A stretch of 64,000 nucleotides of DNA, taken from assembly GCA_051278195.1 (NCBI GenBank), contig JBNMQM010000022.1:864-64863 (forward strand). Direction: 5' to 3'. Origin of the DNA: Candidatus Azotimanducaceae bacterium. GTDB taxonomy: Bacteria; Pseudomonadota; Gammaproteobacteria; Pseudomonadales; Azotimanducaceae. Positions 1 through 64,000 of this stretch are shown one piece after another. A program made the position numbers and the translations under genes. Positions within the stretch are counted from its first letter, which is position 1. Each line of letters starts with the position of its first letter. The notes under the pieces are model-generated. The model was not told the origin of the DNA and did not search any database. It worked only from the letters and a program-made list of their open reading frames with translations.

Positions 1-228
1 GATGAAGACACTAGAGGTCATTTCCATATCGACAAATCGATAGGCCCATATTCCGCTCAGATGGCCAATGACATTAAAGATCAACCATAACGCCAACATC
101 AAAAATAGCGCAGGATTTTTGACCAGGTGCCAGTTACGAGTGATATGGCCGAGATAGATCAAAATCACCGATATGGCGATTGCGCCAACAAGCCCCACGA
201 GAACCATTAGAAATTCAAAGAAAGTCAT
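1..228 (-). CDS. hypothetical membrane protein, N-terminal part only (gene runs off the left edge)
   Basis: My translation of the reverse strand from the ATG (rc of 226-228) gives MTFFEFLMVLVGLVGAIAISVILIYLGHITRNWHLVKNPALFLMLALWLIFNVIGHLSGIW... It stays open to position 1 and has two hydrophobic helices. It is absent from the ORF track because no stop lies in the window. Confidence 0.4.
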   Translation of the reverse strand, partial: MTFFEFLMVLVGLVGAIAISVILIYLGHITRNWHLVKNPALFLMLALWLIFNVIGHLSGIWAYRFVDMEMTSSVFI

Positions 229-267
229 CTGACAGCCTGGTCCCAACTATTTTTTTTCGATAAGCAC

Positions 268-762
268 CTAGTCATACATGCCCCCTATCTTTGACCCATC
301 CTGGGTTTCAAGGTTATCGACGTAATCTCGAAACGACCTCGTAAAGGTTGATTGTCTTTGTGCCCAGTAGAACTGGAAACCGGGTTGGTTGATGAGTGCC
401 GAAAGCGTGCCTAAGGTGACGACTTGGAGGGAGCTGTCTAATGTACCCTCTTGACCTAGGATAAAGGCATTTTGATAAAGCAACATTCCACCGTGCAACA
501 GGTATAAGAAATCGGCTAAGTCCTCATCCGATATCGACTCCGGCTCTACCGTTCCTTTTCTGAAGACTGCGTCACCAACACGCTCTAGGCCGATATCCGA
601 ATACCACGCACTGAGTGAAAGCGCTACTTTACTTGTGGTGGCTGAGCGTGTGGCTTTTTCATTTGTAGATAACTCCATGACCACAATGACCAATGTAGCC
701 AGCAAGGAAAATGTCGCCACGATTTCTACGACGCCTCTGATGACGGGCGAAATTTTCTTCAT
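268..762 (-). CDS. hypothetical protein with N-terminal membrane anchor
   Basis: 164-aa ORF with one N-terminal TM helix (VVEIVATFSLLATLVIVVMEL). It is co-directional and tightly spaced with its neighbours. I recognise no family motif. Confidence 0.5.
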   Translation of the reverse strand: MKKISPVIRGVVEIVATFSLLATLVIVVMELSTNEKATRSATTSKVALSLSAWYSDIGLERVGDAVFRKGTVEPESISDEDLADFLYLLHGGMLLYQNAFILGQEGTLDSSLQVVTLGTLSALINQPGFQFYWAQRQSTFTRSFRDYVDNLETQDGSKIGGMYD

Positions 763-890
763 GGCGGTTTCTCCTTTTTTGCTAGGCGATGAAACAGTAA
801 CTGGGGTTCAAATATGAGTTCCTTCTATGGAGAGTAAAGTGCCGGAGTAAACTTTGCACGCATGGTTGTTGGTTCGGTCCGATGGGGCAG

Positions 891-1625
891 TTAACTGCCA
901 CCGAACTTTTTATTCAAGGCTCTCTTCTCAACCATAGAGTGCAGGGGCATGATGACGGCAAGCAGTAGATAGATCCAACCTGAAAGCACAACCCAGTTGT
1001 CTTCGGCGAGGATAGCGATCAGTATTGAGGTCATGCCCATGCTGGATAAAATCATCCAGCCTATGACATCAGCCCGTGTCGCAAAACGCTCTCTGTCTGT
1101 CAATGCTAGTTGATCTGCGTTTCGCCATGCTTCCCAGAATAGACCAGCAATTAGTGCGCAGAGAAAACCGAAACCAGAACCATACAAGATAAAGACTATG
1201 CGGATTTGACTGTAAGTAAACTCGAAAGGGCCTGGGAAAAAATTATTAGATACAAAGCCCATGCCTGCGCCAAACATAACGCGTAGAGGGTAAACAATAA
1301 TTAAGGTTCCAGCGACCAACAGCAGCGAAATCCACAGTGTTCTGGATGTTTCAAGTCCGTACCGACGACTCCAAGCACGGTGACCCAGCCAAAACATTAT
1401 CAGCTGAAAAAAGCAGGCGACAAATGCTGGCGACTGAAGAAGCGCGTTAATGAAGGCGTCGTAATTATCTGGGATAGAATCCACGGAGATGACCAGCAGG
1501 GTGACGGCAAAAGCGAAAGCAGCATCGACAAAAGTTTCCAGTCGAGTCATGTCCGATCCACGTAGATAGAATTCGCCTTCGCGGGGCAATTTCGCGAGGT
1601 CTTCTGATTTCCAGTCTGGCATCAT
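891..1625 (-). CDS. DUF1211/TMEM175-like membrane protein (putative cation channel family)
   Basis: About 6 TM helices. The N-terminal RLETFVDAAFAFAVTLLV resembles the R-x-x-x-F-S-D helix-1 signature of DUF1211/TMEM175. Confidence 0.55.
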   Translation of the reverse strand: MMPDWKSEDLAKLPREGEFYLRGSDMTRLETFVDAAFAFAVTLLVISVDSIPDNYDAFINALLQSPAFVACFFQLIMFWLGHRAWSRRYGLETSRTLWISLLLVAGTLIIVYPLRVMFGAGMGFVSNNFFPGPFEFTYSQIRIVFILYGSGFGFLCALIAGLFWEAWRNADQLALTDRERFATRADVIGWMILSSMGMTSILIAILAEDNWVVLSGWIYLLLAVIMPLHSMVEKRALNKKFGGS

Positions 1626-1693
1626 GATCCTATTCCAATCCTAAAATTAACGGCCAGAGTAAAGTGTTTGGGTATTGTTAAAGTGTTGGGCAA

Positions 1694-2686
1694 TTAATTT
1701 TCCGTTGTTTCATTAGGCTGTTGTTTGTGTTCGGTCCGCAGAAACATGAAAAAACACGCCGTCGCGACCGCGGATAGTAGATGCCAGATACCGTGCGCCT
1801 GAATAAGTGAATCGGGATCACATAAAGGATGACCGACTTTACCCGTCTGCCAAATCGCAAACGCACTCATATAGCTGGCCACACCTAAAGCAAACCAGGG
1901 TAGATAGGCACGTCGAGCCTCGGCAGGCCCTGCGGCAAGCAGGCCGGGTAACCAGAACAGGGTGACCCACCAAAATTTAGCGGGTTCTGCCAACATATCC
2001 AATGGCGTAATGCCAAACACGCCAGCGACAACAAAACCGGCAAACCCTGAGAGAAAGCGAAGCCACTGGGACCAGAACCGATACAAAATTTCACTGATGA
2101 TCCAGAAGGCAATCGATAGTCCAAAGAAGTCGAGATTGATGCCTAAGCCCCCACCATACATAGCGCGCCCAAGCCCGTAAACCATCACCAAAGCTGCGTA
2201 GATGCCCAATACTTGTTTGGGCGGCCAGCGCCCCATAACTGAAACGTTTATCAGCCAGGGGATTAAAATGTACATCACCATGCTGAGGTTGTCGGCCCAG
2301 CCTCCCCACGCCGTGTGGGTGCCGTGCATTAGTAGGGACCCTGGACCTAACCAAATAGCCGCCCCCGCATAAAGCAGTGCAATAGGGCTGTGACCAAACA
2401 TCGCGCCGGTTCGTCCTAGTCTAACGTCTCGGCCTAACAGCCAAAGCATCCACAGGCCCGCGACCATAAAGCCAATATTGCTGAGCGCATTCACCGGTTC
2501 ACGAAACAATCCGGGCTGCACTCGCTCACACCATCTCGAAATTTCACCGATCGCTTGTTCTCTAGCTGCAGGTACACCCCATCCTTCCCAGCCGAAAACG
2601 ATGTAGCCGACAAAAAATGCAAAGCTGGCGGTGAGTCCAAATATTAAAGGCGTGAATGGCTCATAGGCCGTCGTGTTAGCTGTCAT
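1694..2686 (-). CDS. ceramidase-family (alkaline ceramidase-like) integral membrane hydrolase
   Basis: 7-TM protein with EPVNALSNIGF, LLMHGTHTAWGGWADNLSM and AHGIWHLLSA. These match the N-x-x-S-N, H...D and H-x-x-W-H metal-site motifs of the ceramidase family. Its start lies 8 bp from the stop of the upstream SDR. Confidence 0.55.
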   Translation of the reverse strand: MTANTTAYEPFTPLIFGLTASFAFFVGYIVFGWEGWGVPAAREQAIGEISRWCERVQPGLFREPVNALSNIGFMVAGLWMLWLLGRDVRLGRTGAMFGHSPIALLYAGAAIWLGPGSLLMHGTHTAWGGWADNLSMVMYILIPWLINVSVMGRWPPKQVLGIYAALVMVYGLGRAMYGGGLGINLDFFGLSIAFWIISEILYRFWSQWLRFLSGFAGFVVAGVFGITPLDMLAEPAKFWWVTLFWLPGLLAAGPAEARRAYLPWFALGVASYMSAFAIWQTGKVGHPLCDPDSLIQAHGIWHLLSAVATACFFMFLRTEHKQQPNETTEN

Positions 2687-2693
2687 TTATGAC

Positions 2694-3470
2694 TTAGTCC
2701 TTAGGTAATTGGGTTTTAGCCGCGGCCACATAACCTCGGTTCCAAGTTGGGCTAATCGTTACATCGTTAATGCAGACATGCTTGGGCATTTGCGCCAGGA
2801 ACTTGATTAGCTCACCGCAATCTTCAGCCTGAACCATCTTGGCGCGATCCTCGCTGCTAACTGGAATGGGCCGGTTATCTAAAATAGGTGTCGCAACCTC
2901 GCCGGGACATACCGCACACGCTCGAACCCCGTGCAGCCCAGCTTCCATATTAATGCTCTCGTTCATCGCATTCATGGCATGTTTAGCAGCTGTATAGGCT
3001 GGCCCGGTCACGATACTCACATGCTTACCTGCCCAGGAGGAAATGTTGATAATCAAGCCATCACCTTGTTCTTTCATCGCCGGTAGTACAGCCTTGCAAC
3101 AATAAAACGCGCCATCTAAGTCAATCCGAATAACGCTATCCCAATCCTCTACACTCAGATTGTGCCAATTTCTCTGTTTTACGTTGATACCAGCACTGGC
3201 CACCATGACATCGATTTGACCATGTGCCGCTAGTATGCGTTGTGCGACTAATGAGACCTCATCTTTATCGGCCACGTCCAATATCTCGATACTGGCCCGG
3301 CCATGTCCATGCTCATTACAAAGTGCAGCCACTTCGGCTAATTTTTCAGGGCGTCGGCCAGACAGTACAACGTGCATGCCGGCTTCGGCCAAGGCAACGG
3401 CAGAAGCTTCACCGATACCTGTGCCGGCGCCCGTGATCCAGGCAATCTTTCCTGATAAATCCCTTAACAT
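2694..3470 (-). CDS. SDR family oxidoreductase
   Basis: TGAGTGIG cofactor motif, NISS, and the YTAAKHA (Y-x-x-x-K) catalytic motif. Confidence 0.9.
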   Translation of the reverse strand: MLRDLSGKIAWITGAGTGIGEASAVALAEAGMHVVLSGRRPEKLAEVAALCNEHGHGRASIEILDVADKDEVSLVAQRILAAHGQIDVMVASAGINVKQRNWHNLSVEDWDSVIRIDLDGAFYCCKAVLPAMKEQGDGLIINISSWAGKHVSIVTGPAYTAAKHAMNAMNESINMEAGLHGVRACAVCPGEVATPILDNRPIPVSSEDRAKMVQAEDCGELIKFLAQMPKHVCINDVTISPTWNRGYVAAAKTQLPKD

Positions 3471-3705
3471 TGTTGAATCTCCGTTCTTTTAATGAATGTT
3501 AATTACATCGCTGCAGATTAGCATTGGTCACTGCAGGAGGTCATCACCTCCCAATTGCTGACTCACAATTAGGCGTAGCTGTAGTGACTTCGGTTGGGGA
3601 TAGGTAGCGAGTACGATAACTGAAACCTAGCTGAGCGGTGAGAAAACGTCTCCTCAACCAAAGAAACGAAAGCCGGTAAAGGCTCGCCTAAAAGACGAGT
3701 TCACG

Positions 3706-4342
3706 ATGACGCGTGGGCAACTGACGTTTGCTTCGGAAGGTATGGAGCTACCGGGAAATCGTTATCGTAGCCGCGTTCTTCATGTGCCCAGTCCCACATC
3801 CGGCGCAACCATTGGGCGTGGCTACGATATGAAAGAGCGCTCAAGCCATGAAGCACGAGAGGATTTACTCAGTGCAGGGATATCTTCGGCCGAATTAGCC
3901 GCCCTGTCTAAACTGGCAGGTCTGCAAGGGGCGCTCGCTGAAAAAACCATAGATGAGAACGATCTAGGTCAACTCGAGATCACGCCGGCCCAACAAAAAG
4001 TGTTGTTCGGACTTGTCTATAATGAGTTGGAAGGCGAAGTTATAAGGATTTGCGAAAAGGCTGATGTCGTAGAACGTTATGGACCAATAGACTTGGAGAG
4101 TCTATGCCGATAGCATCAAAAATTTACTTGTAGACCTTCGTTACCGAGGTGATTACACCGGTTTTACTCGGAGGAAGATCCAGCGTTCAGCAGTACCGAA
4201 CAACGTGGATCATTTTGCCAAACAGATGCAAAAAATTCCTCTCCGCAGGTCTAGTGCGTTTTGGTCAGCAATTACTCAATGCGAGTGTGCTGCAGTCGGA
4301 TACAATGCTGAAGTGATAATGAGCCTCGCTATGCTCTTCTGA
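3706..4342 (+). pseudogene. lysozyme-like (T4-lysozyme/pesticin-type muramidase fold) gene interrupted by a frameshift
   Basis: Frame 1 (3706-4113) encodes ...FASEGMEL...SGATIGRGYDM...VVERYGPIDLESLCR*. My translation of frame 2 is open from 4091 to the TGA at 4340-4342: TWRVYADSIKNLLVDLRYRGDYTGFTRRKIQ... The two parts read as one domain if one base is restored near 4091-4110. Confidence 0.45.
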
Positions 4343-4389
4343 TTAAGCTCTAAACGCATCTTGTACCTTCTGACCATAAGGTTTTCACC

Positions 4390-5310
4390 ATGAATTATTT
4401 TCGCCCGCTTTATCCCTTTCTGTTGGGATGGGTATTGATCCTGTCGACTGAGACATTTTCCCAGCTCGGGCTTGTCAATGGAGTCGGACAGCTGATCCTG
4501 TTTGCCGCCGTGGTGTGTGTTCCAATTTGGCTCACGGGACGCATGAGCTATGTTGATATTGGTTGGCCTTGGGGTCTGGTGCTATTGGCCTGTGTCAGTT
4601 ATGTCTATAGTGATGGTTATTGGCTGAGGTCACTCGCTGTGACGATATTGGTGATTCTGGTCGGACTGCGTATGGGCATAGGAGCACTCAATTTGTGGCG
4701 GCTTGGTTTGCTTAAGAAGGAATTTCCTCGCTATCAATATCAACGCTTGCGCTGGGAGAACGATGGCAAAACCAATGTAGGTCTAGCGCTGCAGGTAGAC
4801 GCTCTATCTCAAGGGCTGGCTAATGCCTCTTTTCTGGCGCTGCCGGTATTTATCATCGCGGCCAATCCCAATAGTGCATTTTCTGTGTTTGAACTGCTCG
4901 GTCTGACGATCGCTCTCTTGGCCTTTGCGATGGAGTCAGTCGCTGATTTCCAGAAGGTCCGGTTTTTGCGAGAGATGAAACGCGCGGAGAAAAAACTTCA
5001 GGTGTGCGATGTGGGTTTGTGGCGCTATTGCCGGCATCCTAATTACTTTGCTGAATGGATGGTGTGGAATGGTCTGGTGATCGCAGCGCTACCCTCATGG
5101 TTTGCCCTGCAGGGTCTAGAAAATACCATGCTGTGGTTGTTGCTGGGCGTTGGTCTGCTGCTTACGTCCAGAACCATGTACAACACGTTAGTGTATGTGA
5201 CTGGTGCAATTCCTTCAGAGCACTACTCGTTAGAGAAAAGGCCGGGTTATAAAGCGTATCAGCAGCGCACCAATCGCTTTTTTCCGGGTCCGCGAAAAAG
5301 CGACCTATAA
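4390..5310 (+). CDS. DUF1295 / steroid 5-alpha-reductase-like membrane protein
   Basis: Polytopic membrane protein with the C-terminal GLWRYCRHPNYFAEWMVW motif typical of DUF1295/ICMT-like reductase or methyltransferase folds. Confidence 0.7.
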   Translation: MNYFRPLYPFLLGWVLILSTETFSQLGLVNGVGQLILFAAVVCVPIWLTGRMSYVDIGWPWGLVLLACVSYVYSDGYWLRSLAVTILVILVGLRMGIGALNLWRLGLLKKEFPRYQYQRLRWENDGKTNVGLALQVDALSQGLANASFLALPVFIIAANPNSAFSVFELLGLTIALLAFAMESVADFQKVRFLREMKRAEKKLQVCDVGLWRYCRHPNYFAEWMVWNGLVIAALPSWFALQGLENTMLWLLLGVGLLLTSRTMYNTLVYVTGAIPSEHYSLEKRPGYKAYQQRTNRFFPGPRKSDL

Positions 5311-5353
5311 CTTAAGGGTAATAAAGGTAGGGTGAAAGAATCACCTCATTGCT

Positions 5354-6235
5354 TTAGGTGGGTTCTAGCTCAACCCTCGCCAGTAGTTCTACCAGTGCTC
5401 CAACTATTTCTGTGCCGAGGCTTAAGTGTCCATGTTCGGGGAATGTCTTGATCAGCGCATTTTCTAGTAAACTCGCGGTATGGTAAGCATGACTGATGGG
5501 GACTATCCAATCCTGCTCGCCATGAATGATCATCACTGGGCAAACCACTTTGTTGATGTCGAAACTTGACCACCCAGTCTGCGGACCATCAGCAATTCGA
5601 TCATCCGCGTAGCCCACTACACCCTGTCGAAAGGGCTCGTTATCGGGATCATTTGCCCCATAGGCCGGATCCGAAACAAGCGCTAAATCCGGTGGACTCA
5701 ACATTGGCGGCGCATCTGGGGCAGGCTCAAGCATCTTCTCGCCGTGCTCGCCAAATTGATCCGAGGCTATCGTAAGGTACTCGTCCCGGTTCGTTGCGCG
5801 CCAGATAGATCCGGAAGCGGGCATCCTTGCTTCTTCAACCGTGTTAGCCCAGTGCATATCGGACATCCCGCAACCGACCATGACACCGAGCACCCGATCT
5901 GGCGCAACTGATGCGATTGCGAGCGCATAGCTACCGCCCGTTGAATTGCCGAGGGTCATAAACTTGTGCAACCCCAAATGATCGGCAATCGCCAATGCAT
6001 CTTTAGTCCAGTCACTGATACTTCTGCCCGGCAGTGCGGTTGATTTTCCGTAACCCGGCCGGTCTACGCCGATGAGCCGAAAACCTGCTGAATTTGCTTC
6101 TTCAGCAGACGCTTTCATTTCCATCCTGGACCCTGGGCCTCCGTGGCAGCACAACACTGCGATATCACCCGGCTTGCCAAAGTCCGCGAAACTTATTGCA
6201 CGCCCGTCTTCCGCTTGGATTTCGTAATCTGCCAT
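5354..6235 (-). CDS. alpha/beta hydrolase
   Basis: HGGPGS oxyanion region, GNSTGG nucleophile elbow (G-x-S-x-G) and C-terminal EHGH. I moved the start to MADYEIQ (M28 of the tracked ORF 5354-6316); the upstream extension looks non-coding. Confidence 0.8.
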   Translation of the reverse strand: MADYEIQAEDGRAISFADFGKPGDIAVLCCHGGPGSRMEMKASAEEANSAGFRLIGVDRPGYGKSTALPGRSISDWTKDALAIADHLGLHKFMTLGNSTGGSYALAIASVAPDRVLGVMVGCGMSDMHWANTVEEARMPASGSIWRATNRDEYLTIASDQFGEHGEKMLEPAPDAPPMLSPPDLALVSDPAYGANDPDNEPFRQGVVGYADDRIADGPQTGWSSFDINKVVCPVMIIHGEQDWIVPISHAYHTASLLENALIKTFPEHGHLSLGTEIVGALVELLARVELEPT

Positions 6236-6468
6236 TGCTAAACCCTCGTTATTTTCATCAAGCTCTTTAATATCACATCTTGATATTACGCTTGCCGCTG
6301 GTTTTAACAAGATCAACAGTTTTACGATTAGCTTCTGCGGTAAATCACTGGAATGACACCCGCATTGTTAAATTTCGAGTTTACTAGGGTGTCTAACTCA
6401 AGCGCTGTACTCAAGTGGTAATCATTCATGAGATACTTTCTGCTTCTTATTCTGACAGCCAAAACTTT

Positions 6469-7185
6469 ATGACTGATCTTGGTCCTGTAGCTCACAATGC
6501 TTGGCGTTTGTCGCAAGGTACGATGGATCTGACTCGAGATGTTGCCAAGCAGCACGCCATCGAATTCTCAGCAGATCATATTCCCTTGCGTATTAACCTT
6601 GCGGCCACAGCTCTGATCATTGTTGATATGCAAAAGTTTTTCTGTGATCCACGGCCCGGGCAGGAACCTGCAGATCGGGCTTGCCATCAAGCCATCGGTC
6701 GCTTGTCTGAATTGGCACCGGCTCTGAGAAAACATTCTGTGCCGGTCGTTTGGGTGAACTGGGGCAATCGACTGGATGAGACGAACTTACCACCGAATGT
6801 TCGATACGCCTTTAACCGCGGTCAGTTGTCTGATCCCAAGCCCTTTCTTACTCGCGATACCGCAGCGACAGAAATCGTTAGCGAACTTAGTGCAGAGGCG
6901 GGTGATGTTCATGTAGACAAGTACCGACTCTCGGGCTTCTGGGATACGCCTTTGGATTCGATATTGCGCGGTCTTCGTGTCGACACTTTGCTCTTTGCCG
7001 GGGTTAATCTTGATCAGTGCGTTTATCACACTCTAGCCGACGCAAGTTTTCTCGGCTACGACTGCATCCTATTAAATGATTGTGCAGCAACCAATTCGCC
7101 TGACTATTGTACTGATGCAACGCTCTACAATGTAAAGCTAATGGGGTTCGTCGCCGAGTCTACTGCGATCATGGCACGAATATAA
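6469..7185 (+). CDS. isochorismatase-family cysteine hydrolase
   Basis: ALIIVDMQKFF, VNWG and LLFAGVNLDQCVYHT (catalytic Cys) motifs. The start is uncertain: GTG 6415, ATG 6469 or ATG 6523. Confidence 0.8.
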   Translation: MTDLGPVAHNAWRLSQGTMDLTRDVAKQHAIEFSADHIPLRINLAATALIIVDMQKFFCDPRPGQEPADRACHQAIGRLSELAPALRKHSVPVVWVNWGNRLDETNLPPNVRYAFNRGQLSDPKPFLTRDTAATEIVSELSAEAGDVHVDKYRLSGFWDTPLDSILRGLRVDTLLFAGVNLDQCVYHTLADASFLGYDCILLNDCAATNSPDYCTDATLYNVKLMGFVAESTAIMARI

Positions 7186-7197
7186 ACTAGCGTCCGG

Positions 7198-8919
7198 CTA
7201 GGGCAGGGTTCGAACAGTCCCCTCGCGGCGCTTGTCAGCTGCGCCTTCAAGTCCGTCTGGCCGAACCACGATCAGGTGTATTCCGGAGTTCTCGCCTTCC
7301 CGTTCCTGCACGTCATAACCGCGTTTGTTCAGCATAGCGGCGATTGCTTTGCCATCTCCAACACCGGTTTCAACCCGAACTCGCTTACCCCGTGCAATAA
7401 TATTGGCATGGTCGGCAGCTTCCTGGGCGGACAGGTCCCAGGCCATAACACCGATGATTGTTTTGGCGACGTATGCAGGAATCGAATTTCCGCCAGGAGA
7501 TCCGGTAACCATCAACAAATTCCCACCGGCATCCAGAACCATGGTGGGCGACATTGAGGAACGTGGTCGTCTGCCAGGTGCGATAGCGTTAGCAGGTATT
7601 TTCCCGTTTTCAGATACTTCCCGCGCAAAATCCGTCATTTCGTTATTCAACAGGAAACCGTGGACCCATCGAGACGACCCGAATGGCGCTTCCACTGTCG
7701 CTGTTAAAGAAACAGCGTTACCTTTGCCGTCTACAATGGAAAGGTGGGTCGTTCCGGCGGGTTCTTGAGTCGTGTCTGCACCCCAGTCTAGGCTTGCCAA
7801 ACGACCGAGTACCGCCGCAGGATCACCTTGCACAGGTGTCGCAGCTGGTGGGAATCGATCTTTAGCCCGTGCCTTTAGATAGCGTGGGTCAAGTAGGTCC
7901 TCTAGAGGAATCGTGACCGCATCAGGATCACCAAAGTAAAAGTCTCTGTCCGCATAAGCGAGTCTTTGGGCATCCACCAATGCTGTAATTTTGTCATCCC
8001 GTAAAGTGCTGCCCGCTACTAGGTGATCGTACAGTCCAGCAATCATGATCTGTGCGCCGCCGGATGAGGGTGGTGACGTTGTACATATCTGCGTGTCGCG
8101 GAAGTCGCCACAAATAACAGGACGATCGACTGCGCGATAAGCGGCGATATCCTCTATCGATAGAGTCCCGGGGTTGGGTTCTGATGTTGCTGCCGTGGCC
8201 ATTGCCTGCGCCACTTCGCCGCGGTAAAAAGCGTCGATTCCCTCAGTTGCAATACGCGTTAGCAATGCTGCGTAGTCAGGATTGTCTCGAACATCTCCGG
8301 GTTTCAGTGACTCCCCATTTGGATAGAAATAAGCTGAGGGAGCAGGGTGCTCGCTAAGTTGAACTCGGCCTTTCAAACGATCGAGCATTCCTGACATTCT
8401 CGGTGACACGACAAATCCACGGGTAGCCAGCTGAATGGCAGGCTCAAACAATTTTTTCCAGGCGAGCTTCCCATGGGCATCATGCGCTTGCTTGTACATG
8501 GCGACTGCACCGGGAATGCCAATAGCTTTGCCGCTTTGCCATGCTTCAAAAAACCCCATGACCTTGCCGTCTTTCATGAACATATCGACGGTCGCGCCGG
8601 ACGGTGCTTGTTCACGACCATCGTGAAACGACAGTGATTTAGTGTCGTAGTCATAAGCGAGTAAAAAGCCGCCTCCGCCGATCCCAGAACTCTGTGGTTC
8701 TACCAAGCCCAGTACCAGATGTGCGGCAATTGCAGCATCAACCGCATGGCCGCCTTGTTCCAGTATTGAGATTGCTGCGTCCGTCGCATAAGGATTGGCG
8801 GTTGCTGCGATTGCGCCTTTGCTCCATGGCGAGACCTGATCTGGTGCACTGTCAGATTGAGACGCACAGCCAGCGAGCGCCATCACAAGCGATAGTGTAA
8901 TTAGGGTCTTTCTAACCAT
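7198..8919 (-). CDS. ggt: gamma-glutamyltransferase, lipoprotein precursor
   Basis: Autoprocessing and nucleophile region GTTHLSIVDGKGNAVSLTATVEAPFGS, plus GSPGGNSIP. Start set at MVRKTLITLSLVMALAGCAS (lipobox), preceded by GGAGA. Confidence 0.9.
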   Translation of the reverse strand: MVRKTLITLSLVMALAGCASQSDSAPDQVSPWSKGAIAATANPYATDAAISILEQGGHAVDAAIAAHLVLGLVEPQSSGIGGGGFLLAYDYDTKSLSFHDGREQAPSGATVDMFMKDGKVMGFFEAWQSGKAIGIPGAVAMYKQAHDAHGKLAWKKLFEPAIQLATRGFVVSPRMSGMLDRLKGRVQLSEHPAPSAYFYPNGESLKPGDVRDNPDYAALLTRIATEGIDAFYRGEVAQAMATAATSEPNPGTLSIEDIAAYRAVDRPVICGDFRDTQICTTSPPSSGGAQIMIAGLYDHLVAGSTLRDDKITALVDAQRLAYADRDFYFGDPDAVTIPLEDLLDPRYLKARAKDRFPPAATPVQGDPAAVLGRLASLDWGADTTQEPAGTTHLSIVDGKGNAVSLTATVEAPFGSSRWVHGFLLNNEMTDFAREVSENGKIPANAIAPGRRPRSSMSPTMVLDAGGNLLMVTGSPGGNSIPAYVAKTIIGVMAWDLSAQEAADHANIIARGKRVRVETGVGDGKAIAAMLNKRGYDVQEREGENSGIHLIVVRPDGLEGAADKRREGTVRTLP

Positions 8920-9146
8920 GTTTTTCTCCAACGATCGGCGATGAATCTTTAACGGCAAAAATCGAGCCATTACTAGTAGGGAGGCTCGCTCAAAGGATCG
9001 CACATTAGCGATGCCGAACATAACCACTATATATCGATCTCTGTGATAGTCATTAGCTGATCGAAAAACTGTGCGGCTGGCACTATACTCCGGACGCTTT
9101 GCTCAAAAAAAGAGACGCTTCTCAATGTCATAACAGAGACTGTAAT

Positions 9147-10130
9147 ATGCAAAGAACACTAGGTAAAAGCGGCATCCAAGTGAGTGCAGTTGGTATGGGT
9201 TGCTGGGCAATTGGCGGTCCTTTCGATTGGGCTCAACCGGGACAGGCAGCATGGCCGGCGGGCTGGGGTAAGGTCGATGATGCTGAATCTATCAGTGCTA
9301 TCCACGCTGGTCTGGACTGTGGTGTTAACTTCTTCGATACCGCTGCTAATTATGGCGCGGGACATAGTGAAGTTATTCTCGGGCAGGCGCTAGCGGGCAA
9401 ACGAGATTCTGCAGTCATCGCGACAAAATTTGGCCACATCGTCAATGAAGCAGAGAAATTCATTTATGCGGACGACAGCAAAGCGCTTGAAAACGTGCGC
9501 GATGACATCGAAAACAGTCTGCGACGGCTCAATACAGACTACGTTGATATCTATCAATTTCACCTCGGTAACTACGAACCTTCGCTCGCACTGGAGATAC
9601 GTGGCGCGTTGGAAGACCTCGTCACTGCGGGGAAAATTCGATGGTATGGATGGAGCACAGACCTTCTCGATCGCGCTAGTGTCTTCGCCGACGGCGAACA
9701 TTGCACGTCCATTCAGTTCAGCCTCAATGCGCTAAAAGATAACGCAGAAATAAGAAAGCTCTGCACGGATTACGATCTCGCTGGGATAAACAAAGACCCG
9801 TTAAACCAGGGTGTCCTCACCGGAAAATTCACCACCGAGTCAACCTTTGCAAAAGACGATATTCGAGCGCTCAAGGATTTTAAACAAGATCGTTTTGCTA
9901 AGCCGTTGAAGACTGTAGAAGCACTTCGAGAAATTCTAACTTCCGCTGGTCGCACAATGGCGCAAGGTGCGTTGGCTTATATCTGGGCGCTGGATGATCG
10001 CATGATCCCAATCCCTGGCTTCCGAACCGTTGCGCAGGTTCAGGACAATGCCGGAGCAATGGAATTTGGACCGCTGGCGCAGGAAGAACTGCAACAAGTT
10101 CAAGCGGTCACCGCCCAAGGTGGCGTGTGA
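9147..10130 (+). CDS. aldo/keto reductase
   Basis: MQRTLGKSGIQVSAVGMGCW..., FFDTAANYG, IATKFGH and DIYQFH are typical AKR blocks. Start moved to the ATG at 9147. Confidence 0.9.
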   Translation: MQRTLGKSGIQVSAVGMGCWAIGGPFDWAQPGQAAWPAGWGKVDDAESISAIHAGLDCGVNFFDTAANYGAGHSEVILGQALAGKRDSAVIATKFGHIVNEAEKFIYADDSKALENVRDDIENSLRRLNTDYVDIYQFHLGNYEPSLALEIRGALEDLVTAGKIRWYGWSTDLLDRASVFADGEHCTSIQFSLNALKDNAEIRKLCTDYDLAGINKDPLNQGVLTGKFTTESTFAKDDIRALKDFKQDRFAKPLKTVEALREILTSAGRTMAQGALAYIWALDDRMIPIPGFRTVAQVQDNAGAMEFGPLAQEELQQVQAVTAQGGV

Positions 10131-10155
10131 TTCTTTGAGCGTTCAGCGAAAAGGC

Positions 10156-11277
10156 TTAATCAAATATATCGCAGTATGCGGCGTACATTGATGCGATGGC
10201 AATCGGCATGGATACGAGTAAGCCAACACCTACAACAAGAACGCCTAATAGCAAAATGACGATGAGACCTATGCAGAACAGCATGAATGGCAGAGCGTTT
10301 CTTAGTCCGCCCATCAGACTCAGCTTGCATGCTTGGTACGCGGAGATATTGTTAACAGCGACCAAGGTAGGTGCGAAAAATAGAATCATCATTGGTGGAA
10401 ATGAAGCTGACCAGGTGATGATGAATAATGTCACTGTACCTACGTCGTCTCCCATTAGAATAAACGTGCCGGTCATTAACCCAATCAACAAACCATAAAA
10501 CACCAAATAGGCAGCACCGACCAGCACGAGCTGGATGGGTTGTGCACTAAGCCCATTTAGGAAGCTGAAGCCACTAAATGGCTGCCCCTTAGCCTGCTTG
10601 TGAGCGCCTACCATGAGTCCGCCGAATAGAACCGGCCATAAAGCGAGAGACAAAAAAGGTCCAACCACCGGTATCAGACCAACCCCAGCGTTGATGAAGA
10701 TCGCCGCTGCGCTGGCAAGAATCCACGCCAAAGGATGCTGTTTCATTAACCTGAAGCCAGCTGCAATCCAGGTAAAGCCGTTACCGATGGGTACTACGTT
10801 GACTTCTGGAAGCTCATCGTCATATTTGACCTCAATTTCTGGATCCGCTTCTTTTATCTGTTTCTTTGCAATATTGATGGCAGTTGAATCAGTGGTGGGT
10901 GAATCAGTGTTAGACGAAGAGGGGCTCTGCACCGCACGTGCTTGTTGAGGTACTGATGGCGTATCGAGCTCCGGTGCCGGTGCTAAAGACAACTCAGTGG
11001 GCTTATCCAATTCAGGTTCCGCAACCAGTGACAGTTCAGCTCCCTTGATTGGGGCGGGATGGATGACCGCTCTGAGCCCGATTTTGGTTAACACCGCATG
11101 TATTTTTTCGGCACGTTCAAGCGATAAATTTTTCCGTAACGAAACTACTTTGCCCGAGGTAATGATCTTGTGGGCTTTTTCTACTTCGGTCTTAAAGACT
11201 TTGGCAAACTGCCGTGACGCTAGATCGATATCAAGACCGGCTGTCGCTGCGCCTTTAACACGTACTTCGTAATCCAA
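10156..11277 (-). CDS. multi-pass membrane protein with soluble N-terminal domain and P/E-rich repeat linker
   Basis: 373-aa ORF. About 75 aa at the N-terminus are soluble, followed by the repeated linker ELSLVAEPELDKPTELSLAPAPELDTPS and about 6 TM helices, ending YAAYCDIFD. Confidence 0.6.
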   Translation of the reverse strand: MDYEVRVKGAATAGLDIDLASRQFAKVFKTEVEKAHKIITSGKVVSLRKNLSLERAEKIHAVLTKIGLRAVIHPAPIKGAELSLVAEPELDKPTELSLAPAPELDTPSVPQQARAVQSPSSSNTDSPTTDSTAINIAKKQIKEADPEIEVKYDDELPEVNVVPIGNGFTWIAAGFRLMKQHPLAWILASAAAIFINAGVGLIPVVGPFLSLALWPVLFGGLMVGAHKQAKGQPFSGFSFLNGLSAQPIQLVLVGAAYLVFYGLLIGLMTGTFILMGDDVGTVTLFIITWSASFPPMMILFFAPTLVAVNNISAYQACKLSLMGGLRNALPFMLFCIGLIVILLLGVLVVGVGLLVSMPIAIASMYAAYCDIFD

Positions 11278-11302
11278 GAGTGAGCTCCTTTTCTAATTAT
11301 TT

Positions 11303-11337
11303 TTTGAGCACTTTGAGCACTTTGAGCACTTTGAGCA
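11303..11337. repeat. 9-bp tandem repeat (TTTGAGCAC x ~4)
   Basis: Read directly from the sequence: tttgagcac tttgagcac tttgagcac tttgagca. It lies 26 bp upstream of the 10156-11277 start codon. Confidence 0.9.
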
Positions 11338-11769
11338 TACAGGAAGTGGTGCGCTCGGAGTAAAGTCCGGTCGAGTCTAGAGCTGGGCATGTGTAGTTAT
11401 TTTAATCTGACGCTAACACGGCTCTGCTGATCATTCCAACGGCCCTGCTCGTATAGCGTCTGTACTGACGCGCCCTGACTCGGCGGTCATTGGGAGCGCC
11501 AAATTAAATTCCGCCTGCTAGGTTGGCCTTGTGCCCGGACTCTAGCCACGTTGTGCTAAGGCGATAACTCGATAACCCGCTGGTGATGAAACTTTGAAAA
11601 ACTCATCTATTTTAAAGGTGACCCAACAACGGACATTATGGAGCCTGAAAATTCAGACGACGAAACGCTGAAGAGGTGGGGTCAGGAAAGAGATTCAAAA
11701 TAGAACGATTTTTTCATCTGGGCAGGTGTTTCAGTTGACTGTCTCATCCCCCGAATACTGAATTTGCTA

Positions 11770-13995
11770 TTAGTGTTTGCTGATAAAGGAAGTGGGGTCG
11801 TTCGATTTTTTCTCATCATCCAAAATTTCTCGTATTTTTTCTGATAGATCCTTTAAGGCTAAAGGCTTTTGTAAGAACCTGCCGTGTAGGTCCTCGGCGA
11901 TCAACTGCTGATCGTAGCCAGAAACATACAAGACTGAAATATTTGGCCGAGCTTTAACGACTCTTGCAGCGAGCTCTAACCCATTCATTTTCGGCATCAC
12001 GATGTCCGTGATGAGCAGGTCAATAGGATCAGCGTACGAATCTAAAAATGCCAATGCGTCGTCGCAGTCATCTTTGACAATCACGGAATAACCCAATTCG
12101 GTTAGCGCTGTATCAAGAAGTTCACCAATCACCCGGTCATCTTCTACGATCATTATCGTTTCATTTCCGTTGCGGGAAGCGCCGAAGGGTTTCTCTGCGA
12201 CGAGGTCTATCGGCAAAGGTTCAACCGGGAAACAGACGCTGAATTCTGTGCCTTTGCCTGGGCGGCTTCTGACCATAATGCCACCATCGCTCTGTTTTAC
12301 AATGCCGAACACCGTGGACAATCCAAGGCCCGTACCTTCCCCCTGGATTTTTGTTGTGAAAAAAGGTTCGAAAATATGATTTTGAGTTTCTTTATCCATG
12401 CCTTTACCGTTGTCACTGACCGTCAACATGACGTATTCGCCAGCGGCAAGGTCAAAAGCAGAAGCAGCTTGATCTTGGAGTATGACGTTACTCACGCCGA
12501 CATTAATGCTGCCTCCGTGAGCCAGCGCATCTTGGGCGTTGATCACCAAATTCATGATGACCTGCTCAATTTGACCAGGGTCTGCGCAGACATTGGATAC
12601 TTCTGGTGGCGAGTGGAATTCCAAGTTTATGTGTTCACCAATAATTCGGTGCAGCATTTCTTGGATATTCAGGAATACGCTGGTGATACTCATTACTTTG
12701 GGTTGTAGTATTTGCTTACGGCTGAAGGCAAGTAATTGTGAAGTCAGCAGCGATGCTCTTTCTCCTGAATAATTGATCTGCTCGATCTGACTCAGCCAAG
12801 GATCGCTCTTGTCCATCTTTTCTAGAATGAGTTCGCTGTAGCCAAGAATGACTGTCAAAATATTATTAAAATCATGGGCAATGCCACCGGCAAGTTGACC
12901 GACTGCTTCCATTCTTTGTGCTTGTCTTAACTGAGTCTCGCTATCTTTCAACTCAATGGATTGATTTTCATATCGGCGTTCAAGCTTATGACGATATTCC
13001 GCCATTTGATCATCATTTTTCTTTCGTTCAGTCACGTCTCGGTAAATAGCAAGTTGAGTTTTTTCGTTGGCGAACATGGTTAGGTAGCCATGAGCTTCAA
13101 TGGTAATGATTGAACCATCGGATTTTATACAGCGTAGTTCCTCTGCCGGAGGAGATTCGCCTGCGAGCATAAGTGACCTTCTCCTGTCCATAATGTGATG
13201 GTCATCGGGGATAATGAAGTCCTTGACCATCATCTGTTGGGCAGCCTCCCAATCGTAACCAAACAATTGCAGCGCTGCCTGATTCATGAAGATAAGTCGA
13301 TTGTCTTTGTGCATGGTAATCGGGTCTGGTATCCCATTGAGTAGATTGCGGTATCTTTCCTCGGAATGCCGTAAGGATGTGACTGTGCGAAATACAATAA
13401 AGGAAGTGCTAATCATGGCGCCAGCATTGACGGTAAAGATAAGGGCAAGCGCATAGCTTACAGGCGTCGCTAACATTAGCTGGTAGGTGATCAATGGTAA
13501 GCAAGCGCAAAGAATAAAAGTGATGGATACTTGAATGACGGCAGATAACGTTGCTGTAGCACCGGCCGACACTCCGCCTATTGCTAGCATCAACAAGACT
13601 TGAAGATGCATGGGGAGGTCTGGCAGAAAAAGCGCCAAACTACCCCATAGGCCGCCCGATATACCGGCGCATAGCACCGCAGCTCTCAAACCTCGTTTGG
13701 ATGTTTTCGTTTCGCTATTTGGAATATCAAGTTTTGCCGGGTTTGATCGTCGAAATCTGTACAACATCAGCAATACGAGTGTAGCGTGAAGCAGCGCCCA
13801 AGCATTGAGCCATGGCAATGGGTGTTGAGACTGGACGAAGATCAAAATGATTGCGACGAGAATCAAGGTCACCGCAGCATTGGTTCTTGTCTGCTCCGAT
13901 AGTCTGGCGAGCTGCGCACGTGGGACCCCAGCTTTGAACTGAAGAAACAGGTCTGATCGCATACTAGAATTATTGAGTTTCGTTTTTGTGTCCAT
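11770..13995 (-). CDS. hybrid sensor histidine kinase/response regulator with membrane and PAS input
   Basis: Polytopic N-terminus and a PAS-like segment. H-box HDFNNILTVILGY and ATPase boxes NLVINAQDA, DNGKGM and GTGLGLS. C-terminal receiver (IMIVEDD ... LLITDIVMPKMNG). Confidence 0.9.
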   Translation of the reverse strand: MDTKTKLNNSSMRSDLFLQFKAGVPRAQLARLSEQTRTNAAVTLILVAIILIFVQSQHPLPWLNAWALLHATLVLLMLYRFRRSNPAKLDIPNSETKTSKRGLRAAVLCAGISGGLWGSLALFLPDLPMHLQVLLMLAIGGVSAGATATLSAVIQVSITFILCACLPLITYQLMLATPVSYALALIFTVNAGAMISTSFIVFRTVTSLRHSEERYRNLLNGIPDPITMHKDNRLIFMNQAALQLFGYDWEAAQQMMVKDFIIPDDHHIMDRRRSLMLAGESPPAEELRCIKSDGSIITIEAHGYLTMFANEKTQLAIYRDVTERKKNDDQMAEYRHKLERRYENQSIELKDSETQLRQAQRMEAVGQLAGGIAHDFNNILTVILGYSELILEKMDKSDPWLSQIEQINYSGERASLLTSQLLAFSRKQILQPKVMSITSVFLNIQEMLHRIIGEHINLEFHSPPEVSNVCADPGQIEQVIMNLVINAQDALAHGGSINVGVSNVILQDQAASAFDLAAGEYVMLTVSDNGKGMDKETQNHIFEPFFTTKIQGEGTGLGLSTVFGIVKQSDGGIMVRSRPGKGTEFSVCFPVEPLPIDLVAEKPFGASRNGNETIMIVEDDRVIGELLDTALTELGYSVIVKDDCDDALAFLDSYADPIDLLITDIVMPKMNGLELAARVVKARPNISVLYVSGYDQQLIAEDLHGRFLQKPLALKDLSEKIREILDDEKKSNDPTSFISKH

Positions 13996-14203
13996 TGATC
14001 TTGATGATTCTATCGACGAAGGACTCGGAGAGCTAGAGTATATTCAACTCTAATCTCCACCTCTGAGTTTGGCTGGAAAAGCCCACAAATAGGCCTTTAA
14101 GCTTCGCTTTCCACCAGCTTATCCGCTGCGAACCCACCTGCATCCCAACCGGTAACTGCTCTGATGGTAGGGCTGTCAACGTCTTGCTGGCAACACCTTG
14201 GTA

Positions 14204-14721
14204 TTGGACCTGCCAAAGCAATGTTGTTCGCCGGCACTAAGACGAATCGGGTACAGCGCTGCGCTATGGGCTTGTCATCGGGCGCGTGGCCCCCTAGAAA
14301 GGCATTGCGTCTAAGGCAATAGGGGACCAGCGGGGTCCTGAGTCTTCTCGATGTTGGGCGCCGGAGTAAATCGGTCTTTTGATTCACTCCGATTCCATTT
14401 CTGGTACGTCGAGACAATGCTTAACGGTAGTTGAACCATGATGCGCTCGTGCGCTTGATTGTCACCATCACCTTTGCCAAAGAGAGCACAGAAGCTTACG
14501 AGGCGCTCGAACAACGAATCAAACAGGCACCTAGAATTCTTCAGGCCTATCACGTTGCGGGAGCCGAGGACTACGTTATGTTCGTCGTCGGCCCGAGTCT
14601 TCAATGATATGGGACTTGGCGTAGACAAGCATTTATGACTAACCCTGCCATACACCGTTATGACTCAATAGTGGTTTGGTCATGCGCAAAATTTGAAACG
14701 GCAATCCCGATGGCGTTTTAG
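14204..14721 (+). pseudogene. Lrp/AsnC-family transcriptional regulator, degraded (frameshifts plus in-frame TGA)
   Basis: My translation finds an HTH piece, LDLPKQCCSPALRRIGYSAALWACHRARGPLERHCV*, in one frame. A second frame (14431-14721) gives LNHDALVRLIVTITFAKESTEAYEALEQRIKQAPRILQAYHVAGAEDYVMFVVGPSLQ*YGTWRRQAFMTNPAIHRYDSIVVWSCAKFETAIPMAF*, which matches the AsnC-type effector domain with an internal TGA at 14605-14607. Confidence 0.5.
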
Positions 14722-14819
14722 TAAGGCAGCATTGACCGAATGCATTGACCGATTGGCTGGACCAAATTGGAAGACCAAAAAGTAAAGTTTAATAAAGCGA
14801 TTTTTCGTCGCTTATACCG

Positions 14820-15320
14820 TTAACGTTGTTTATCGGGTAACCCATCATGTGGTCCCAGTTCATGCTGCGGGTGATCCTGCCAAAAACAACCATCCTCTTT
14901 CATTTCCTCATTTCTTTTTGGGTGCACTGGATAAAAGATCTCGTTTTCGTGATTCGACGCCTCGCCACCGACCAGTAGCAGGGCATTCTTGTCGCTATTA
15001 TTCAGGAAAGTGTGGGCGATGCCTGTCCCTGCCGGGAACGCGACAAAATCACCCGGACGCAAGTCATGTAGATGACCGTCGATCCACACTTGAGGGTGTC
15101 CTTCAATCACGTAAGTAAACTCTTCCTCTAGGCTCTCTGCATGTGGCCATGACGTTCTTCTGCCGGGCGCAAGGGTTTCAACGTGAATGCCCATTTTGGT
15201 TAAGCCGAGTTTTTTGCCTACCGGTGAGCCTTGGCTTAGCAGCTCAGCACTGCCGGTGTAGCGCGAATTGTCTTCATCAATTAGTTCTCGATAGTTTTTT
15301 ATAAAGGCTGGTCTTTGCAT
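14820..15320 (-). CDS. cupin domain protein
   Basis: Cupin_2-like core HAESLEEEFTYVIEGHPQVWIDG...GDFVAFPAGTGIAHTF. The ATG at 15320 is one codon inside the tracked TTG start. Confidence 0.8.
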   Translation of the reverse strand: MQRPAFIKNYRELIDEDNSRYTGSAELLSQGSPVGKKLGLTKMGIHVETLAPGRRTSWPHAESLEEEFTYVIEGHPQVWIDGHLHDLRPGDFVAFPAGTGIAHTFLNNSDKNALLLVGGEASNHENEIFYPVHPKRNEEMKEDGCFWQDHPQHELGPHDGLPDKQR

Positions 15321-15399
15321 CAACTCATCTCCACATCTGAAAAGCTCGAATTATTCTATCGCTATCGCTATCGCAACCTGCATACCACTGAATGGTTCT

Positions 15400-16302
15400 T
15401 CAAGCTGCCAGCTCTTTCATCAGCCACTCACGGAACGCGACAATATGCGGTCGTCGAGAGTAGGCTTCTGGATAAACCAGATAAAAGCTGCTTCCCAGTG
15501 ATTGAGACACATCAAATGGCGCGACGACACGACCGGCTGCTAGATCCTTTGCGGCGAGTTTCTCCCACCCTAAAACCACTCCTGCGCCATCGATGCTAGC
15601 TTGTAAGCCATGATCTGGCAGGCTGTAGTGTGTCCCCCGATTTGCATCTACACCTTCGACACCCGCTGCCGCCAACCAGGTTTCCCATGTGGGTGCATCA
15701 GGGTCATAGTCCATGGAATGGTTGTGTAACAACGTATGTTTGCTGAGGTCCTGCGGTGTGCGGATTGCATCGGGGCCCTCGAGTAGCTTTGGGCTACACA
15801 TCGGGGTCACGGATTCATCAAAGAGTTTGATCTTCTCAAGGCCAAACCATTCACCGTGACCCAGTCTTATGGCCGCATCAAAGTCGTCTCGTTGGAAATC
15901 AACCAACCCAAGGCCGGTAGAGATACGAACATCAATCTCTCGAAAGAGCTCATTAAATTGTTGCAAGTGTGATACCAGCCACATGACGGTAAATGTTGGC
16001 GCTACACTGAGTGTGAGCGAACTCCGTGCGTCATTGTCTGTGACTCTGGCGATGGCTTTATCCAGACCGAGAAATACTTCTCCCAGCTCTGATAGGAGAA
16101 GTTGTCCTGATTCCGTTAACAACAAGCCTCTTGGCTTGCGCAGAAACAAAGGTTGGCCTAAATAATCTTCCAGTACTTTCACTTGTTGGCTCACAGCAGC
16201 GGCGGATACCGATAGTTCCTCGGCAGCCTTCACGAAGCTGAGGTTACGGGCTGCGGTTTCGAATACTCGTAACGCATTGAGTGGATAGTTTCGTCGATGC
16301 AT
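15400..16302 (-). CDS. LysR-family transcriptional regulator (GcvA-like)
   Basis: N-terminal wHTH LNALRVFETAARNLSFVKAAEELSVSAAAVSQQVKVLE, followed by a LysR substrate-binding domain. Start moved to MHRRNYPL (16302). Divergent from the 16403 gene. Confidence 0.9.
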   Translation of the reverse strand: MHRRNYPLNALRVFETAARNLSFVKAAEELSVSAAAVSQQVKVLEDYLGQPLFLRKPRGLLLTESGQLLLSELGEVFLGLDKAIARVTDNDARSSLTLSVAPTFTVMWLVSHLQQFNELFREIDVRISTGLGLVDFQRDDFDAAIRLGHGEWFGLEKIKLFDESVTPMCSPKLLEGPDAIRTPQDLSKHTLLHNHSMDYDPDAPTWETWLAAAGVEGVDANRGTHYSLPDHGLQASIDGAGVVLGWEKLAAKDLAAGRVVAPFDVSQSLGSSFYLVYPEAYSRRPHIVAFREWLMKELAA

Positions 16303-16402
16303 GGGCAAGCCTAAGTTTTTCTTAGTCTCCACAAGAACTAATGGTTTGTCCAGAGCGTCGCAGAAGCCTAAAAAGTACGCCTCGTTCAATTGGAATACAG
16401 AC

Positions 16403-16819
16403 ATGCAGAGACCGCCACTTTCACCTTTTACTCATGAAACAGCACTCGCCAAGGTACAAGCTGCCGAAGACGCGTGGAACTCGTTAGATCCAGAGCGAGT
16501 CGCGCAGGCTTATTCGCCCAACTGCGTTTGGCGTAACCGACACGAAATTTTTGAAGGAACTGCGGCAATTGTTTATTTTCTTAAGCGCAAGTGGACGACG
16601 GAACTTCATTACAAACTCATGAAGGAACTGTGGACCTATACCGACAATCGTATTTCGGTCCGGTTCGAGTATGAGTGGCAACACGCCGATACCGCCCAAT
16701 GGTATCGCACCCACGGTAACGAACATTGGGAGTTCAACGCAGATGGTTACATGACTCGACGCGACATGAGCGCCAATGACATTCCGATCAATGCCAGTGA
16801 TCGTCGTATCGGCCTTTAA
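16403..16819 (+). CDS. DUF1348 (NTF2/SnoaL-like fold) protein
   Basis: PPLSPFTHETALAKVQAAEDAWNSLDPERVAQAY...WRNR...RKWTTELHYKLMKELW...NRISVRFEYEW...GNEHWEF matches my recollection of the DUF1348 consensus. Start moved to 16403. Confidence 0.75.
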   Translation: MQRPPLSPFTHETALAKVQAAEDAWNSLDPERVAQAYSPNCVWRNRHEIFEGTAAIVYFLKRKWTTELHYKLMKELWTYTDNRISVRFEYEWQHADTAQWYRTHGNEHWEFNADGYMTRRDMSANDIPINASDRRIGL

Positions 16820-16944
16820 AAGCAATCTCAACCGGTAGCAGAAAACCGTGTACCGAGAAAAGTGCACTTAGAAAAATGGGTTTAAAACAGTAACGAATCG
16901 AGTTTCGTCAAATGAACATCACTTAATAAAAAAGGGACAGGCAA

Positions 16945-17988
16945 ATGAAAATTAAGAGAGCAGCAGCCATCGTCAGTATTTTTATGAGCACATTAGTGTT
17001 CACAAGTTTCACCCACGCTGAAAATGTGCCGGATGTTAAGTACCGGACCGTTTCGATTGAAGACGTAAACATTTTTTATCGAGAGGCGGGCGACCCCAGC
17101 AAGCCGACCGTGCTTCTGCTACATGGCTTTCCGACTTCATCGCATATGTTCCGAGATCTCATTCCAGAACTGGCGCAGGATTATCACGTCGTGGCGCCTG
17201 ACTACCCGGGGTACGGCTTTAGCTCGATGCCTGACGTTGCGGAGTTCGACTACTCATTCGATAACACCGCGCGACTGATGACAGAGTTTGTCGATGAGAT
17301 CGGCGTCGATCGATTTAGCGTTTACCTGATGGACTATGGCGCGCCCGTTGGATTTCGCATCGCCAGCAGCCAGCCCGAGCGTATCGAGAGTTTGATCATA
17401 CAAAACGGTAATGCCTACGATGAAGGCATCGACAACAACTTTTGGGAGCCGATTAAAGCTTATTGGGCCGATCGAAAATCAGTGAACAAGGGTCTGGACA
17501 ATGCATTTTGGAAGAATGTTAAGGCGGCCTACCAGCAGCCTAATATGACCAATGATGCAGCACTTCGATTTCTGACTACCCTTGGCGCCACAAAATGGCA
17601 ATACACCAACGGCGTCAAGAATGTCGAGGCTGTTAGCCCAGACACCTGGGGCCACGTACAACCACTGTTGGACAGAGAAGGCAACCAGGATATTCAGCTG
17701 CAAATGTTCTACAGCTATGGTTCAAATCCACCACTGTATCCAGCATGGCAGAACTATCTACGTAAGCACCAACCACCCACGTTGATTGTTTGGGGTGACA
17801 AGGATGAAATATTTCCAACTGCCGGCGCCGAACCTTACAAACGAGACCTGAAAGATGTGGAGTATCACCTGATCGACACAGGTCACTTCGCGCTTGAAAG
17901 TCACGGTCAAGAAATCGCTGACCTTATGCTCGATTTCCTCAACAGAAAAGTCGCTAAGGAAGCCTCCGCCACAGTGGCAAAAAATTAG
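16945..17988 (+). CDS. secreted alpha/beta hydrolase (epoxide-hydrolase/haloalkane-dehalogenase-like)
   Basis: Signal peptide, [30 protein letters not shown] and a nucleophile elbow MDYGAPVGF (Asp-type). C-terminal GHFALESH. Confidence 0.85.
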
Positions 17989-18001
17989 AAGCCAGCATTC
18001 A

Positions 18002-18022
18002 GGGCGCCTCTCGGAGGCGCCC
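18002..18022 (+). terminator. GC-rich hairpin after the 16945-17988 gene
   Basis: GGGCGCCTC-tcg-GAGGCGCCC, a perfect 9-bp inverted repeat 14 bp after the stop. There is no clean T-run on the + strand. Confidence 0.45.
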
Positions 18023-18147
18023 ACTTGTCACGTGATCGGTACCATGCTCAGTGACAACAAGTTAGCAGGTGTCGCGTCTGACTCCACTGAGGTAGCTGCG
18101 AAGATCACACTATTTTATTTGCCACGCATTTGTTGTTTTCAAGCCCA

Positions 18148-18357
18148 TTACGGCTCTAAACAGAGATCAACCCGCTGCAGCGGCGCTTGGACGCGAGGAA
18201 AGCATTCCGTTTCGCATTCAGTCTGTATGACACTTCCACCTTGTTCAAGAAATCTGGCAGTCATGGCTGAGCCCAGTCCACCAGCGGCCCCGGTTATCTC
18301 CACTGTTTTATTGTTAAGTCGTATCGGCGTTCTGAGTCTCGGGTGTGAATAGATCAA
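18148..18357 (-). pseudogene. N-terminal remnant of an SDR oxidoreductase
   Basis: The 69-aa ORF contains NKTVEITGAAGGLGSAMTARFLEQGGSV (Rossmann T-G-x-x-x-G-x-G) and then ends. No catalytic half follows. Confidence 0.5.
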
Positions 18358-18503
18358 CTCGTCACAGTGAGTCTATGTTAGCAATGTCTCTATGAGACGC
18401 GTTCCTTATGACAAGCATCTGCAAGAGCATGGGACTTTCTAACACGATTGGGCTTAGACTCACTAAAAACGCCACACTAAAATATTGAACTGAGGTCAGT
18501 ATT

Positions 18504-19367
18504 ATGAGATTAGAAAATAAGGTCGCGATCATTACCGGTGGGGCAAGCGGCATGGGGCTGGCAACAGCCCACCGTTTCCTGGCCGAAGGGGCAAAGGTTG
18601 TGATCGCCGATTTCAACGAGGTCACGGGGGCGCAGGCTCTCGAGCAAGCAGGCGCCGCCGGTTACGCGGCCAGTGTCAGGTTTGTTCAGATCGATGTTGC
18701 AATAGAAGCCGATATTGAGAGGATGATCCAGCATGCTCACAATGAATTTGGTCGGATTGATATTGTCTTCAATAACGCTGGTGTGGGAGGGGCCATAGGT
18801 CCCCTGACGGAAACTAGCGTGAGTGATTGGGATTACACCTTTGATGTGCTCGCCAAAGGCGTCTTCCTCGGCATTAAGCACGCAGCGATCTATATGAAAG
18901 CGCACGGTATCCACGGTAGCATTATTAACACCGCGTCTATTGCTGGTTTGAGTGGTGATGGCGGTCCGCTGGTTTATTCGGCAGCAAAAGCAGCTGTCAT
19001 TAACCTGAGCAAATCTGCCGCAGTGGAATTGGCGCCGAGCAACATTCGAGTGAATGCCATCTGTCCTGGCTTTATCGTGACGCCCCTTGCCGATGGCGGT
19101 AACCCCGAGAACACCGCTAACAAATTTGCCAGCGCGCAACCATGGCCAGATTTTGGGCAGGGTAAACACATCGCCGGCGCCGCGCTATTTTTGGCCTCCG
19201 ACGATGCAGAATTTGTCACCGGCGAGCATATTGTTGTTGATGGTGGGCTAACGGCAGCGGGACCAGATTTGTCAAAAAAATTCCCGAAGACCTCGGCACG
19301 GAACGCGAGCATTAGCGGAGTGACCAAAGGATCGACTGGGGAACCGCCGGAGATACGACGGTTCTGA
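18504..19367 (+). CDS. SDR family oxidoreductase
   Basis: VAIITGGASGMGLATA, NNAG and YSAAKAAV motifs. Confidence 0.9.
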   Translation: MRLENKVAIITGGASGMGLATAHRFLAEGAKVVIADFNEVTGAQALEQAGAAGYAASVRFVQIDVAIEADIERMIQHAHNEFGRIDIVFNNAGVGGAIGPLTETSVSDWDYTFDVLAKGVFLGIKHAAIYMKAHGIHGSIINTASIAGLSGDGGPLVYSAAKAAVINLSKSAAVELAPSNIRVNAICPGFIVTPLADGGNPENTANKFASAQPWPDFGQGKHIAGAALFLASDDAEFVTGEHIVVDGGLTAAGPDLSKKFPKTSARNASISGVTKGSTGEPPEIRRF

Positions 19368-19408
19368 TTCAGTACTAGCTCGTTTTCATTCAGCTGTGAA
19401 GTTTGCTT

Positions 19409-19681
19409 CTATCGCGCTGGCCTAAGCATTGGGGTTAGTACCGGGCAGTCATCAATTCTAATTTCGTCCACGATTTCAAATCCATGGCGCTCATAAATTG
19501 AAATGTTCTGCGGATTTGACGACTCAAGGTACGCGGTTTGGCCTGGGCTGTCGCAAATCTGCAAGGTGTGCTTGAGCAGTGCCGCGCCAAGACCCATGTA
19601 TCGCCCAAAGGGATCGTTCACGACTTTCTGTAGATCCGTGCTTGTAGCAGTTTTAACCGTGGGCATAGACATATTCAGCAC
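19409..19681 (-). pseudogene. GNAT N-acetyltransferase, C-terminal part only
   Basis: FGRYMGLGAALLKHTLQICDSPGQTAYLESSNPQNISIYERHGFEIV is the acetyl-CoA-binding motif A/B region of GNATs. About 100-130 aa of N-terminal domain are missing, because the upstream ORF ends 12 bp away. Confidence 0.5.
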
Positions 19682-19693
19682 CCTTTGAGAATG

Positions 19694-19975
19694 TTAGCTT
19701 TGGCGAATTCGGACAACTTTCATCACTTCAATGTCCATGCCAGCCACTCTTTCGATCTGCGGGTAGTAGGTGAGGTTAACCCTTGCGCCCTGCAGACTTC
19801 GGTACTTTTTCTTGCGCCGGTACTTAAAAGGGACGTCGTAGCCGTCCAGCATCAGACTATTTGATACCCAAGTGCGTCCGTCGACTTCTCGTTGCACATG
19901 ACTCACAACCTTGACCGAATCTAACTGATTAAGCTGGTCGTTTTTTTTCAGCAGTTTTTCAGCGTCTGATTTCAT
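19694..19975 (-). CDS. hypothetical small basic protein
   Basis: 93-aa ORF (…FKYRRKKKYRSLQGARVNLTYYP…). I recognise no family. It is in the same frame as the GNAT fragment and separated from it by a TAA. Confidence 0.4.
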   Translation of the reverse strand: MKSDAEKLLKKNDQLNQLDSVKVVSHVQREVDGRTWVSNSLMLDGYDVPFKYRRKKKYRSLQGARVNLTYYPQIERVAGMDIEVMKVVRIRQS

Positions 19976-20137
19976 AGTTCTTTTTTGATAGTTCCTATTT
20001 TATATAATGTATAAATGCACGCGTACATGCACAGGCAAATGGAACCGTTTCATGCAGTGACAATAGTACCAGCGTGAACCCGCGCAACTTCAAATTACTC
20101 GGCCGTATTTCTTAGAAAAAGGGCATTTAGCCCATTT

Positions 20138-21520
20138 TTATTCTTCAGAGAGCGCCTTTCTTGGCGTATGACGCAAGAACATGAACAACGCCAAAGCAAA
20201 AGTAAGACCTTCTGCTACAGCGAGCGCTGCTACAAATCGGTAGTCATCTAAGAGCACGTAAAACAAGATAAGAAACACTGCGGGCAGAATTAAACCGCGG
20301 CACAGTGCGACTAATCCCGACTGAAAAGGCAGATGTATTGCCGTTAGATACCCTGATATCAACATATTGGCACCTGCGAAGAGAAACAGCGGCCAAACAT
20401 AGGTAACGAATTCCGTCGCCATCGCCACCATCGCAGTACTATTTTGATCGTCTACGAACAGTAAGATCATGGGTTCACTCATCGTTAACAGCACGCTGAT
20501 AAGAACAACACTGAGTAATGCAATGAAGTAAGACGCGGTTTTTAGAAAATCCTCGATTCGTTCTGATCGTCTGGCACCAAAGTTTTGAGAGACCATCACC
20601 TGAACCGTATCTGAAATAGAAAAGAACACCATGAAGCCCAGCATCATTAGGTAGTTAACGACCGTAATGGCGGCTACCCCATCTACGCCGCCACGCTGGA
20701 TCATCATCCAGTTAAATATGAAGGCAATGATCCCGCCGGAGATCTCATTGATGAATTCCGAAATGCCATTGTAAGCTGCTTGAAAAACCTCCTTCCAATT
20801 CTTTTGGCGAAAACCAAACTGCAGCCGTCTCTTTGGCCATAAAAAGTAAAACAACATCACCAACAGTGGTATTGATTGAGAAATACCCGTCGCAAACGCA
20901 GCTCCCGTAAGACCCCAGTCATAGACCGCAATAAACAGATAGTCCAATAGGATGTTTACCACCGCGCCAACCGCAAGCGCCGCCGCGGCCAAATTCGGCA
21001 AGCCATCCAATCGAATGAAAAAGTACAAGCCGATCATCGTAAATTGAGCAAACAGAAACGGCATAATGACGCGGTAGTATTCGCTCATGACAGGGAAGAG
21101 CGCCTCAGTAGCACCAAGCCCTGCAAACAATTGCTCCTCAAACACCAGCCCCAAAGAGATCACCACGGCGCCATAAACCGTCAGGCACACTAAGGTCTTA
21201 CTGAAAATGGCCGATGCTGCAGCGGTATTGCCTTCACCTAGATATTTCCCGCCGCGTACAGAACCACCAATCGACAGCATCATGCCGACGCCGAACAGTA
21301 TTGTCGTGATGGGTAAAATCAAATTGACTGCCGCCAGTGCAGTGATACCGACATAATTGCCGACAAAGAAACCATCGACGAGAGAAGCCGAAGTCATAGC
21401 GATTAAACCCACGAGCGAGGGAACCAGATACTTGAAGAACGTGGGAATAATCGCACCCTGAATAGCATCGCCTGACGCGTCGGTTTTTTCTTCTACTTCA
21501 GAGCCCATAGGGTGCTGCAT
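20138..21520 (-). CDS. MATE family efflux transporter
   Basis: 460 aa and 12 TM helices, with typical MATE blocks (VGNYVGITALAAVNLILP..., QNFGARR). Confidence 0.9.
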   Translation of the reverse strand: MQHPMGSEVEEKTDASGDAIQGAIIPTFFKYLVPSLVGLIAMTSASLVDGFFVGNYVGITALAAVNLILPITTILFGVGMMLSIGGSVRGGKYLGEGNTAAASAIFSKTLVCLTVYGAVVISLGLVFEEQLFAGLGATEALFPVMSEYYRVIMPFLFAQFTMIGLYFFIRLDGLPNLAAAALAVGAVVNILLDYLFIAVYDWGLTGAAFATGISQSIPLLVMLFYFLWPKRRLQFGFRQKNWKEVFQAAYNGISEFINEISGGIIAFIFNWMMIQRGGVDGVAAITVVNYLMMLGFMVFFSISDTVQVMVSQNFGARRSERIEDFLKTASYFIALLSVVLISVLLTMSEPMILLFVDDQNSTAMVAMATEFVTYVWPLFLFAGANMLISGYLTAIHLPFQSGLVALCRGLILPAVFLILFYVLLDDYRFVAALAVAEGLTFALALFMFLRHTPRKALSEE

Positions 21521-21722
21521 CTAGTTGGTACATTGGGAGGTTGGTCTGATGGTTTGTCTAGTGGAACCAGAGAATAACATTGATTAGAGACTGTTCTCGT
21601 TGGCGAGTGGCAATCTAAAGCAAATACACTCAGGTTGATGGTTTAGGCTATTTTTTGCGCTCTGACTATTCCAAAACTAATCGTGTAACATCCTTGCTAA
21701 TTATAAGAAACGACCGCTGGTT

Positions 21723-21983
21723 ATGCCTCTTTCCCCTGCGTACCTTGGAAATGACCCATACCTATTTGTGAGCTATGCGCACTTGGATGATACTGCGGTG
21801 ATGCCAGAAATCGAGTGGCCCAACCTTAATCGATTCAATGTCTGGTATGACGAGGGGGTTTCTGGCGGTTCGGAATGGCGTGAGGAAATCGCCATCGCCG
21901 TTCAGCCGTTCAACCGTTCAACCGTTCAACAACGCGACAAAGGACAAAAAATTCGAATGCTAACGTCGGCTCGCCGGGTCTAA
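21723..21983 (+). pseudogene. TIR-domain protein, N-terminal stub
   Basis: YLFVSYAHLDDTAVMPEIEW...FNVWYDEGVSGGSEWREEIAIAV matches the first beta-alpha units of bacterial TIR (TIR_2-type) domains. The reading frame then enters an 8-bp microsatellite and ends without the rest of the domain. Confidence 0.5.
21898..21929. repeat. 8-bp tandem repeat (CCGTTCAR x4) inside the TIR stub
   Basis: Read directly from the sequence: ccgttcag ccgttcaa ccgttcaa ccgttcaa. The unit length is not a multiple of 3. Confidence 0.9.
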
Positions 21984-22011
21984 AGGTTCTGCTTGTCTTA
22001 TTGGAGTTCAA

Positions 22012-23742
22012 ATGCTTAGAGTTGCATTGGTTGGGATAATACTGATTTTTACGGGTGCTTTCTTGGCCCATGAAGTACAAACAGGCAGCGGCAGTATCCA
22101 GATTGAGGACGTCCGCTGGCAGACCGCTGATGGCGATACGCTCAGTGCTTTGTTGTACGTCCCTGAATCAGCAAGCGCAGAAACGCCAGCGCCTGGCATT
22201 CTGGCGGTACATGGTTATATCAATAGCAGAGAGACCCAGTCTGGGTTTGCTATCGAGTTTGCCCGGCGGGGGTTTGTTGTATTGGCTCTAGATCAGGCTG
22301 GTCATGGTTATTCTTCGCCGCCCGCATTTGCAAACGGTTTTGGTGGGCCTGCGGCCCTCGAGTATCTGCGGGAACTGCCTATCGTCGATCCGATGCGCAT
22401 TGGACTGGAAGGTCACTCGATGGGGGGCTGGACTGTTTTAATGGCGGCAGCCGCGCACCCGCAAAGTTACCAGGCTATGGTGCTCGCAGGGTCTTCCACC
22501 GGAACCTTTGGCGCTCCAGAAGGCACCTCCGAGTTCCCCCGTAATTTGAAGCTGGTGTTTAGCCTCTACGATGAATTCTCGGGCTTCATGTGGAACGAAC
22601 CGATCCCTGCTGACATCGTAATAACACCGAAACTAAAGCAATTGTTTGGTACTAGTGCAACGGTTGTAGAGGGACAACTCTATGGCAGCATAGAAGAGGG
22701 CAGCGCACGAGAACTGGCCATGCCGCCAGTCACCCATCCAGGTGACCACCTTTCAAGGCAGGCTATTGGTACTGCGGTGGACTGGTTTCAGCGCACGCTG
22801 TCACCACCGGCACCGCGGCCTCAACTTGAGCAGACCTGGTATTTTAAGGAACTTGGCACCTTGTTAATGCTGCTTGGACTGGCTTTGCTGGTGCTACCTT
22901 TATTCGAGTTAATCGCCAAGCAAAAGTTCTTTTTAGCGGCGACGACTGAGTCCGTAGCGGATGGTAATACACCCGCTATATGGCGCAAGGTTGCTCTGCT
23001 CAGTACTGTGGTGGTGCCGGTTCTGCTGTTCTTTCCCCTGCAGACGGTTGCCAACCTTGTGCTGCCTTCATCACCGCTGTTACCCCAACAGATTACTAAC
23101 GGGGTGGTTTTGTGGGCCTGGGGTAGCGGGTTGGTTGCCACCATTGTGATGTGGTTTAGCCTTAGTCATCGAGAGGTCGATATTGCCCGTCTTGGGCTAC
23201 CCACGAAGTTGCGCGTGATGACATCCGCGCTGTTGTTGGCGCTAACGGTTGTCGGCGTGCTCTACCTCATAGTGCTTACGACACATGAATGGCTGCTGCT
23301 GGATTATCGATTCTGGGTTGTCGCGCTTAAATCTATGAGCGCTGACCAGTTCAAGGTATTCATCATCTACCTGCCGTTCTTTGCCGCTTTCTTTCTAGCG
23401 TTATCCGCCGCTACCCACTTGCCGGGTCAAAGGCTGTTATCTGCGGCTCAAGATGCCACCCGCAATGCGCTGTCGTTAAGTGGGGGCTTTGTTTTTCTGT
23501 TGATTGCTCAATATCTACCACTGTTTCTGGGGGGCAGTTTGCTCATTGCAAGTCAGCCACTGTTAACAATTGTGGCACTTCAATTTGTGCCGCTACTGGC
23601 TCTGATTGCGATCATTTCTACCATCTGCTTTCATCGCACTCACAACATATATACTGGGGCCTTTATTAATAGTTTGTTAGTGACCTGGTATATGGTGGCG
23701 GGGACGGCCACGCAGGCAGTGCCATTTTGGTCGGGCATTTAA
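22012..23742 (+). CDS. alpha/beta hydrolase fused to a C-terminal polytopic membrane domain
   Basis: N-terminal TM helix and a hydrolase core (ILAVHGYINSRE, LDQAGHGYS, GHSMGGW nucleophile elbow). About 300 aa with roughly 8 hydrophobic helices follow. Confidence 0.8.
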   Translation: MLRVALVGIILIFTGAFLAHEVQTGSGSIQIEDVRWQTADGDTLSALLYVPESASAETPAPGILAVHGYINSRETQSGFAIEFARRGFVVLALDQAGHGYSSPPAFANGFGGPAALEYLRELPIVDPMRIGLEGHSMGGWTVLMAAAAHPQSYQAMVLAGSSTGTFGAPEGTSEFPRNLKLVFSLYDEFSGFMWNEPIPADIVITPKLKQLFGTSATVVEGQLYGSIEEGSARELAMPPVTHPGDHLSRQAIGTAVDWFQRTLSPPAPRPQLEQTWYFKELGTLLMLLGLALLVLPLFELIAKQKFFLAATTESVADGNTPAIWRKVALLSTVVVPVLLFFPLQTVANLVLPSSPLLPQQITNGVVLWAWGSGLVATIVMWFSLSHREVDIARLGLPTKLRVMTSALLLALTVVGVLYLIVLTTHEWLLLDYRFWVVALKSMSADQFKVFIIYLPFFAAFFLALSAATHLPGQRLLSAAQDATRNALSLSGGFVFLLIAQYLPLFLGGSLLIASQPLLTIVALQFVPLLALIAIISTICFHRTHNIYTGAFINSLLVTWYMVAGTATQAVPFWSGI

Positions 23743-23839
23743 AAAGTACTCTTACAACGACTCCTTCAATAGCACTGTCCCTTTACTCCGGCGCCATTTC
23801 TGAACATCATGGCGACCAAAGTTGATCGAGAAAACCACA

Positions 23840-24511
23840 ATGCCAACACTTCACGGATTTGCCTACAGCAACTACTACAACATGCCGAAACACGCATTGC
23901 TTTATAAAGGCGCGGATTTTCAGGAAGACCTCGTATACCCGAGTGCTGAAGGGTACAACAAGCTAAGCCCTGCGCTGAAAGTGCCGAGCCTGACAACCGA
24001 CGATGGCCACTGTCTTTCAGAAGCCGCGGTGCTGCTTGAATACATCGAAGAAGCCTACCCCGACAAGCCCTTGTTTCCTAAAGACCTTGTAGAGCGTAAT
24101 AAAGTGCGGCAATTGATGCATATGGCAGAGTTGTACATAGAATTGCCTAATCGAAGGTTGCTATCTTACAGCTTTAGTCATCAGCCGGCTCCAGAACAGC
24201 TGGTTAAAGAAGTAAAGAGCGTTATAGATCGGGGCGTAAACAGCATCAATGCCTTGGCAACTTTTTCCCCGTGGGCCTTTGGTGACGACTTCACCATGGC
24301 GGACATCTATTTGTATTACGTATTAACCGTCGCTGATATGGGTAGCAGCATGACAGGAGTCGATCTGAACAGCCGCATTCCAGGGCTTTCGGAATGGCGC
24401 GCAAAGCTCGCCGCCGACCCTGTCACACAGCGTGTTGCTGCTGATATGGAAGCGAATCGTGAAGGCTTTTTTGGCTATATTCAAAGTCTCAGCCAAGCCA
24501 CGAGAGTATAG
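23840..24511 (+). CDS. glutathione S-transferase family protein
   Basis: The N-terminal thioredoxin-like part (KVPSLTTDDGHCLSEAAVLLEYIEE) and the helical C-domain fit a GST. Start moved to the ATG at 23840. Confidence 0.8.
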   Translation: MPTLHGFAYSNYYNMPKHALLYKGADFQEDLVYPSAEGYNKLSPALKVPSLTTDDGHCLSEAAVLLEYIEEAYPDKPLFPKDLVERNKVRQLMHMAELYIELPNRRLLSYSFSHQPAPEQLVKEVKSVIDRGVNSINALATFSPWAFGDDFTMADIYLYYVLTVADMGSSMTGVDLNSRIPGLSEWRAKLAADPVTQRVAADMEANREGFFGYIQSLSQATRV

Positions 24512-24569
24512 GTGTGGCAAAGTAAAAGGGTCAGATTAAGTTAGGTAAATCCGAATTGAGGAAACTGTC

Positions 24570-25391
24570 ATGAAAGATAAAATTGTGCTGATTACAGGTG
24601 GGAATAGCGGTATTGGTAAAGTCACCGCCACGGATTTGGCGAAACGCGGTGCAAAAGTTTTTATCGCCTGTCGTGATAGTGCGAAAACGCAGGCAGCGCT
24701 AGTAGAAATCAATGCGGTGGCCGCGGTACCCGTTGAGAACTTACCCGTGGAACTCGGGAGCCTTACATCTGTTCGCAAACTTATTGACCTGTGCCAGTCA
24801 AAGTTTGATCAGCTAGACGTGCTGATTAACAATGCCGGTGTCTTCCCCATGAAGAAGCAACTCACAGAAGATGGGTTTGAGATGCAATTCGGGGTGAATC
24901 ATCTGTCTCATTTTTTGTTAACTCAAGGTCTGCTAGAAAACTTGAAGAAGTGTGACCATGCGAGGGTTATTACCGTGTCCTCAAAATTACACAAAAGTGG
25001 CGTGATTGATTTTGATAGTTTCAAAGGGGAAAAATCCTACAACAGTCAAACTGCTTATGGTCAATCCAAACTGGCCAACGTGCTTTTCGCTGTCGAGTTG
25101 GCTAAACGGCTAAAAGGCACCGGAGTAACATCAAATGCACTGCACCCAGGCGCCGTACGGACCGATATCGTTCGTGATCTGCCCTGGATAGTTAGAAAGG
25201 TGATTTATCTGATGTTCATTGGTGTTGAGAAAGGCGCGCAAACCAACATAAAACTTGCGACTGATGAATCCCTGACATCTGTAACTGGAAAGTATTTTGA
25301 CCAGACCAAACTGGACGAATGTTCGCCGTTAGCTGACGACACTGAATTACGCGAACGTCTTTGGACAGAAAGCGAACGCCTCGTTTCATAG
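24570..25391 (+). CDS. SDR family oxidoreductase (retinol-dehydrogenase-like)
   Basis: VLITGGNSGIGK, NNAG and YGQSKLANVLF motifs. Confidence 0.9.
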   Translation: MKDKIVLITGGNSGIGKVTATDLAKRGAKVFIACRDSAKTQAALVEINAVAAVPVENLPVELGSLTSVRKLIDLCQSKFDQLDVLINNAGVFPMKKQLTEDGFEMQFGVNHLSHFLLTQGLLENLKKCDHARVITVSSKLHKSGVIDFDSFKGEKSYNSQTAYGQSKLANVLFAVELAKRLKGTGVTSNALHPGAVRTDIVRDLPWIVRKVIYLMFIGVEKGAQTNIKLATDESLTSVTGKYFDQTKLDECSPLADDTELRERLWTESERLVS

Positions 25392-25433
25392 AGCCAAAAG
25401 AAATGGGGAAGGCTCAAGCTGACCTCATTTCTT

Positions 25434-26870
25434 TTAACGCGCGCTCATCGGTTGGAATGGCTGGCCAGCTCGCTCACGCACCTCGCGTTCTGGATACAAA
25501 AGATAAAGCGCTGCACCTATCAAACAAAAAACTCCTGCGACAGGGCCAATCAATTGCACACCCAAGGGCTCTTCAACACTGCGGCCGTAACCGGAAAGCA
25601 AGAAGCTTAAAATTGCTGCCGATGCTGCATAGACCCATTTTGTAAAAAGCCCCTGCACGCCGTAATACATTGCCGCTCGGTTCGCGCCGGTTTCCGCCTC
25701 GTCAAGGTCAATCAGCTGGCCCATGAGAACGGTTGGCAAGATCATGAAGCCAGCAATCGATAACCCCTTTATCACGGTCGAGATCACAACCACTGTTAGG
25801 TTAAGTAGATCACCAGGTGCGCCAGGCGCATGGGGCGATAGCAGGCCGTACGGAAACATTGATACGCCTAGTAGTAGGATACTAACGATGACTGTATTGC
25901 GCGCGCCAATTCGATTGACCACCAAATGAACAAACACAAACCCAAGTATGATGCCGGGTAGCATGGCAAGCGACAATGTCGCTGCAAATCCTTCATCGCG
26001 ACCTAGCAGTACCCTTACGATGTACGGCACTGCAGGGCCAGTCATCGAAATGCCCAATATAAAAACGATCTGTGCGCCCAAGTAAATCATAAAGGGGCGA
26101 TTTTTTAGTGTCGTCTTCAGCGCCTCTGACATCTTCATGGTTGAGCGAACGATAGGAAACCGTGAATCATCGATTGCTATAATGGGCGCCATGCAAGCTA
26201 TGAAGGAAAAGACGCAGGAGATAATCACAACTATCTGGACAGCTGTCGTCGCGTCGTATCCTGCGTCCTTCAATGCGCCGACGCCCGCCAACCAAAGAAT
26301 GCCGTAAGCCATAATCATTGGGCCACCGACCATCGCGCGAAGACGCGACAAGCGGACTCTTTCAGCTTCGGTTCTGGCAATTTCTGGAATAAGCGCGTGC
26401 CAAGGTGCGACGTACACCGTGAAAAAAATATAATACAAGGCCAGCACGACCGTTAAATAAACGAAGATATCAGTGCTGCCAGGTTCACCTGGCGGGAAAA
26501 ACAGCAACGCAGGGCAGCCAACCATCGGTACGATCCCAGCGATCAAGAAAATACGTCGACGCCCCCATTTTGATGTTGAGCTATCGGAATAGTGGCCCAC
26601 CAGCGGATCAGCCAACGAATCAACAATACCGCCGATGATACGAGCAAGGCCATATGCGGTGAGCACACCAAGAAATATTTCCTCGCTGACCAGAGTGGGT
26701 AGTCCGGCACCATCTGGGGGCAGGTAGAAATAAATGCCGATGGAGCTAACCATTGCAGACGTTATCTGCCAGCCTGGATAGCCAATAACAAATAATAACC
26801 AGTCGCGATGCGTTAAGTTAGGACTGCCAGCAATCAGCTCAACCCGCTTGTCTTGAACAGAATTACTCAA
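25434..26870 (-). CDS. MFS transporter, glycoside-pentoside-hexuronide (GPH)-like
   Basis: 12 TM helices. The DSLADPLVGHYSDSSTSKWGRRRIFL motif is characteristic of GPH/MelB-type symporters. Confidence 0.8.
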   Translation of the reverse strand: MSNSVQDKRVELIAGSPNLTHRDWLLFVIGYPGWQITSAMVSSIGIYFYLPPDGAGLPTLVSEEIFLGVLTAYGLARIIGGIVDSLADPLVGHYSDSSTSKWGRRRIFLIAGIVPMVGCPALLFFPPGEPGSTDIFVYLTVVLALYYIFFTVYVAPWHALIPEIARTEAERVRLSRLRAMVGGPMIMAYGILWLAGVGALKDAGYDATTAVQIVVIISCVFSFIACMAPIIAIDDSRFPIVRSTMKMSEALKTTLKNRPFMIYLGAQIVFILGISMTGPAVPYIVRVLLGRDEGFAATLSLAMLPGIILGFVFVHLVVNRIGARNTVIVSILLLGVSMFPYGLLSPHAPGAPGDLLNLTVVVISTVIKGLSIAGFMILPTVLMGQLIDLDEAETGANRAAMYYGVQGLFTKWVYAASAAILSFLLSGYGRSVEEPLGVQLIGPVAGVFCLIGAALYLLYPEREVRERAGQPFQPMSAR

Positions 26871-27708
26871 CTGGTCTGGTCAGAAAATCACCGATTAGAT
26901 TAGTCACCATCAAGGCTGCTCTTTTGCTTAAATGAATTCCGTCCGTCATGAATGCCATATCGTTTGCATCAGCAATATCATCCCAACCTGTGAATAGAAC
27001 ATAGCGACGCATAATGGCTTGAGGCACCGCAGCTAAATCCAACTCCTGAGGCGGATTGTGCCGTTGTTGCTTCAGCTTTTCATCGAGCTGTTCATTAAGC
27101 GGTAAGTAGGTCAAATCGTGCTGTTCTGCAAGTCGACGAACAAATTCTGAATATTCTGCAGCTCGCGCGTAGCCTTGATGGGCCGGGTTTTCCGTTACCG
27201 GCGGTAAAGAGATCAGAGCGATTTTGGCTTTTGTTCGGCCTTGCAACTCTTCAACCAGTAGAGTTAGGTTTGCTTCATACCATTCGCGATTGGGTGCCTG
27301 GGGCAGGTCCTGCGACTCAATATATTGATCTGCTTGCTCCTGGCTAAGTGTGCCTAGGACGTCATTGGTACCGATAAGGATGGTAATATAGTCAGGGTCA
27401 ATTTCAACAACGGGGTCAACTCTTTGCAGTAAGTTGTAAGCTAGCTGGCCGTTTATTCCGGCATTTACAAAACTGAATCCTTGGTCAGAAAAGCGTGTTG
27501 AAAGCTCGTCAACATAGTTGTAGCTGACCTTTCCATGGGTGATGCTGTCACCCATACAAACCACGACCTTTTTATTTCCTTCAGCTGACTTCTGATAGGC
27601 CCCTGGGTGGTTGTCCGGCAGTTTGAAGGCTGCATACATCGCGTAGCTGAAGGTGCTTAGTATCACTAAAGTTAGAACAGTTACCGATGCGACTATTTTC
27701 TTAATCAT
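26863..27708 (-). CDS. SGNH/GDSL hydrolase, secreted
   Basis: Signal peptide, block I VVVCMGDSITHG, block III GTND and block V DGIHLS. It overlaps the transporter start by 8 bp, suggesting an operon. Confidence 0.85.
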   Translation of the reverse strand: MIKKIVASVTVLTLVILSTFSYAMYAAFKLPDNHPGAYQKSAEGNKKVVVCMGDSITHGKVSYNYVDELSTRFSDQGFSFVNAGINGQLAYNLLQRVDPVVEIDPDYITILIGTNDVLGTLSQEQADQYIESQDLPQAPNREWYEANLTLLVEELQGRTKAKIALISLPPVTENPAHQGYARAAEYSEFVRRLAEQHDLTYLPLNEQLDEKLKQQRHNPPQELDLAAVPQAIMRRYVLFTGWDDIADANDMAFMTDGIHLSKRAALMVTNLIGDFLTRPVE

Positions 27709-28076
27709 CCTGATCGAAATTCCATTGCGAAGAAGGCGAATACCAAACTATCTTTCAACATCCTAGTCTGCCAGTCGTCATTCGTCCAAACAAAGAAAAC
27801 AGTTCGTTTAAAATGACAGAGTAAATACAGCTAACAATCAATTGCTTGATTTGCTTATCCGTTAGGACATGCTGGGTTCGACGGTCACGACCCTACCTGA
27901 ATGATCGCATCGGACCAATCGACTACCCATCAATCACAATATTGAACAACTTAAAAATCAAGCTAGAGGTTTCCTCAAAGCCCTTAGAGTCGCTGATGAA
28001 GCGCGCAGGGAGGTCTTGGCTTTGCTTGATAGGATTACGGGTAAAACGCCACCAGTCGCCCTTGCTACCAGAGTGA

Positions 28077-28535
<459 letters not shown>

Positions 28536-28774
28536 CCACTACACCATATGCCTTCACCTACGAGTTAGTAGCAGAGGAATATCACTCAGGAGTCTTGGGC
28601 AAACACAGGGAAACCCCCGACTCGCCATCAACAAAGCCCACGCGTGGTTGCCATAATAAATTCATGCACCATTCTGCTATCAATACCTATGGAGATCCTC
28701 CGGTGTCCATGTAACTTTATTGTCATCGCCTACGTGACTTCGATCTTCTCCATCATAGTTCTCGATTATGGTTT

Positions 28775-30184
28775 TCAATCGTTATCAGAAGCGTTTTGAT
28801 CATCTATTTCATCAAACTTAGCGGCCATCGTGGGGTTGCGTCGAGTTAGCTTCTTGATCGTGACATCCTGTGACTTGTCGTTTGCCAAGCGAAGGTTTCG
28901 ATCTGTACTCAGCAAGGCGTCCTTTGTTTTCTGCAGGTGGTCGATTGACTTATCAATCTCGTCGATTGCGGTTTGGAATTTCTTGGAGGCAAGGTCATAG
29001 TTCTTAGCGAATGCACTCTTAAATTTATCGAGGTCGTTTTCGAAATTTGTGATGTCGACGCTCTGTGCTTTAACTAACGCGAGCTCCTTCTTGTATTCAA
29101 GTGACTTCATGGATGCATTGCGCAGCAAGGTAATAATTGGCAGAAAGAACTGTGGCCGAACGACGTACATCTTTGGATAGCGGTGAAATACGTCGACGAT
29201 ACCAGAGTTGTAAAGTTCACTATCGGGTTCGAGTAGGGACACCAGCACTGCATACTCGCAGCCTTTCTCTGTCCGATCCTTATCCAACTCCTTAAGAAAG
29301 TCTTCGTTCTTTTTCTTTGTTGCAGTGGTGTCATTTTCGTTCTTCATCTCAAACATGATCGAAACAATCTCAGTGCCTGTTTCGTCCAAGTCGCGAAAAA
29401 TGTAGTCACCCTTGCTGCCGGTACTCGCGTCATTATCTTTCTCGAAATAGGCGCGCGGAAATGCTGTTGCTCGGATGCGGTTGAACTCGGTGTCGCAGTG
29501 CTGTTCAAGCGTTTCACCCACCATCTTGGTCGATAGACGTGCCTTCATGTCCCGGAGTCGTTCGATCGCATCGTCGCGATCTTTGAGCTGAGTTTCGTAC
29601 TTATCCTTGAGTGACGTCTCGGCGAGTTGCTTTTCAAGTGCTGCTTGCTTGAGGCCGTGCTGTAATTCATCACGTTCTTTCTCGATCACACTCACTGCGC
29701 CTGTGATCGCGACCTTCTGTTCAAGTTGGGTGTTGTCGAGTTTGCTTTTTAAAGACTGGATTTCTTTATCTTTGCTGGCAGCAGTTTCCTGTAGTTCCTT
29801 GGCAAGTTTTGATTCGGCAAGTTCGGCAGCGGCTTGTTTGTCGCGCTTGGTCTGTTCAAGCTCGCTGGCCAGGGTATCACGCTCTTTTTCAACCTTGCTT
29901 AGCACCTCGGCCACCGCCAGTTTTCTCTCGACTTGATCGGCAGCCAATCTAGCTTGTAGGGATTGAATCTCGGTATCTTTGGCTGCCGCGGCCTTTTGCA
30001 TTTCGCTTCCAACTTCGCTTTTGGCGAGTGCGACTGCAGTCAGTTTTTCCTTTTCGGCCAGTTCAAGCCGGTCGTGCAACTGTTGGTCAAACTCGGAGTC
30101 GCGGACCTGCTTTAGAATGTCTGCATAGCCGGTTTCGTCGATTTTGAATGCCTTATTGCAGTGCGGGCAGGTGATTTCATGCAT
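28775..30184 (-). CDS. DUF2130-family protein (Zn-ribbon, long coiled coil, PD-(D/E)xK-like C-domain)
   Basis: [29 protein letters not shown] at the N-terminus, then about 220 aa of heptad-rich sequence. The C-domain reads GDYIFRD...[12 protein letters not shown]...CEYAVLVS. Start set at M32 of the tracked ORF. Confidence 0.75.
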
Positions 30185-30421
30185 GTATTGTTCTCTACCT
30201 TTTTGACGAAGATTCGCGTTTGTTAGTTTCGAGACGCGCCGACGGCTTTCAGCGACCTGTGCCATGTATTCGAACACGCTCGATTAGCTTCTCCAAACGT
30301 TTCGGAGTCTTTCTGACAAATTTGCACAACTTTTGCTCAGCTTTCGCTCAACTTTCGGCCAACGAAGAAATAGAGTTAGGCTTGTGCGTCAAACCTCAGG
30401 TCGTGGTTAGAATCTATTGGG

Positions 30422-31726
30422 TCATTTGAGAATATCTGTGCGGTGCGACGTTTTTATCTGTTCTGCCATATCATCCGGTACGCCGGCTTTTTCAGAGTAA
30501 GATAGCCATTTTGAAATAGCTTCTTGAACTTGTTTAACTATTTCATCTGCTCGGCCACGTTTCATTGAGGCGTTCTTCGCGCACGCTCGAAAATCTTCTA
30601 TTGAAAAATTATCACGCTTGCCATTGAGAGACATTTGATGGCTCGCGGTCCAATCTCCACTTGGATTAAAACTATAGGTCATGTCATAGGCAGGTGAGAG
30701 GTCCCATCTGCCAGACTGATCCATCAGAAAGGCGATGTTCTTCACATGGTCATCCTGGTTGCGGCCAATGATGTTAAACGCCATACGGCGGAATTGTTCC
30801 TCAATCCGGTCCATTGGCATACCAAGCGCTCTGATCGTGCGCAAAGCTTGTTCATAGGAATGAGCGCCAGCCTGCTTGAAATCAAAATGCTCCATTGCGC
30901 ATAGTGACTGCATATGGATTTTCTGGCCTGAGTCTGATCGGTCAAACCGCTTGGTCATGAAATGACTTCGGCCATTCTCTTTAAGTAAACGACACTCTTT
31001 CATTTCAATGTCCGCCGCTAACGCCATTTCGTAGTAGGCATATTCAATGAGGCCATAGCCTGCTGGGTCGGCAAGCTCTTTGTCTTTGTTGCCTGAAACA
31101 CCGTCAAATTTTAACAACCAGTAGGAGAAGCCTTGCCCTGTTCTAACATGACCGGAACGCACTTCATCGGTTTTTGGGTTCCATGCAATAATTGCCTTTG
31201 CTCTGGCGCCGCCTGCTGATGTGCCAACTTGGAGGATATCGGTCAAAGCGTCTTCTCGATCTAAAGGCGCAAATGAACCTTGGAGCGCGTTCCGTTTGGT
31301 CAGGATTTGACTGGCGAGTTCAACCAGCGCTTCAACATTAATCGGTTTCGATTTGACGCTGGTTGGACCTTGGGTCGGCGCGTATTCAAGCGCCCCCATG
31401 CCTCTGCTGCCTGTGTAGCAAAGACGTTCAACAGGATTGAAACTGCGACGATCACGGCCTTCCTTTGCCAGCCATGCATTAATGAGGGCGTTGCCAAAAT
31501 CATCCGGTAAAGAATCTGCAAGAAGCCCGGGCAGGCCGTGAAACGTTTCTCGCGGTAACGCTGAAAAATTATATATGCGGGTGGCTAGCGGCATCATCAC
31601 CGGTGATACCTCTATGCCACTGCCGACAAAGGCCGGTTCGTACTCGAAATTTGCTAGTTGAGCGTTGTCATCCCAGTTGACGGCGCCGATGGCTTTGCCC
31701 CAAAGTTTTATCTCGGCAATCGTCAT
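30422..31726 (-). CDS. hipA: type II toxin-antitoxin system HipA-family Ser/Thr kinase toxin
   Basis: N-terminal HipA coupling domain (LWGKAIGAV..., GLPGLLADSLPDDFG). SAGGARAKA P-loop-like motif and catalytic RNQDDHVKNIAFLMD. 434 aa. Confidence 0.9.
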   Translation of the reverse strand: MTIAEIKLWGKAIGAVNWDDNAQLANFEYEPAFVGSGIEVSPVMMPLATRIYNFSALPRETFHGLPGLLADSLPDDFGNALINAWLAKEGRDRRSFNPVERLCYTGSRGMGALEYAPTQGPTSVKSKPINVEALVELASQILTKRNALQGSFAPLDREDALTDILQVGTSAGGARAKAIIAWNPKTDEVRSGHVRTGQGFSYWLLKFDGVSGNKDKELADPAGYGLIEYAYYEMALAADIEMKECRLLKENGRSHFMTKRFDRSDSGQKIHMQSLCAMEHFDFKQAGAHSYEQALRTIRALGMPMDRIEEQFRRMAFNIIGRNQDDHVKNIAFLMDQSGRWDLSPAYDMTYSFNPSGDWTASHQMSLNGKRDNFSIEDFRACAKNASMKRGRADEIVKQVQEAISKWLSYSEKAGVPDDMAEQIKTSHRTDILK

Positions 31727-32127
31727 TCTTGATCACGCTTGTCTTCATCCCATGACCATGGCATTTTTGTCTCTGTCTTGGCTGATGGTGAAGAGGCCCG
31801 CCGTCGTTTTCTGCCCTGCATTTTGGCCTGTTGGATCGGGCTGATCGCAGGTTCGGGAATAAGAACTTCCAGATTTTCAAGTAATTGAAGCGCGCGTAAT
31901 ACGCGGATTAAATTTGACGCCTGGGTAGAGCCGCCATGTTCAATTCGATGGATAGTTCTTTTAGAAACGCCGGCTTCCGTGGCCAAAGCATCCTGAGTCC
32001 AGTTTCTGTTCAGGCGATACTGGGCAATGCGACGACCCAGCTCTCTAAGTGTCGTGTCATCAGAGTTGCCTTCATTGAATTTCATAAGGTGCCATTTATG
32101 ACGGTTAATTAAGTTGTCGTGCTTCAA
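31723..32127 (-). CDS. hipB: XRE-family HTH antitoxin (HipB-like)
   Basis: LGRRIAQYRLNRNWTQDALATEAGVSKRTIHRIEHG is an HTH_3 motif. The stop overlaps the hipA start (ATGA). Basic, Trp-containing C-terminal tail. An alternative start is ATG 32085. Confidence 0.8.
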   Translation of the reverse strand: MKHDNLINRHKWHLMKFNEGNSDDTTLRELGRRIAQYRLNRNWTQDALATEAGVSKRTIHRIEHGGSTQASNLIRVLRALQLLENLEVLIPEPAISPIQQAKMQGRKRRRASSPSAKTETKMPWSWDEDKRDQE

Positions 32128-32159
32128 AATGACACAATTTGCACTTTATGACAATAAAG

Positions 32160-32182
32160 TATTTGGCACTAATTGCCAAATA
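32160..32182. promoter_or_regulatory. perfect 9-bp inverted repeat upstream of hipB (candidate operator)
   Basis: TATTTGGCA-ctaat-TGCCAAATA, read directly from the sequence. It lies 33 bp (or 75 bp) upstream of the hipB start, followed by a further TGGCA half-site. Confidence 0.4.
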
Positions 32183-32454
32183 TGGCATTTAAGTGCGGTT
32201 AAGAATCGTAAGACGTCAAATATGACGCTTTATAACGAGTCCGCGTAGTAAAAGTCGCTCCTGCACATAAAGCTTCACAGAAACGGGAACAAAGCCCTCG
32301 GCTATGCAGGTGTGTAAGGGGACGAAAATCATTGAACGTCCCCGTTGCGGGCATGGGATATAGTCGTCAAGAATCCAGGTCGCTCTGAGTTGATGCCATT
32401 TCTTCGTGTATGGTGACTGGAACGAAATTAAATAATGAAAAGGAGGGCTCCATC

Positions 32455-32859
32455 ATGAGTAACCTGCAGGCTTTCGGTACCTATGCTGCCGCATTCGATG
32501 AATCATTGGTCGACGATAACTGGGCAAGACTTGAACAGTATTTTTCAGAAGATGCATCCTACAAACCAGGCGATGGCTCAGAAGGTGTTGGGCGAGCAGG
32601 CGTTATCCAGTCGCTGCAAGATAGCGTTAATAGCCTAGAAGGAAAGTGTGATGCTCGAGAGTTAATCGGGCAGCCCGGGATTACCGAAGAAAGAGACACC
32701 GTCACGCTCAGTTTTACAATCAAGTATTCCAAACAAGGAATGGAAGATTATCTACTCGTAGGAGTCGAAACCATCCAGTACTCAGATGGACTTATCTGCA
32801 AGATGGAAGACGTGTTTGAAAACCCTAACGACATGATGGCGTGGCGAGATAAGCTGTAG
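32455..32859 (+). CDS. NTF2/SnoaL-like small protein
   Basis: 134 aa, with a GGAGG RBS 7 nt upstream of the ATG at 32455. The sequence pattern fits an alpha+beta cone fold. The family call is tentative. Confidence 0.55.
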   Translation: MSNLQAFGTYAAAFDESLVDDNWARLEQYFSEDASYKPGDGSEGVGRAGVIQSLQDSVNSLEGKCDARELIGQPGITEERDTVTLSFTIKYSKQGMEDYLLVGVETIQYSDGLICKMEDVFENPNDMMAWRDKL

Positions 32860-32965
32860 GTCGTTCCTTCTCTAAGACCTCCCATTCTCTATCTGTACTT
32901 TCAAAGCGTTCAATGACAGTCTAGGAAGCAGATAAAAATCAAAAATTAATTCTAAGGGGCGAGCG

Positions 32966-34711
32966 ATGTACGACTACCTGATTAAGAACGCGACGATTGT
33001 TGATGGCAGGGGTGATACGCCTTACGTGGGTAATGTGGCGATAAGTGATGGCAAGATTGCCGGTGTGGGTGCTGTTGATGGCGAAGCCAAAGAAACCATC
33101 AATGCGGAAGGCGCCTATGTCACCCCGGGTTGGGTTGATGTGCATACGCATTTTGATGGTCAGGTGAGCTGGGATGACACGTTGGATCCTTCGTTCAGTC
33201 ACGGTGTGACCAGTGTCGTAATGGGTAACTGTGGTGTTGGCTTTGCGCCATGCCCTCCTGGCGGCGAGAAACGCATGATCGAGCTCATGGAAGGTGTTGA
33301 GGATATCCCGGGTACGGCGTTATATGAGGGCATCGAATGGGGCGAATGGGAGACCTACCCTGAATATCTTGATTATCTAGGTAAACGTGAATATACGCTG
33401 GATGTGGGCGGCCTGATTCCGCATAGCGCGGTAAGAAACTACGTTATGGGTGAACGAGCACTGCGTCATGAAGATGCTACCACCGAAGATTTAGCCGCGA
33501 TGTGCAAGATTGTTGAAGATGGACTGAATGCTGGCGCGATAGGGTTTTCGACATCTAGGACCATTGGTCATCGATCTGTATTGGGTGAACCTATTCCCGG
33601 CACATTTGCAGAAAAAGCAGAGCTAATGGCGATTGCGCGGGCGATGAAAGCCGCAGGCAAAGGTATCTTCCAAGCAGTGCCGGCTGGTGTTGTTGGTGAT
33701 ATGGCCGGCCCTGAACACTGGACGACTGAGCAGGAAGTTGAGTTGTTTGCAGACATCGCGCGAGAAAGTGGCAGAAGCTGTTCGTTTACCCTGGTACAGA
33801 ATGGCAATCGCCCGGACCAGTGGCGCAATTGTCTTGAAATCGTTGAGCGAGCGAACGCTGAAGGTCTGATGATTAAGCCACAGATTGCCACTCGGCCTAT
33901 CGGTTTTGTGACCAGCCTGCAGGCGTACCATATGTTCCAGAGACGCGAGACCTACTTAAAGCTGGTTGATCTTCCGTTTGATCAACTATTGGCAGAAATG
34001 AAGAAGCCTGAAGTTAAAGCCGCGATACTTTCGGATAAGGACATTGCACCGGATCAGCCGGGCACCATGGCGAATATCTATGGACTGTTAGCGGTGGCTG
34101 CGTCGGGGATGTTTCCGATTGAGCTGCCGATTAATTATGAGCCTGAAGCCTCTGGCAATATGGGCGCGCTGGCGGCAGCCGCAGGTCAAGAGATTAATGA
34201 CTTTTTCTACGATTACCTGACAGCGGGCGAGGGCGATCAATTCGCTATTCTGCTCGGTGCCAACTTTGTCGATGGCAGCTTTAGTGTCATGGAAGAGATG
34301 ATCCAACATCCCAATACCGTTATAGGATTGTCTGATGCGGGTGCTCATGTGAACTTGATCTTTGATGCCGTCGGACCGACCTATCAGTTAACTCACTGGG
34401 TGCGAGATCGAACGCGAGGTCCAAAAATGCCCATCGAGCTAATGGTTGCCAAGCAAACTTACGATAACGCCCAGCTATTTGGTATGTATGATCGAGGCAG
34501 TCTCGAAGTCGGTATGCGCGCCGATATCAATTTGATCGACCTTGAACATCTTGGCCTTGGCAAACTCGAGGTTGTGCATGATTTGCCCGCTGGTGGCAGC
34601 CGTATTCTGCAGTCCGCAGAAGGCTATCTTGCGACGTTCGTCAATGGTGTGAAGACACGTGAGAATGACCGGGATACCGGCGCAAGACCGGGGCGAGTCA
34701 TTAGAGCCTGA
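32966..34711 (+). CDS. N-acyl-D-amino-acid deacylase (D-aminoacylase) family amidohydrolase
   Basis: YDYLIKNATIVDGRGD...VAISDGKIAGVG...GAYVTPGWVDVHTHFDGQ, plus C-terminal ADINLIDLE, is the typical family layout. Confidence 0.85.
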   Translation: MYDYLIKNATIVDGRGDTPYVGNVAISDGKIAGVGAVDGEAKETINAEGAYVTPGWVDVHTHFDGQVSWDDTLDPSFSHGVTSVVMGNCGVGFAPCPPGGEKRMIELMEGVEDIPGTALYEGIEWGEWETYPEYLDYLGKREYTLDVGGLIPHSAVRNYVMGERALRHEDATTEDLAAMCKIVEDGLNAGAIGFSTSRTIGHRSVLGEPIPGTFAEKAELMAIARAMKAAGKGIFQAVPAGVVGDMAGPEHWTTEQEVELFADIARESGRSCSFTLVQNGNRPDQWRNCLEIVERANAEGLMIKPQIATRPIGFVTSLQAYHMFQRRETYLKLVDLPFDQLLAEMKKPEVKAAILSDKDIAPDQPGTMANIYGLLAVAASGMFPIELPINYEPEASGNMGALAAAAGQEINDFFYDYLTAGEGDQFAILLGANFVDGSFSVMEEMIQHPNTVIGLSDAGAHVNLIFDAVGPTYQLTHWVRDRTRGPKMPIELMVAKQTYDNAQLFGMYDRGSLEVGMRADINLIDLEHLGLGKLEVVHDLPAGGSRILQSAEGYLATFVNGVKTRENDRDTGARPGRVIRA

Positions 34712-34793
34712 TCGTTCAATAGTTCAGATCATCCCATCACTATATGCGTTGAGCAGGTGCTCATCCGGCAACTAAATTTGATAGGAAAAGCTC

Positions 34794-35432
34794 TTGAAAC
34801 TTTATGACTACAAAGGCGCGCCGAACCCGCGCCGCGTACAGATATTTCTTGCCGAAAAAGGCATTGAAGTGCCTTTGGAGCAGGTCGACATCACTAAAGG
34901 GATCAACCGTCAGCCGCCATTTTTGGTGAAGAACCCGGTCGGGTCAGTCCCAGTGCTTGAGCTTGACGATGGCACCTGCATCGCTGAATCAGTTTCTATC
35001 TGCCGTTATTTTGAAAGTTTGCACCCAAACCCACCGTTGTTTGGCAGCACCCCGTTTGAAATCGCGACCATAGACATGTGGTTACGGCGTGTAGAACTTA
35101 ACGTTATGTCGATGGTCGGCATGGTATGGATTAATGATCACCCGCTAACAGCTGCACTGTTTGCGCAAAATAAACCAGCGGCGGAGCAGGGCCGCGTGCG
35201 TGCGGCTATGGGGTACAAGGTCCTCGATGACCAATTGGTCAGCAACACATTCATTGCGGGTGAAGGCTATTCGGTGGTTGATGCCGTAGCGCTTGCCACC
35301 ATCGACTTCGCCGTCGACCTTGTGGGCGTTCCTTATGGTGATGATCTCGTCAACCTGAAGCGATGGCACGAGCTTGTGTCATCACGCCCGAGTGCGGGCC
35401 CCAAACTTGGGGCTGACTTTTCAGTAGGCTAA
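34794..35432 (+). CDS. glutathione S-transferase
   Basis: MKLYDYKGAPNPRRVQIFLAEKGIEV...GSVPVLELDDGTCIAESVSICRYFE. TTG start with an upstream AGGAAAAG. Confidence 0.85.
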   Translation: MKLYDYKGAPNPRRVQIFLAEKGIEVPLEQVDITKGINRQPPFLVKNPVGSVPVLELDDGTCIAESVSICRYFESLHPNPPLFGSTPFEIATIDMWLRRVELNVMSMVGMVWINDHPLTAALFAQNKPAAEQGRVRAAMGYKVLDDQLVSNTFIAGEGYSVVDAVALATIDFAVDLVGVPYGDDLVNLKRWHELVSSRPSAGPKLGADFSVG

Positions 35433-35458
35433 AATTGATTGGAATCAGGAACAACAGC

Positions 35459-35800
35459 ATGTTTGTAGAAATTAGAAGTTATCACTACGACCCAACACAA
35501 TTCTATGCATACAAAAAGTGGGCGCTAGATGAGGCCGTACCCTACCTCAAGAGTGCGCTCGATATCGTGGGCTTCTGGATGGATAACGGCGATGCACCCG
35601 AGTTTTCCGGGGCTGAACCAATGGAACTTAAGCTTGGCTCGGCGAATGTCACCTGGATCATTCGCTGGCAGTCAAAGGAAGACCGAGCGAAAGGACATAA
35701 AGAAATTTTCGGCGGCGATGCATGGACAAAAATTTGGGCCAACCATCCCGACAGCGATGGTTACCTGCAAATGGAAGCAAGGTTCGCAGAAGAAGTGTAG
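35459..35800 (+). CDS. NIPSNAP-like small protein
   Basis: MFVEIRSYHYDPTQFYAYKKW... with an overall dimeric alpha/beta-barrel pattern. Start moved to the ATG at 35459. Confidence 0.55.
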   Translation: MFVEIRSYHYDPTQFYAYKKWALDEAVPYLKSALDIVGFWMDNGDAPEFSGAEPMELKLGSANVTWIIRWQSKEDRAKGHKEIFGGDAWTKIWANHPDSDGYLQMEARFAEEV

Positions 35801-36142
35801 CTGAGATGGCTATGCGGTTTATAGGTCACCTGGCAGTAAGCCATTTCACGCATCAGGTTTGGGTTTACTCTGTCAATTCACTCTGAGCCCAATGCGGTTA
35901 AACCGCATTAACCTCAACATTCTATTCTCAATTGGCTGTCTAGTCGTCTGTCTCATACCGGCCGATATCTTTGGCAGCCAAACTTCCTTAGTTGCCAATC
36001 AGGAAAGTATTTGCTGGATGGGAGGAATCAGAGAGTGGTTGCGATACTAGAAGACGCATACTTCGTGTGTTGCGTCGCAGGTCATTTTGCTTACCCGGTT
36101 GTAAAATTCCTACTGGTCTTCCTTCGCTGCCTATTTGTAATA

Positions 36143-36164
36143 AAACAGTCAGTTCTGACTGTTT
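36143..36164 (+). terminator. perfect 10-bp hairpin in the 35.8-36.3 kb spacer
   Basis: AAACAGTCAG-tt-CTGACTGTTT followed by ATT. Read directly from the sequence. Confidence 0.4.
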
Positions 36165-36180
36165 ATTGATCTAGATCAAT
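36165..36180. promoter_or_regulatory. 16-bp perfect palindrome ATTGATCTAGATCAAT upstream of the Rieske/P450 pair
   Basis: Read directly from the sequence. It lies 115 bp upstream of the GTG start at 36295. Confidence 0.35.
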
Positions 36181-36294
36181 TTCCGGTCAGGGAAAGTGTC
36201 CCATTATGGTTTCATAATAGTTTCCGCATAGAAATAGCCAATAACGCTAGCTTCTGATCGAAACTGAAATGGCAATCAATCTGTAGGGACCATC

Positions 36295-37677
36295 GTGACA
36301 AATAAAACCGAAAGACAGCAGGGTGACGATCTTAGATCGAGTGGGACAAGTTATCAGGCGCTGCTTGACCTTGAAAATGTAGAGGTACCCGATTCATTGC
36401 GAGCCAATTCCCTAAAATATATGGGTTCTGCTAATTTGTCGGTAGATCGCTACCTCTCCAGAGATTTTCACGAACTTGAGAAACAAAAAGTCTGGCCAAA
36501 GGTCTGGCAGATGGTTTGTCGTGAGGAAGAAATCCCCAATGTCGGCGACCATATCGTTTACGACATCGTCGACTATTCTTTCATCATCGTCAGAAGCGCT
36601 GAAAACGAAATCAAGAGCTTTTATAACTCCTGCTTGCACCGGGGTCGATCACTGTGTGATAAAAATGGTACGGCACAATATTTTCGCTGCCCGTACCATG
36701 CGTTTACCTGGGGGCTTGATGGTAATCCGAAGTTTATACCCAGCGGCTGGGATTTCGGCCATTTTACGCAAGGAAACTCCAGTCTTGACCAGACCAAGGT
36801 CGACACCTGGGGCGGTTTCGTTTTTATCAACATGGACGATAATTGTATCCCGCTTGCAGAATATTTAGATGTGTTGCCAGAGCACTTTGAACGCTGGCCT
36901 TTAGCACAATATTACAAGGGTGCGCATGTGAAACGGATTGTGCGGGCCAACTGGAAGATTGCCCAGGAGGCGTTTCAGGAATCGTTTCATGTTATTGCAA
37001 CGCACCCTCAAATCATGAAGTTCACCGCTGATGAGAACTCCCAGTATGACTCTTTCGGGGATCACATTAATCGAACAATCACCGCAACGGCGGTAATGAG
37101 CCCGCATATAAAGAACAAACTGAGTGAGAGTGAAATCGTTGCTGAACTCTTGAGCTTGGGTGGTAGGAACAAAAATGCAACAAACACTGTCGAGTTGCCG
37201 GAGGGCATGACCGCCAGAGATTTCATGGCAAACCTGACCCGCAGTAATGTGGCGAAGATAACGGGTGAAGATCAGTCGCATTACACCGCCAGTGAATGCA
37301 TCGACAGCATTTTGTACAACGTCTTTCCAAATTTTGCACCCTGGGCAGGGTTGAACAACAATGTTGTGTATCGGTTTCGACCCAACGGAGACGATCATAC
37401 CTCTTGCATTATGGAGGCGATGTTACTCACGCGATATGACGCGACCGGGCCAAGGCCTTCCCCTTGCGACGTGCATGAACTGGAAGAACACGAAGACTTT
37501 AGTAGCGCACAAGAACTAGGTGGGCTCGGCGCTGTTTTTGACCAGGACATGGCCAACATCCCATTTATCATGAAAGGCATGAAAGCGGGCAAACGTCGCG
37601 AAGTTGTACTTGGAAATTACCAGGAAAGTCGTATTCGCCACATTCACCAAACCCTCGATAAGTACATCAATGCCTGA
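36295..37677 (+). CDS. Rieske [2Fe-2S] non-heme-iron oxygenase, alpha subunit-like
   Basis: Rieske motif CLHRGRSLC...CPYHAFTW, and a mononuclear iron region ESFHVIATHP. GTG start. Confidence 0.85.
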   Translation: MTNKTERQQGDDLRSSGTSYQALLDLENVEVPDSLRANSLKYMGSANLSVDRYLSRDFHELEKQKVWPKVWQMVCREEEIPNVGDHIVYDIVDYSFIIVRSAENEIKSFYNSCLHRGRSLCDKNGTAQYFRCPYHAFTWGLDGNPKFIPSGWDFGHFTQGNSSLDQTKVDTWGGFVFINMDDNCIPLAEYLDVLPEHFERWPLAQYYKGAHVKRIVRANWKIAQEAFQESFHVIATHPQIMKFTADENSQYDSFGDHINRTITATAVMSPHIKNKLSESEIVAELLSLGGRNKNATNTVELPEGMTARDFMANLTRSNVAKITGEDQSHYTASECIDSILYNVFPNFAPWAGLNNNVVYRFRPNGDDHTSCIMEAMLLTRYDATGPRPSPCDVHELEEHEDFSSAQELGGLGAVFDQDMANIPFIMKGMKAGKRREVVLGNYQESRIRHIHQTLDKYINA

Positions 37678-37697
37678 TATTGGCTAAGGAGCACACT

Positions 37698-38954
37698 ATG
37701 GTTGAGTTATCGCAGCAGGATCCATTTGACCCGGCTATCCTCACCTGTCCGCATCAGTATAACCAGCAACTGCGCGAACAGGCTCCCGTTTACCATTGCC
37801 CCAAAACTGGGATCTACTTCATTTCGAATTACGAGCTGGTAACTGAAGTTGCGAAAAACCATAAGGTCTTTTCCAGCAAGTTTTCCAACCTGATGACTGC
37901 ATTTAAGGGCACAGAGCAGAGCGAGAAAGAAAAGCGACAACAACAAGAGTTAGCAGATGTCCGTCGTCGGGGGTTCCCCAGAATTGACACGATGTTAACC
38001 CAAGACCTGCCTGAACAAAGACGTTATCGGTCACTGTGCCAAAAGCCTTTTTCCATCAAAAGCGTCTCAAAGCTCATACCCTATCTGACGGATTTATCGA
38101 ACCAGCTGATTGATGAATTTATCGATGATGGCGAATGCAATTGGATGGACAGTTTTTGTATTCCTTTACCGGTCAACATGATCGCGAAAGTTCTCGGTGT
38201 ACCGATAGAAGATATGGACCTATTCAAACAATGGTCAGACGCTAACGTTTATCAGTTTGCCGCCGGACAAACGCACGAAGAACTGCTTCATTCCTCGCAG
38301 CTAGTTGTGGATTTCCAACACTATTTTGCTAAGAAAATTGAGGACAGACAGCACCAGCCAACCGATGATGTCTTGTCCGATATCGTTAACTCAACAGTAG
38401 ATGGGGAAAGTGCGATGAACGTTGCCGAATGTATTTCGGTTATTGCGCAAATACTAGTCGCTGGTAACGAAACGACAACAGCGACTTTTGCTGAAGGTAT
38501 GTCGATGCTGATCAATCACCCTGATCAGCTTAAAAAAGTTCAACAAAACTCTGAACTCATTCCGAATATGGTGGAAGAAATGTTGCGTCTGACAACACCA
38601 TCAGCACAGATGTGGCGAATCGTCACAGAAGACACCACTATTGGTAGCGTTGACATTCCCGCCGGGGCAACCGTAATGATTAAGTGGATCTCTGCCAATC
38701 GAGATGATGCTTACTACGCTGAAGGTGATCGGTTTGATGTGGAACGTCACAATAGCAAACGCCATCTCGCGTTTGGCCAGGGTATCCATCACTGTCCTGG
38801 GGCACCATTGGCGCGGCAGGAACTGGAAGTAGGCTGGCGAGTCATTCTAAGCAGAATGACCAATTTCAGCACTGAGACTGAATTGGAATTTCACCCGTCG
38901 TTGCTGTTGCATGCGCCGGTGGGCATTGAGATCAAATTTGATCGTCTAATCTGA
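37698..38954 (+). CDS. cytochrome P450
   Basis: I-helix LVAGNETTT, EMLR (E-x-x-R) and heme loop FGQGIHHCPGAPLA. AAGGAG lies 6 nt before the ATG at 37698, which is 21 bp after the Rieske stop. Confidence 0.9.
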   Translation: MVELSQQDPFDPAILTCPHQYNQQLREQAPVYHCPKTGIYFISNYELVTEVAKNHKVFSSKFSNLMTAFKGTEQSEKEKRQQQELADVRRRGFPRIDTMLTQDLPEQRRYRSLCQKPFSIKSVSKLIPYLTDLSNQLIDEFIDDGECNWMDSFCIPLPVNMIAKVLGVPIEDMDLFKQWSDANVYQFAAGQTHEELLHSSQLVVDFQHYFAKKIEDRQHQPTDDVLSDIVNSTVDGESAMNVAECISVIAQILVAGNETTTATFAEGMSMLINHPDQLKKVQQNSELIPNMVEEMLRLTTPSAQMWRIVTEDTTIGSVDIPAGATVMIKWISANRDDAYYAEGDRFDVERHNSKRHLAFGQGIHHCPGAPLARQELEVGWRVILSRMTNFSTETELEFHPSLLLHAPVGIEIKFDRLI

Positions 38955-40031
38955 TCCCCATCGCCTCAGAAATTTTTCGTAGTGCTTTCGCAGGACACTC
39001 TTGGCCTTTTCTGGGGGCAATGGAAAGAAATAGGAAACTTCGCGAGTCGATAGAGTCGACAGTCGGGTTTCTTCATCTGTTCCTCGCAACAATTCGAGCT
39101 GAGCAGACGCTATTCTAGAAGTGTTTATTAGCAGGCCATCTCTCGTTTTGATTTGGCGAGACTGGTTGTAGATGTTAGCGGCAACTGCGGTGAGTTTGGC
39201 ATTTCCAGCTTTGGGGTACTGACTCTTGGCAATTGAGGCGATTCTAAGTAGAAATGGGTCTTGAGTGCTATCCGCCAATGCCGATAGCTCGTCGCGGGCG
39301 CTAGTGGCCCGTTCAGTCATCGCATCGCCAAAACGACCGCCGGGTTCAGCTTCGGCTAGGCTCGCATACGTTACTTCCAGCGTGGCAATCAAGCCTGCAA
39401 TCTTGAACTGATACTGCCGCGCATCATCTGCCTCTGGATAGTGTTTGATGTTGCCTTGACTTCGTTCAAGTAGATAAAAGTCACTGCCGATTGAATGATC
39501 AGTGTTATTGACAATCCATTCGCTGCTCACTAGGTGACAACTCGTACAGTTCCTTGCCAAACCATAAAGATCGGCTGGATGAATCATTCCAGAATCCGTC
39601 ATTCTTTGCAGACGATCTTGGCGATGCTCCAGTGACTCGGTTTCTTTCGTGACGCCTAAGCCATACTCATCGTGAAATTCTATCCAATCAGCAGCAGGTC
39701 CATGGCAGCTCTGGCAGGAAACGCCGGCCAAGATGCGGGCTCGATTATTACGCATTCCCGGCGTGAAATGACAGGACGCACACTCACTTTCCGGTTTTTT
39801 AACGGCGGAAGCCTTCATCCCTAGGGCCGTTACATACTTTTTGGCCAGTGGGTTCCGTTTCATGTCTTTACTGGCTTCGTGTTTTGTCTCTAACCAAACC
39901 GACGTGGCCTCAAAGTGGCAGCTTTCACAATTCACGCCATCAACGTACTTTTCCGGCGCTGGGGACGCGATAAGCGGGAGGATAACCAGACAAGATAGTA
40001 CTGCGAGAAATAGATGTGACGCTCTAGGCAT
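38946..40031 (-). CDS. secreted tetraheme c-type cytochrome (cytochrome c554-like N-half) with heme-free C-terminal domain
   Basis: Signal peptide and four C-x-x-C-H motifs (CESCH, CASCH, CQSCH, CTSCH). The 3' end overlaps the P450 3' end by 9 bp (convergent). Confidence 0.75.
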   Translation of the reverse strand: MPRASHLFLAVLSCLVILPLIASPAPEKYVDGVNCESCHFEATSVWLETKHEASKDMKRNPLAKKYVTALGMKASAVKKPESECASCHFTPGMRNNRARILAGVSCQSCHGPAADWIEFHDEYGLGVTKETESLEHRQDRLQRMTDSGMIHPADLYGLARNCTSCHLVSSEWIVNNTDHSIGSDFYLLERSQGNIKHYPEADDARQYQFKIAGLIATLEVTYASLAEAEPGGRFGDAMTERATSARDELSALADSTQDPFLLRIASIAKSQYPKAGNAKLTAVAANIYNQSRQIKTRDGLLINTSRIASAQLELLRGTDEETRLSTLSTREVSYFFPLPPEKAKSVLRKHYEKFLRRWGSD

Positions 40032-40203
40032 TTGTGCTGGTATTCCTTTAAGGCAAGAATTTTCAAGAGAGACATACTACATTACCTTAAAAATGGCGCA
40101 AGAACAGGGTCGGAGTAAAGAGCCGCAGCAGGCCTGGGTAGCTGATATGCCGATCAAAATATGCGAGGCTAACGCACGTAAGTCTGTCATCACGAGAATT
40201 TTG

Positions 40204-41028
40204 ATGCTAAATACTCACAAACTGACGCCTTCAATCGGTGCTGAGATATCAGGGCTCGATCTAACCAAACCGTTAAGTCAGGGCGAGATCGCTGCGCTTA
40301 ACGACAGTTTGGTCGAACACAAAGTTATCTTTTTTCGCGATCAGCCCATTACGACCTCTCAACATCTCACTTTTGCGCGTCAGTTTGGCGAACTTGAAGT
40401 ACATCCCGTTACCCCTAAAGAGGGCTTTCCTGAGGTGTTAGTTTTGCACAACGATGCCGACCGGCCACCGTTGGGTACTGCGCATTGGCATTCTGATGTG
40501 ACATGGAGAGCGGAACCCTCTCTCGGCTCTATTCTGATCGCTCGCACAGTCCCGGACCTTGGCGGAGATACGATGTTTGCCAATATGGAAGCTGCATACG
40601 AAGGGTTAGATAGCGAAACTAAGGCGCTTATTGAGGGTGAAAATGCGATTCATGCTTTCGAACCACTAAGGCGGAGCTTAATACAGCAGGGTGCCAGTTC
40701 TGAGCGTCTCGCTCGGCATGATGCTGATTTCCCACCCGTTAGCCATCCTATTGTTCGCACGCACCCCGCGACAGGGCGCAAGTCATTGTATGTCAACATA
40801 CTCTTCACGCTTGGAATAGACGGTTTTACCAATGAAGCCTCCCGTCCTTTGCTGAAGAAGTTGTTTGCGACAGCAAACAAACCTGAATACCAGTGTAGAT
40901 TTAGGTGGAGAAAAAACTCGATGGCATTCTGGGATAATAGAGCCGCCCAGCACTATGCCGTTGCGGATTACTATCCGAACGAGCGCATTATGGAACGTGT
41001 GACCGTCAAAGGTGATCGACCTTTCTGA
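40204..41028 (+). CDS. TauD/TfdA-family Fe(II)/2-oxoglutarate dioxygenase
   Basis: IGAEISGLDLTKPL, HKVIFFRDQ, the WHSDVTW (H-x-D) iron site and a C-terminal FWDNRAAQHYA. Start moved to M122 of the tracked ORF. Confidence 0.9.
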   Translation: MLNTHKLTPSIGAEISGLDLTKPLSQGEIAALNDSLVEHKVIFFRDQPITTSQHLTFARQFGELEVHPVTPKEGFPEVLVLHNDADRPPLGTAHWHSDVTWRAEPSLGSILIARTVPDLGGDTMFANMEAAYEGLDSETKALIEGENAIHAFEPLRRSLIQQGASSERLARHDADFPPVSHPIVRTHPATGRKSLYVNILFTLGIDGFTNEASRPLLKKLFATANKPEYQCRFRWRKNSMAFWDNRAAQHYAVADYYPNERIMERVTVKGDRPF

Positions 41029-41366
41029 ATCCTCACACGGTAACGAGTCAGGTGTCGGCTTTCATTTGAAACCATTGAACAGAACCTTCGCTTTGACTCA
41101 TTCCGGTGCGTTCACTTTTTTCTGTTCGTGACTGCCCCGACCAGTCGACTGGGAATAGAAGATGCATTGGAAGAGCACAATTAGGGCGTGTGACAAAGGA
41201 AAATCGGACGAATGTGGAGGTTTGTCCGACAAAAGTTCATTTTTTCTTCAATTTCTTTCAAATATTTGTTAGAAAGAGGTTTGGCGACCTTCATGCCCAC
41301 ATCTGGTGCACTCTCCCTGCGTTTTGCACCGTCATCGTTCTCCGGAACGTGTCACAATTTCAATGA

Positions 41367-44072
41367 ATGGAAAGGAATATGAGAAACAATCCTCGCAAGC
41401 GAAATGTCACCTGCTCAATTGCTGCAATCGCAACCGCGTTTGCAGGTATGGCCGCTACGCTGCCTGCAATTGCTGAAGAAAACGATGCGGATCTCCTCGA
41501 AGAGGTCGTGGTTATCGGTTCTCGACGTGCCGGCCGCTCATCGGGCGACTCTCCCGCACCAGTAGACGTCATCGCCGGTGAAGAATTTACCCGTAATGCG
41601 GGAACAGACGTACAGGATCTGTTGCGCGCAGCAGTACCGTCTTATAACGTCAATGCGCAGCCTATCAGCGACGCCGCAACCATCTCTCGGCCCGCTAACT
41701 TGCGTGGCCTTTCGCCAGACAATACGTTGGTTCTGGTCAATGGCAAACGCCGTCACCGTGGCTCCGTCATAAGTTTCTTGGGCGGCGGTATTTCTGATGG
41801 TGCCCAGGGCGTTGATGTTGCAACGTTTCCATCACTTGCACTGAAACGCGTTGAAGTTCTCAGAGACGGCGCATCTTCTCAATATGGTTCGGACGCAATT
41901 GCAGGGGTTATTAACTTTGTCTTGCGTGACGCTGCTGAAGGTGGCTTTCTCGAAGTATCAAGTGGCTCAACCTTCGAAGGTGACGGCGACAACTACCGCA
42001 TCGCAGGTAACATTGGATTGCCTCTTGGTGATGATGGTTTCGTCAACATCACTGCTGAATACGGCGAAGTCGACGGCACAGTTCGAAGTAGTGTTCGCAG
42101 TGACTCACTGGCGCTAATTGCTGCAGGTAACACCGCTGCAGGGGACTTTAAAACCATTAACACTTTCACTGGCGACGTCCCACAGTACTGGGGTCAGCCA
42201 GACGTCGAAGATGACATCAAGGTCTTCATTAATGCGGGTTATGAAATCAATGAGCACGTCGAAATTTACGCCTTTGGTAACATTGCAGAGCGCGAAGTAA
42301 CCGGCGGTTTCTTTTATCGCAACCCAACAAACCGTGGCGGTGTCTATGAAGGTCCTGTAGTCGACGCAATTACTGGCGCACTGGATCCAACCGGCGTAGC
42401 TTCGGTTTTAGTCGGCGACCTTGACGGTCTTGGTGTTGGCGGAGCTTGCCCTGCAGGTATCCCACTTACTGGCAATGCAGGTCTGATCCCTGACGCGACG
42501 GTTCTGGCCCAAGTGACGGCTGATGCAAACTGCTTTTCATTCGTTGAGACCATTCCAGGCGGGTTCGTTCCACGCTTTGGTGGTGTAAACGAAGATCAAA
42601 GTATTGCTATCGGTGTTCGTGGTTTGCTAGACATGGGACTGAGTTACGATTTGAGCGCCTACACCGGTTCAAACGAGACTAGGTTCTCTATTATGAACAC
42701 AGTTAATGCATCTTTGGGTCCCAATACGCCTCGGAACTTTACCCCGGGTGGCCAAGAGCAAACTGAAACGGTTTTGAATGCAGACTTCTCTTATCCAATT
42801 GAAGTTGGTTTTGCTTCCGACTTAAACATTGCCTTCGGTTTTGAAAATCGCAAAGAAGAGTTTGACCTGTTCGCAGGGGATGCGGCGTCTTTCGCTCTAG
42901 GACCATTGGCAAACCAGGGCTTCTCATCAAGCTCTAACGGCTTTGGTGGGTTTCCAAACAGCACTTCTAGCGAACAGAAAAGCTGGGCGAGCTATGTTGA
43001 ACTCGAAGCAGACGTTACTGAAGAGCTAACGCTTCAAGGTGCATTGCGCTACGAAGATTATGATGACTTTGGTGACACAACTGACTTTAAGATAGCTGGT
43101 ATTTATCGTGTAAACGAAAGCTTCAAAATCCGTGGTGCTATTTCAACGGGATTCCACGCCCCAACGGCTGGCCAGGCAAACATCACCAATGTAACAACTC
43201 AAAATGTGAACGGCGTATTGGTTGACCAGGGTACATTACCCCTGAGTTCTGCAGCTGGTCAGTTAGCTTCTGCCTTTATTGCAAACCAAGGTAACGGTAG
43301 CCCAACTCTTGGGCCAGAAGATGCTGAAAACATCTCATTCGGTGTTGCTTTCGACTTAGGTGAATCTGAGTGGACAGTTGACGTCTACAACATCGAAGTG
43401 GAAGATCGCGTCGCTCTTGGCGCCGACATCGACTTCTTAGATGCTCTGAATTTCGCAGGTAGTGGTACAACCTTCACCAGTGTTTCAGCTGCTCTAACAG
43501 GCCTCGATGCTTCTGGTGTGCTCGATCGTCAGCAGTTCATTGGTCTAGACGACTTAGCTCAGTTCCGTTTCTTCGCCAATAGCTTCGATACCCGAACCAG
43601 AGGTATAGACGTGGTTGGTCGAATGGGCTTTGACGCATGGGAAGGTTACTCTAACCTTACTCTAGCAATGAACTACAACACGACTAAGGTGACTAGCCGC
43701 GGTATTGTGAATCCAATTAGCGCAGGTCGTGAACAGTCTCTTGAAGACCTACTACCCAGAGTCAAGGGCAACCTGGCTTGGACGCATTCGCAAGGCCCAC
43801 TACGTGGTTTGGTACGTTTAAGCTACTACGGCGAATGGGACGACACAGGCAATGGTGTTGATGACATCGGCGCTGAAGTACTCGTTGACGTCGAAGCAGC
43901 CTACACAATGGACAATGGTTTGGAATTCGTTGCTGGTGTAAGCAACTTGTTTGACACCTTCAATGACAGAAATCCATCTGAACTCTCCTCGGGTCAGAAG
44001 TATTCAGAAGCCGGTCCTTTCGGTACTAACGGTGGCCAGTGGTACCTAAAAGCTAAGTACTCTTTCGAATAA
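41367..44072 (+). CDS. TonB-dependent receptor
   Basis: Signal peptide, plug domain (LEEVVVIGSR, RGLSPDNTLVLVNGKR, VEVLRDGASSQYGSDAIAGVINF) and a long beta-barrel ending YLKAKYSFE. An alternative start is ATG 41379. Confidence 0.9.
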   Translation: MERNMRNNPRKRNVTCSIAAIATAFAGMAATLPAIAEENDADLLEEVVVIGSRRAGRSSGDSPAPVDVIAGEEFTRNAGTDVQDLLRAAVPSYNVNAQPISDAATISRPANLRGLSPDNTLVLVNGKRRHRGSVISFLGGGISDGAQGVDVATFPSLALKRVEVLRDGASSQYGSDAIAGVINFVLRDAAEGGFLEVSSGSTFEGDGDNYRIAGNIGLPLGDDGFVNITAEYGEVDGTVRSSVRSDSLALIAAGNTAAGDFKTINTFTGDVPQYWGQPDVEDDIKVFINAGYEINEHVEIYAFGNIAEREVTGGFFYRNPTNRGGVYEGPVVDAITGALDPTGVASVLVGDLDGLGVGGACPAGIPLTGNAGLIPDATVLAQVTADANCFSFVETIPGGFVPRFGGVNEDQSIAIGVRGLLDMGLSYDLSAYTGSNETRFSIMNTVNASLGPNTPRNFTPGGQEQTETVLNADFSYPIEVGFASDLNIAFGFENRKEEFDLFAGDAASFALGPLANQGFSSSSNGFGGFPNSTSSEQKSWASYVELEADVTEELTLQGALRYEDYDDFGDTTDFKIAGIYRVNESFKIRGAISTGFHAPTAGQANITNVTTQNVNGVLVDQGTLPLSSAAGQLASAFIANQGNGSPTLGPEDAENISFGVAFDLGESEWTVDVYNIEVEDRVALGADIDFLDALNFAGSGTTFTSVSAALTGLDASGVLDRQQFIGLDDLAQFRFFANSFDTRTRGIDVVGRMGFDAWEGYSNLTLAMNYNTTKVTSRGIVNPISAGREQSLEDLLPRVKGNLAWTHSQGPLRGLVRLSYYGEWDDTGNGVDDIGAEVLVDVEAAYTMDNGLEFVAGVSNLFDTFNDRNPSELSSGQKYSEAGPFGTNGGQWYLKAKYSFE

Positions 44073-44124
44073 CTTAGTTATAAAATCTTTGCCGGACCAG
44101 AACTAACGGTTCGATAAAGGAGAA

Positions 44125-44152
44125 AAGCCTCGCAAATGCGGGGCTTTTTTTT
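44125..44152 (+). terminator. Rho-independent terminator after the TonB-dependent receptor
   Basis: AAGCCTCGC-aaat-GCGGGGCTT followed by T8. Confidence 0.75.
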
Positions 44153-44181
44153 GCCTTACGGTTTCATTTTTAGTGGCGTTT

Positions 44182-45921
44182 TTAGGGCGCAGGGTAGGTG
44201 ATGTTGCCGCCGACGATGGTCATCATATTCTCAGCAGTCAAAATCTCCTGCTCCGGTACTGTCATCAGGTCCTTGTTGAACACGGTGAAGTCGGCGTATT
44301 TACCAACTTCAATCGAACCACGTAGGTTTTCCTGAAAAGCGCCATGGGCAGGCCAGAGCGTTAACATCTTCAGTGCAACCTCGCGCGATACGGCCTCTTT
44401 TGTGTGCCAACCAGCACCGGAGGTACCGTCCAGGCGTTTGCGGGCGACAGCAGCATAGAACTCGATCCGTGGGTCACCGGCTTCCACTGGTGCATCGGAC
44501 CCGGCCAGGATCATCAGACCGCGATCTATCAACTGCTGCCAGGGATACGCGTAGGCGAGACGGTCATAACCCAAGCGGTCTGGCGCGAAGTTAAGATCGC
44601 CAATCGCGTGGCTCGGTTGCATGGAAGGTATCACCCCCAATTCTACGAAGCGTTGCTGATCTGACGGCGGGATAATCTGTGCATGTTCCATACGCCAGCG
44701 CAGGTCTTCGCTGGCCCATTCTTCACGGGGTACATGACCATAGGCTTCGTCATACCAGTCCAGCAGCGATCGCACAGCACGGTCGCCGATCACATGAGTC
44801 TCGATTTGGATGCCCTGGCGCAGCGAGGCGTACAGGACCGGCATCAGTTCTTCCTTGGTGGTGCGATTCATGAAGCCGTTGTGGCTCGCGTCGCTGTAGT
44901 TGCTGATCAGTGCCGCGCCTCGAGAACCTAGTGTGCCGTCAATGAATACTTTGATGCCACGCACCTCGAACAGATCGTCTTCGGTCTTCTCTCGACCACG
45001 CTGCAGCATAGTGCTGGCTTCCTTCACCGGTACTGCTGCGTAAACGCGGTGAGCCATATCACCTTCGGCATGCACTTCTTTCATCAGGTCTACAAGGCGG
45101 TAGGACATACCTGCGTCCTGGGTCTGGGTCCAGCCCATAGCAGCGTTGGCCCGCAGGCCACGCAGCAGATTGTCCTTCAGGTAGGCATCGGTCTCCGGCG
45201 GCAGAAGCGCACGGAACACGTTCATGGCATTGGCCAGCACATAGCCAGTAGGTGTGCCGTCCAAGCCGCGTTCGAAGCGACCGCCTTCTGGGTCGGGCGT
45301 GTCTCGGGTCACGCCCGCCAAAGCCAGCGCCCGGGAGTTCACCAGGGCAGAGACACCATCTGCACGGGGCATGAACAGGGGCTTGTCCTGAGTGAACGGG
45401 TCGACATCATGCTTGTTGAGAAAGCGTTGCTCGTCGGTCCATTCCCGCTCGATCCAACCGCGGCCTTGCACCCACTCGCCGGTCGGGACATGGGCAGCCC
45501 AATTCTGGATTGCATCCAATGTTCCACCAAGCGTGGCGATGCCGAATAGGCTCAGGGTCTTGGTGCGACGGCCCACACCTTCAAGATGTTGATGGCTGTC
45601 TGTGAAACCAGCGAAAACAGTTTTGCCATTCATGTCGATGGCATTAACAGAACCACAGCGATAGTACTTAGCCTCGGCGTTGGAGCCGACGAAGACAATT
45701 CGCCCGTTAAGGCTTGCGACCGCTTCGGCAGTCCACTGTGCCTCGTTGGCGGTATAGACGGTGGTGTTGTAAAGCAGGAGGTCCGCGGCGCGGCAATTCT
45801 CACTGGCCACATCCCCGGACGCGACTGCGGTGCTTGGCGTGTCGTCGGTACAAGCGACTAGGCCGAGCATGAGCGGCAGGGAAAGTGTCAGAGCAATGGC
45901 AATACGCATCAGGTTTTCCAA
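44182..45921 (-). CDS. amidohydrolase-family (Amidohydro_3/YtcJ-like) metallo-hydrolase, lipoprotein
   Basis: Lipobox LGLVAC and the FTDSHQHL metal-binding H-x-H motif. C-terminal GSDAPVE. Markedly higher GC than its neighbours (37/60 at 44401-44460). Confidence 0.85.
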   Translation of the reverse strand: MENLMRIAIALTLSLPLMLGLVACTDDTPSTAVASGDVASENCRAADLLLYNTTVYTANEAQWTAEAVASLNGRIVFVGSNAEAKYYRCGSVNAIDMNGKTVFAGFTDSHQHLEGVGRRTKTLSLFGIATLGGTLDAIQNWAAHVPTGEWVQGRGWIEREWTDEQRFLNKHDVDPFTQDKPLFMPRADGVSALVNSRALALAGVTRDTPDPEGGRFERGLDGTPTGYVLANAMNVFRALLPPETDAYLKDNLLRGLRANAAMGWTQTQDAGMSYRLVDLMKEVHAEGDMAHRVYAAVPVKEASTMLQRGREKTEDDLFEVRGIKVFIDGTLGSRGAALISNYSDASHNGFMNRTTKEELMPVLYASLRQGIQIETHVIGDRAVRSLLDWYDEAYGHVPREEWASEDLRWRMEHAQIIPPSDQQRFVELGVIPSMQPSHAIGDLNFAPDRLGYDRLAYAYPWQQLIDRGLMILAGSDAPVEAGDPRIEFYAAVARKRLDGTSGAGWHTKEAVSREVALKMLTLWPAHGAFQENLRGSIEVGKYADFTVFNKDLMTVPEQEILTAENMMTIVGGNITYPAP

Positions 45922-45928
45922 TTTATTT

Positions 45929-45961
45929 GTAGTTAAAAAGTAGTTAAAAAGTAGTTAAAAA
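45929..45961. repeat. 11-bp tandem repeat (GTAGTTAAAAA x3, plus a degenerate 4th copy)
   Basis: Read directly from the sequence. It begins 8 bp upstream of the amidohydrolase start codon (minus strand). Confidence 0.9.
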
Positions 45962-45987
45962 GTTGGTTAAGAAATGGCAAAAACCCC

Positions 45988-46004
45988 CCGGCCTTCCTGG
46001 CCGG
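45988..46004 (-). terminator. hairpin CCGGCC-n5-GGCCGG followed (on the minus strand) by GGGGTTTTT
   Basis: Read directly from the sequence. It would terminate a minus-strand transcript coming from 46.0-46.5 kb. Confidence 0.4.
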
Positions 46005-46502
46005 CTTCAAGTATAGAGATACTCTTTCTTCACGCAAACGGCGGGATTCTTATCAATGGCTGATCAATGGCTCACCAATGACTGATTAAGTGGCCGAATG
46101 GCGTGGGTATTACTAGTCTGCCGCGCCACTAGCAGCCGATTGTGGCACGTAAGTTTACGGCATTGGTGGTGGGTTGGCGGGGCTGTCAACTGGGTTAGGG
46201 CTTGCCGCTGGTATTCAAACCGGTTGACGAATCTGGTGGAGCAGATCAGATTAGGAATTTGAAGGGTGTGTTTGAATTCGATTTAGAACTTGTCGTCGGC
46301 GAATCCGTAGCCGATCATGTCAATATCAGTAATGAGGTCGTGCATGTTTTGCTCGCTGCAAAGACCCGCGCTGCCGTATTGGAAAAACTTGAGTTTATCG
46401 AGTCTGTCTCGGAGATAACCCACGCAGTAGATGAAAATCCGAGCTAGTCCACGCTGACCCTGTACTTTAAGCAGATCCCATTTTTTCAAGAGACCGTTAC
46501 CA

Positions 46503-47363
46503 ATGTCCAACACCTTGTTAGCCCAACACGTAAACAAACTCACCGTATTATGCCTATTCGTGATCGCTGGTCTGTTGATGTTAACCACCTATGTTTGGGC
46601 GCAGGCTAAAGCGGCTGATGAACGATTGGTTGAGCGGCAATTTAGTCTTTCACTGGTGAATCTCAGTCAAAAAATCGACGCCCGTATCGAGAGCATGAAG
46701 CTAATTGCCAAAACGATTGCCAGCGATAAGCATATTCACGATTGGGTAGAGAATGGATTTGCGGCTGATCAAGAATCACTTTTGGTCGACAAGCTCGGGT
46801 ATTTGGTCAATGAATACGGGCTGACGAGCGCTTCGTTTGCGGACAAAAACACGCACAAATACTGGAATCACGAAGGCTTCTTAAGAGTCTTACAGCCTGA
46901 AACCGACACCTGGTATTTTGCTTATTTGGCCAGTGGCGAAGCAGACCTGATAAGTGTGTATCACGATAAGAACAAAAATCGTGTTGATGTTTATGTTAAC
47001 CATCAACAAACCGCTGGCAATGGACTGTCGGGCATCGCGACTTCGTTTGATGGCGTGCTCGATATGCTCAACACATCGATATTCGCCAAACATGGCGACA
47101 TTTATTTAGTGGATAGTTTGGGCGAAGTTCAAATTCAGGCGGAATCTGATAACTCAGGTAGCACAACAGGTAGCACAACAGGCAGCACAACAGAAAGTAT
47201 AAACCTGCAAGACCTGTTTTCTGAGCAAGTTGTTGGTGGCTTATTGCAGCCAAGTTCAACGGATTCTGTTGAGTTCAAACTAGTTGGAAACAGTTTGGTT
47301 GGTGCCAGGTACATTCCCAATATGAATTGGTATGTTGTGGTTAATCTTGCCAATGAAGGTTAG
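46503..47363 (+). CDS. membrane-anchored Cache-like sensor domain protein without output domain
   Basis: One N-terminal TM helix followed by a periplasmic-sensor-like sequence ending ...GARYIPNMNWYVVVNLANEG*. This pattern is typical of the Cache input domains of chemoreceptors and cyclases. No second TM, HAMP or output domain follows. Confidence 0.6.
   Translation: MSNTLLAQHVNKLTVLCLFVIAGLLMLTTYVWAQAKAADERLVERQFSLSLVNLSQKIDARIESMKLIAKTIASDKHIHDWVENGFAADQESLLVDKLGYLVNEYGLTSASFADKNTHKYWNHEGFLRVLQPETDTWYFAYLASGEADLISVYHDKNKNRVDVYVNHQQTAGNGLSGIATSFDGVLDMLNTSIFAKHGDIYLVDSLGEVQIQAESDNSGSTTGSTTGSTTESINLQDLFSEQVVGGLLQPSSTDSVEFKLVGNSLVGARYIPNMNWYVVVNLANEG
47167..47202 (+). repeat. in-frame 12-bp tandem repeat (GGYAGCACAACA x3) encoding GSTT x3
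   Basis: Read directly from the sequence, inside the Cache-like ORF. Confidence 0.9.
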
Positions 47364-47482
47364 GGGATAGAGTAGCGGGGTAGGGTAGCTTTACTCCACA
47401 ATTAGAGATTTATTGATCTCCATCAACTCCATTAATATCGGCGGGTGCTACGATATTGACACTTGAAATGGAGCTAAGGATC

Positions 47483-48073
47483 ATGAAAAACATATTTGTG
47501 ACTTTGGTCTTGGCTGTAGGATTAATGGCATGTCAGGGTTACAACCCGATGGACGAGTACGATCTTAAACAGCCGACAACTGACCATAGCTTGTCCACAA
47601 TCAGCAGCGCATACCCGATAGCCGATGTGAAGCGCGGCAAATATCTGGCAGAACTACTGGCCTGTGGTACCTGCCATACAGACGGTGCTCTCATCGGCGA
47701 GCCGAATCCGGCTTATCAACTTGCTGGTTCGCGGGTTGGCATAGCGTACTCCAACCCGTTTATAGAAAAGCACCCGGGTATTCTTTATCCATCCAACATC
47801 ACGCCTGATGTCGAAACTGGCATCGGTGCCTGGCGCGATGACGATATCATCCGTTTTTTGCGAACGGGTATGGATGTTCAAGGCAAGCGGCATATTCCTG
47901 TGATGCCATGGCCAGCTTATAAGCGGCTGACGGATCAAGACGCCCTTGCAATGGTCGCGTTCCTTAGGAGCTTAAAGCCCGTTACTCACCAGACGCCCGA
48001 TGCAGTTTCGCCTGGCAATAAAGCCGCTGAGCCATTCGTGCATTTTGGTGTTTACCAGAGCAAAAAACTGTGA
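47483..48073 (+). CDS. monoheme c-type cytochrome, lipoprotein
   Basis: Lipobox LMACQG and a single CGTCH heme-binding motif. An RBS-like GGAGCTAAGGA lies before the ATG at 47483. Confidence 0.8.
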   Translation: MKNIFVTLVLAVGLMACQGYNPMDEYDLKQPTTDHSLSTISSAYPIADVKRGKYLAELLACGTCHTDGALIGEPNPAYQLAGSRVGIAYSNPFIEKHPGILYPSNITPDVETGIGAWRDDDIIRFLRTGMDVQGKRHIPVMPWPAYKRLTDQDALAMVAFLRSLKPVTHQTPDAVSPGNKAAEPFVHFGVYQSKKL

Positions 48074-48146
48074 GGGCTGTGTCGCATGTGAGGAGGCTGT
48101 AAAAGCATCTTTTCAGTTCTTATTCTGACACCAAATTGTCGGCCGT

Positions 48147-48530
48147 TTATCCGCGGAGGAATAACGTCTCCAGCGGTTCGTCGCCAACCTGACGGCTCTG
48201 ATGGCCGTGAATGGTCGGGTCGAAAGTTTCACCTTCAGGTAGCAGATCGCTGGAATAGAAATGTTGGCCAGGCGTGAAAGTTTTTGAAGAACCGTCCTGC
48301 AAGCTGATTTCCATCACGCCGGATAGAATAAAGACGTACTGCGGATCTCGGGTGCAATGAAACTCTTTGCTGAACCCGGTGGGGCTGTGGCGTAGTTGAT
48401 AGCCACCGGATGGTTGTAACTCAGAGAGCATCGAGCGGGGGCTACCTGTCGACAAAGCGACTTCCTCTTCACGGAATTGGGCGAAGCCTTTGTCGTCTGT
48501 ATAAAGAATGACTTTGGTAAATGTCTGCAT
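48147..48530 (-). CDS. small cupin-like protein
   Basis: 127 aa starting at MQTFTKVILY. A beta-rich core (YVFILSGVMEISLQDGSSKTFTPGQHF) fits a cupin. The longer tracked ORF (to 48959) overlaps trpS. Confidence 0.6.
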   Translation of the reverse strand: MQTFTKVILYTDDKGFAQFREEEVALSTGSPRSMLSELQPSGGYQLRHSPTGFSKEFHCTRDPQYVFILSGVMEISLQDGSSKTFTPGQHFYSSDLLPEGETFDPTIHGHQSRQVGDEPLETLFLRG

Positions 48531-48600
48531 GGTGAAGCACCGTTTCAAATTTTTTTTTGGTCGTCGATGAAGTTGGGCTAGTCGACTGTGTTTGCAAAAT

Positions 48601-49596
48601 TCAGGCGATGCCGATCTTCTGTTTGATCTCTGCGATAAAGGGTTGTGCTCGTGCGCGTGCGCGTTTGGCACCCTTGTCGAGTTCCGCGGCAACGTCATCC
48701 GGGTGCGCCAATAGTGTGTTGTATCGATCTCGGGCCTCGGCAACCTCTTGATTAATGAGTATGAACAACTTGTTTTTACACTCACCCCAAGCAATGCCTT
48801 CCTGAAAGGCCTGACGCATTTCTGCGCTTTGGTCTGATGTGGCAAAGGCCTGCCAAATTTGGAACACGGTAGAGTCATCGGGGTCTTTTGGTTCGCCCGG
48901 TTCGAGCAGGTTGGTTTTGATTTTGTTGATGTGTTTTTTGAGCTGCTTTTCGGCAGCAAACAATGGAATTGTGTTGTTGTAACTCTTGCTCATTTTTCGC
49001 CCATCCAATCCCTGCAAGACAGCAACAGAATCGTCGACTACGGCCTCCGGCAGGGTGAAGGTATCGCCAAAATGATGATTGAATCGCGCCGCAATATCGC
49101 GGGCCATTTCGATGTGCTGAACCTGATCTTTGCCGACGGGCACCTTGCTGCCGTTAAACATCAGAATGTCGGCGGCCATCAACACGGGGTATCCGAACAG
49201 CCCCATACTCACGCCAAAATCTGGGTCTTGATCGTCCGATTCATTTTGCGCAACGGCGGCTTTGTAAGCGTGGGCTCGATTCATCAAACCCTTCGCAGCA
49301 TTGCAGGTCAATATCCAATTAAGCTCGCAAATTTCCGGGACATCCGATTGCCGATAGAACACCGCTTTATCGGTATCTAAACCCAGTGCTAACCAGGTTG
49401 CGGCAATCTCCAGCGAAGACTGACGAATGCGCTGCGGCTCCTGGCTTTTGATCAAGGCATGTAAGTCGGCTAAGAAGAAAAAGCTTTCTGAACTGCTGGC
49501 CACACTCTGTATCGCTGGGCGTATAGCGCCGACATAGTTTCCTAGGTGTGGCGTGCCTGTGGTGGTGATGCCGGTCAAGAAGCGATCTGCGCTCAT
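48601..49596 (-). CDS. trpS: tryptophan--tRNA ligase
   Basis: Class I signatures TGTPHLGNYVG (HIGH-type) and KMSKS. 331 aa, typical of bacterial TrpRS. Confidence 0.92.
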   Translation of the reverse strand: MSADRFLTGITTTGTPHLGNYVGAIRPAIQSVASSSESFFFLADLHALIKSQEPQRIRQSSLEIAATWLALGLDTDKAVFYRQSDVPEICELNWILTCNAAKGLMNRAHAYKAAVAQNESDDQDPDFGVSMGLFGYPVLMAADILMFNGSKVPVGKDQVQHIEMARDIAARFNHHFGDTFTLPEAVVDDSVAVLQGLDGRKMSKSYNNTIPLFAAEKQLKKHINKIKTNLLEPGEPKDPDDSTVFQIWQAFATSDQSAEMRQAFQEGIAWGECKNKLFILINQEVAEARDRYNTLLAHPDDVAAELDKGAKRARARAQPFIAEIKQKIGIA

Positions 49597-49656
49597 GTGA
49601 TTCTCTGTGCTGGCGAAAGGCGGCCATGATACCGCTCACGCAGCGTCTAAGGAATT

Positions 49657-49687
49657 GCTAAGTCACTATGGGATCAGTGTCCCCTAT
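49657..49687 (+). repeat. intergenic repeat, type 2 (GCTAAGTCACTATGGGATCAGTGTCCCCTAT)
   Basis: 28 of 31 positions are identical to 55258-55288. The core ATCAGTGTCCCCTA recurs at 50691-50704. Confidence 0.8.
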
Positions 49688-50484
49688 GTTTGTTTCGCCT
49701 TGAACAGACGATTACGAAACTTACGCATGCCGTTCAGCCAGCGTTCGTAATCGTTCGCTTTGTTGCGAAAGTACTTGGCAACCTCTGGGTGGGGCAGTAC
49801 TAAAAACTCTTCATTCTTGATTGCCTTTATGCAGCAGTCAGCCACAAAGTCAGGTTCTAAAATGCCATCGTTGGCCGCTTGATTCGATTCTGGTTTTTTT
49901 GTGCTCTTGCTACTTTTTCCTAAAATCTTTGTTCTTACCGCTTGTGGGCATAACACTGACACACCAATGCCGCGCTCTTGATAGTTGATCGCCAACCATT
50001 CCGCGAAGGCGACTGACGCGTGCTTGGATACAGCATAAGCACCGGAATCAATTTGGGTGAGCAAACCAGCTGCCGAGGAAGTATTGAGAATGTATCCATA
50101 GCCTCGTTCAATCATTTTTGGTATCACGGCTTGTGCCGCATACAAATGCGACCACATGTGAACATCCATCATCTGTTGCCAGTCAGCAGCCTCAAGTGAC
50201 AAGCCGCCACCTTTTGCATACCCTGCGTTTGACACAAAGATATCTATCCCGCCCTGAGCTTCCTCATCGATCACCAATTGATTAATAGCCGCTTGAGCAG
50301 CGACATTCAGTCTTAACGCGGTGGCGACATCACCAATGTTAGCTGCGGTTTTTTGTGCGCCCTCTAAGTCTAGATCTACGCAAACCACACGTCGCGCGCC
50401 TTCCTCTGCAAACTTTTGAGCCAAAGACCGACCGATGCCCGAGCCTGCGCCAGTCACCACGACTGATTTGCCTTGAATGTTCAT
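49684..50484 (-). CDS. SDR family oxidoreductase
   Basis: VVVTGAGSGIGRS, SNAG and YAVSKHASV motifs. Confidence 0.9.
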   Translation of the reverse strand: MNIQGKSVVVTGAGSGIGRSLAQKFAEEGARRVVCVDLDLEGAQKTAANIGDVATALRLNVAAQAAINQLVIDEEAQGGIDIFVSNAGYAKGGGLSLEAADWQQMMDVHMWSHLYAAQAVIPKMIERGYGYILNTSSAAGLLTQIDSGAYAVSKHASVAFAEWLAINYQERGIGVSVLCPQAVRTKILGKSSKSTKKPESNQAANDGILEPDFVADCCIKAIKNEEFLVLPHPEVAKYFRNKANDYERWLNGMRKFRNRLFKAKQT

Positions 50485-50642
50485 CAGCGTTCTCCGTCAG
50501 AAAAAGAGAATAGAAGTATACAGTTACAGGCAGGTGAAGTACCGCACGGTAGGCAGCGCAGGTGTGCGACTAGATACGACAAAATCAGCCAGCGTAAGCA
50601 GTTCGGCGGGGTTATTTATGCTCTTGTTTGGCCATTCGCATA

Positions 50643-50705
50643 CTCGCATGTTTCGGATGACACTTTCTGATATCAGCACTGGGCGCGGTATCAGTGTCCC
50701 CTAGA
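50643..50705 (+). repeat. intergenic repeat, type 1 copy (25-bp perfect core ATATCAGCACTGGGCGCGGTATCAG at 50670-50694) fused to a type 2 core
   Basis: Direct comparison with 53654-53704. The ORF-track translations of both copies share ISTGRGIS. Confidence 0.85.
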
Positions 50706-50706
50706 T

Positions 50707-53403
50707 TCAGGCCTTTGATCGGCCACGCAACTCTCGCAATCGCCAGTGCACAAGCGGAAGCATTTTGATTACAACAGCCGGGATAAAATAGACTATCGCA
50801 TCCTGTGCCGCGGTAAAGGAAATACTTTTCGGCTCGGGGCTGGTTAGATTCTCTTCACCGAAATGGTCTCCAGCGGAAAATAGCGATGCCGGCGAGCCAT
50901 CATTATGCGCGATACTAAGCTCCCCGTGATCTACGAGATAGAGTCCAGACTCGGCTCTCGGCGTCACCGTATCGCCTTTGGCTACAACAATTTCAATCAT
51001 TCCACGGGCAATACGGTTCTTGATCAAAGTGCTAATGCCGTCATCAAACAGCCAACTTTGTTTCAACGCGGATATCGGTTTTTGTAATGCTGTAATCAAT
51101 GCACCTATGCCACTATTCTCCAAAAATATGCGGCAGATTTCATGCGAGAATTGAAACAACACCACATGTGAAATGCAGCGAAAGGTAGCCGAAGACGCTT
51201 CACCGGTAAACAAACTTTCCTCGCCTACAAATGACCCACTCGATATGTGGGAGGTTTTGCCTTTCTCAATTTTCTCCACACTACCGGTGACCAGCAAAAA
51301 TAGTATCGAAGTGCTTTCTCCTGTTGCCAAGATAGTTTCTCCCGGATTGCAGGCCTGCATTTCGCTATTTAAGAAAGCCCTCAGATGGGCAGGTGTTACT
51401 TCAGGAAAATATCCGATAAGACTTTGCATAGCCTTGTCACGAAAATAATTTTCTTGGCTTTCTATGAGCACATCAACCGCGGCAAAGGCGGCAGTGTCAC
51501 CGATTTCTTTCTCGCTAACCGTTAAGGTTCGAGCAGTATGAGCCAGCACAATCTCGTTTGATGGATCTTCCTTAAAGTCTTCTGCGGCGCCATGGATAAG
51601 CCCTCCACCTATGTCTATTTTCTTCAAATCTAATTTGGTCAAGTATGTCTCCTGAATCTGACGGTTCCACTCAGCAGATATGCCTGGTGCAAGGCTATCC
51701 TCAGTGACCATCGAATCAAGAACTTTGCGGGAGCTTAAGTCAGCCCAATGCCCATAAGTTTTGTAGCCTTTACCGCCAACCGCCCTGAAAACAAAGAGAC
51801 TGTTTTCAACTGGGTGGGGTGAAAATATGGGTTTCACTTCCAGACCATCAATATCGTTCCACTCATCGAACTTGAGATCATGTTCCTCGAAATAATCTGA
51901 GAAACATGACTCTGGCATAGACATCAGCGCAGAGAGTTTTTTACGAATGGAAGCACGTACCAAAGGCGTCGCATAGTGCCGAATTCGATGGTCCGCTTGC
52001 ATCAGTGCCGGTAGCCCCGCAAAATGATCGTCGTGACAATGGGTATGAAAGATGCCTTTAATTTCGCTGATATCAATACCTACTGATAATAGAATATTGA
52101 ATATATTTGGCCCGGCATCGATGAGAAACACATCGCCCTGGTGCAGCACAATACTGGACATAGCAGGTCGTTTAGTGTCCCAACCATCGCCTTCACCGAC
52201 ATGCAATATGGCAAAATACTCACGGGCAATCGGATGAAAGCCTAGTTGGTACGGAGACTCATATAGCTCATCTTTAGCCAGATTCAGATTAACTTCAATG
52301 CAACGGTCGTTGTATTTGAATTCATATCGATTAAAGCCTTTGCGCCGAATTTTGACGCCGTTTCGGATTGACGTCCATGAGTCTCCATTAGCAACAGGGC
52401 AAGTATCCAACAAGGTATCTGATGTCTTGATTTCGCCAAATGCGAAGGCCAACTTGAGCCGCATTAAACGTGACGCTTCTTCTTCGGTAAGACCTGTCTG
52501 CATAATTTCTTCGACGCTAGTCAAGCCGTAATTACCACGATAAATGTATTCCAGCTGAGCGTTGACCTGATCTTCGCGACCAATTAGAACTGGCTTGATG
52601 CCAAGGTTGCCCGGGTGAGCAGGTATTATCATGCCTTGCAGATAGAGCATTTGCAGAATGGGGAATTCTGCAAGATTCGAAAACTCTCCCTGCTGAATCA
52701 GACTATCTGACAAAAGAATCGCATTGGGCCCAGTTTCACCTTTATCGGTTTCAGCAATGTATTGCTTCTGTTTTAGATGTTTAACCACATCAGCGGGACA
52801 ACCACATAAGATGTAAAGATTGGCTTCGGGAATTTGTAACCAGTAAACACCCGCGCAAACCTTAAATAATTGCAGGTTATTGATAGCCTCACCTAGGATC
52901 TGGTTGGTCTTGTATAACTGCTGATTCTTTTGTTCGAGTGCCTGAATTATGCTGACGCTTTCTTTCTGCTCTTGAAAAAGACCAAATTCGCGGCGTACTC
53001 GGTGTTCTATGCCTTCAGCATCCGCTGACTCTATAAAGTAGGCGTCAATGGAAGACGCTTTGGTCAACGCCCTGAAGGCATCAGCGTCGTTGGATGACGA
53101 GATCAACATCCTCATCGCCCCTGGTACAGCAGTCTTTAGATCATCAAGCAACTGCAAACCCTGACCTGTCCCACCAGACAAGTGAAACTGAGCTAGGATC
53201 AGTTGTACATCACCTGGGATCGGCAAGGCACGGACTATCGACAGTGCCTCTGTAGTCCCGCTGGCGCTGAGTAATTCGTAATCGCCACCTAGCGCATGTT
53301 GGATCAAACTCAATCGCTTGTGATCGTCATCAACCAGAAGCATGCAAGGCTTCTTAGACAATATTGGCGTTTCGACATCCGAATTTTGATTTTCCAAGGT
53401 CAT
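50707..53403 (-). CDS. multidomain signalling protein: degenerate receiver + unknown middle region + metallo-beta-lactamase fold + two cNMP-binding-like domains
   Basis: REC-like N-terminus (MLLVDDD...). H-x-H-x-D-H motif HTHCHDDH. Two C-terminal beta-barrel cNMP-type segments (FVGEESLFTGEASSATF; GDHFGEENL...KSISFTA). Confidence 0.8.
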   Translation of the reverse strand: MTLENQNSDVETPILSKKPCMLLVDDDHKRLSLIQHALGGDYELLSASGTTEALSIVRALPIPGDVQLILAQFHLSGGTGQGLQLLDDLKTAVPGAMRMLISSSNDADAFRALTKASSIDAYFIESADAEGIEHRVRREFGLFQEQKESVSIIQALEQKNQQLYKTNQILGEAINNLQLFKVCAGVYWLQIPEANLYILCGCPADVVKHLKQKQYIAETDKGETGPNAILLSDSLIQQGEFSNLAEFPILQMLYLQGMIIPAHPGNLGIKPVLIGREDQVNAQLEYIYRGNYGLTSVEEIMQTGLTEEEASRLMRLKLAFAFGEIKTSDTLLDTCPVANGDSWTSIRNGVKIRRKGFNRYEFKYNDRCIEVNLNLAKDELYESPYQLGFHPIAREYFAILHVGEGDGWDTKRPAMSSIVLHQGDVFLIDAGPNIFNILLSVGIDISEIKGIFHTHCHDDHFAGLPALMQADHRIRHYATPLVRASIRKKLSALMSMPESCFSDYFEEHDLKFDEWNDIDGLEVKPIFSPHPVENSLFVFRAVGGKGYKTYGHWADLSSRKVLDSMVTEDSLAPGISAEWNRQIQETYLTKLDLKKIDIGGGLIHGAAEDFKEDPSNEIVLAHTARTLTVSEKEIGDTAAFAAVDVLIESQENYFRDKAMQSLIGYFPEVTPAHLRAFLNSEMQACNPGETILATGESTSILFLLVTGSVEKIEKGKTSHISSGSFVGEESLFTGEASSATFRCISHVVLFQFSHEICRIFLENSGIGALITALQKPISALKQSWLFDDGISTLIKNRIARGMIEIVVAKGDTVTPRAESGLYLVDHGELSIAHNDGSPASLFSAGDHFGEENLTSPEPKSISFTAAQDAIVYFIPAVVIKMLPLVHWRLRELRGRSKA

Positions 53404-53653
53404 AAACAGTCCTTTTACCCGATCTTAGGTCTTTTTCTACAACTTGACATTAATTCAATTTGTAGAAGGTGAAGCGGACCAGAGAAAAAGGAAAATAAAC
53501 CACATTTTCCGAAGAACGGTCAAATATGGTGATTCTTGACTTAGTGATTTTGATAGGTTCGCAGTCCTCTAGCCAGAATATATCTACCTTCGGATTGACA
53601 AAATTAACCAGAGTAGCCAGTTGGATGTTGCTGTGTATACACTCGTCTGCACA

Positions 53654-53704
53654 CTCTCATATTCGAGGTGACACTTCCAATATCAGCACTGGGCGCGGTA
53701 TCAG
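53654..53704 (+). repeat. intergenic repeat, type 1 copy (perfect core 53680-53704)
   Basis: Same orientation as 50643-50694. A degenerate type 2 core (AAGTCATCAGTGTCTCTC) follows at 53763-53780. Confidence 0.85.
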
Positions 53705-53878
53705 CCGCGCAATAGTAGGAAGGATTACCCCAAATTAGCTTAGCAGGAATTGCTCATTCAATAAGTCATCAGTGTCTCTCGTGTTCTCGTTGTATCTCCA
53801 GGAATATTGGGGATATGATCACTGGGCAAAGACTTGCGAATAACAACAAGAATGTAAATAGGCGAGAGAGGGGCAACC

Positions 53879-55141
53879 ATGCAGTGGAGTGAAATTGAGC
53901 AATTAGACAGTAGGGCCGAGGTTGATCCGTTTGATGTACCTCTGGATAAGATTGATATGAGTCGTCCAGAGCTTTATGAATCGAATGTGCATGAAAAATG
54001 GTTCGCCAGACTTCGAGTCGAAGATCCCGTCCATTATTGCGCCGAGAGTAAAGCTGGTCCGTTTTGGTCGATTACCCGCTTTCAGGACATCAAAACGGTC
54101 GATTCGAACCACCAGATTTTTTCTTCCGATAAATCTATCGCCATCGGCCCCATTCCTGAGGACTTCAATCCGCCTAATTTCATCGCCATGGACCAGCCCG
54201 AGCATGACGTACAAAGAAAAGTCGTGTCGCCGGCTTCGTCGCCGAAAAACCTGAGTGCACTAGAAAGCGTCATTCGAGATAAGGCATGTCTGATTCTGGA
54301 TAACCTGCCGGTGGGTGAGACATTTGATTGGGTCGACAAGGTGTCGATCGAAATGACCACCTACATGCTCGCCATTTTGTTTGATTTCCCTTTGGAAGAC
54401 CGGCACAAGTTAACCCATTGGTCTGATGTCACCACCTCCACTGAGGCTGTTGGTAACTTTTCGATTACGGCGGAGGAACGAGAGCAGGAACTGATGGAGT
54501 GTTTGGCCTATTTTCAAAAGCTCTGGCATGAGCGCGAAGGCAAAAGTGAAGGTTTCGATTTTGTCACGATGCTGTCGAACCACCCGGATACAAAAGACAT
54601 GATCAATGACCCCATGACATTCCTGGGTAACCTGATGCTCTTGATCGTGGGGGGTAATGACACGACCAGAAATTCCATGAGCGGTGGCGTGCTCGCGCTA
54701 AATGACTTTCCTGAGCAGTATGAGCTGCTGAGAAAAGATCCAAGCCTGATACCGAATATGGTCTCAGAAATTATTCGTTGGCAGACGCCACTACCCCACA
54801 TGAGAAGAACGGCTCTGGAAGACTATGAACTGAACGGTAAGCTGATCAAAAAAGGTGACCAAGTCATTATGTGGTATGTGTCCGGTAACCGTGATGAGGC
54901 CGCGATCGATAAGCCGAATGAATTTATCATCGACAGACCGAAAGCGCGACAGCACCTGTCCTTTGGGTTTGGTATTCACCGCTGTATGGGTAACCGTGTT
55001 GCAGAGATGCAGCTTCGAATCATGTGGGAAGAGATTGTTAAGCGCTTCTCAAATGTCGAAGTGGTTGGTGACGTGAAGCGCTTGCCATCGAACTTTGTGC
55101 TGGGGATTACGGAGATGCCCGTTAGACTTCATGCTTGGTAG
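53879..55141 (+). CDS. cytochrome P450, CYP153-like (alkane/terminal hydroxylase type)
   Basis: FWSITRFQDI, NFIAMDQPEHD, the I-helix LLIVGGNDTTRNSMSGG and the heme loop FGFGIHRCMGNRVAE all match my recollection of CYP153 signatures. Confidence 0.8.
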   Translation: MQWSEIEQLDSRAEVDPFDVPLDKIDMSRPELYESNVHEKWFARLRVEDPVHYCAESKAGPFWSITRFQDIKTVDSNHQIFSSDKSIAIGPIPEDFNPPNFIAMDQPEHDVQRKVVSPASSPKNLSALESVIRDKACLILDNLPVGETFDWVDKVSIEMTTYMLAILFDFPLEDRHKLTHWSDVTTSTEAVGNFSITAEEREQELMECLAYFQKLWHEREGKSEGFDFVTMLSNHPDTKDMINDPMTFLGNLMLLIVGGNDTTRNSMSGGVLALNDFPEQYELLRKDPSLIPNMVSEIIRWQTPLPHMRRTALEDYELNGKLIKKGDQVIMWYVSGNRDEAAIDKPNEFIIDRPKARQHLSFGFGIHRCMGNRVAEMQLRIMWEEIVKRFSNVEVVGDVKRLPSNFVLGITEMPVRLHAW

Positions 55142-55205
55142 TAAGAACGAGATGTTGAAGTAGCGTGACAGAGTATGAAAGTTTTGGGGTCAGAGAAAAG
55201 TTCAA

Positions 55206-55244
55206 GGTCTGAGTAAAAATATCCTTTCTATTTTTACTCAGACC
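55206..55244. terminator. perfect 16-bp-stem hairpin between convergent genes
   Basis: GGTCTGAGTAAAAATA-tcctttc-TATTTTTACTCAGACC, read directly from the sequence. Confidence 0.7.
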
Positions 55245-55257
55245 CAGACCTCAGACC

Positions 55258-55288
55258 GCTAAGTCACTATGGGATAAGTGTCTCCTAA
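55258..55288 (+). repeat. intergenic repeat, type 2 copy
   Basis: GCTAAGTCACTATGGGATAAGTGTCTCCTAA compared with 49657-49687. Confidence 0.8.
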
Positions 55289-55493
55289 CTGTCTTACAGA
55301 CCGCCGGAGTAATCACTTAGGAAATTTAAAGGTCGGGCAGAGATGATACGGCTGTTTATCCAGGTATGACTTTATTCACCCACTAAATCGACCATTATGG
55401 ATTCTGTAGACAAGCAACAGACCGCGACATGGCAGCCAAGAATTCAAGCTGTATACGTTGAAAGCTCACCCTTGCAGATGCTTCTCGATCGAC

Positions 55494-56231
55494 CTAGTAG
55501 ATTTTGGGAATCACTCGTGATGTTCTTTGTTGGTAGGCTACGTAATCCTCACCAAGTGTCTCAGCCAGACCTTTCTCCTCAAAGTGGATGCCAAGCAGAG
55601 TGTAGGCAGTCATGCCGACAGAGAAAACCAGATGTCCTGTGCTCATAACGGGGACCGCCCAGAAAGCCATTAGCAACCCAAGCATCATAGGGTGACGAAT
55701 CCATCGATAGAATAGGCGCTCAGTAAAGCCCACCGAACTGTAAGTCTTTCCGATGAAATGCAGCCAGGTGTGGCGTAAGCCAAATAGATCGAAATGGTCT
55801 GTGAGGAAGGTTGAAATCAGCACCAGTGTCCAGCCCAGACCGAACACGAGCCATAGAACATACGTTAGTATAAGGTTGTCCACCTGCCATACGACACCCT
55901 CGATTGGCTGCCAGGCGTACATTAAAAAAGCCAGCACGACAGACGACGCCAGAACATAGGTGCTGCGTTCGGTATGGTGCGGAATGAGGCTGGCAATCGC
56001 CTCTTTAAACCAGCCTCGGGCCATGACCGTGTGTTGAACGCCCCAAAGGAGCAGGAGCGCAAGGTTTATAAGCAGTGCTATGGCGACATTTGTGCCGGCT
56101 GCAGACGACAGAGTTTTCGGGACTAAAACTTCGGCATTAAAAGCAATCAGGTAGAGAAAAACGCCAAAAAAGATAAAATAGCTTGCCGCACCGTACAACA
56201 TCACGAGTGCTTTCATAAAAGAATTCTCCAC
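55494..56231 (-). CDS. ICMT/PEMT-fold membrane methyltransferase, MddA-like (methanethiol S-methyltransferase family)
   Basis: LVPKTL..., WGVQHTVMAR, ERSTYVL, DHFDLFGLR and YRWIRHPMMLG...HFEEKGL...YVAYQQRTSRVIP. This block order is what I recall for MddA-type enzymes. Confidence 0.6.
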   Translation of the reverse strand: MENSFMKALVMLYGAASYFIFFGVFLYLIAFNAEVLVPKTLSSAAGTNVAIALLINLALLLLWGVQHTVMARGWFKEAIASLIPHHTERSTYVLASSVVLAFLMYAWQPIEGVVWQVDNLILTYVLWLVFGLGWTLVLISTFLTDHFDLFGLRHTWLHFIGKTYSSVGFTERLFYRWIRHPMMLGLLMAFWAVPVMSTGHLVFSVGMTAYTLLGIHFEEKGLAETLGEDYVAYQQRTSRVIPKIY

Positions 56232-56357
56232 ATTTATTTTTATTATTCATGCCTGTTTTAGCATGCGGAATTTCTATGTTATCTAAGGTTATACTCTCAA
56301 TATCATCGATATAATATGTATTTTTTGCGATATTTAAGTACCGGCAGGTTCAACTAC

Positions 56358-56797
56358 ATGTTCAGTTTCGGCAACTTTGGTGCTCCGCAGATGGGGGTAG
56401 CACCTTAGCTGTGTTGATTGTATTACTGGTCAACGTGGGCTTCGCTTTCAAGTTCGCCCTGGTGAATGGTTTTCTGCAAGGACTGCCAGAGACAAAACAT
56501 ATCAGAACCATTCTGAAAGTCGCTTATCCTGAAAGCCTACGATAACCGCTCTTTTCGGTAGGAATAGTGTTGCTTTATGTGTTGGTGGGTCAAATTGGCA
56601 CGCAGGAACTTGCAGCGTTTCATGTGGTAGTTAGTATTTTTCTGATCGCGTATATTCCACATATCGGCATCGGTGGCGCGGCGACAACACTAGTAGGCGA
56701 AGCGTTGGGTAGGAATGACGCTCGAGACGCTAAGGTTTGGGGATGGCAGGTGTCCAACCATTGCCGCCGGTTGGGCGATCTTTTTGCCGAGTGAGGC
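56358..56797 (+). pseudogene. MATE efflux transporter remnant (5'-truncated, multiple frameshifts)
   Basis: My translation finds pieces in three frames: MFSFGNFGAPQMGVAP*, LAVLIVLLVNVGFAFKFALVNGFLQGLPETKHIRTILKVAYPESLR* and LLYVLVGQIGTQELAAFHVVVSIFLIAYIPHIGIGGAATTLVGEALGRNDARDA. These resemble the central MATE helices. Confidence 0.5.
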
Positions 56798-56993
56798 CCG
56801 TGCGCTGAATTTGGAGCGTTAGATATGGAAGCCATCAAGAATAAAGCCAGACAAGCAGTGGGGTGTGATGCTCCCTGATGCCGAGAGTCTTCCAGTGGCG
56901 CCATACAAATCTGGATTTAATGCAGACCTGGCTGCATATCTGCAATGGAGGGTCTCAACCACAGAACCCTCGTTATTTGCGGCGAAATTGTTA

Positions 56994-57782
56994 CTAACGC
57001 CCTGTGAAGTGTGGTTTTCGCTTCTCCACGAACGCTTGCATACCTTCCTTACCATCCGCAGTTGCCGACGAGTCGGATATTGCCCGTGACTCTAATTCCA
57101 TCTGCGTTTCAAGACCATTGTCGAACGATTGATTCAGTAGAGCTTTCACCTTACCAAACGCAAGGGTTGGACCAGCGGCAATCGAGCTTGCCATCTTTGC
57201 GACGACCTCATCCAATTCCTCTGTGGCGACTGACTGATTAAGAATGCCCCATTCAACCGCTTCTGCTGCAGACAATACTCTATTTGTTAGCATCATCTCA
57301 CGCGCACGCCTATCACCGATTCTTCTTGGCAGGAAATATGTTGAGCTGCCGTCAGGAGACAAACCCGCATTCGTATAGGCCATAACAAACTTCGCACTAT
57401 CAACTGATATCGCCAGATCACATGCAGCGACCAGAGATAAACCCGCACCTGCTGCAGTACCGTTTACCTTGGCGATAACCGGTGCGTTCATCCGCGTCAG
57501 ACGTGAAATACCCAAGTGAAGGTCACCTGCCATCTGAGCAAGCAGATTTGGCGCACGCTCTCCAGCCTTAACAAACTCGCCAAGGTCACCACCCGCAGAA
57601 AACATCTTACCGTTCGCTGCAATCACCACCACCCGCACAGCCGGGTTTCGATCACATTCAATCGAAACCAAATTCAGCTCCCTTGCCATCGTCGGGTTCA
57701 TGGCATTTGCCGAGTCCGGTCGATTCAGCGTGATCGTTGCCACGCCATCATCCAATGTGTATTTGAGCGTTTCGTAATTCAT
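56994..57782 (-). CDS. enoyl-CoA hydratase/isomerase (crotonase) family protein
   Basis: ITLNRPDSANAM, FSAGGDL and KVNGTAAGAGLSLVAACD motifs. Confidence 0.9.
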   Translation of the reverse strand: MNYETLKYTLDDGVATITLNRPDSANAMNPTMARELNLVSIECDRNPAVRVVVIAANGKMFSAGGDLGEFVKAGERAPNLLAQMAGDLHLGISRLTRMNAPVIAKVNGTAAGAGLSLVAACDLAISVDSAKFVMAYTNAGLSPDGSSTYFLPRRIGDRRAREMMLTNRVLSAAEAVEWGILNQSVATEELDEVVAKMASSIAAGPTLAFGKVKALLNQSFDNGLETQMELESRAISDSSATADGKEGMQAFVEKRKPHFTGR

Positions 57783-57930
57783 CTTTTTCCTTTAGTGGTT
57801 TCTAATTCGGTATTTTTTGCAGATATGGTTCCGCTAAAAAGCGTGAACTCTATGTGAATAACCAACAGTCTTCTTCATCACTAGATTAGAGGCTGCCGAT
57901 ACCATGCCACATAAGCGGTTCGGCACCGCC

Positions 57931-58803
57931 TCAAGCATTAAAGCGCTGAGCCAGCTCTGCATATTTCTCGACCAACGGCAGCACAGTCACTGCGTCCTCC
58001 GATGGCAAGGCGAAGATCACACGATCAAAGCCAACGTCTATCAATTGTTCAACAACCTCAGGATCTGGTCCTACGCCAAAAATGCTGAATTGCGGCTGGC
58101 CTTCACGGCCAGCCGCAGCCCAGGCCTCTCGAGTCTTTGCAATGCCATCCGCATAGTTCACCGCACCGCTTGCTTTGGTACGGGCAGGATCTTGATAAAT
58201 AGGGAACCAACCATCGCAGTATTCAGCGATGCGTTTGTAAACATACTTGGAAGATGCACCCAGAAGCACCGGCGGGCCGCCCGCTTGCCTGGGTTTTGGG
58301 TATGCCCAGAGTTTCTCGAACTCCACAAACTCGCCATGAAATTCTGCTTCTTGTTCAGTCCAAATCTGGCGCATCGCTAGAACACGCTCACGTAGTACTT
58401 TCCAGCGGTCAGCATAGCGCGTGCCATGATGCTCCATTTCCTCGGCATTCCAGCCTGCCCCAACACCCAAAATTAAGCGCCCTCCCGATAAAAAATCCAA
58501 ACTTGCCGCTTGTTTTGCCATCAATATCGGGTCTCGCTCGGTCACCAGGGCAATGCCAGTACCTACCTTAATGGTCTTCGTCACGCTCGCCGCCATGGTC
58601 AATGCGACAAACGGATCATGCGCGTGCCAATACTGCTTCGGCAGATCGGCCCCACCCGGCCAGGGCGATTTACGACTCACTGGTATATGTGTGTGTTCCG
58701 GAAAAAATAGCGATTCGAAACCGTGTGCTTCCGCCTCTCGAGCGAGAACATCAGGCCCGAGGGCGTAATCGGTGGCGAAAATGAGAAGTCCAAAATTAGT
58801 CAT
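57931..58803 (-). CDS. LLM-class (luciferase-like) flavin/F420-dependent oxidoreductase
   Basis: FESLFFPEHTHIP, GTGIALVTERDP and LSGGRLILGVGAGW are typical luciferase-like monooxygenase blocks. Confidence 0.85.
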   Translation of the reverse strand: MTNFGLLIFATDYALGPDVLAREAEAHGFESLFFPEHTHIPVSRKSPWPGGADLPKQYWHAHDPFVALTMAASVTKTIKVGTGIALVTERDPILMAKQAASLDFLSGGRLILGVGAGWNAEEMEHHGTRYADRWKVLRERVLAMRQIWTEQEAEFHGEFVEFEKLWAYPKPRQAGGPPVLLGASSKYVYKRIAEYCDGWFPIYQDPARTKASGAVNYADGIAKTREAWAAAGREGQPQFSIFGVGPDPEVVEQLIDVGFDRVIFALPSEDAVTVLPLVEKYAELAQRFNA

Positions 58804-59032
58804 GAAATTAGCCTCGCAGATTTGATTTGAGTTTTACCCGATGGTTTATGTCGCCTGTATCTGCTTTTGGCTCTGCAAACTGGCCATCGTTACTGCCATT
58901 CCCAGACACTCGGCCCGCATCGGCCAAATTAATTTGCTTTGTCCGTTACCCGGAGTGTCTTGCAGCGGGTTCGATAAATAATCAGCGGCAAAAAAGGGAT
59001 GTTAATTATCCAATACCCACAGAGAGCAGCAT

Positions 59033-59896
59033 TCACGCTTTGACCACGGGATTTCGTAGCGTCCCGATCTTGTCCGCCGTGAGCTCGACCACATCCCCGT
59101 CCTTGAGGAACAGGTTCTGGAAGTGCCCGACGCCGGACGGTGAGCCGGTGATGATGACGTCGCCCGGGTCGAGGCGCATGAAGCGTGACACGTAGGCGAT
59201 GCAACTCGGCAGGGAGTGCACAAACTCCGTTGTCCGGGCGTCCTGACGGAGCTCGCCATTCACTCGGGTTTCGAGGTGAATGTTCAGCGGTAGCTCAAAC
59301 TCGTCCGCGGTCACAAGGGCAGGGCCCATGGGTTTAAAGCTATCCATGCCTTTAGCGTGACTCAGCTCGAACTGCGGACCTGTCATAGCCTGAGACTGGA
59401 TGTCACGCGCGGAAACGTCGTTCGCCAGCGTATAACCGGCAACGTGGGAGAGCGCCTCGGCCGCCGTTATAGCTGTGCCACCTTGGCCGATAACGACGGC
59501 GAGTTCGATCTCGTAATCGACCCGCTCTGGCGCGATCTTAGGAAGGACGATCGGGTCCTCCGGGCCAATTACAGCGCTGCCAGGGGCGAGGAAAAAGATG
59601 GGGTCCGTGGGCACCTCAATACCCATGCGCGCTAGCGCCTCCTTGGTTTCCGCCACATGGCTTGTGTAGTTGATGCCGATACCGATTACCTTACCGGGCT
59701 TTAAGACAGGCGCGAGGAGCACAATGTCTTCAAGTGTTGTTCGCCTGAGCACGCTGGCGCTTCGGGCCCGCGTGAGTTGGGGGTCGACAGCGAGCAGCGC
59801 ACCGAGGTCCTGCTCTGCAAGGTCAAGGATCTCTAATGTGCCATCGGCCGCCTCGCGAGCGATGCCCTGATTTGTAGTGAAAAGCTTCATAGTCAT
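59033..59896 (-). CDS. fumarylacetoacetate hydrolase (FAH) family protein
   Basis: KVIGIGINYTSHVAE, DYEIELAVVIG, NDVSARD and ITGSPSGVG motifs. High GC (37/60 at 59041-59100). Confidence 0.9.
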   Translation of the reverse strand: MTMKLFTTNQGIAREAADGTLEILDLAEQDLGALLAVDPQLTRARSASVLRRTTLEDIVLLAPVLKPGKVIGIGINYTSHVAETKEALARMGIEVPTDPIFFLAPGSAVIGPEDPIVLPKIAPERVDYEIELAVVIGQGGTAITAAEALSHVAGYTLANDVSARDIQSQAMTGPQFELSHAKGMDSFKPMGPALVTADEFELPLNIHLETRVNGELRQDARTTEFVHSLPSCIAYVSRFMRLDPGDVIITGSPSGVGHFQNLFLKDGDVVELTADKIGTLRNPVVKA

Positions 59897-59957
59897 GTCC
59901 TCTTATTTGTAAAAAATCGGATGTTTGGCTATAGAATTAAACGGCCGCCGTCTGGGC

Positions 59958-61658
59958 TCAACTGTTGCCCTGTGGCAGAATTTGCTCAAGGGCCGAGTGC
60001 AGTTCTGCGGTTGCATCTGCAGACGGCCCCATCGCGCGCCAGCCCACGTGTCCGTCGGGGCGCACCAGCAAGGCGCCATTGTCTGCAATTTCACGCACGG
60101 CGGCCCAGGCGCCCTCGGGATCTCGGACCGCCGCATGAGCGCCGATCATCGTAACCGGGATACCCATACCTTCTGCGGCGTCGCGCCATGCGGCTCCACC
60201 GTCACCGGTGAGCAGGGTAGGGGCGCGGCGATCGATCAGGTCGAGGGTTGAAATCAGCGCTTCACCCTTGTGTACCCACGCATGCGGTAAGCGGGAACCC
60301 GGTCTCGTGCAGGGTACGTAGTCCGTCACAATGTTTGCGGGTTCTTGGTGCGTGGTGCCGTCCGAGACAATGGCACCGCGCTCATAGCTGTAACCAAAGT
60401 CGAGGCCAAACGTGTCGAAGTGCTCGGCCTGATTTTCGATGGCTGCCTGCACACGTGCCGCGCGTTCCGGCGCCGCTGCGAGCGTGCGGATTTGTTCTCG
60501 TGCCGCCACCATGTCGAGTTCAGCGGGTACGTCTAGCGCGGCTACCACCTCTGTCATCTTGTGGTGATTGGCGAGGCTGACGCGCGTGTTGGCTATAGCA
60601 ATATCGCGTCGTTCCAACTCATAGGTCGCAAGCAGATTTATGCCCGCTCGTTTGTCGCAAACGGCTGCAACCTTCCAGGCGAGATTAAATGCATCGGCCA
60701 GCCCAGTATTCAACCCCAGACCACCTGACGGCGGAAAACGGTGCGCTGCATCACCAAGCAGCCATGTGGAGCCGTCGCCGTAGCGCTCGGCCACCTCGGC
60801 GGATAAAGCCCAGGTGGCGCGTGATACGAACTCGAAGGGATGGTCTGTGCCAATCGCACGTTCAATCATGCCGCGGCAGGTTGCTTCATCGAAATGCTCG
60901 GGTGTCAGCGCGTTTTGATTGTAGGGCGCCATGTAAACCCAGTTCGAGTCGATGTCATGGGCAATAAAGATGCCTGGCTCCTCAGGATCAAGGTGCCAGT
61001 AGAGCACGGCTGGTCGATCGCCAACAACATCTCGCAGGTTAGCTTTGAAGTGCACGTTGACCCAGGTTTCCAAGCAAGCGGGCCCCTGCAGATCGATCCC
61101 ACGCGCGCGCCGGACGCTGCTTCCGGCGCCATCACAGCCAAGCAGGAAGCGGCTGTGTATCTCTTCAACCGCGCCGCTGGCTCGGTCCAGCACCCGCGAG
61201 GTAACACCGTCGGCGGCCGACTCCATAGATTGCCAGTCGTGGCAAAAATCAACGGGTGCACCGGCTTTCTCGGCATGTTGCAGTAAGATCGGCTCCAAAC
61301 GATGCTGCGAGATGTTGGTGAACGGCGCTGGGCCGAGGGTAAATATTTTGACAGTGCGCTCGGGCGTAGCAAGGTTAAGTCGACCGAGCGACGGACCCGC
61401 AAGCGTATGGGTCCACTCGATGCCCATGATATCTGTGGGTGCGCTTGAGACTGCACGCAAACTCACCTCATCGACACCGGCGGCACGAAAGATCTCCATG
61501 CTTCGGCCACTAATCACGTGCGCCTGAGGCGACAGATGGAGACCCTCGCGCCGTTCGATGACGCGGTTGGCCACACCGAGTTGGCTAAGCAGAATTGAGC
61601 AAGTAAGCCCAACCGGTCCTGCGCCGACGATGAGGACCTCGGTGCTAGACGTATTCAT
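59958..61658 (-). CDS. FAD-dependent aromatic-ring monooxygenase (PheA/TfdB-type, with C-terminal thioredoxin-like domain)
   Basis: VLIVGAGPVGLT (G-x-G-x-x-G), CDGAGSSVR and GDAAHRFPPSGGLGLNTGLADAFNLAWK. 566 aa. Very high GC (42/60 at 60001-60060). Confidence 0.9.
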   Translation of the reverse strand: MNTSSTEVLIVGAGPVGLTCSILLSQLGVANRVIERREGLHLSPQAHVISGRSMEIFRAAGVDEVSLRAVSSAPTDIMGIEWTHTLAGPSLGRLNLATPERTVKIFTLGPAPFTNISQHRLEPILLQHAEKAGAPVDFCHDWQSMESAADGVTSRVLDRASGAVEEIHSRFLLGCDGAGSSVRRARGIDLQGPACLETWVNVHFKANLRDVVGDRPAVLYWHLDPEEPGIFIAHDIDSNWVYMAPYNQNALTPEHFDEATCRGMIERAIGTDHPFEFVSRATWALSAEVAERYGDGSTWLLGDAAHRFPPSGGLGLNTGLADAFNLAWKVAAVCDKRAGINLLATYELERRDIAIANTRVSLANHHKMTEVVAALDVPAELDMVAAREQIRTLAAAPERAARVQAAIENQAEHFDTFGLDFGYSYERGAIVSDGTTHQEPANIVTDYVPCTRPGSRLPHAWVHKGEALISTLDLIDRRAPTLLTGDGGAAWRDAAEGMGIPVTMIGAHAAVRDPEGAWAAVREIADNGALLVRPDGHVGWRAMGPSADATAELHSALEQILPQGNS

Positions 61659-61695
61659 AGTAAAACCACGAAAGGTACTTTAGTCAGCTGTATGT

Positions 61696-62358
61696 TCATT
61701 TTTTATCCTTGCTAATACCGTGCAGCACAATGTCCATCACGGCATCAGCCATGGCAAGTGCACGCGACTGCTCAGTGGGGTCAAAGTTATGTACGCGCTG
61801 AACTAACGGCGCAGCGACAATAAACGACAGAACGGCCCCGTTCATCATGCTCATCAAGTACAACGGATCCGGTGAATTTTCGATTTCTGTGGCGTCTTCG
61901 ATCATGCTCAACATTGTCGCCTCGAAGGGTGCGTAATAATGTTGGGCCAAACGGTCCAGTCGAGGGCCAGGCGAGAAGGATTCAATCGCTACCAATCGAT
62001 GAAGTTCCGGGCGCTCCGCAGAAAACAGAGCGTACCGCCGATATAACAGACGCAATCGTTGCGCGGGTTCTATGCCCTGAAGCTCCACGGCTGCATCCTT
62101 AAATGTGCGCCAAAAACCACTCCATAACTCTTCCACCACTGCATCCCATAACGACCCCTTGTTGCCAAAGTAATAGCTCACGAGTGGGTGGCGAACGCCT
62201 GCAAGATCTGCAATTTTCGCAATTCTTGCGCCTTCAAACCCATGTTCAGTAAAATTTTTAATCGCTGCACGGAGGATATCTTCGCGCGCAGGACCTTGTT
62301 CGGCCGGGCGACGGCCCCTGGTGCTTTTGGTGCTTTTGGTGCTTTTTGAATCTGTCAT
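61696..62358 (-). CDS. TetR-family transcriptional regulator
   Basis: N-terminal HTH ILRAAIKNFTEHGFEGARIAKIADLAGVRHPLVSYYFGNK. Divergent from the 62544 gene. Confidence 0.9.
   Translation of the reverse strand: MTDSKSTKSTKSTRGRRPAEQGPAREDILRAAIKNFTEHGFEGARIAKIADLAGVRHPLVSYYFGNKGSLWDAVVEELWSGFWRTFKDAAVELQGIEPAQRLRLLYRRYALFSAERPELHRLVAIESFSPGPRLDRLAQHYYAPFEATMLSMIEDATEIENSPDPLYLMSMMNGAVLSFIVAAPLVQRVHNFDPTEQSRALAMADAVMDIVLHGISKDKK
62320..62346. repeat. 9-bp in-frame tandem repeat (GGTGCTTTT x3) encoding STK x3 at the TetR N-terminus
   Basis: Read directly from the sequence. Confidence 0.9.
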
Positions 62359-62397
62359 TTGACAGTAAGTTAAATATAATTTACGCTTTTGTCAAAT
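62357..62397. promoter_or_regulatory. inverted repeat ATTTGACA-n25-TGTCAAAT with AT-rich near-palindromic centre (candidate TetR operator)
   Basis: Read directly from the sequence. It abuts the TetR start codon in the divergent spacer. Confidence 0.35.
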
Positions 62398-62543
62398 ATT
62401 AAACGGCGCGTTTGGTGAAATTCTACCCATGCGACTCCCAGAGCGGATTGCATCTGGATACGCCGTGTTGTGACACAGCCGGGTGAATAGTCAGGTGGAT
62501 AGTCACGCTCGGATTTTTCGGCGAACAAACACAGGAGCTCAGC

Positions 62544-63203
62544 ATGCAAAAACACGGCCGACTGCCAGAAACAGCTGTTTCACGAGGTAAAATCGCACCC
62601 GTAAAATTTGCACATGTGGTCCTTCGAACGGGTCGTTACGAAAAAATGATCAGCTGGTACAAGACAGTGCTGGAAGCACAAGCAATGTATGCCAACGATT
62701 TTGTGACCTTTCTCACCTACGACGATGAGCATCATCGCATTGCCATCGCCAAAGCGCCGGCGCTTTTGCCGAAGTTGCGCACGCAATCAGGCGTTGATCA
62801 TATGGCCTTCACCTATGCGACATTAGAAGATTTGCTGGCCACCTACGAAAGAATCCGCGCCCTGGACATCCACCCTTATTGGTGCATCATTCACGGCGGG
62901 ACTACTTCCATGTACTACAAGGATCCCGACGACAATCATGTGGAATTACAAATAGACAACTTTAGTACGCCCGAGGAAATAAACGCGTTTCTCGACGGAC
63001 CACAATTTTCAGAAAACCCCATCGGTGAAGACTTCGACCCGCACGAGATGGTTGATCGATTTAACGCCGGCGTATCACCAAACGAGCTAATTAAGCTGCG
63101 TAAAACTGGTCCCCGTGGACCAGAAACGATACCCATCAGTAATATCGGACTGATTCAGGGTACGTTGATCAGGATCGCTGCGAAGCTAGGGCTTTTGCCC
63201 TGA
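62544..63203 (+). CDS. VOC-superfamily protein, single-domain extradiol ring-cleavage dioxygenase-like
   Basis: KFAHVVLRTGRYEKMISWYKTVL...DEHHRIAI...VDHMAFTY...GGTTSMYYKDPDDNHVELQ. The H, H and E metal-ligand spacing fits glyoxalase/extradiol dioxygenases. A CAGGAG RBS is present. Confidence 0.7.
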   Translation: MQKHGRLPETAVSRGKIAPVKFAHVVLRTGRYEKMISWYKTVLEAQAMYANDFVTFLTYDDEHHRIAIAKAPALLPKLRTQSGVDHMAFTYATLEDLLATYERIRALDIHPYWCIIHGGTTSMYYKDPDDNHVELQIDNFSTPEEINAFLDGPQFSENPIGEDFDPHEMVDRFNAGVSPNELIKLRKTGPRGPETIPISNIGLIQGTLIRIAAKLGLLP

Positions 63204-63428
63204 ACTGACTCGAGGATAGGGGCGCGCGCGGCGATGATGGGTGGGACACCGACGCCATAATGTCTTAGCGACACAAACCCGTGCCAAGACTCGGTCGATG
63301 ACACATTACAGGTGGTTGCTACCATGTGATTGGGCGTGGACTGGAATGCCGCAACATCTTTGATCAAGACATTGCTAAACGTGACTTTCGTAACGCTTAG
63401 GTGTTGGTCTGGAAAACACTGAGGCTTT

Positions 63429-63740
63429 ATGTTTCGCCTGCGCAGTGATGTCGAATCATTATCACCTGCTTGTAAGAGTTCGGCAGAAACCTTTGGGCAA
63501 GATGAAGTTTGGGCCGGTGACGTGACCTACCTAAGAACAGCCGGAGGCTGGATGTACTTAGCGAAATTGATGGCTTTATATGCGCGGCGAATATTAGGGT
63601 GCATATCGATAAACGTATGACGACTGATTGAATTAGCAAAGCACTGGTGAAAGCGTACAACCTAGGACATCCGGCGAAAGGGTTGGTCTTTCATAGTGAT
63701 CGCGGTTCCCAATACACCCGTAAGGTAAGCGCCTAATTAT
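63429..63740 (+). mobile_element. IS3-family transposase internal fragment (with internal stop/frameshift)
   Basis: DEVWAGDVTYLRTAGGWMYLAKLMALYARRILG..., then KRMTTD*ISKALVKAYNLGHPAKGLVFHSDRGSQYT, then truncated. Confidence 0.7.
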
Positions 63741-63761
63741 CCGTATCTTCACTTGATCTAA

Positions 63762-64000
63762 AAAATCTGCGACCTTGCAGCCTTCCATTATCCCGAAGCA
63801 TTACAAGATCAAACGATTACCTCGCAAGACCAAGCCATTGAAGAGATCCGGGCGGATCGAGACAATATCATCGAGCAACTCACGCTTGCGCTGAAGCGCG
63901 AGTTTGGTCGTTCTTGTGAAGCGTCGCCAGGCCAGCAAGACTTGTTTAATGAAGCCGAGACCGAGGTAGACCCTGATGAAGATGCAGGCGCTGGGCAAAA
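63762..64000 (+). mobile_element. IS66-family transposase (TnpC) N-terminal region, runs off the right edge, apparently lacking its own start
   Basis: My translation gives ...PEALQDQTITSQDQAIEEIRADRDNIIEQLTLALKREFGRSCEASPGQQDLFNEAETEV... The L-x-x-x-R-F-G-x-S-x-E ... LFNEAE pattern is typical of the IS66 TnpC N-terminus. Confidence 0.55.

Follow-up and report, generated by a model that had tools for sequence, protein, structure and literature searches.

The protein of 898 residues that is encoded on the minus strand at positions 50,707 to 53,403 of the window (the whole 64,000-nucleotide stretch of DNA analysed here) is best explained as a sensor-coupled nucleotide phosphodiesterase (PDE) that is not gated by cyclic mononucleotides (cNMPs) in the canonical manner, with a 3',5'-cNMP as its putative substrate. 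We put the probability of this reading as a whole, in which the protein would belong to a large bacterial family and act in signalling as a cytoplasmic, stand-alone enzyme, at about 0.55.

The open reading frame (P0001, 898 codons plus stop) was already recognised in the preliminary description and holds, with its orientation now assigned to the minus strand: the plus strand is full of stops over the same positions, the minus strand carries this single ORF, its N-terminus is conserved in relatives and an AAAGGA lies 7 nt ahead of the ATG. The motifs quoted earlier also sit where they had been placed, i.e. D25-D27, A71/Q72 (LILAQFHL), ISSS (101-104), I124/E125 (AYFIES), HTHCHDDH (453-460), GEASSATF (734-741) and PKSISFTA (858-865). 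Comparison with two relatives gives dN/dS values of 0.07-0.37 in every domain, and at least 16 clusters of the clade, spanning identities of 57-88%, carry an intact ORF. The gene is intact and real, and it is one member of a widespread bacterial family, not a one-off invention. It is likely monocistronic, with a 222-nt gap to the downstream SDR gene and a divergently oriented P450 gene upstream. The AF2 model of the full-length protein has a pLDDT of 90.7 and a pTM of 0.79.

The catalytic module is a metallo-β-lactamase (MBL) domain comprising residues 397-650 (51,454..52,215, minus strand), delimited by Pfam, NCBIfam, invariant columns and profile matches in the PDB. Pfam assigns Lactamase_B (E 9e-10) and also Lactamase_B_2. 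The HTHCHDDH stretch (residues 453-460; 52,024..52,047, minus strand), located by translation and alignment, contains the HxHxDH motif as H455-C-H457-D-D459-H460. Within the family D429, H455, H457, D459, H460, H530, D555, H604 and H622 are invariant, and the metal ligands among them are maintained in 82-120 relatives as well as in a paralog subfamily of only 22% identity. The earlier assignment of an MBL hydrolase is thereby borne out by a full and invariant set of metal ligands, and the domain is predicted to be a binuclear-metal MBL hydrolase. By sequence the domain is not one of the class II cAMP PDEs, whose fold had been invoked: PF02112, the family of yeast PDE1 and Vibrio CpdP, is not among the Pfam matches at E <= 1, and PDE1-type chains are missing from the PDB profile matches of the domain. 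The best solved match is Apyc1 (7u2s, E 6.3e-7), with ELAC1, a PhnP-like diphosphatase, RNase Z and RNase J among the further matches. The resemblance to Apyc1 is partial. Like that of RNase Z, its match spans only the N-terminal half of the domain, and the profiles of the Apyc1 family score below cut-off (PF23023, 17.5 bits vs 50; NF041851, 12.5 vs 400). Apyc1 and B. subtilis YhfI use the binuclear-Zn chemistry of the HxHxDH motif on cNMPs (PMC9117128); unlike the 898-residue protein they are single-domain homodimers of ~250 residues without sensors.

Conservation within the family peaks in a domain of ~220 residues (177-396; 52,216..52,875, minus strand) that directly precedes the catalytic module and is defined by invariant columns, AF2 and Foldseek. 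Its own AF2 model reaches a pLDDT of 86.6. Foldseek returns top matches that are nearly all of the MBL fold, with weak scores (best E 3.7e-3, TM 0.35-0.44) and with Apyc1 as the best match, and the order of its secondary structure elements parallels that of residues 397-553 (AF2/DSSP). The HxHxDH motif is absent and metal ligands are lacking; ILCGCP stands at the position of LIDAGP in the live domain, and LLSDSLIQQG at that of HTHCHDDH. Among 242 clusters at 50% identity the domain is seen exclusively ahead of an MBL of this type. A profile comparison of the two domains with hhalign detects no similarity (probability 0.2%), so it is fold and topology that argue for the relationship. We consider the domain to be probably a degenerate, truncated MBL fold, i.e. 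a 'pseudo-MBL' and dead twin of the catalytic domain. Of the roughly 280 residues that had been left unassigned in the preliminary description, AF2 and Foldseek thus account for a 46-residue linker helix and the MBL-like domain of ~220 residues. A precedent for such a tandem exists in ELAC2, the long form of tRNase Z, where two MBL copies, the N-terminal one inactive and the C-terminal one active, replace the homodimer. The likeness is one of analogy; substrate and accessory domains differ, and the dead copy is truncated here. The HxHxDH enzymes Apyc1, YhfI, PDE1 and RNase Z form homodimers (PMC9117128). They presumably need their partner subunit; the dead MBL-like domain may pack on the live one and fill this role within a single chain.

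The C-terminal third is formed by two domains of the cyclic nucleotide-binding (CNB) fold, CNB-A (residues 651-780; 51,064..51,453) and CNB-B (residues 781-898; 50,710..51,063), both on the minus strand and both identified by Pfam, phmmer, Foldseek and alignment. Pfam finds two cNMP_binding stretches C-terminal to the MBL (E 2.2e-18), and Foldseek matches the region to the tandems of PKA-R and PKG (E ~1e-15). In CNB-A the phosphate-binding cassette (PBC) begins with G727-E728 and has S737 at the position of the canonical phosphate-binding arginine, while T740, R742 and S745 are conserved family-wide. CNB-B retains an invariant G849-E850 and has K859 at the arginine position. In the HMMER alignment S737 and K859 stand at the PBC arginine of PKG; across the family column 737 is S, L, A, C, P or T and never R, and column 859 varies, with R at most rarely. 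The absence of the canonical arginine from both domains, as noted before, is thus confirmed. R742 was considered as a shifted phosphate-binding arginine and rejected, since T740 aligns with the threonine of R-x-A-T and P736 with the proline preceding the arginine. R742 sits in the middle of β7, presumably at the position of CRP R87 and PKA K214. Trypanosome PKA regulatory subunits, which are cAMP-independent, are among the fold matches of the region.

As both sites lack the phosphate-binding arginine, canonical gating by cAMP or cGMP is unlikely. Of the 'ligand-gated hydrolase' proposed earlier, the regulated hydrolase, possibly a cNMP PDE, is still the best reading; gating by a ligand of the CNB barrels is doubtful, given that the arginine is missing throughout the family. 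The tandem could serve as an allosteric or autoinhibitory module. More tentatively, the invariant T740/R742/S745 patch in CNB-A and the invariant Gly-Glu in CNB-B raise the possibility that the arginine-less folds sense a nucleoside or the reaction product, in the manner of the trypanosome PKA regulatory subunits, or another metabolite; the core, too, may degrade a messenger other than cAMP or cGMP.

By analogy of architecture, the closest characterised proteins appear to be GbpA (PdeD/PDE5) and GbpB (PdeE/PDE6) of Dictyostelium discoideum, the 'class IIb' cNMP-stimulated PDEs, in which a cytosolic MBL is combined with two cNMP-binding domains and which are cNMP phosphodiesterases by experiment (PMC11988041). 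In all three an MBL-type catalytic domain is followed by two cNMP-binding domains or folds, and the motif HCHADH of the Dictyostelium enzymes (PMC3188802) and HCHDDH of the present protein both conform to H-C-H-x-D-H. PMC3188802 lists the pair under GenBank AAL06059 (PdeD) and AAL06060 (PdeE). In contrast to GbpA and GbpB, which are activated by cNMP binding to their cNMP-binding domains, the present protein has PBCs without the phosphate-binding arginine, and its N-terminus is extended by a pseudo-receiver and a linker helix. The layout had been described as of an unrecognised type; as far as the MBL and the two C-terminal domains are concerned, it is that of the characterised Dictyostelium pair. 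By extension from GbpA/GbpB and Apyc1, the live domain would cleave a nucleotide phosphodiester, most likely that of a 3',5'-cyclic mononucleotide.

The same genome encodes two distant paralogs of ~720 residues (G000:C38 and G000:C96) of a Pseudomonadales/SAR86 subfamily, annotated as 'cyclic nucleotide-binding domain-containing protein'. They are collinear with the 898-residue protein over the middle domain and the MBL as well as the two CNB domains (22% identity, E 9e-27) and share all the MBL ligands, but differ in having a canonical CNB-A (GEMAVVTG..RNAS), an LTHLHDDH motif, no terminal sensor and a degenerate CNB-B. Judged by these residues, the paralogs look like the truly cNMP-gated version of the enzyme.

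The core might alternatively belong to a regulated phosphodiesterase or nuclease that acts not on cAMP or cGMP but on another nucleotide, e.g. cyclic di- or oligonucleotides, 2',3'-cNMPs or the 3' ends of RNA or tRNA. We regard this as a possible, less probable identity. The best NCBIfam match is indeed RNase Z (TIGR02651, E 8e-11), consistent with ELAC1, RNase Z and RNase J among the PDB matches, yet it scores 41.5 bits against a cut-off of 292.95 and covers residues 407-470 only, i.e. motifs I-II, and the top profile match remains the cNMP-specific Apyc1. The tandem of dead and live MBL folds recalls ELAC2, whose own profile match is not significant (E 0.25-0.28). Additional invariant basic residues in the MBL domain (R483, K489, R540, K594 and K595) could hold a larger polyanionic substrate, and the unsuitability of the CNB sites for cNMP would also fit a different nucleotide as substrate. 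Against this stands the fact that the only characterised proteins of this layout degrade cAMP and cGMP (PMC11988041). Furthermore, nucleic-acid-binding domains are absent, as is any defence-system context: a PADLOC scan gave no membership in any defence model, and the CNB domains produced only weak matches (E >= 1e-4), to models of PycTIR and of TIR effectors.

The sensor of the putative cNMP phosphodiesterase is an N-terminal pseudo-receiver (residues 18-128; 53,020..53,352, minus strand), supported by phmmer, AF2, Foldseek, alignment and a tree. The Pfam match to Response_reg (PF00072) is weak (16.9 bits vs a cut-off of 30.2), and phmmer matches the N-terminus to the receiver of HupR (E 4e-5). 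In the AF2 model, β-α repeats over residues 20-128 form a CheY-like receiver fold, and Foldseek aligns it to receiver domains with a TM on target of 0.68-0.77. Acidic residues D25-D27 and S102/S103 are kept. In a proper alignment with receiver (REC)-bearing relatives, Q72 (codon at 53,188..53,190, minus strand) falls on the phospho-acceptor aspartate at the end of β3 of 47 canonical relatives, and E125-S126 on the conserved Lys-Pro at the end of β5. Over 120 aligned proteins the REC-bearing relatives read LI(I/L)(S/L)D..MP and KP at these sites, and the Pseudomonadales clade of the window has Q (or R/G) at the acceptor column and E-S at the K-P columns. The earlier claim that the acceptor is lost is upheld by this alignment, as is its corollary: with Q72 for Asp and E125 for Lys, the domain is predicted to be phosphorylation-incompetent. 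In the Pseudomonadales clade of the window the acceptor was lost secondarily and only once: the tree puts the change on the stem of 16 members that nest among those with a canonical REC.

Purifying selection still acts on the pseudo-receiver, with dN/dS values of 0.19-0.35 compared with 0.09-0.14 in the pair of MBL-fold domains of the core. A long helix (residues 129-176, modelled as helical over 129-174; 52,876..53,019, minus strand; AF2/DSSP and alignment) links it to the core; this helix is missing from 'core only' members of the family that begin at about residue 175. This element is probably a signalling or coiled-coil/dimerisation helix joining receiver and core. With acceptor Asp and Lys both gone, yet maintained by selection and joined to the core by a helix, the domain would work without phosphorylation, either as a dimerisation module held in a fixed state or as a partner-binding module. 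Receiver domains without an acceptor aspartate are represented by FrzS, CikA-PsR and the plant PRRs. The present domain seems comparable in that the fold is retained, the aspartate replaced and the domain under selection; it differs in that the output to which it is fused is an MBL hydrolase.

Several hundred bacterial species have the core in which a dead and a live MBL precede two CNB domains. A survey of its distribution yields at least 582 confirmed stretches in species-representative bacterial genomes, so that the architecture is not rare, and its members occur in, among others, Desulfobacterales, Magnetococcales, SAR324, Nitrospirota, anammox Planctomycetota, Spirochaetota, Bacteroidota and marine Gammaproteobacteria. 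Protein searches are in line with this, the best 120 matches of each of two being all bacterial. Literature searches returned no paper characterising a bacterial member and no enzyme assay for one. The terminal sensors are interchangeable and comprise REC, hemerythrin, PAS/GAF, CHASE2 or HAMP domains, or none; control may have moved from the CNB domains to these swappable inputs. Histidine kinases adjoin members with a canonical REC in 13 of 63 loci, and no kinase gene is adjacent to the window gene or to its counterparts in close relatives. In the survey of conserved neighbours over the same 63 loci only two-component genes recur, and no cyclase, effector or substrate clue emerges. The genome of the window encodes five class III nucleotidyl cyclases, indicating that cNMPs are made.

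This context also bears on whether the substrate is a nucleotide at all. A sensor-regulated MBL hydrolase acting on e.g. a lactone, thioester or sulfate ester would fit the catalytic diversity of the MBL superfamily and the SDR, P450 and enoyl-CoA hydratase genes of lipid or xenobiotic metabolism that neighbour the gene in the window, and the arylsulfatase 8gyg is the second-best PDB profile match (E 2e-6). However, that match spans 54 residues around motifs I-II only, the neighbourhood is not conserved even in relatives of 81-88% identity, and sensor fusion throughout the family together with two-component linkage points to messenger turnover, which renders a non-nucleotide substrate improbable. 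Finally, it is very improbable that the window's clade holds a decaying or regulatory-dead copy with a constitutive or non-functional product: acceptor Asp and Lys are lost, the gene is patchy in its lineage (2 of 40 relatives) and the pseudo-receiver and CNB-B evolve faster than the core, but dN/dS is well below 1 in all domains, the ORF is intact across the clade, the catalytic ligands are invariant and the loss of the CNB arginine is family-wide and not specific to the clade.

Turnover of cAMP and cGMP in bacteria is commonly attributed to enzymes of the CpdA type (class III), occasionally of class II. The family described here places the GbpA/GbpB layout in hundreds of species of many phyla, coupled to sensors of oxygen or redox state, to two-component modules and to other inputs, and the identity of the substrate would show which messenger those sensors control. 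The genome of the window offers a natural comparison for this: one copy with pseudo-receiver and arginine-less CNB domains stands beside two distant ones whose cNMP site is canonical. If the tandem of dead and live MBL folds is a true pseudo-dimer, it would be the second example, beside ELAC2, of a homodimeric MBL enzyme converted into a pseudo-dimer in a single chain. Should the CNB domains indeed sense another ligand and the core degrade another messenger as outlined above, the family would represent a new class of sensor-gated enzymes that degrade nucleotide signals across many phyla, with the pseudo-receiver of the window as a phosphorylation-independent input.

The 898-amino acid protein is encoded by a single ORF on the minus strand (50707-53403); the plus strand of this interval has many stops and no open frame. 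The start codon is credible because the N-terminal residues are conserved among relatives and an AAAGGA lies 7 nt upstream, and the gene is real and intact. Translation and alignment recovered all motifs quoted in the preliminary description at the residue numbers given there. A Pfam search identifies two cNMP_binding stretches (E 2.2e-18), Lactamase_B and Lactamase_B_2, with sub-threshold matches to Response_reg (16.9 bits vs 30.2) and Apyc1, and the NCBIfam matches are all partial, of RNase Z type and far under the cut-offs. Searching PDB sequences with phmmer returned the cNMP-binding (CNB) domains of PKG, the HupR receiver (E 4e-5) and ELAC1, RNase Z and Apyc1. The AF2 model of the full-length protein is confident (pLDDT 90.7, pTM 0.79). 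We assign the protein, with a probability of roughly 90% for its anatomy and family, to bacterial proteins sharing a core of a middle domain, an MBL domain and two CNB-like domains.

The catalytic ligands are intact. Neither the family nor a paralog subfamily of 22% identity varies at Asp429, His455, His457, Asp459, His460, His530, Asp555, His604 and His622. When the MBL domain alone is used as a profile (31 sequences), the best match is Apyc1 (E 6.3e-7), followed in order by an arylsulfatase (motifs I-II only), ELAC1, phage Apyc1, a PhnP-family diphosphatase and RNase Z. The class II phosphodiesterase fold suggested earlier does not translate into family membership, as the classical class II family (PF02112) has no match in the Pfam search. 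Hobbs et al. 2022 (PMC9117128) describe Apyc1, YhfI, yeast PDE1 and RNase Z as HxHxDH enzymes that form homodimers; two of them, Apyc1 and YhfI, have cyclic mononucleotides as substrates. A cyclic mononucleotide is the predicted substrate, a proposal to which we give even odds.

The approximately 280 residues left unassigned in the preliminary description resolve into one long helix (residues 129-174, AF2 model) and a middle domain (177-396). Family members without an N-terminal module begin directly after the helix, which is therefore part of the linker between sensor and core. No other stretch is as conserved across the family as the middle domain, which has dozens of invariant columns; as a query on its own it finds only 242 clusters among 1.84 billion representative proteins. 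In full-length matches it lies directly N-terminal to an MBL domain (Pfam-confirmed in the ten checked), and the matches include proteins of ~450-480 amino acids without CNB domains. Modelled alone (pLDDT 86.6), it retrieves almost exclusively MBL folds from the PDB (Apyc1, ELAC1, PqqB, tRNase Z, YhfI and PNGM-1), albeit weakly (best E 3.7e-3, TM 0.35-0.44). The modelled order of elements, i.e. three strands, helix, strand, helix, strand, helices and five strands, parallels that of residues 397-553 of the live MBL domain, with ILCGCP at the place of LIDAGP and LLSDSLIQQG at the place of HTHCHDDH; profile-profile comparison of the two domains detects no sequence similarity. Based on the models, the middle domain is probably a truncated, catalytically dead MBL copy, which may stand in for the homodimer partner.

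Foldseek matches residues ~650-898 to the CNB-A/B tandems of PKG and of PKA regulatory subunits (E ~1e-15), and the two halves are related to one another (hhalign probability 96.5%). The absence of the canonical arginine from both phosphate-binding cassettes, as described before, is borne out, with Ser737 and Lys859 at the respective positions. CNB-A carries Gly727-Glu728 followed by P/A736-S737-x-G/A739-T740, compared to P-R-x-A-T in canonical sites, and the residues at column 737 in 120 relatives are S, L, A, C, P and T; Thr740, Arg742 and Ser745 are nearly invariant. In CNB-B, Gly849-Glu850 is invariant and the arginine column variable. Loss of the phosphate-contacting arginine is thus a trait of the whole subfamily rather than of this gene. 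The tandem may have stopped reading cNMP and serve as an allosteric or autoinhibitory module.

The same genome encodes five class III nucleotidyl cyclases and two distant paralogs of ~720 amino acids, G000:C38 (L081:1113-3290, minus strand) and G000:C96 (L082:2426-4588, plus strand), whose alignment to the window protein is collinear and runs from the middle domain through CNB-B (22% identity, E 9e-27). In these members of a marine gammaproteobacterial subfamily the CNB-A cassette is canonical (GEMAVVTG..RNAS) and a terminal sensor is absent. They resemble a genuinely cNMP-gated version of the protein, and the window's subfamily resembles a version rewired to respond to other inputs. Each paralog is divergent beside an acyl-CoA dehydrogenase gene, which may reflect a duplicated two-gene block.

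In the alignment of the 120 best relatives, the canonical Asp (LI.SD..MP) and Lys-Pro are present in 47 members with a receiver-sized N-terminus. The window's clade, 16 members of 57-88% identity from Pseudomonadales/Candidatus Azotimanducaceae MAGs, has Gln in the Asp column (Arg, Gly and a gap once each) and E/D/T/A/N/Q in the Lys column, confirming the suspected loss of both residues; the acidic pair Asp25-Asp27 and the serine (Ser102/Ser103) are retained. In a phylogeny restricted to the core (residues 177-650; FastTree, midpoint root) the clade forms one branch (support 100), sister to five members with canonical REC (support 96), and both are nested within a mostly REC-bearing clade of 79 members (support 99). 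As judged from sequence, the domain is a pseudo-receiver, and the tree shows that it arose through secondary loss. Two more independent acceptor losses occur elsewhere in the tree, to Glu in the relatives P0073 and P0109, a possible phosphomimic, and to Asn in P0085. The receiver fold is kept in the AF2 model (Foldseek TM on target 0.68-0.77 to receiver domains). Comparing the window gene with two relatives, dN/dS is 0.19-0.35 for the pseudo-receiver, 0.09-0.14 for the two MBL-fold core domains and 0.28-0.35 for CNB-B; the pseudo-receiver is therefore under purifying selection and maintained, not decaying. Together with the helix, it may act independently of phosphorylation.

The phylogenetic survey suggested in the preliminary description was run and shows that the family is common: sampling one genome for each species gave at least 582 confirmed stretches, and genomes often hold several copies. 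The hosts listed include Desulfobacterales, Magnetococcales, SAR324, Nitrospirota, anammox Planctomycetota, Spirochaetota, Cytophagales, Campylobacterota, Rhodospirillales, Burkholderiales and others. A member of 47% identity (L061, contig JAIWHJ010000010.1) is binned at very low coverage as a Promethearchaeota (Asgard) archaeon, which may reflect misbinning or horizontal transfer. The modules attached to the core are interchangeable (sensor swapping): an N-terminal REC, a C-terminal extension of at least 100 amino acids (hemerythrin, precomputed Pfam hits), PAS/GAF, HAMP, CHASE2 or SBP_bac_3, or no extra module. JGI and NCBI name members without a hemerythrin domain in precomputed Pfam hits 'hemerythrin' (e.g. 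P0004, P0006-P0012 and P0013), the window's clade among them; the name was probably propagated from the hemerythrin-tailed subgroup.

Across 63 loci the sole recurring neighbours are two-component proteins, namely REC-SpoIIE phosphatases and, upstream of members with a REC, histidine kinases. In Rhodospirillales and Thalassospiraceae loci a REC-SpoIIE (PP2C-type) phosphatase gene (L026:3602-4822, L039:4518-5738) lies 1-2 genes upstream of the family gene, in the same orientation, and two genes downstream of it comes a ParA/MinD-like ATPase gene, an arrangement that may be a lineage-specific signalling cassette. No kinase gene adjoins the window gene or its 57-88% identical relatives, whose neighbourhoods differ; the window gene is flanked by SDR, TrpRS and P450 genes. 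The ortholog is patchy, being found in 2 of 40 related genomes (E <= 1e-50), and PADLOC assigns the protein to no defence system. Short intergenic direct repeats (17-41 nt, 73-94% identical; 49650-49690, 50665-50703, 53675-53704, 53745-53785 and 55251-55291) bracket the SDR, window and P450 genes and look like a local REP-like element family. Also in the window, a 286-residue protein with a weak dCache_1 match below cut-off (46503-47363, plus strand), which may be a periplasmic sensor-like protein without attached output domain, is followed by a cytochrome c (47456-48073, plus strand). A relative of 81% identity has, ~5 kb upstream in its locus, an MscS-type channel with a fused cNMP-binding domain (L083:1-1041), a further hint of active cNMP signalling in the lineage.

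The closest characterised architecture is that of Dictyostelium GbpA/PdeD and GbpB/PdeE, cytosolic phosphodiesterases in which two cNMP-binding domains lie C-terminal to an MBL catalytic domain and activate hydrolysis when occupied by ligand (PMC11988041). The comparison is by architecture and motif, and their motif reads HCHADH (PMC3188802) compared to HCHDDH here. The type was previously described as not recognised as characterised; this holds for bacterial members, none of which we found characterised in the literature, but not for the GbpA/GbpB-like layout, which is known. The window gene thus belongs to a common, experimentally uncharacterised bacterial family that, by analogy, is a variant of the GbpA/GbpB-like MBL phosphodiesterases with a predicted function, and what the window's copy adds is the clade-specific pseudo-receiver.
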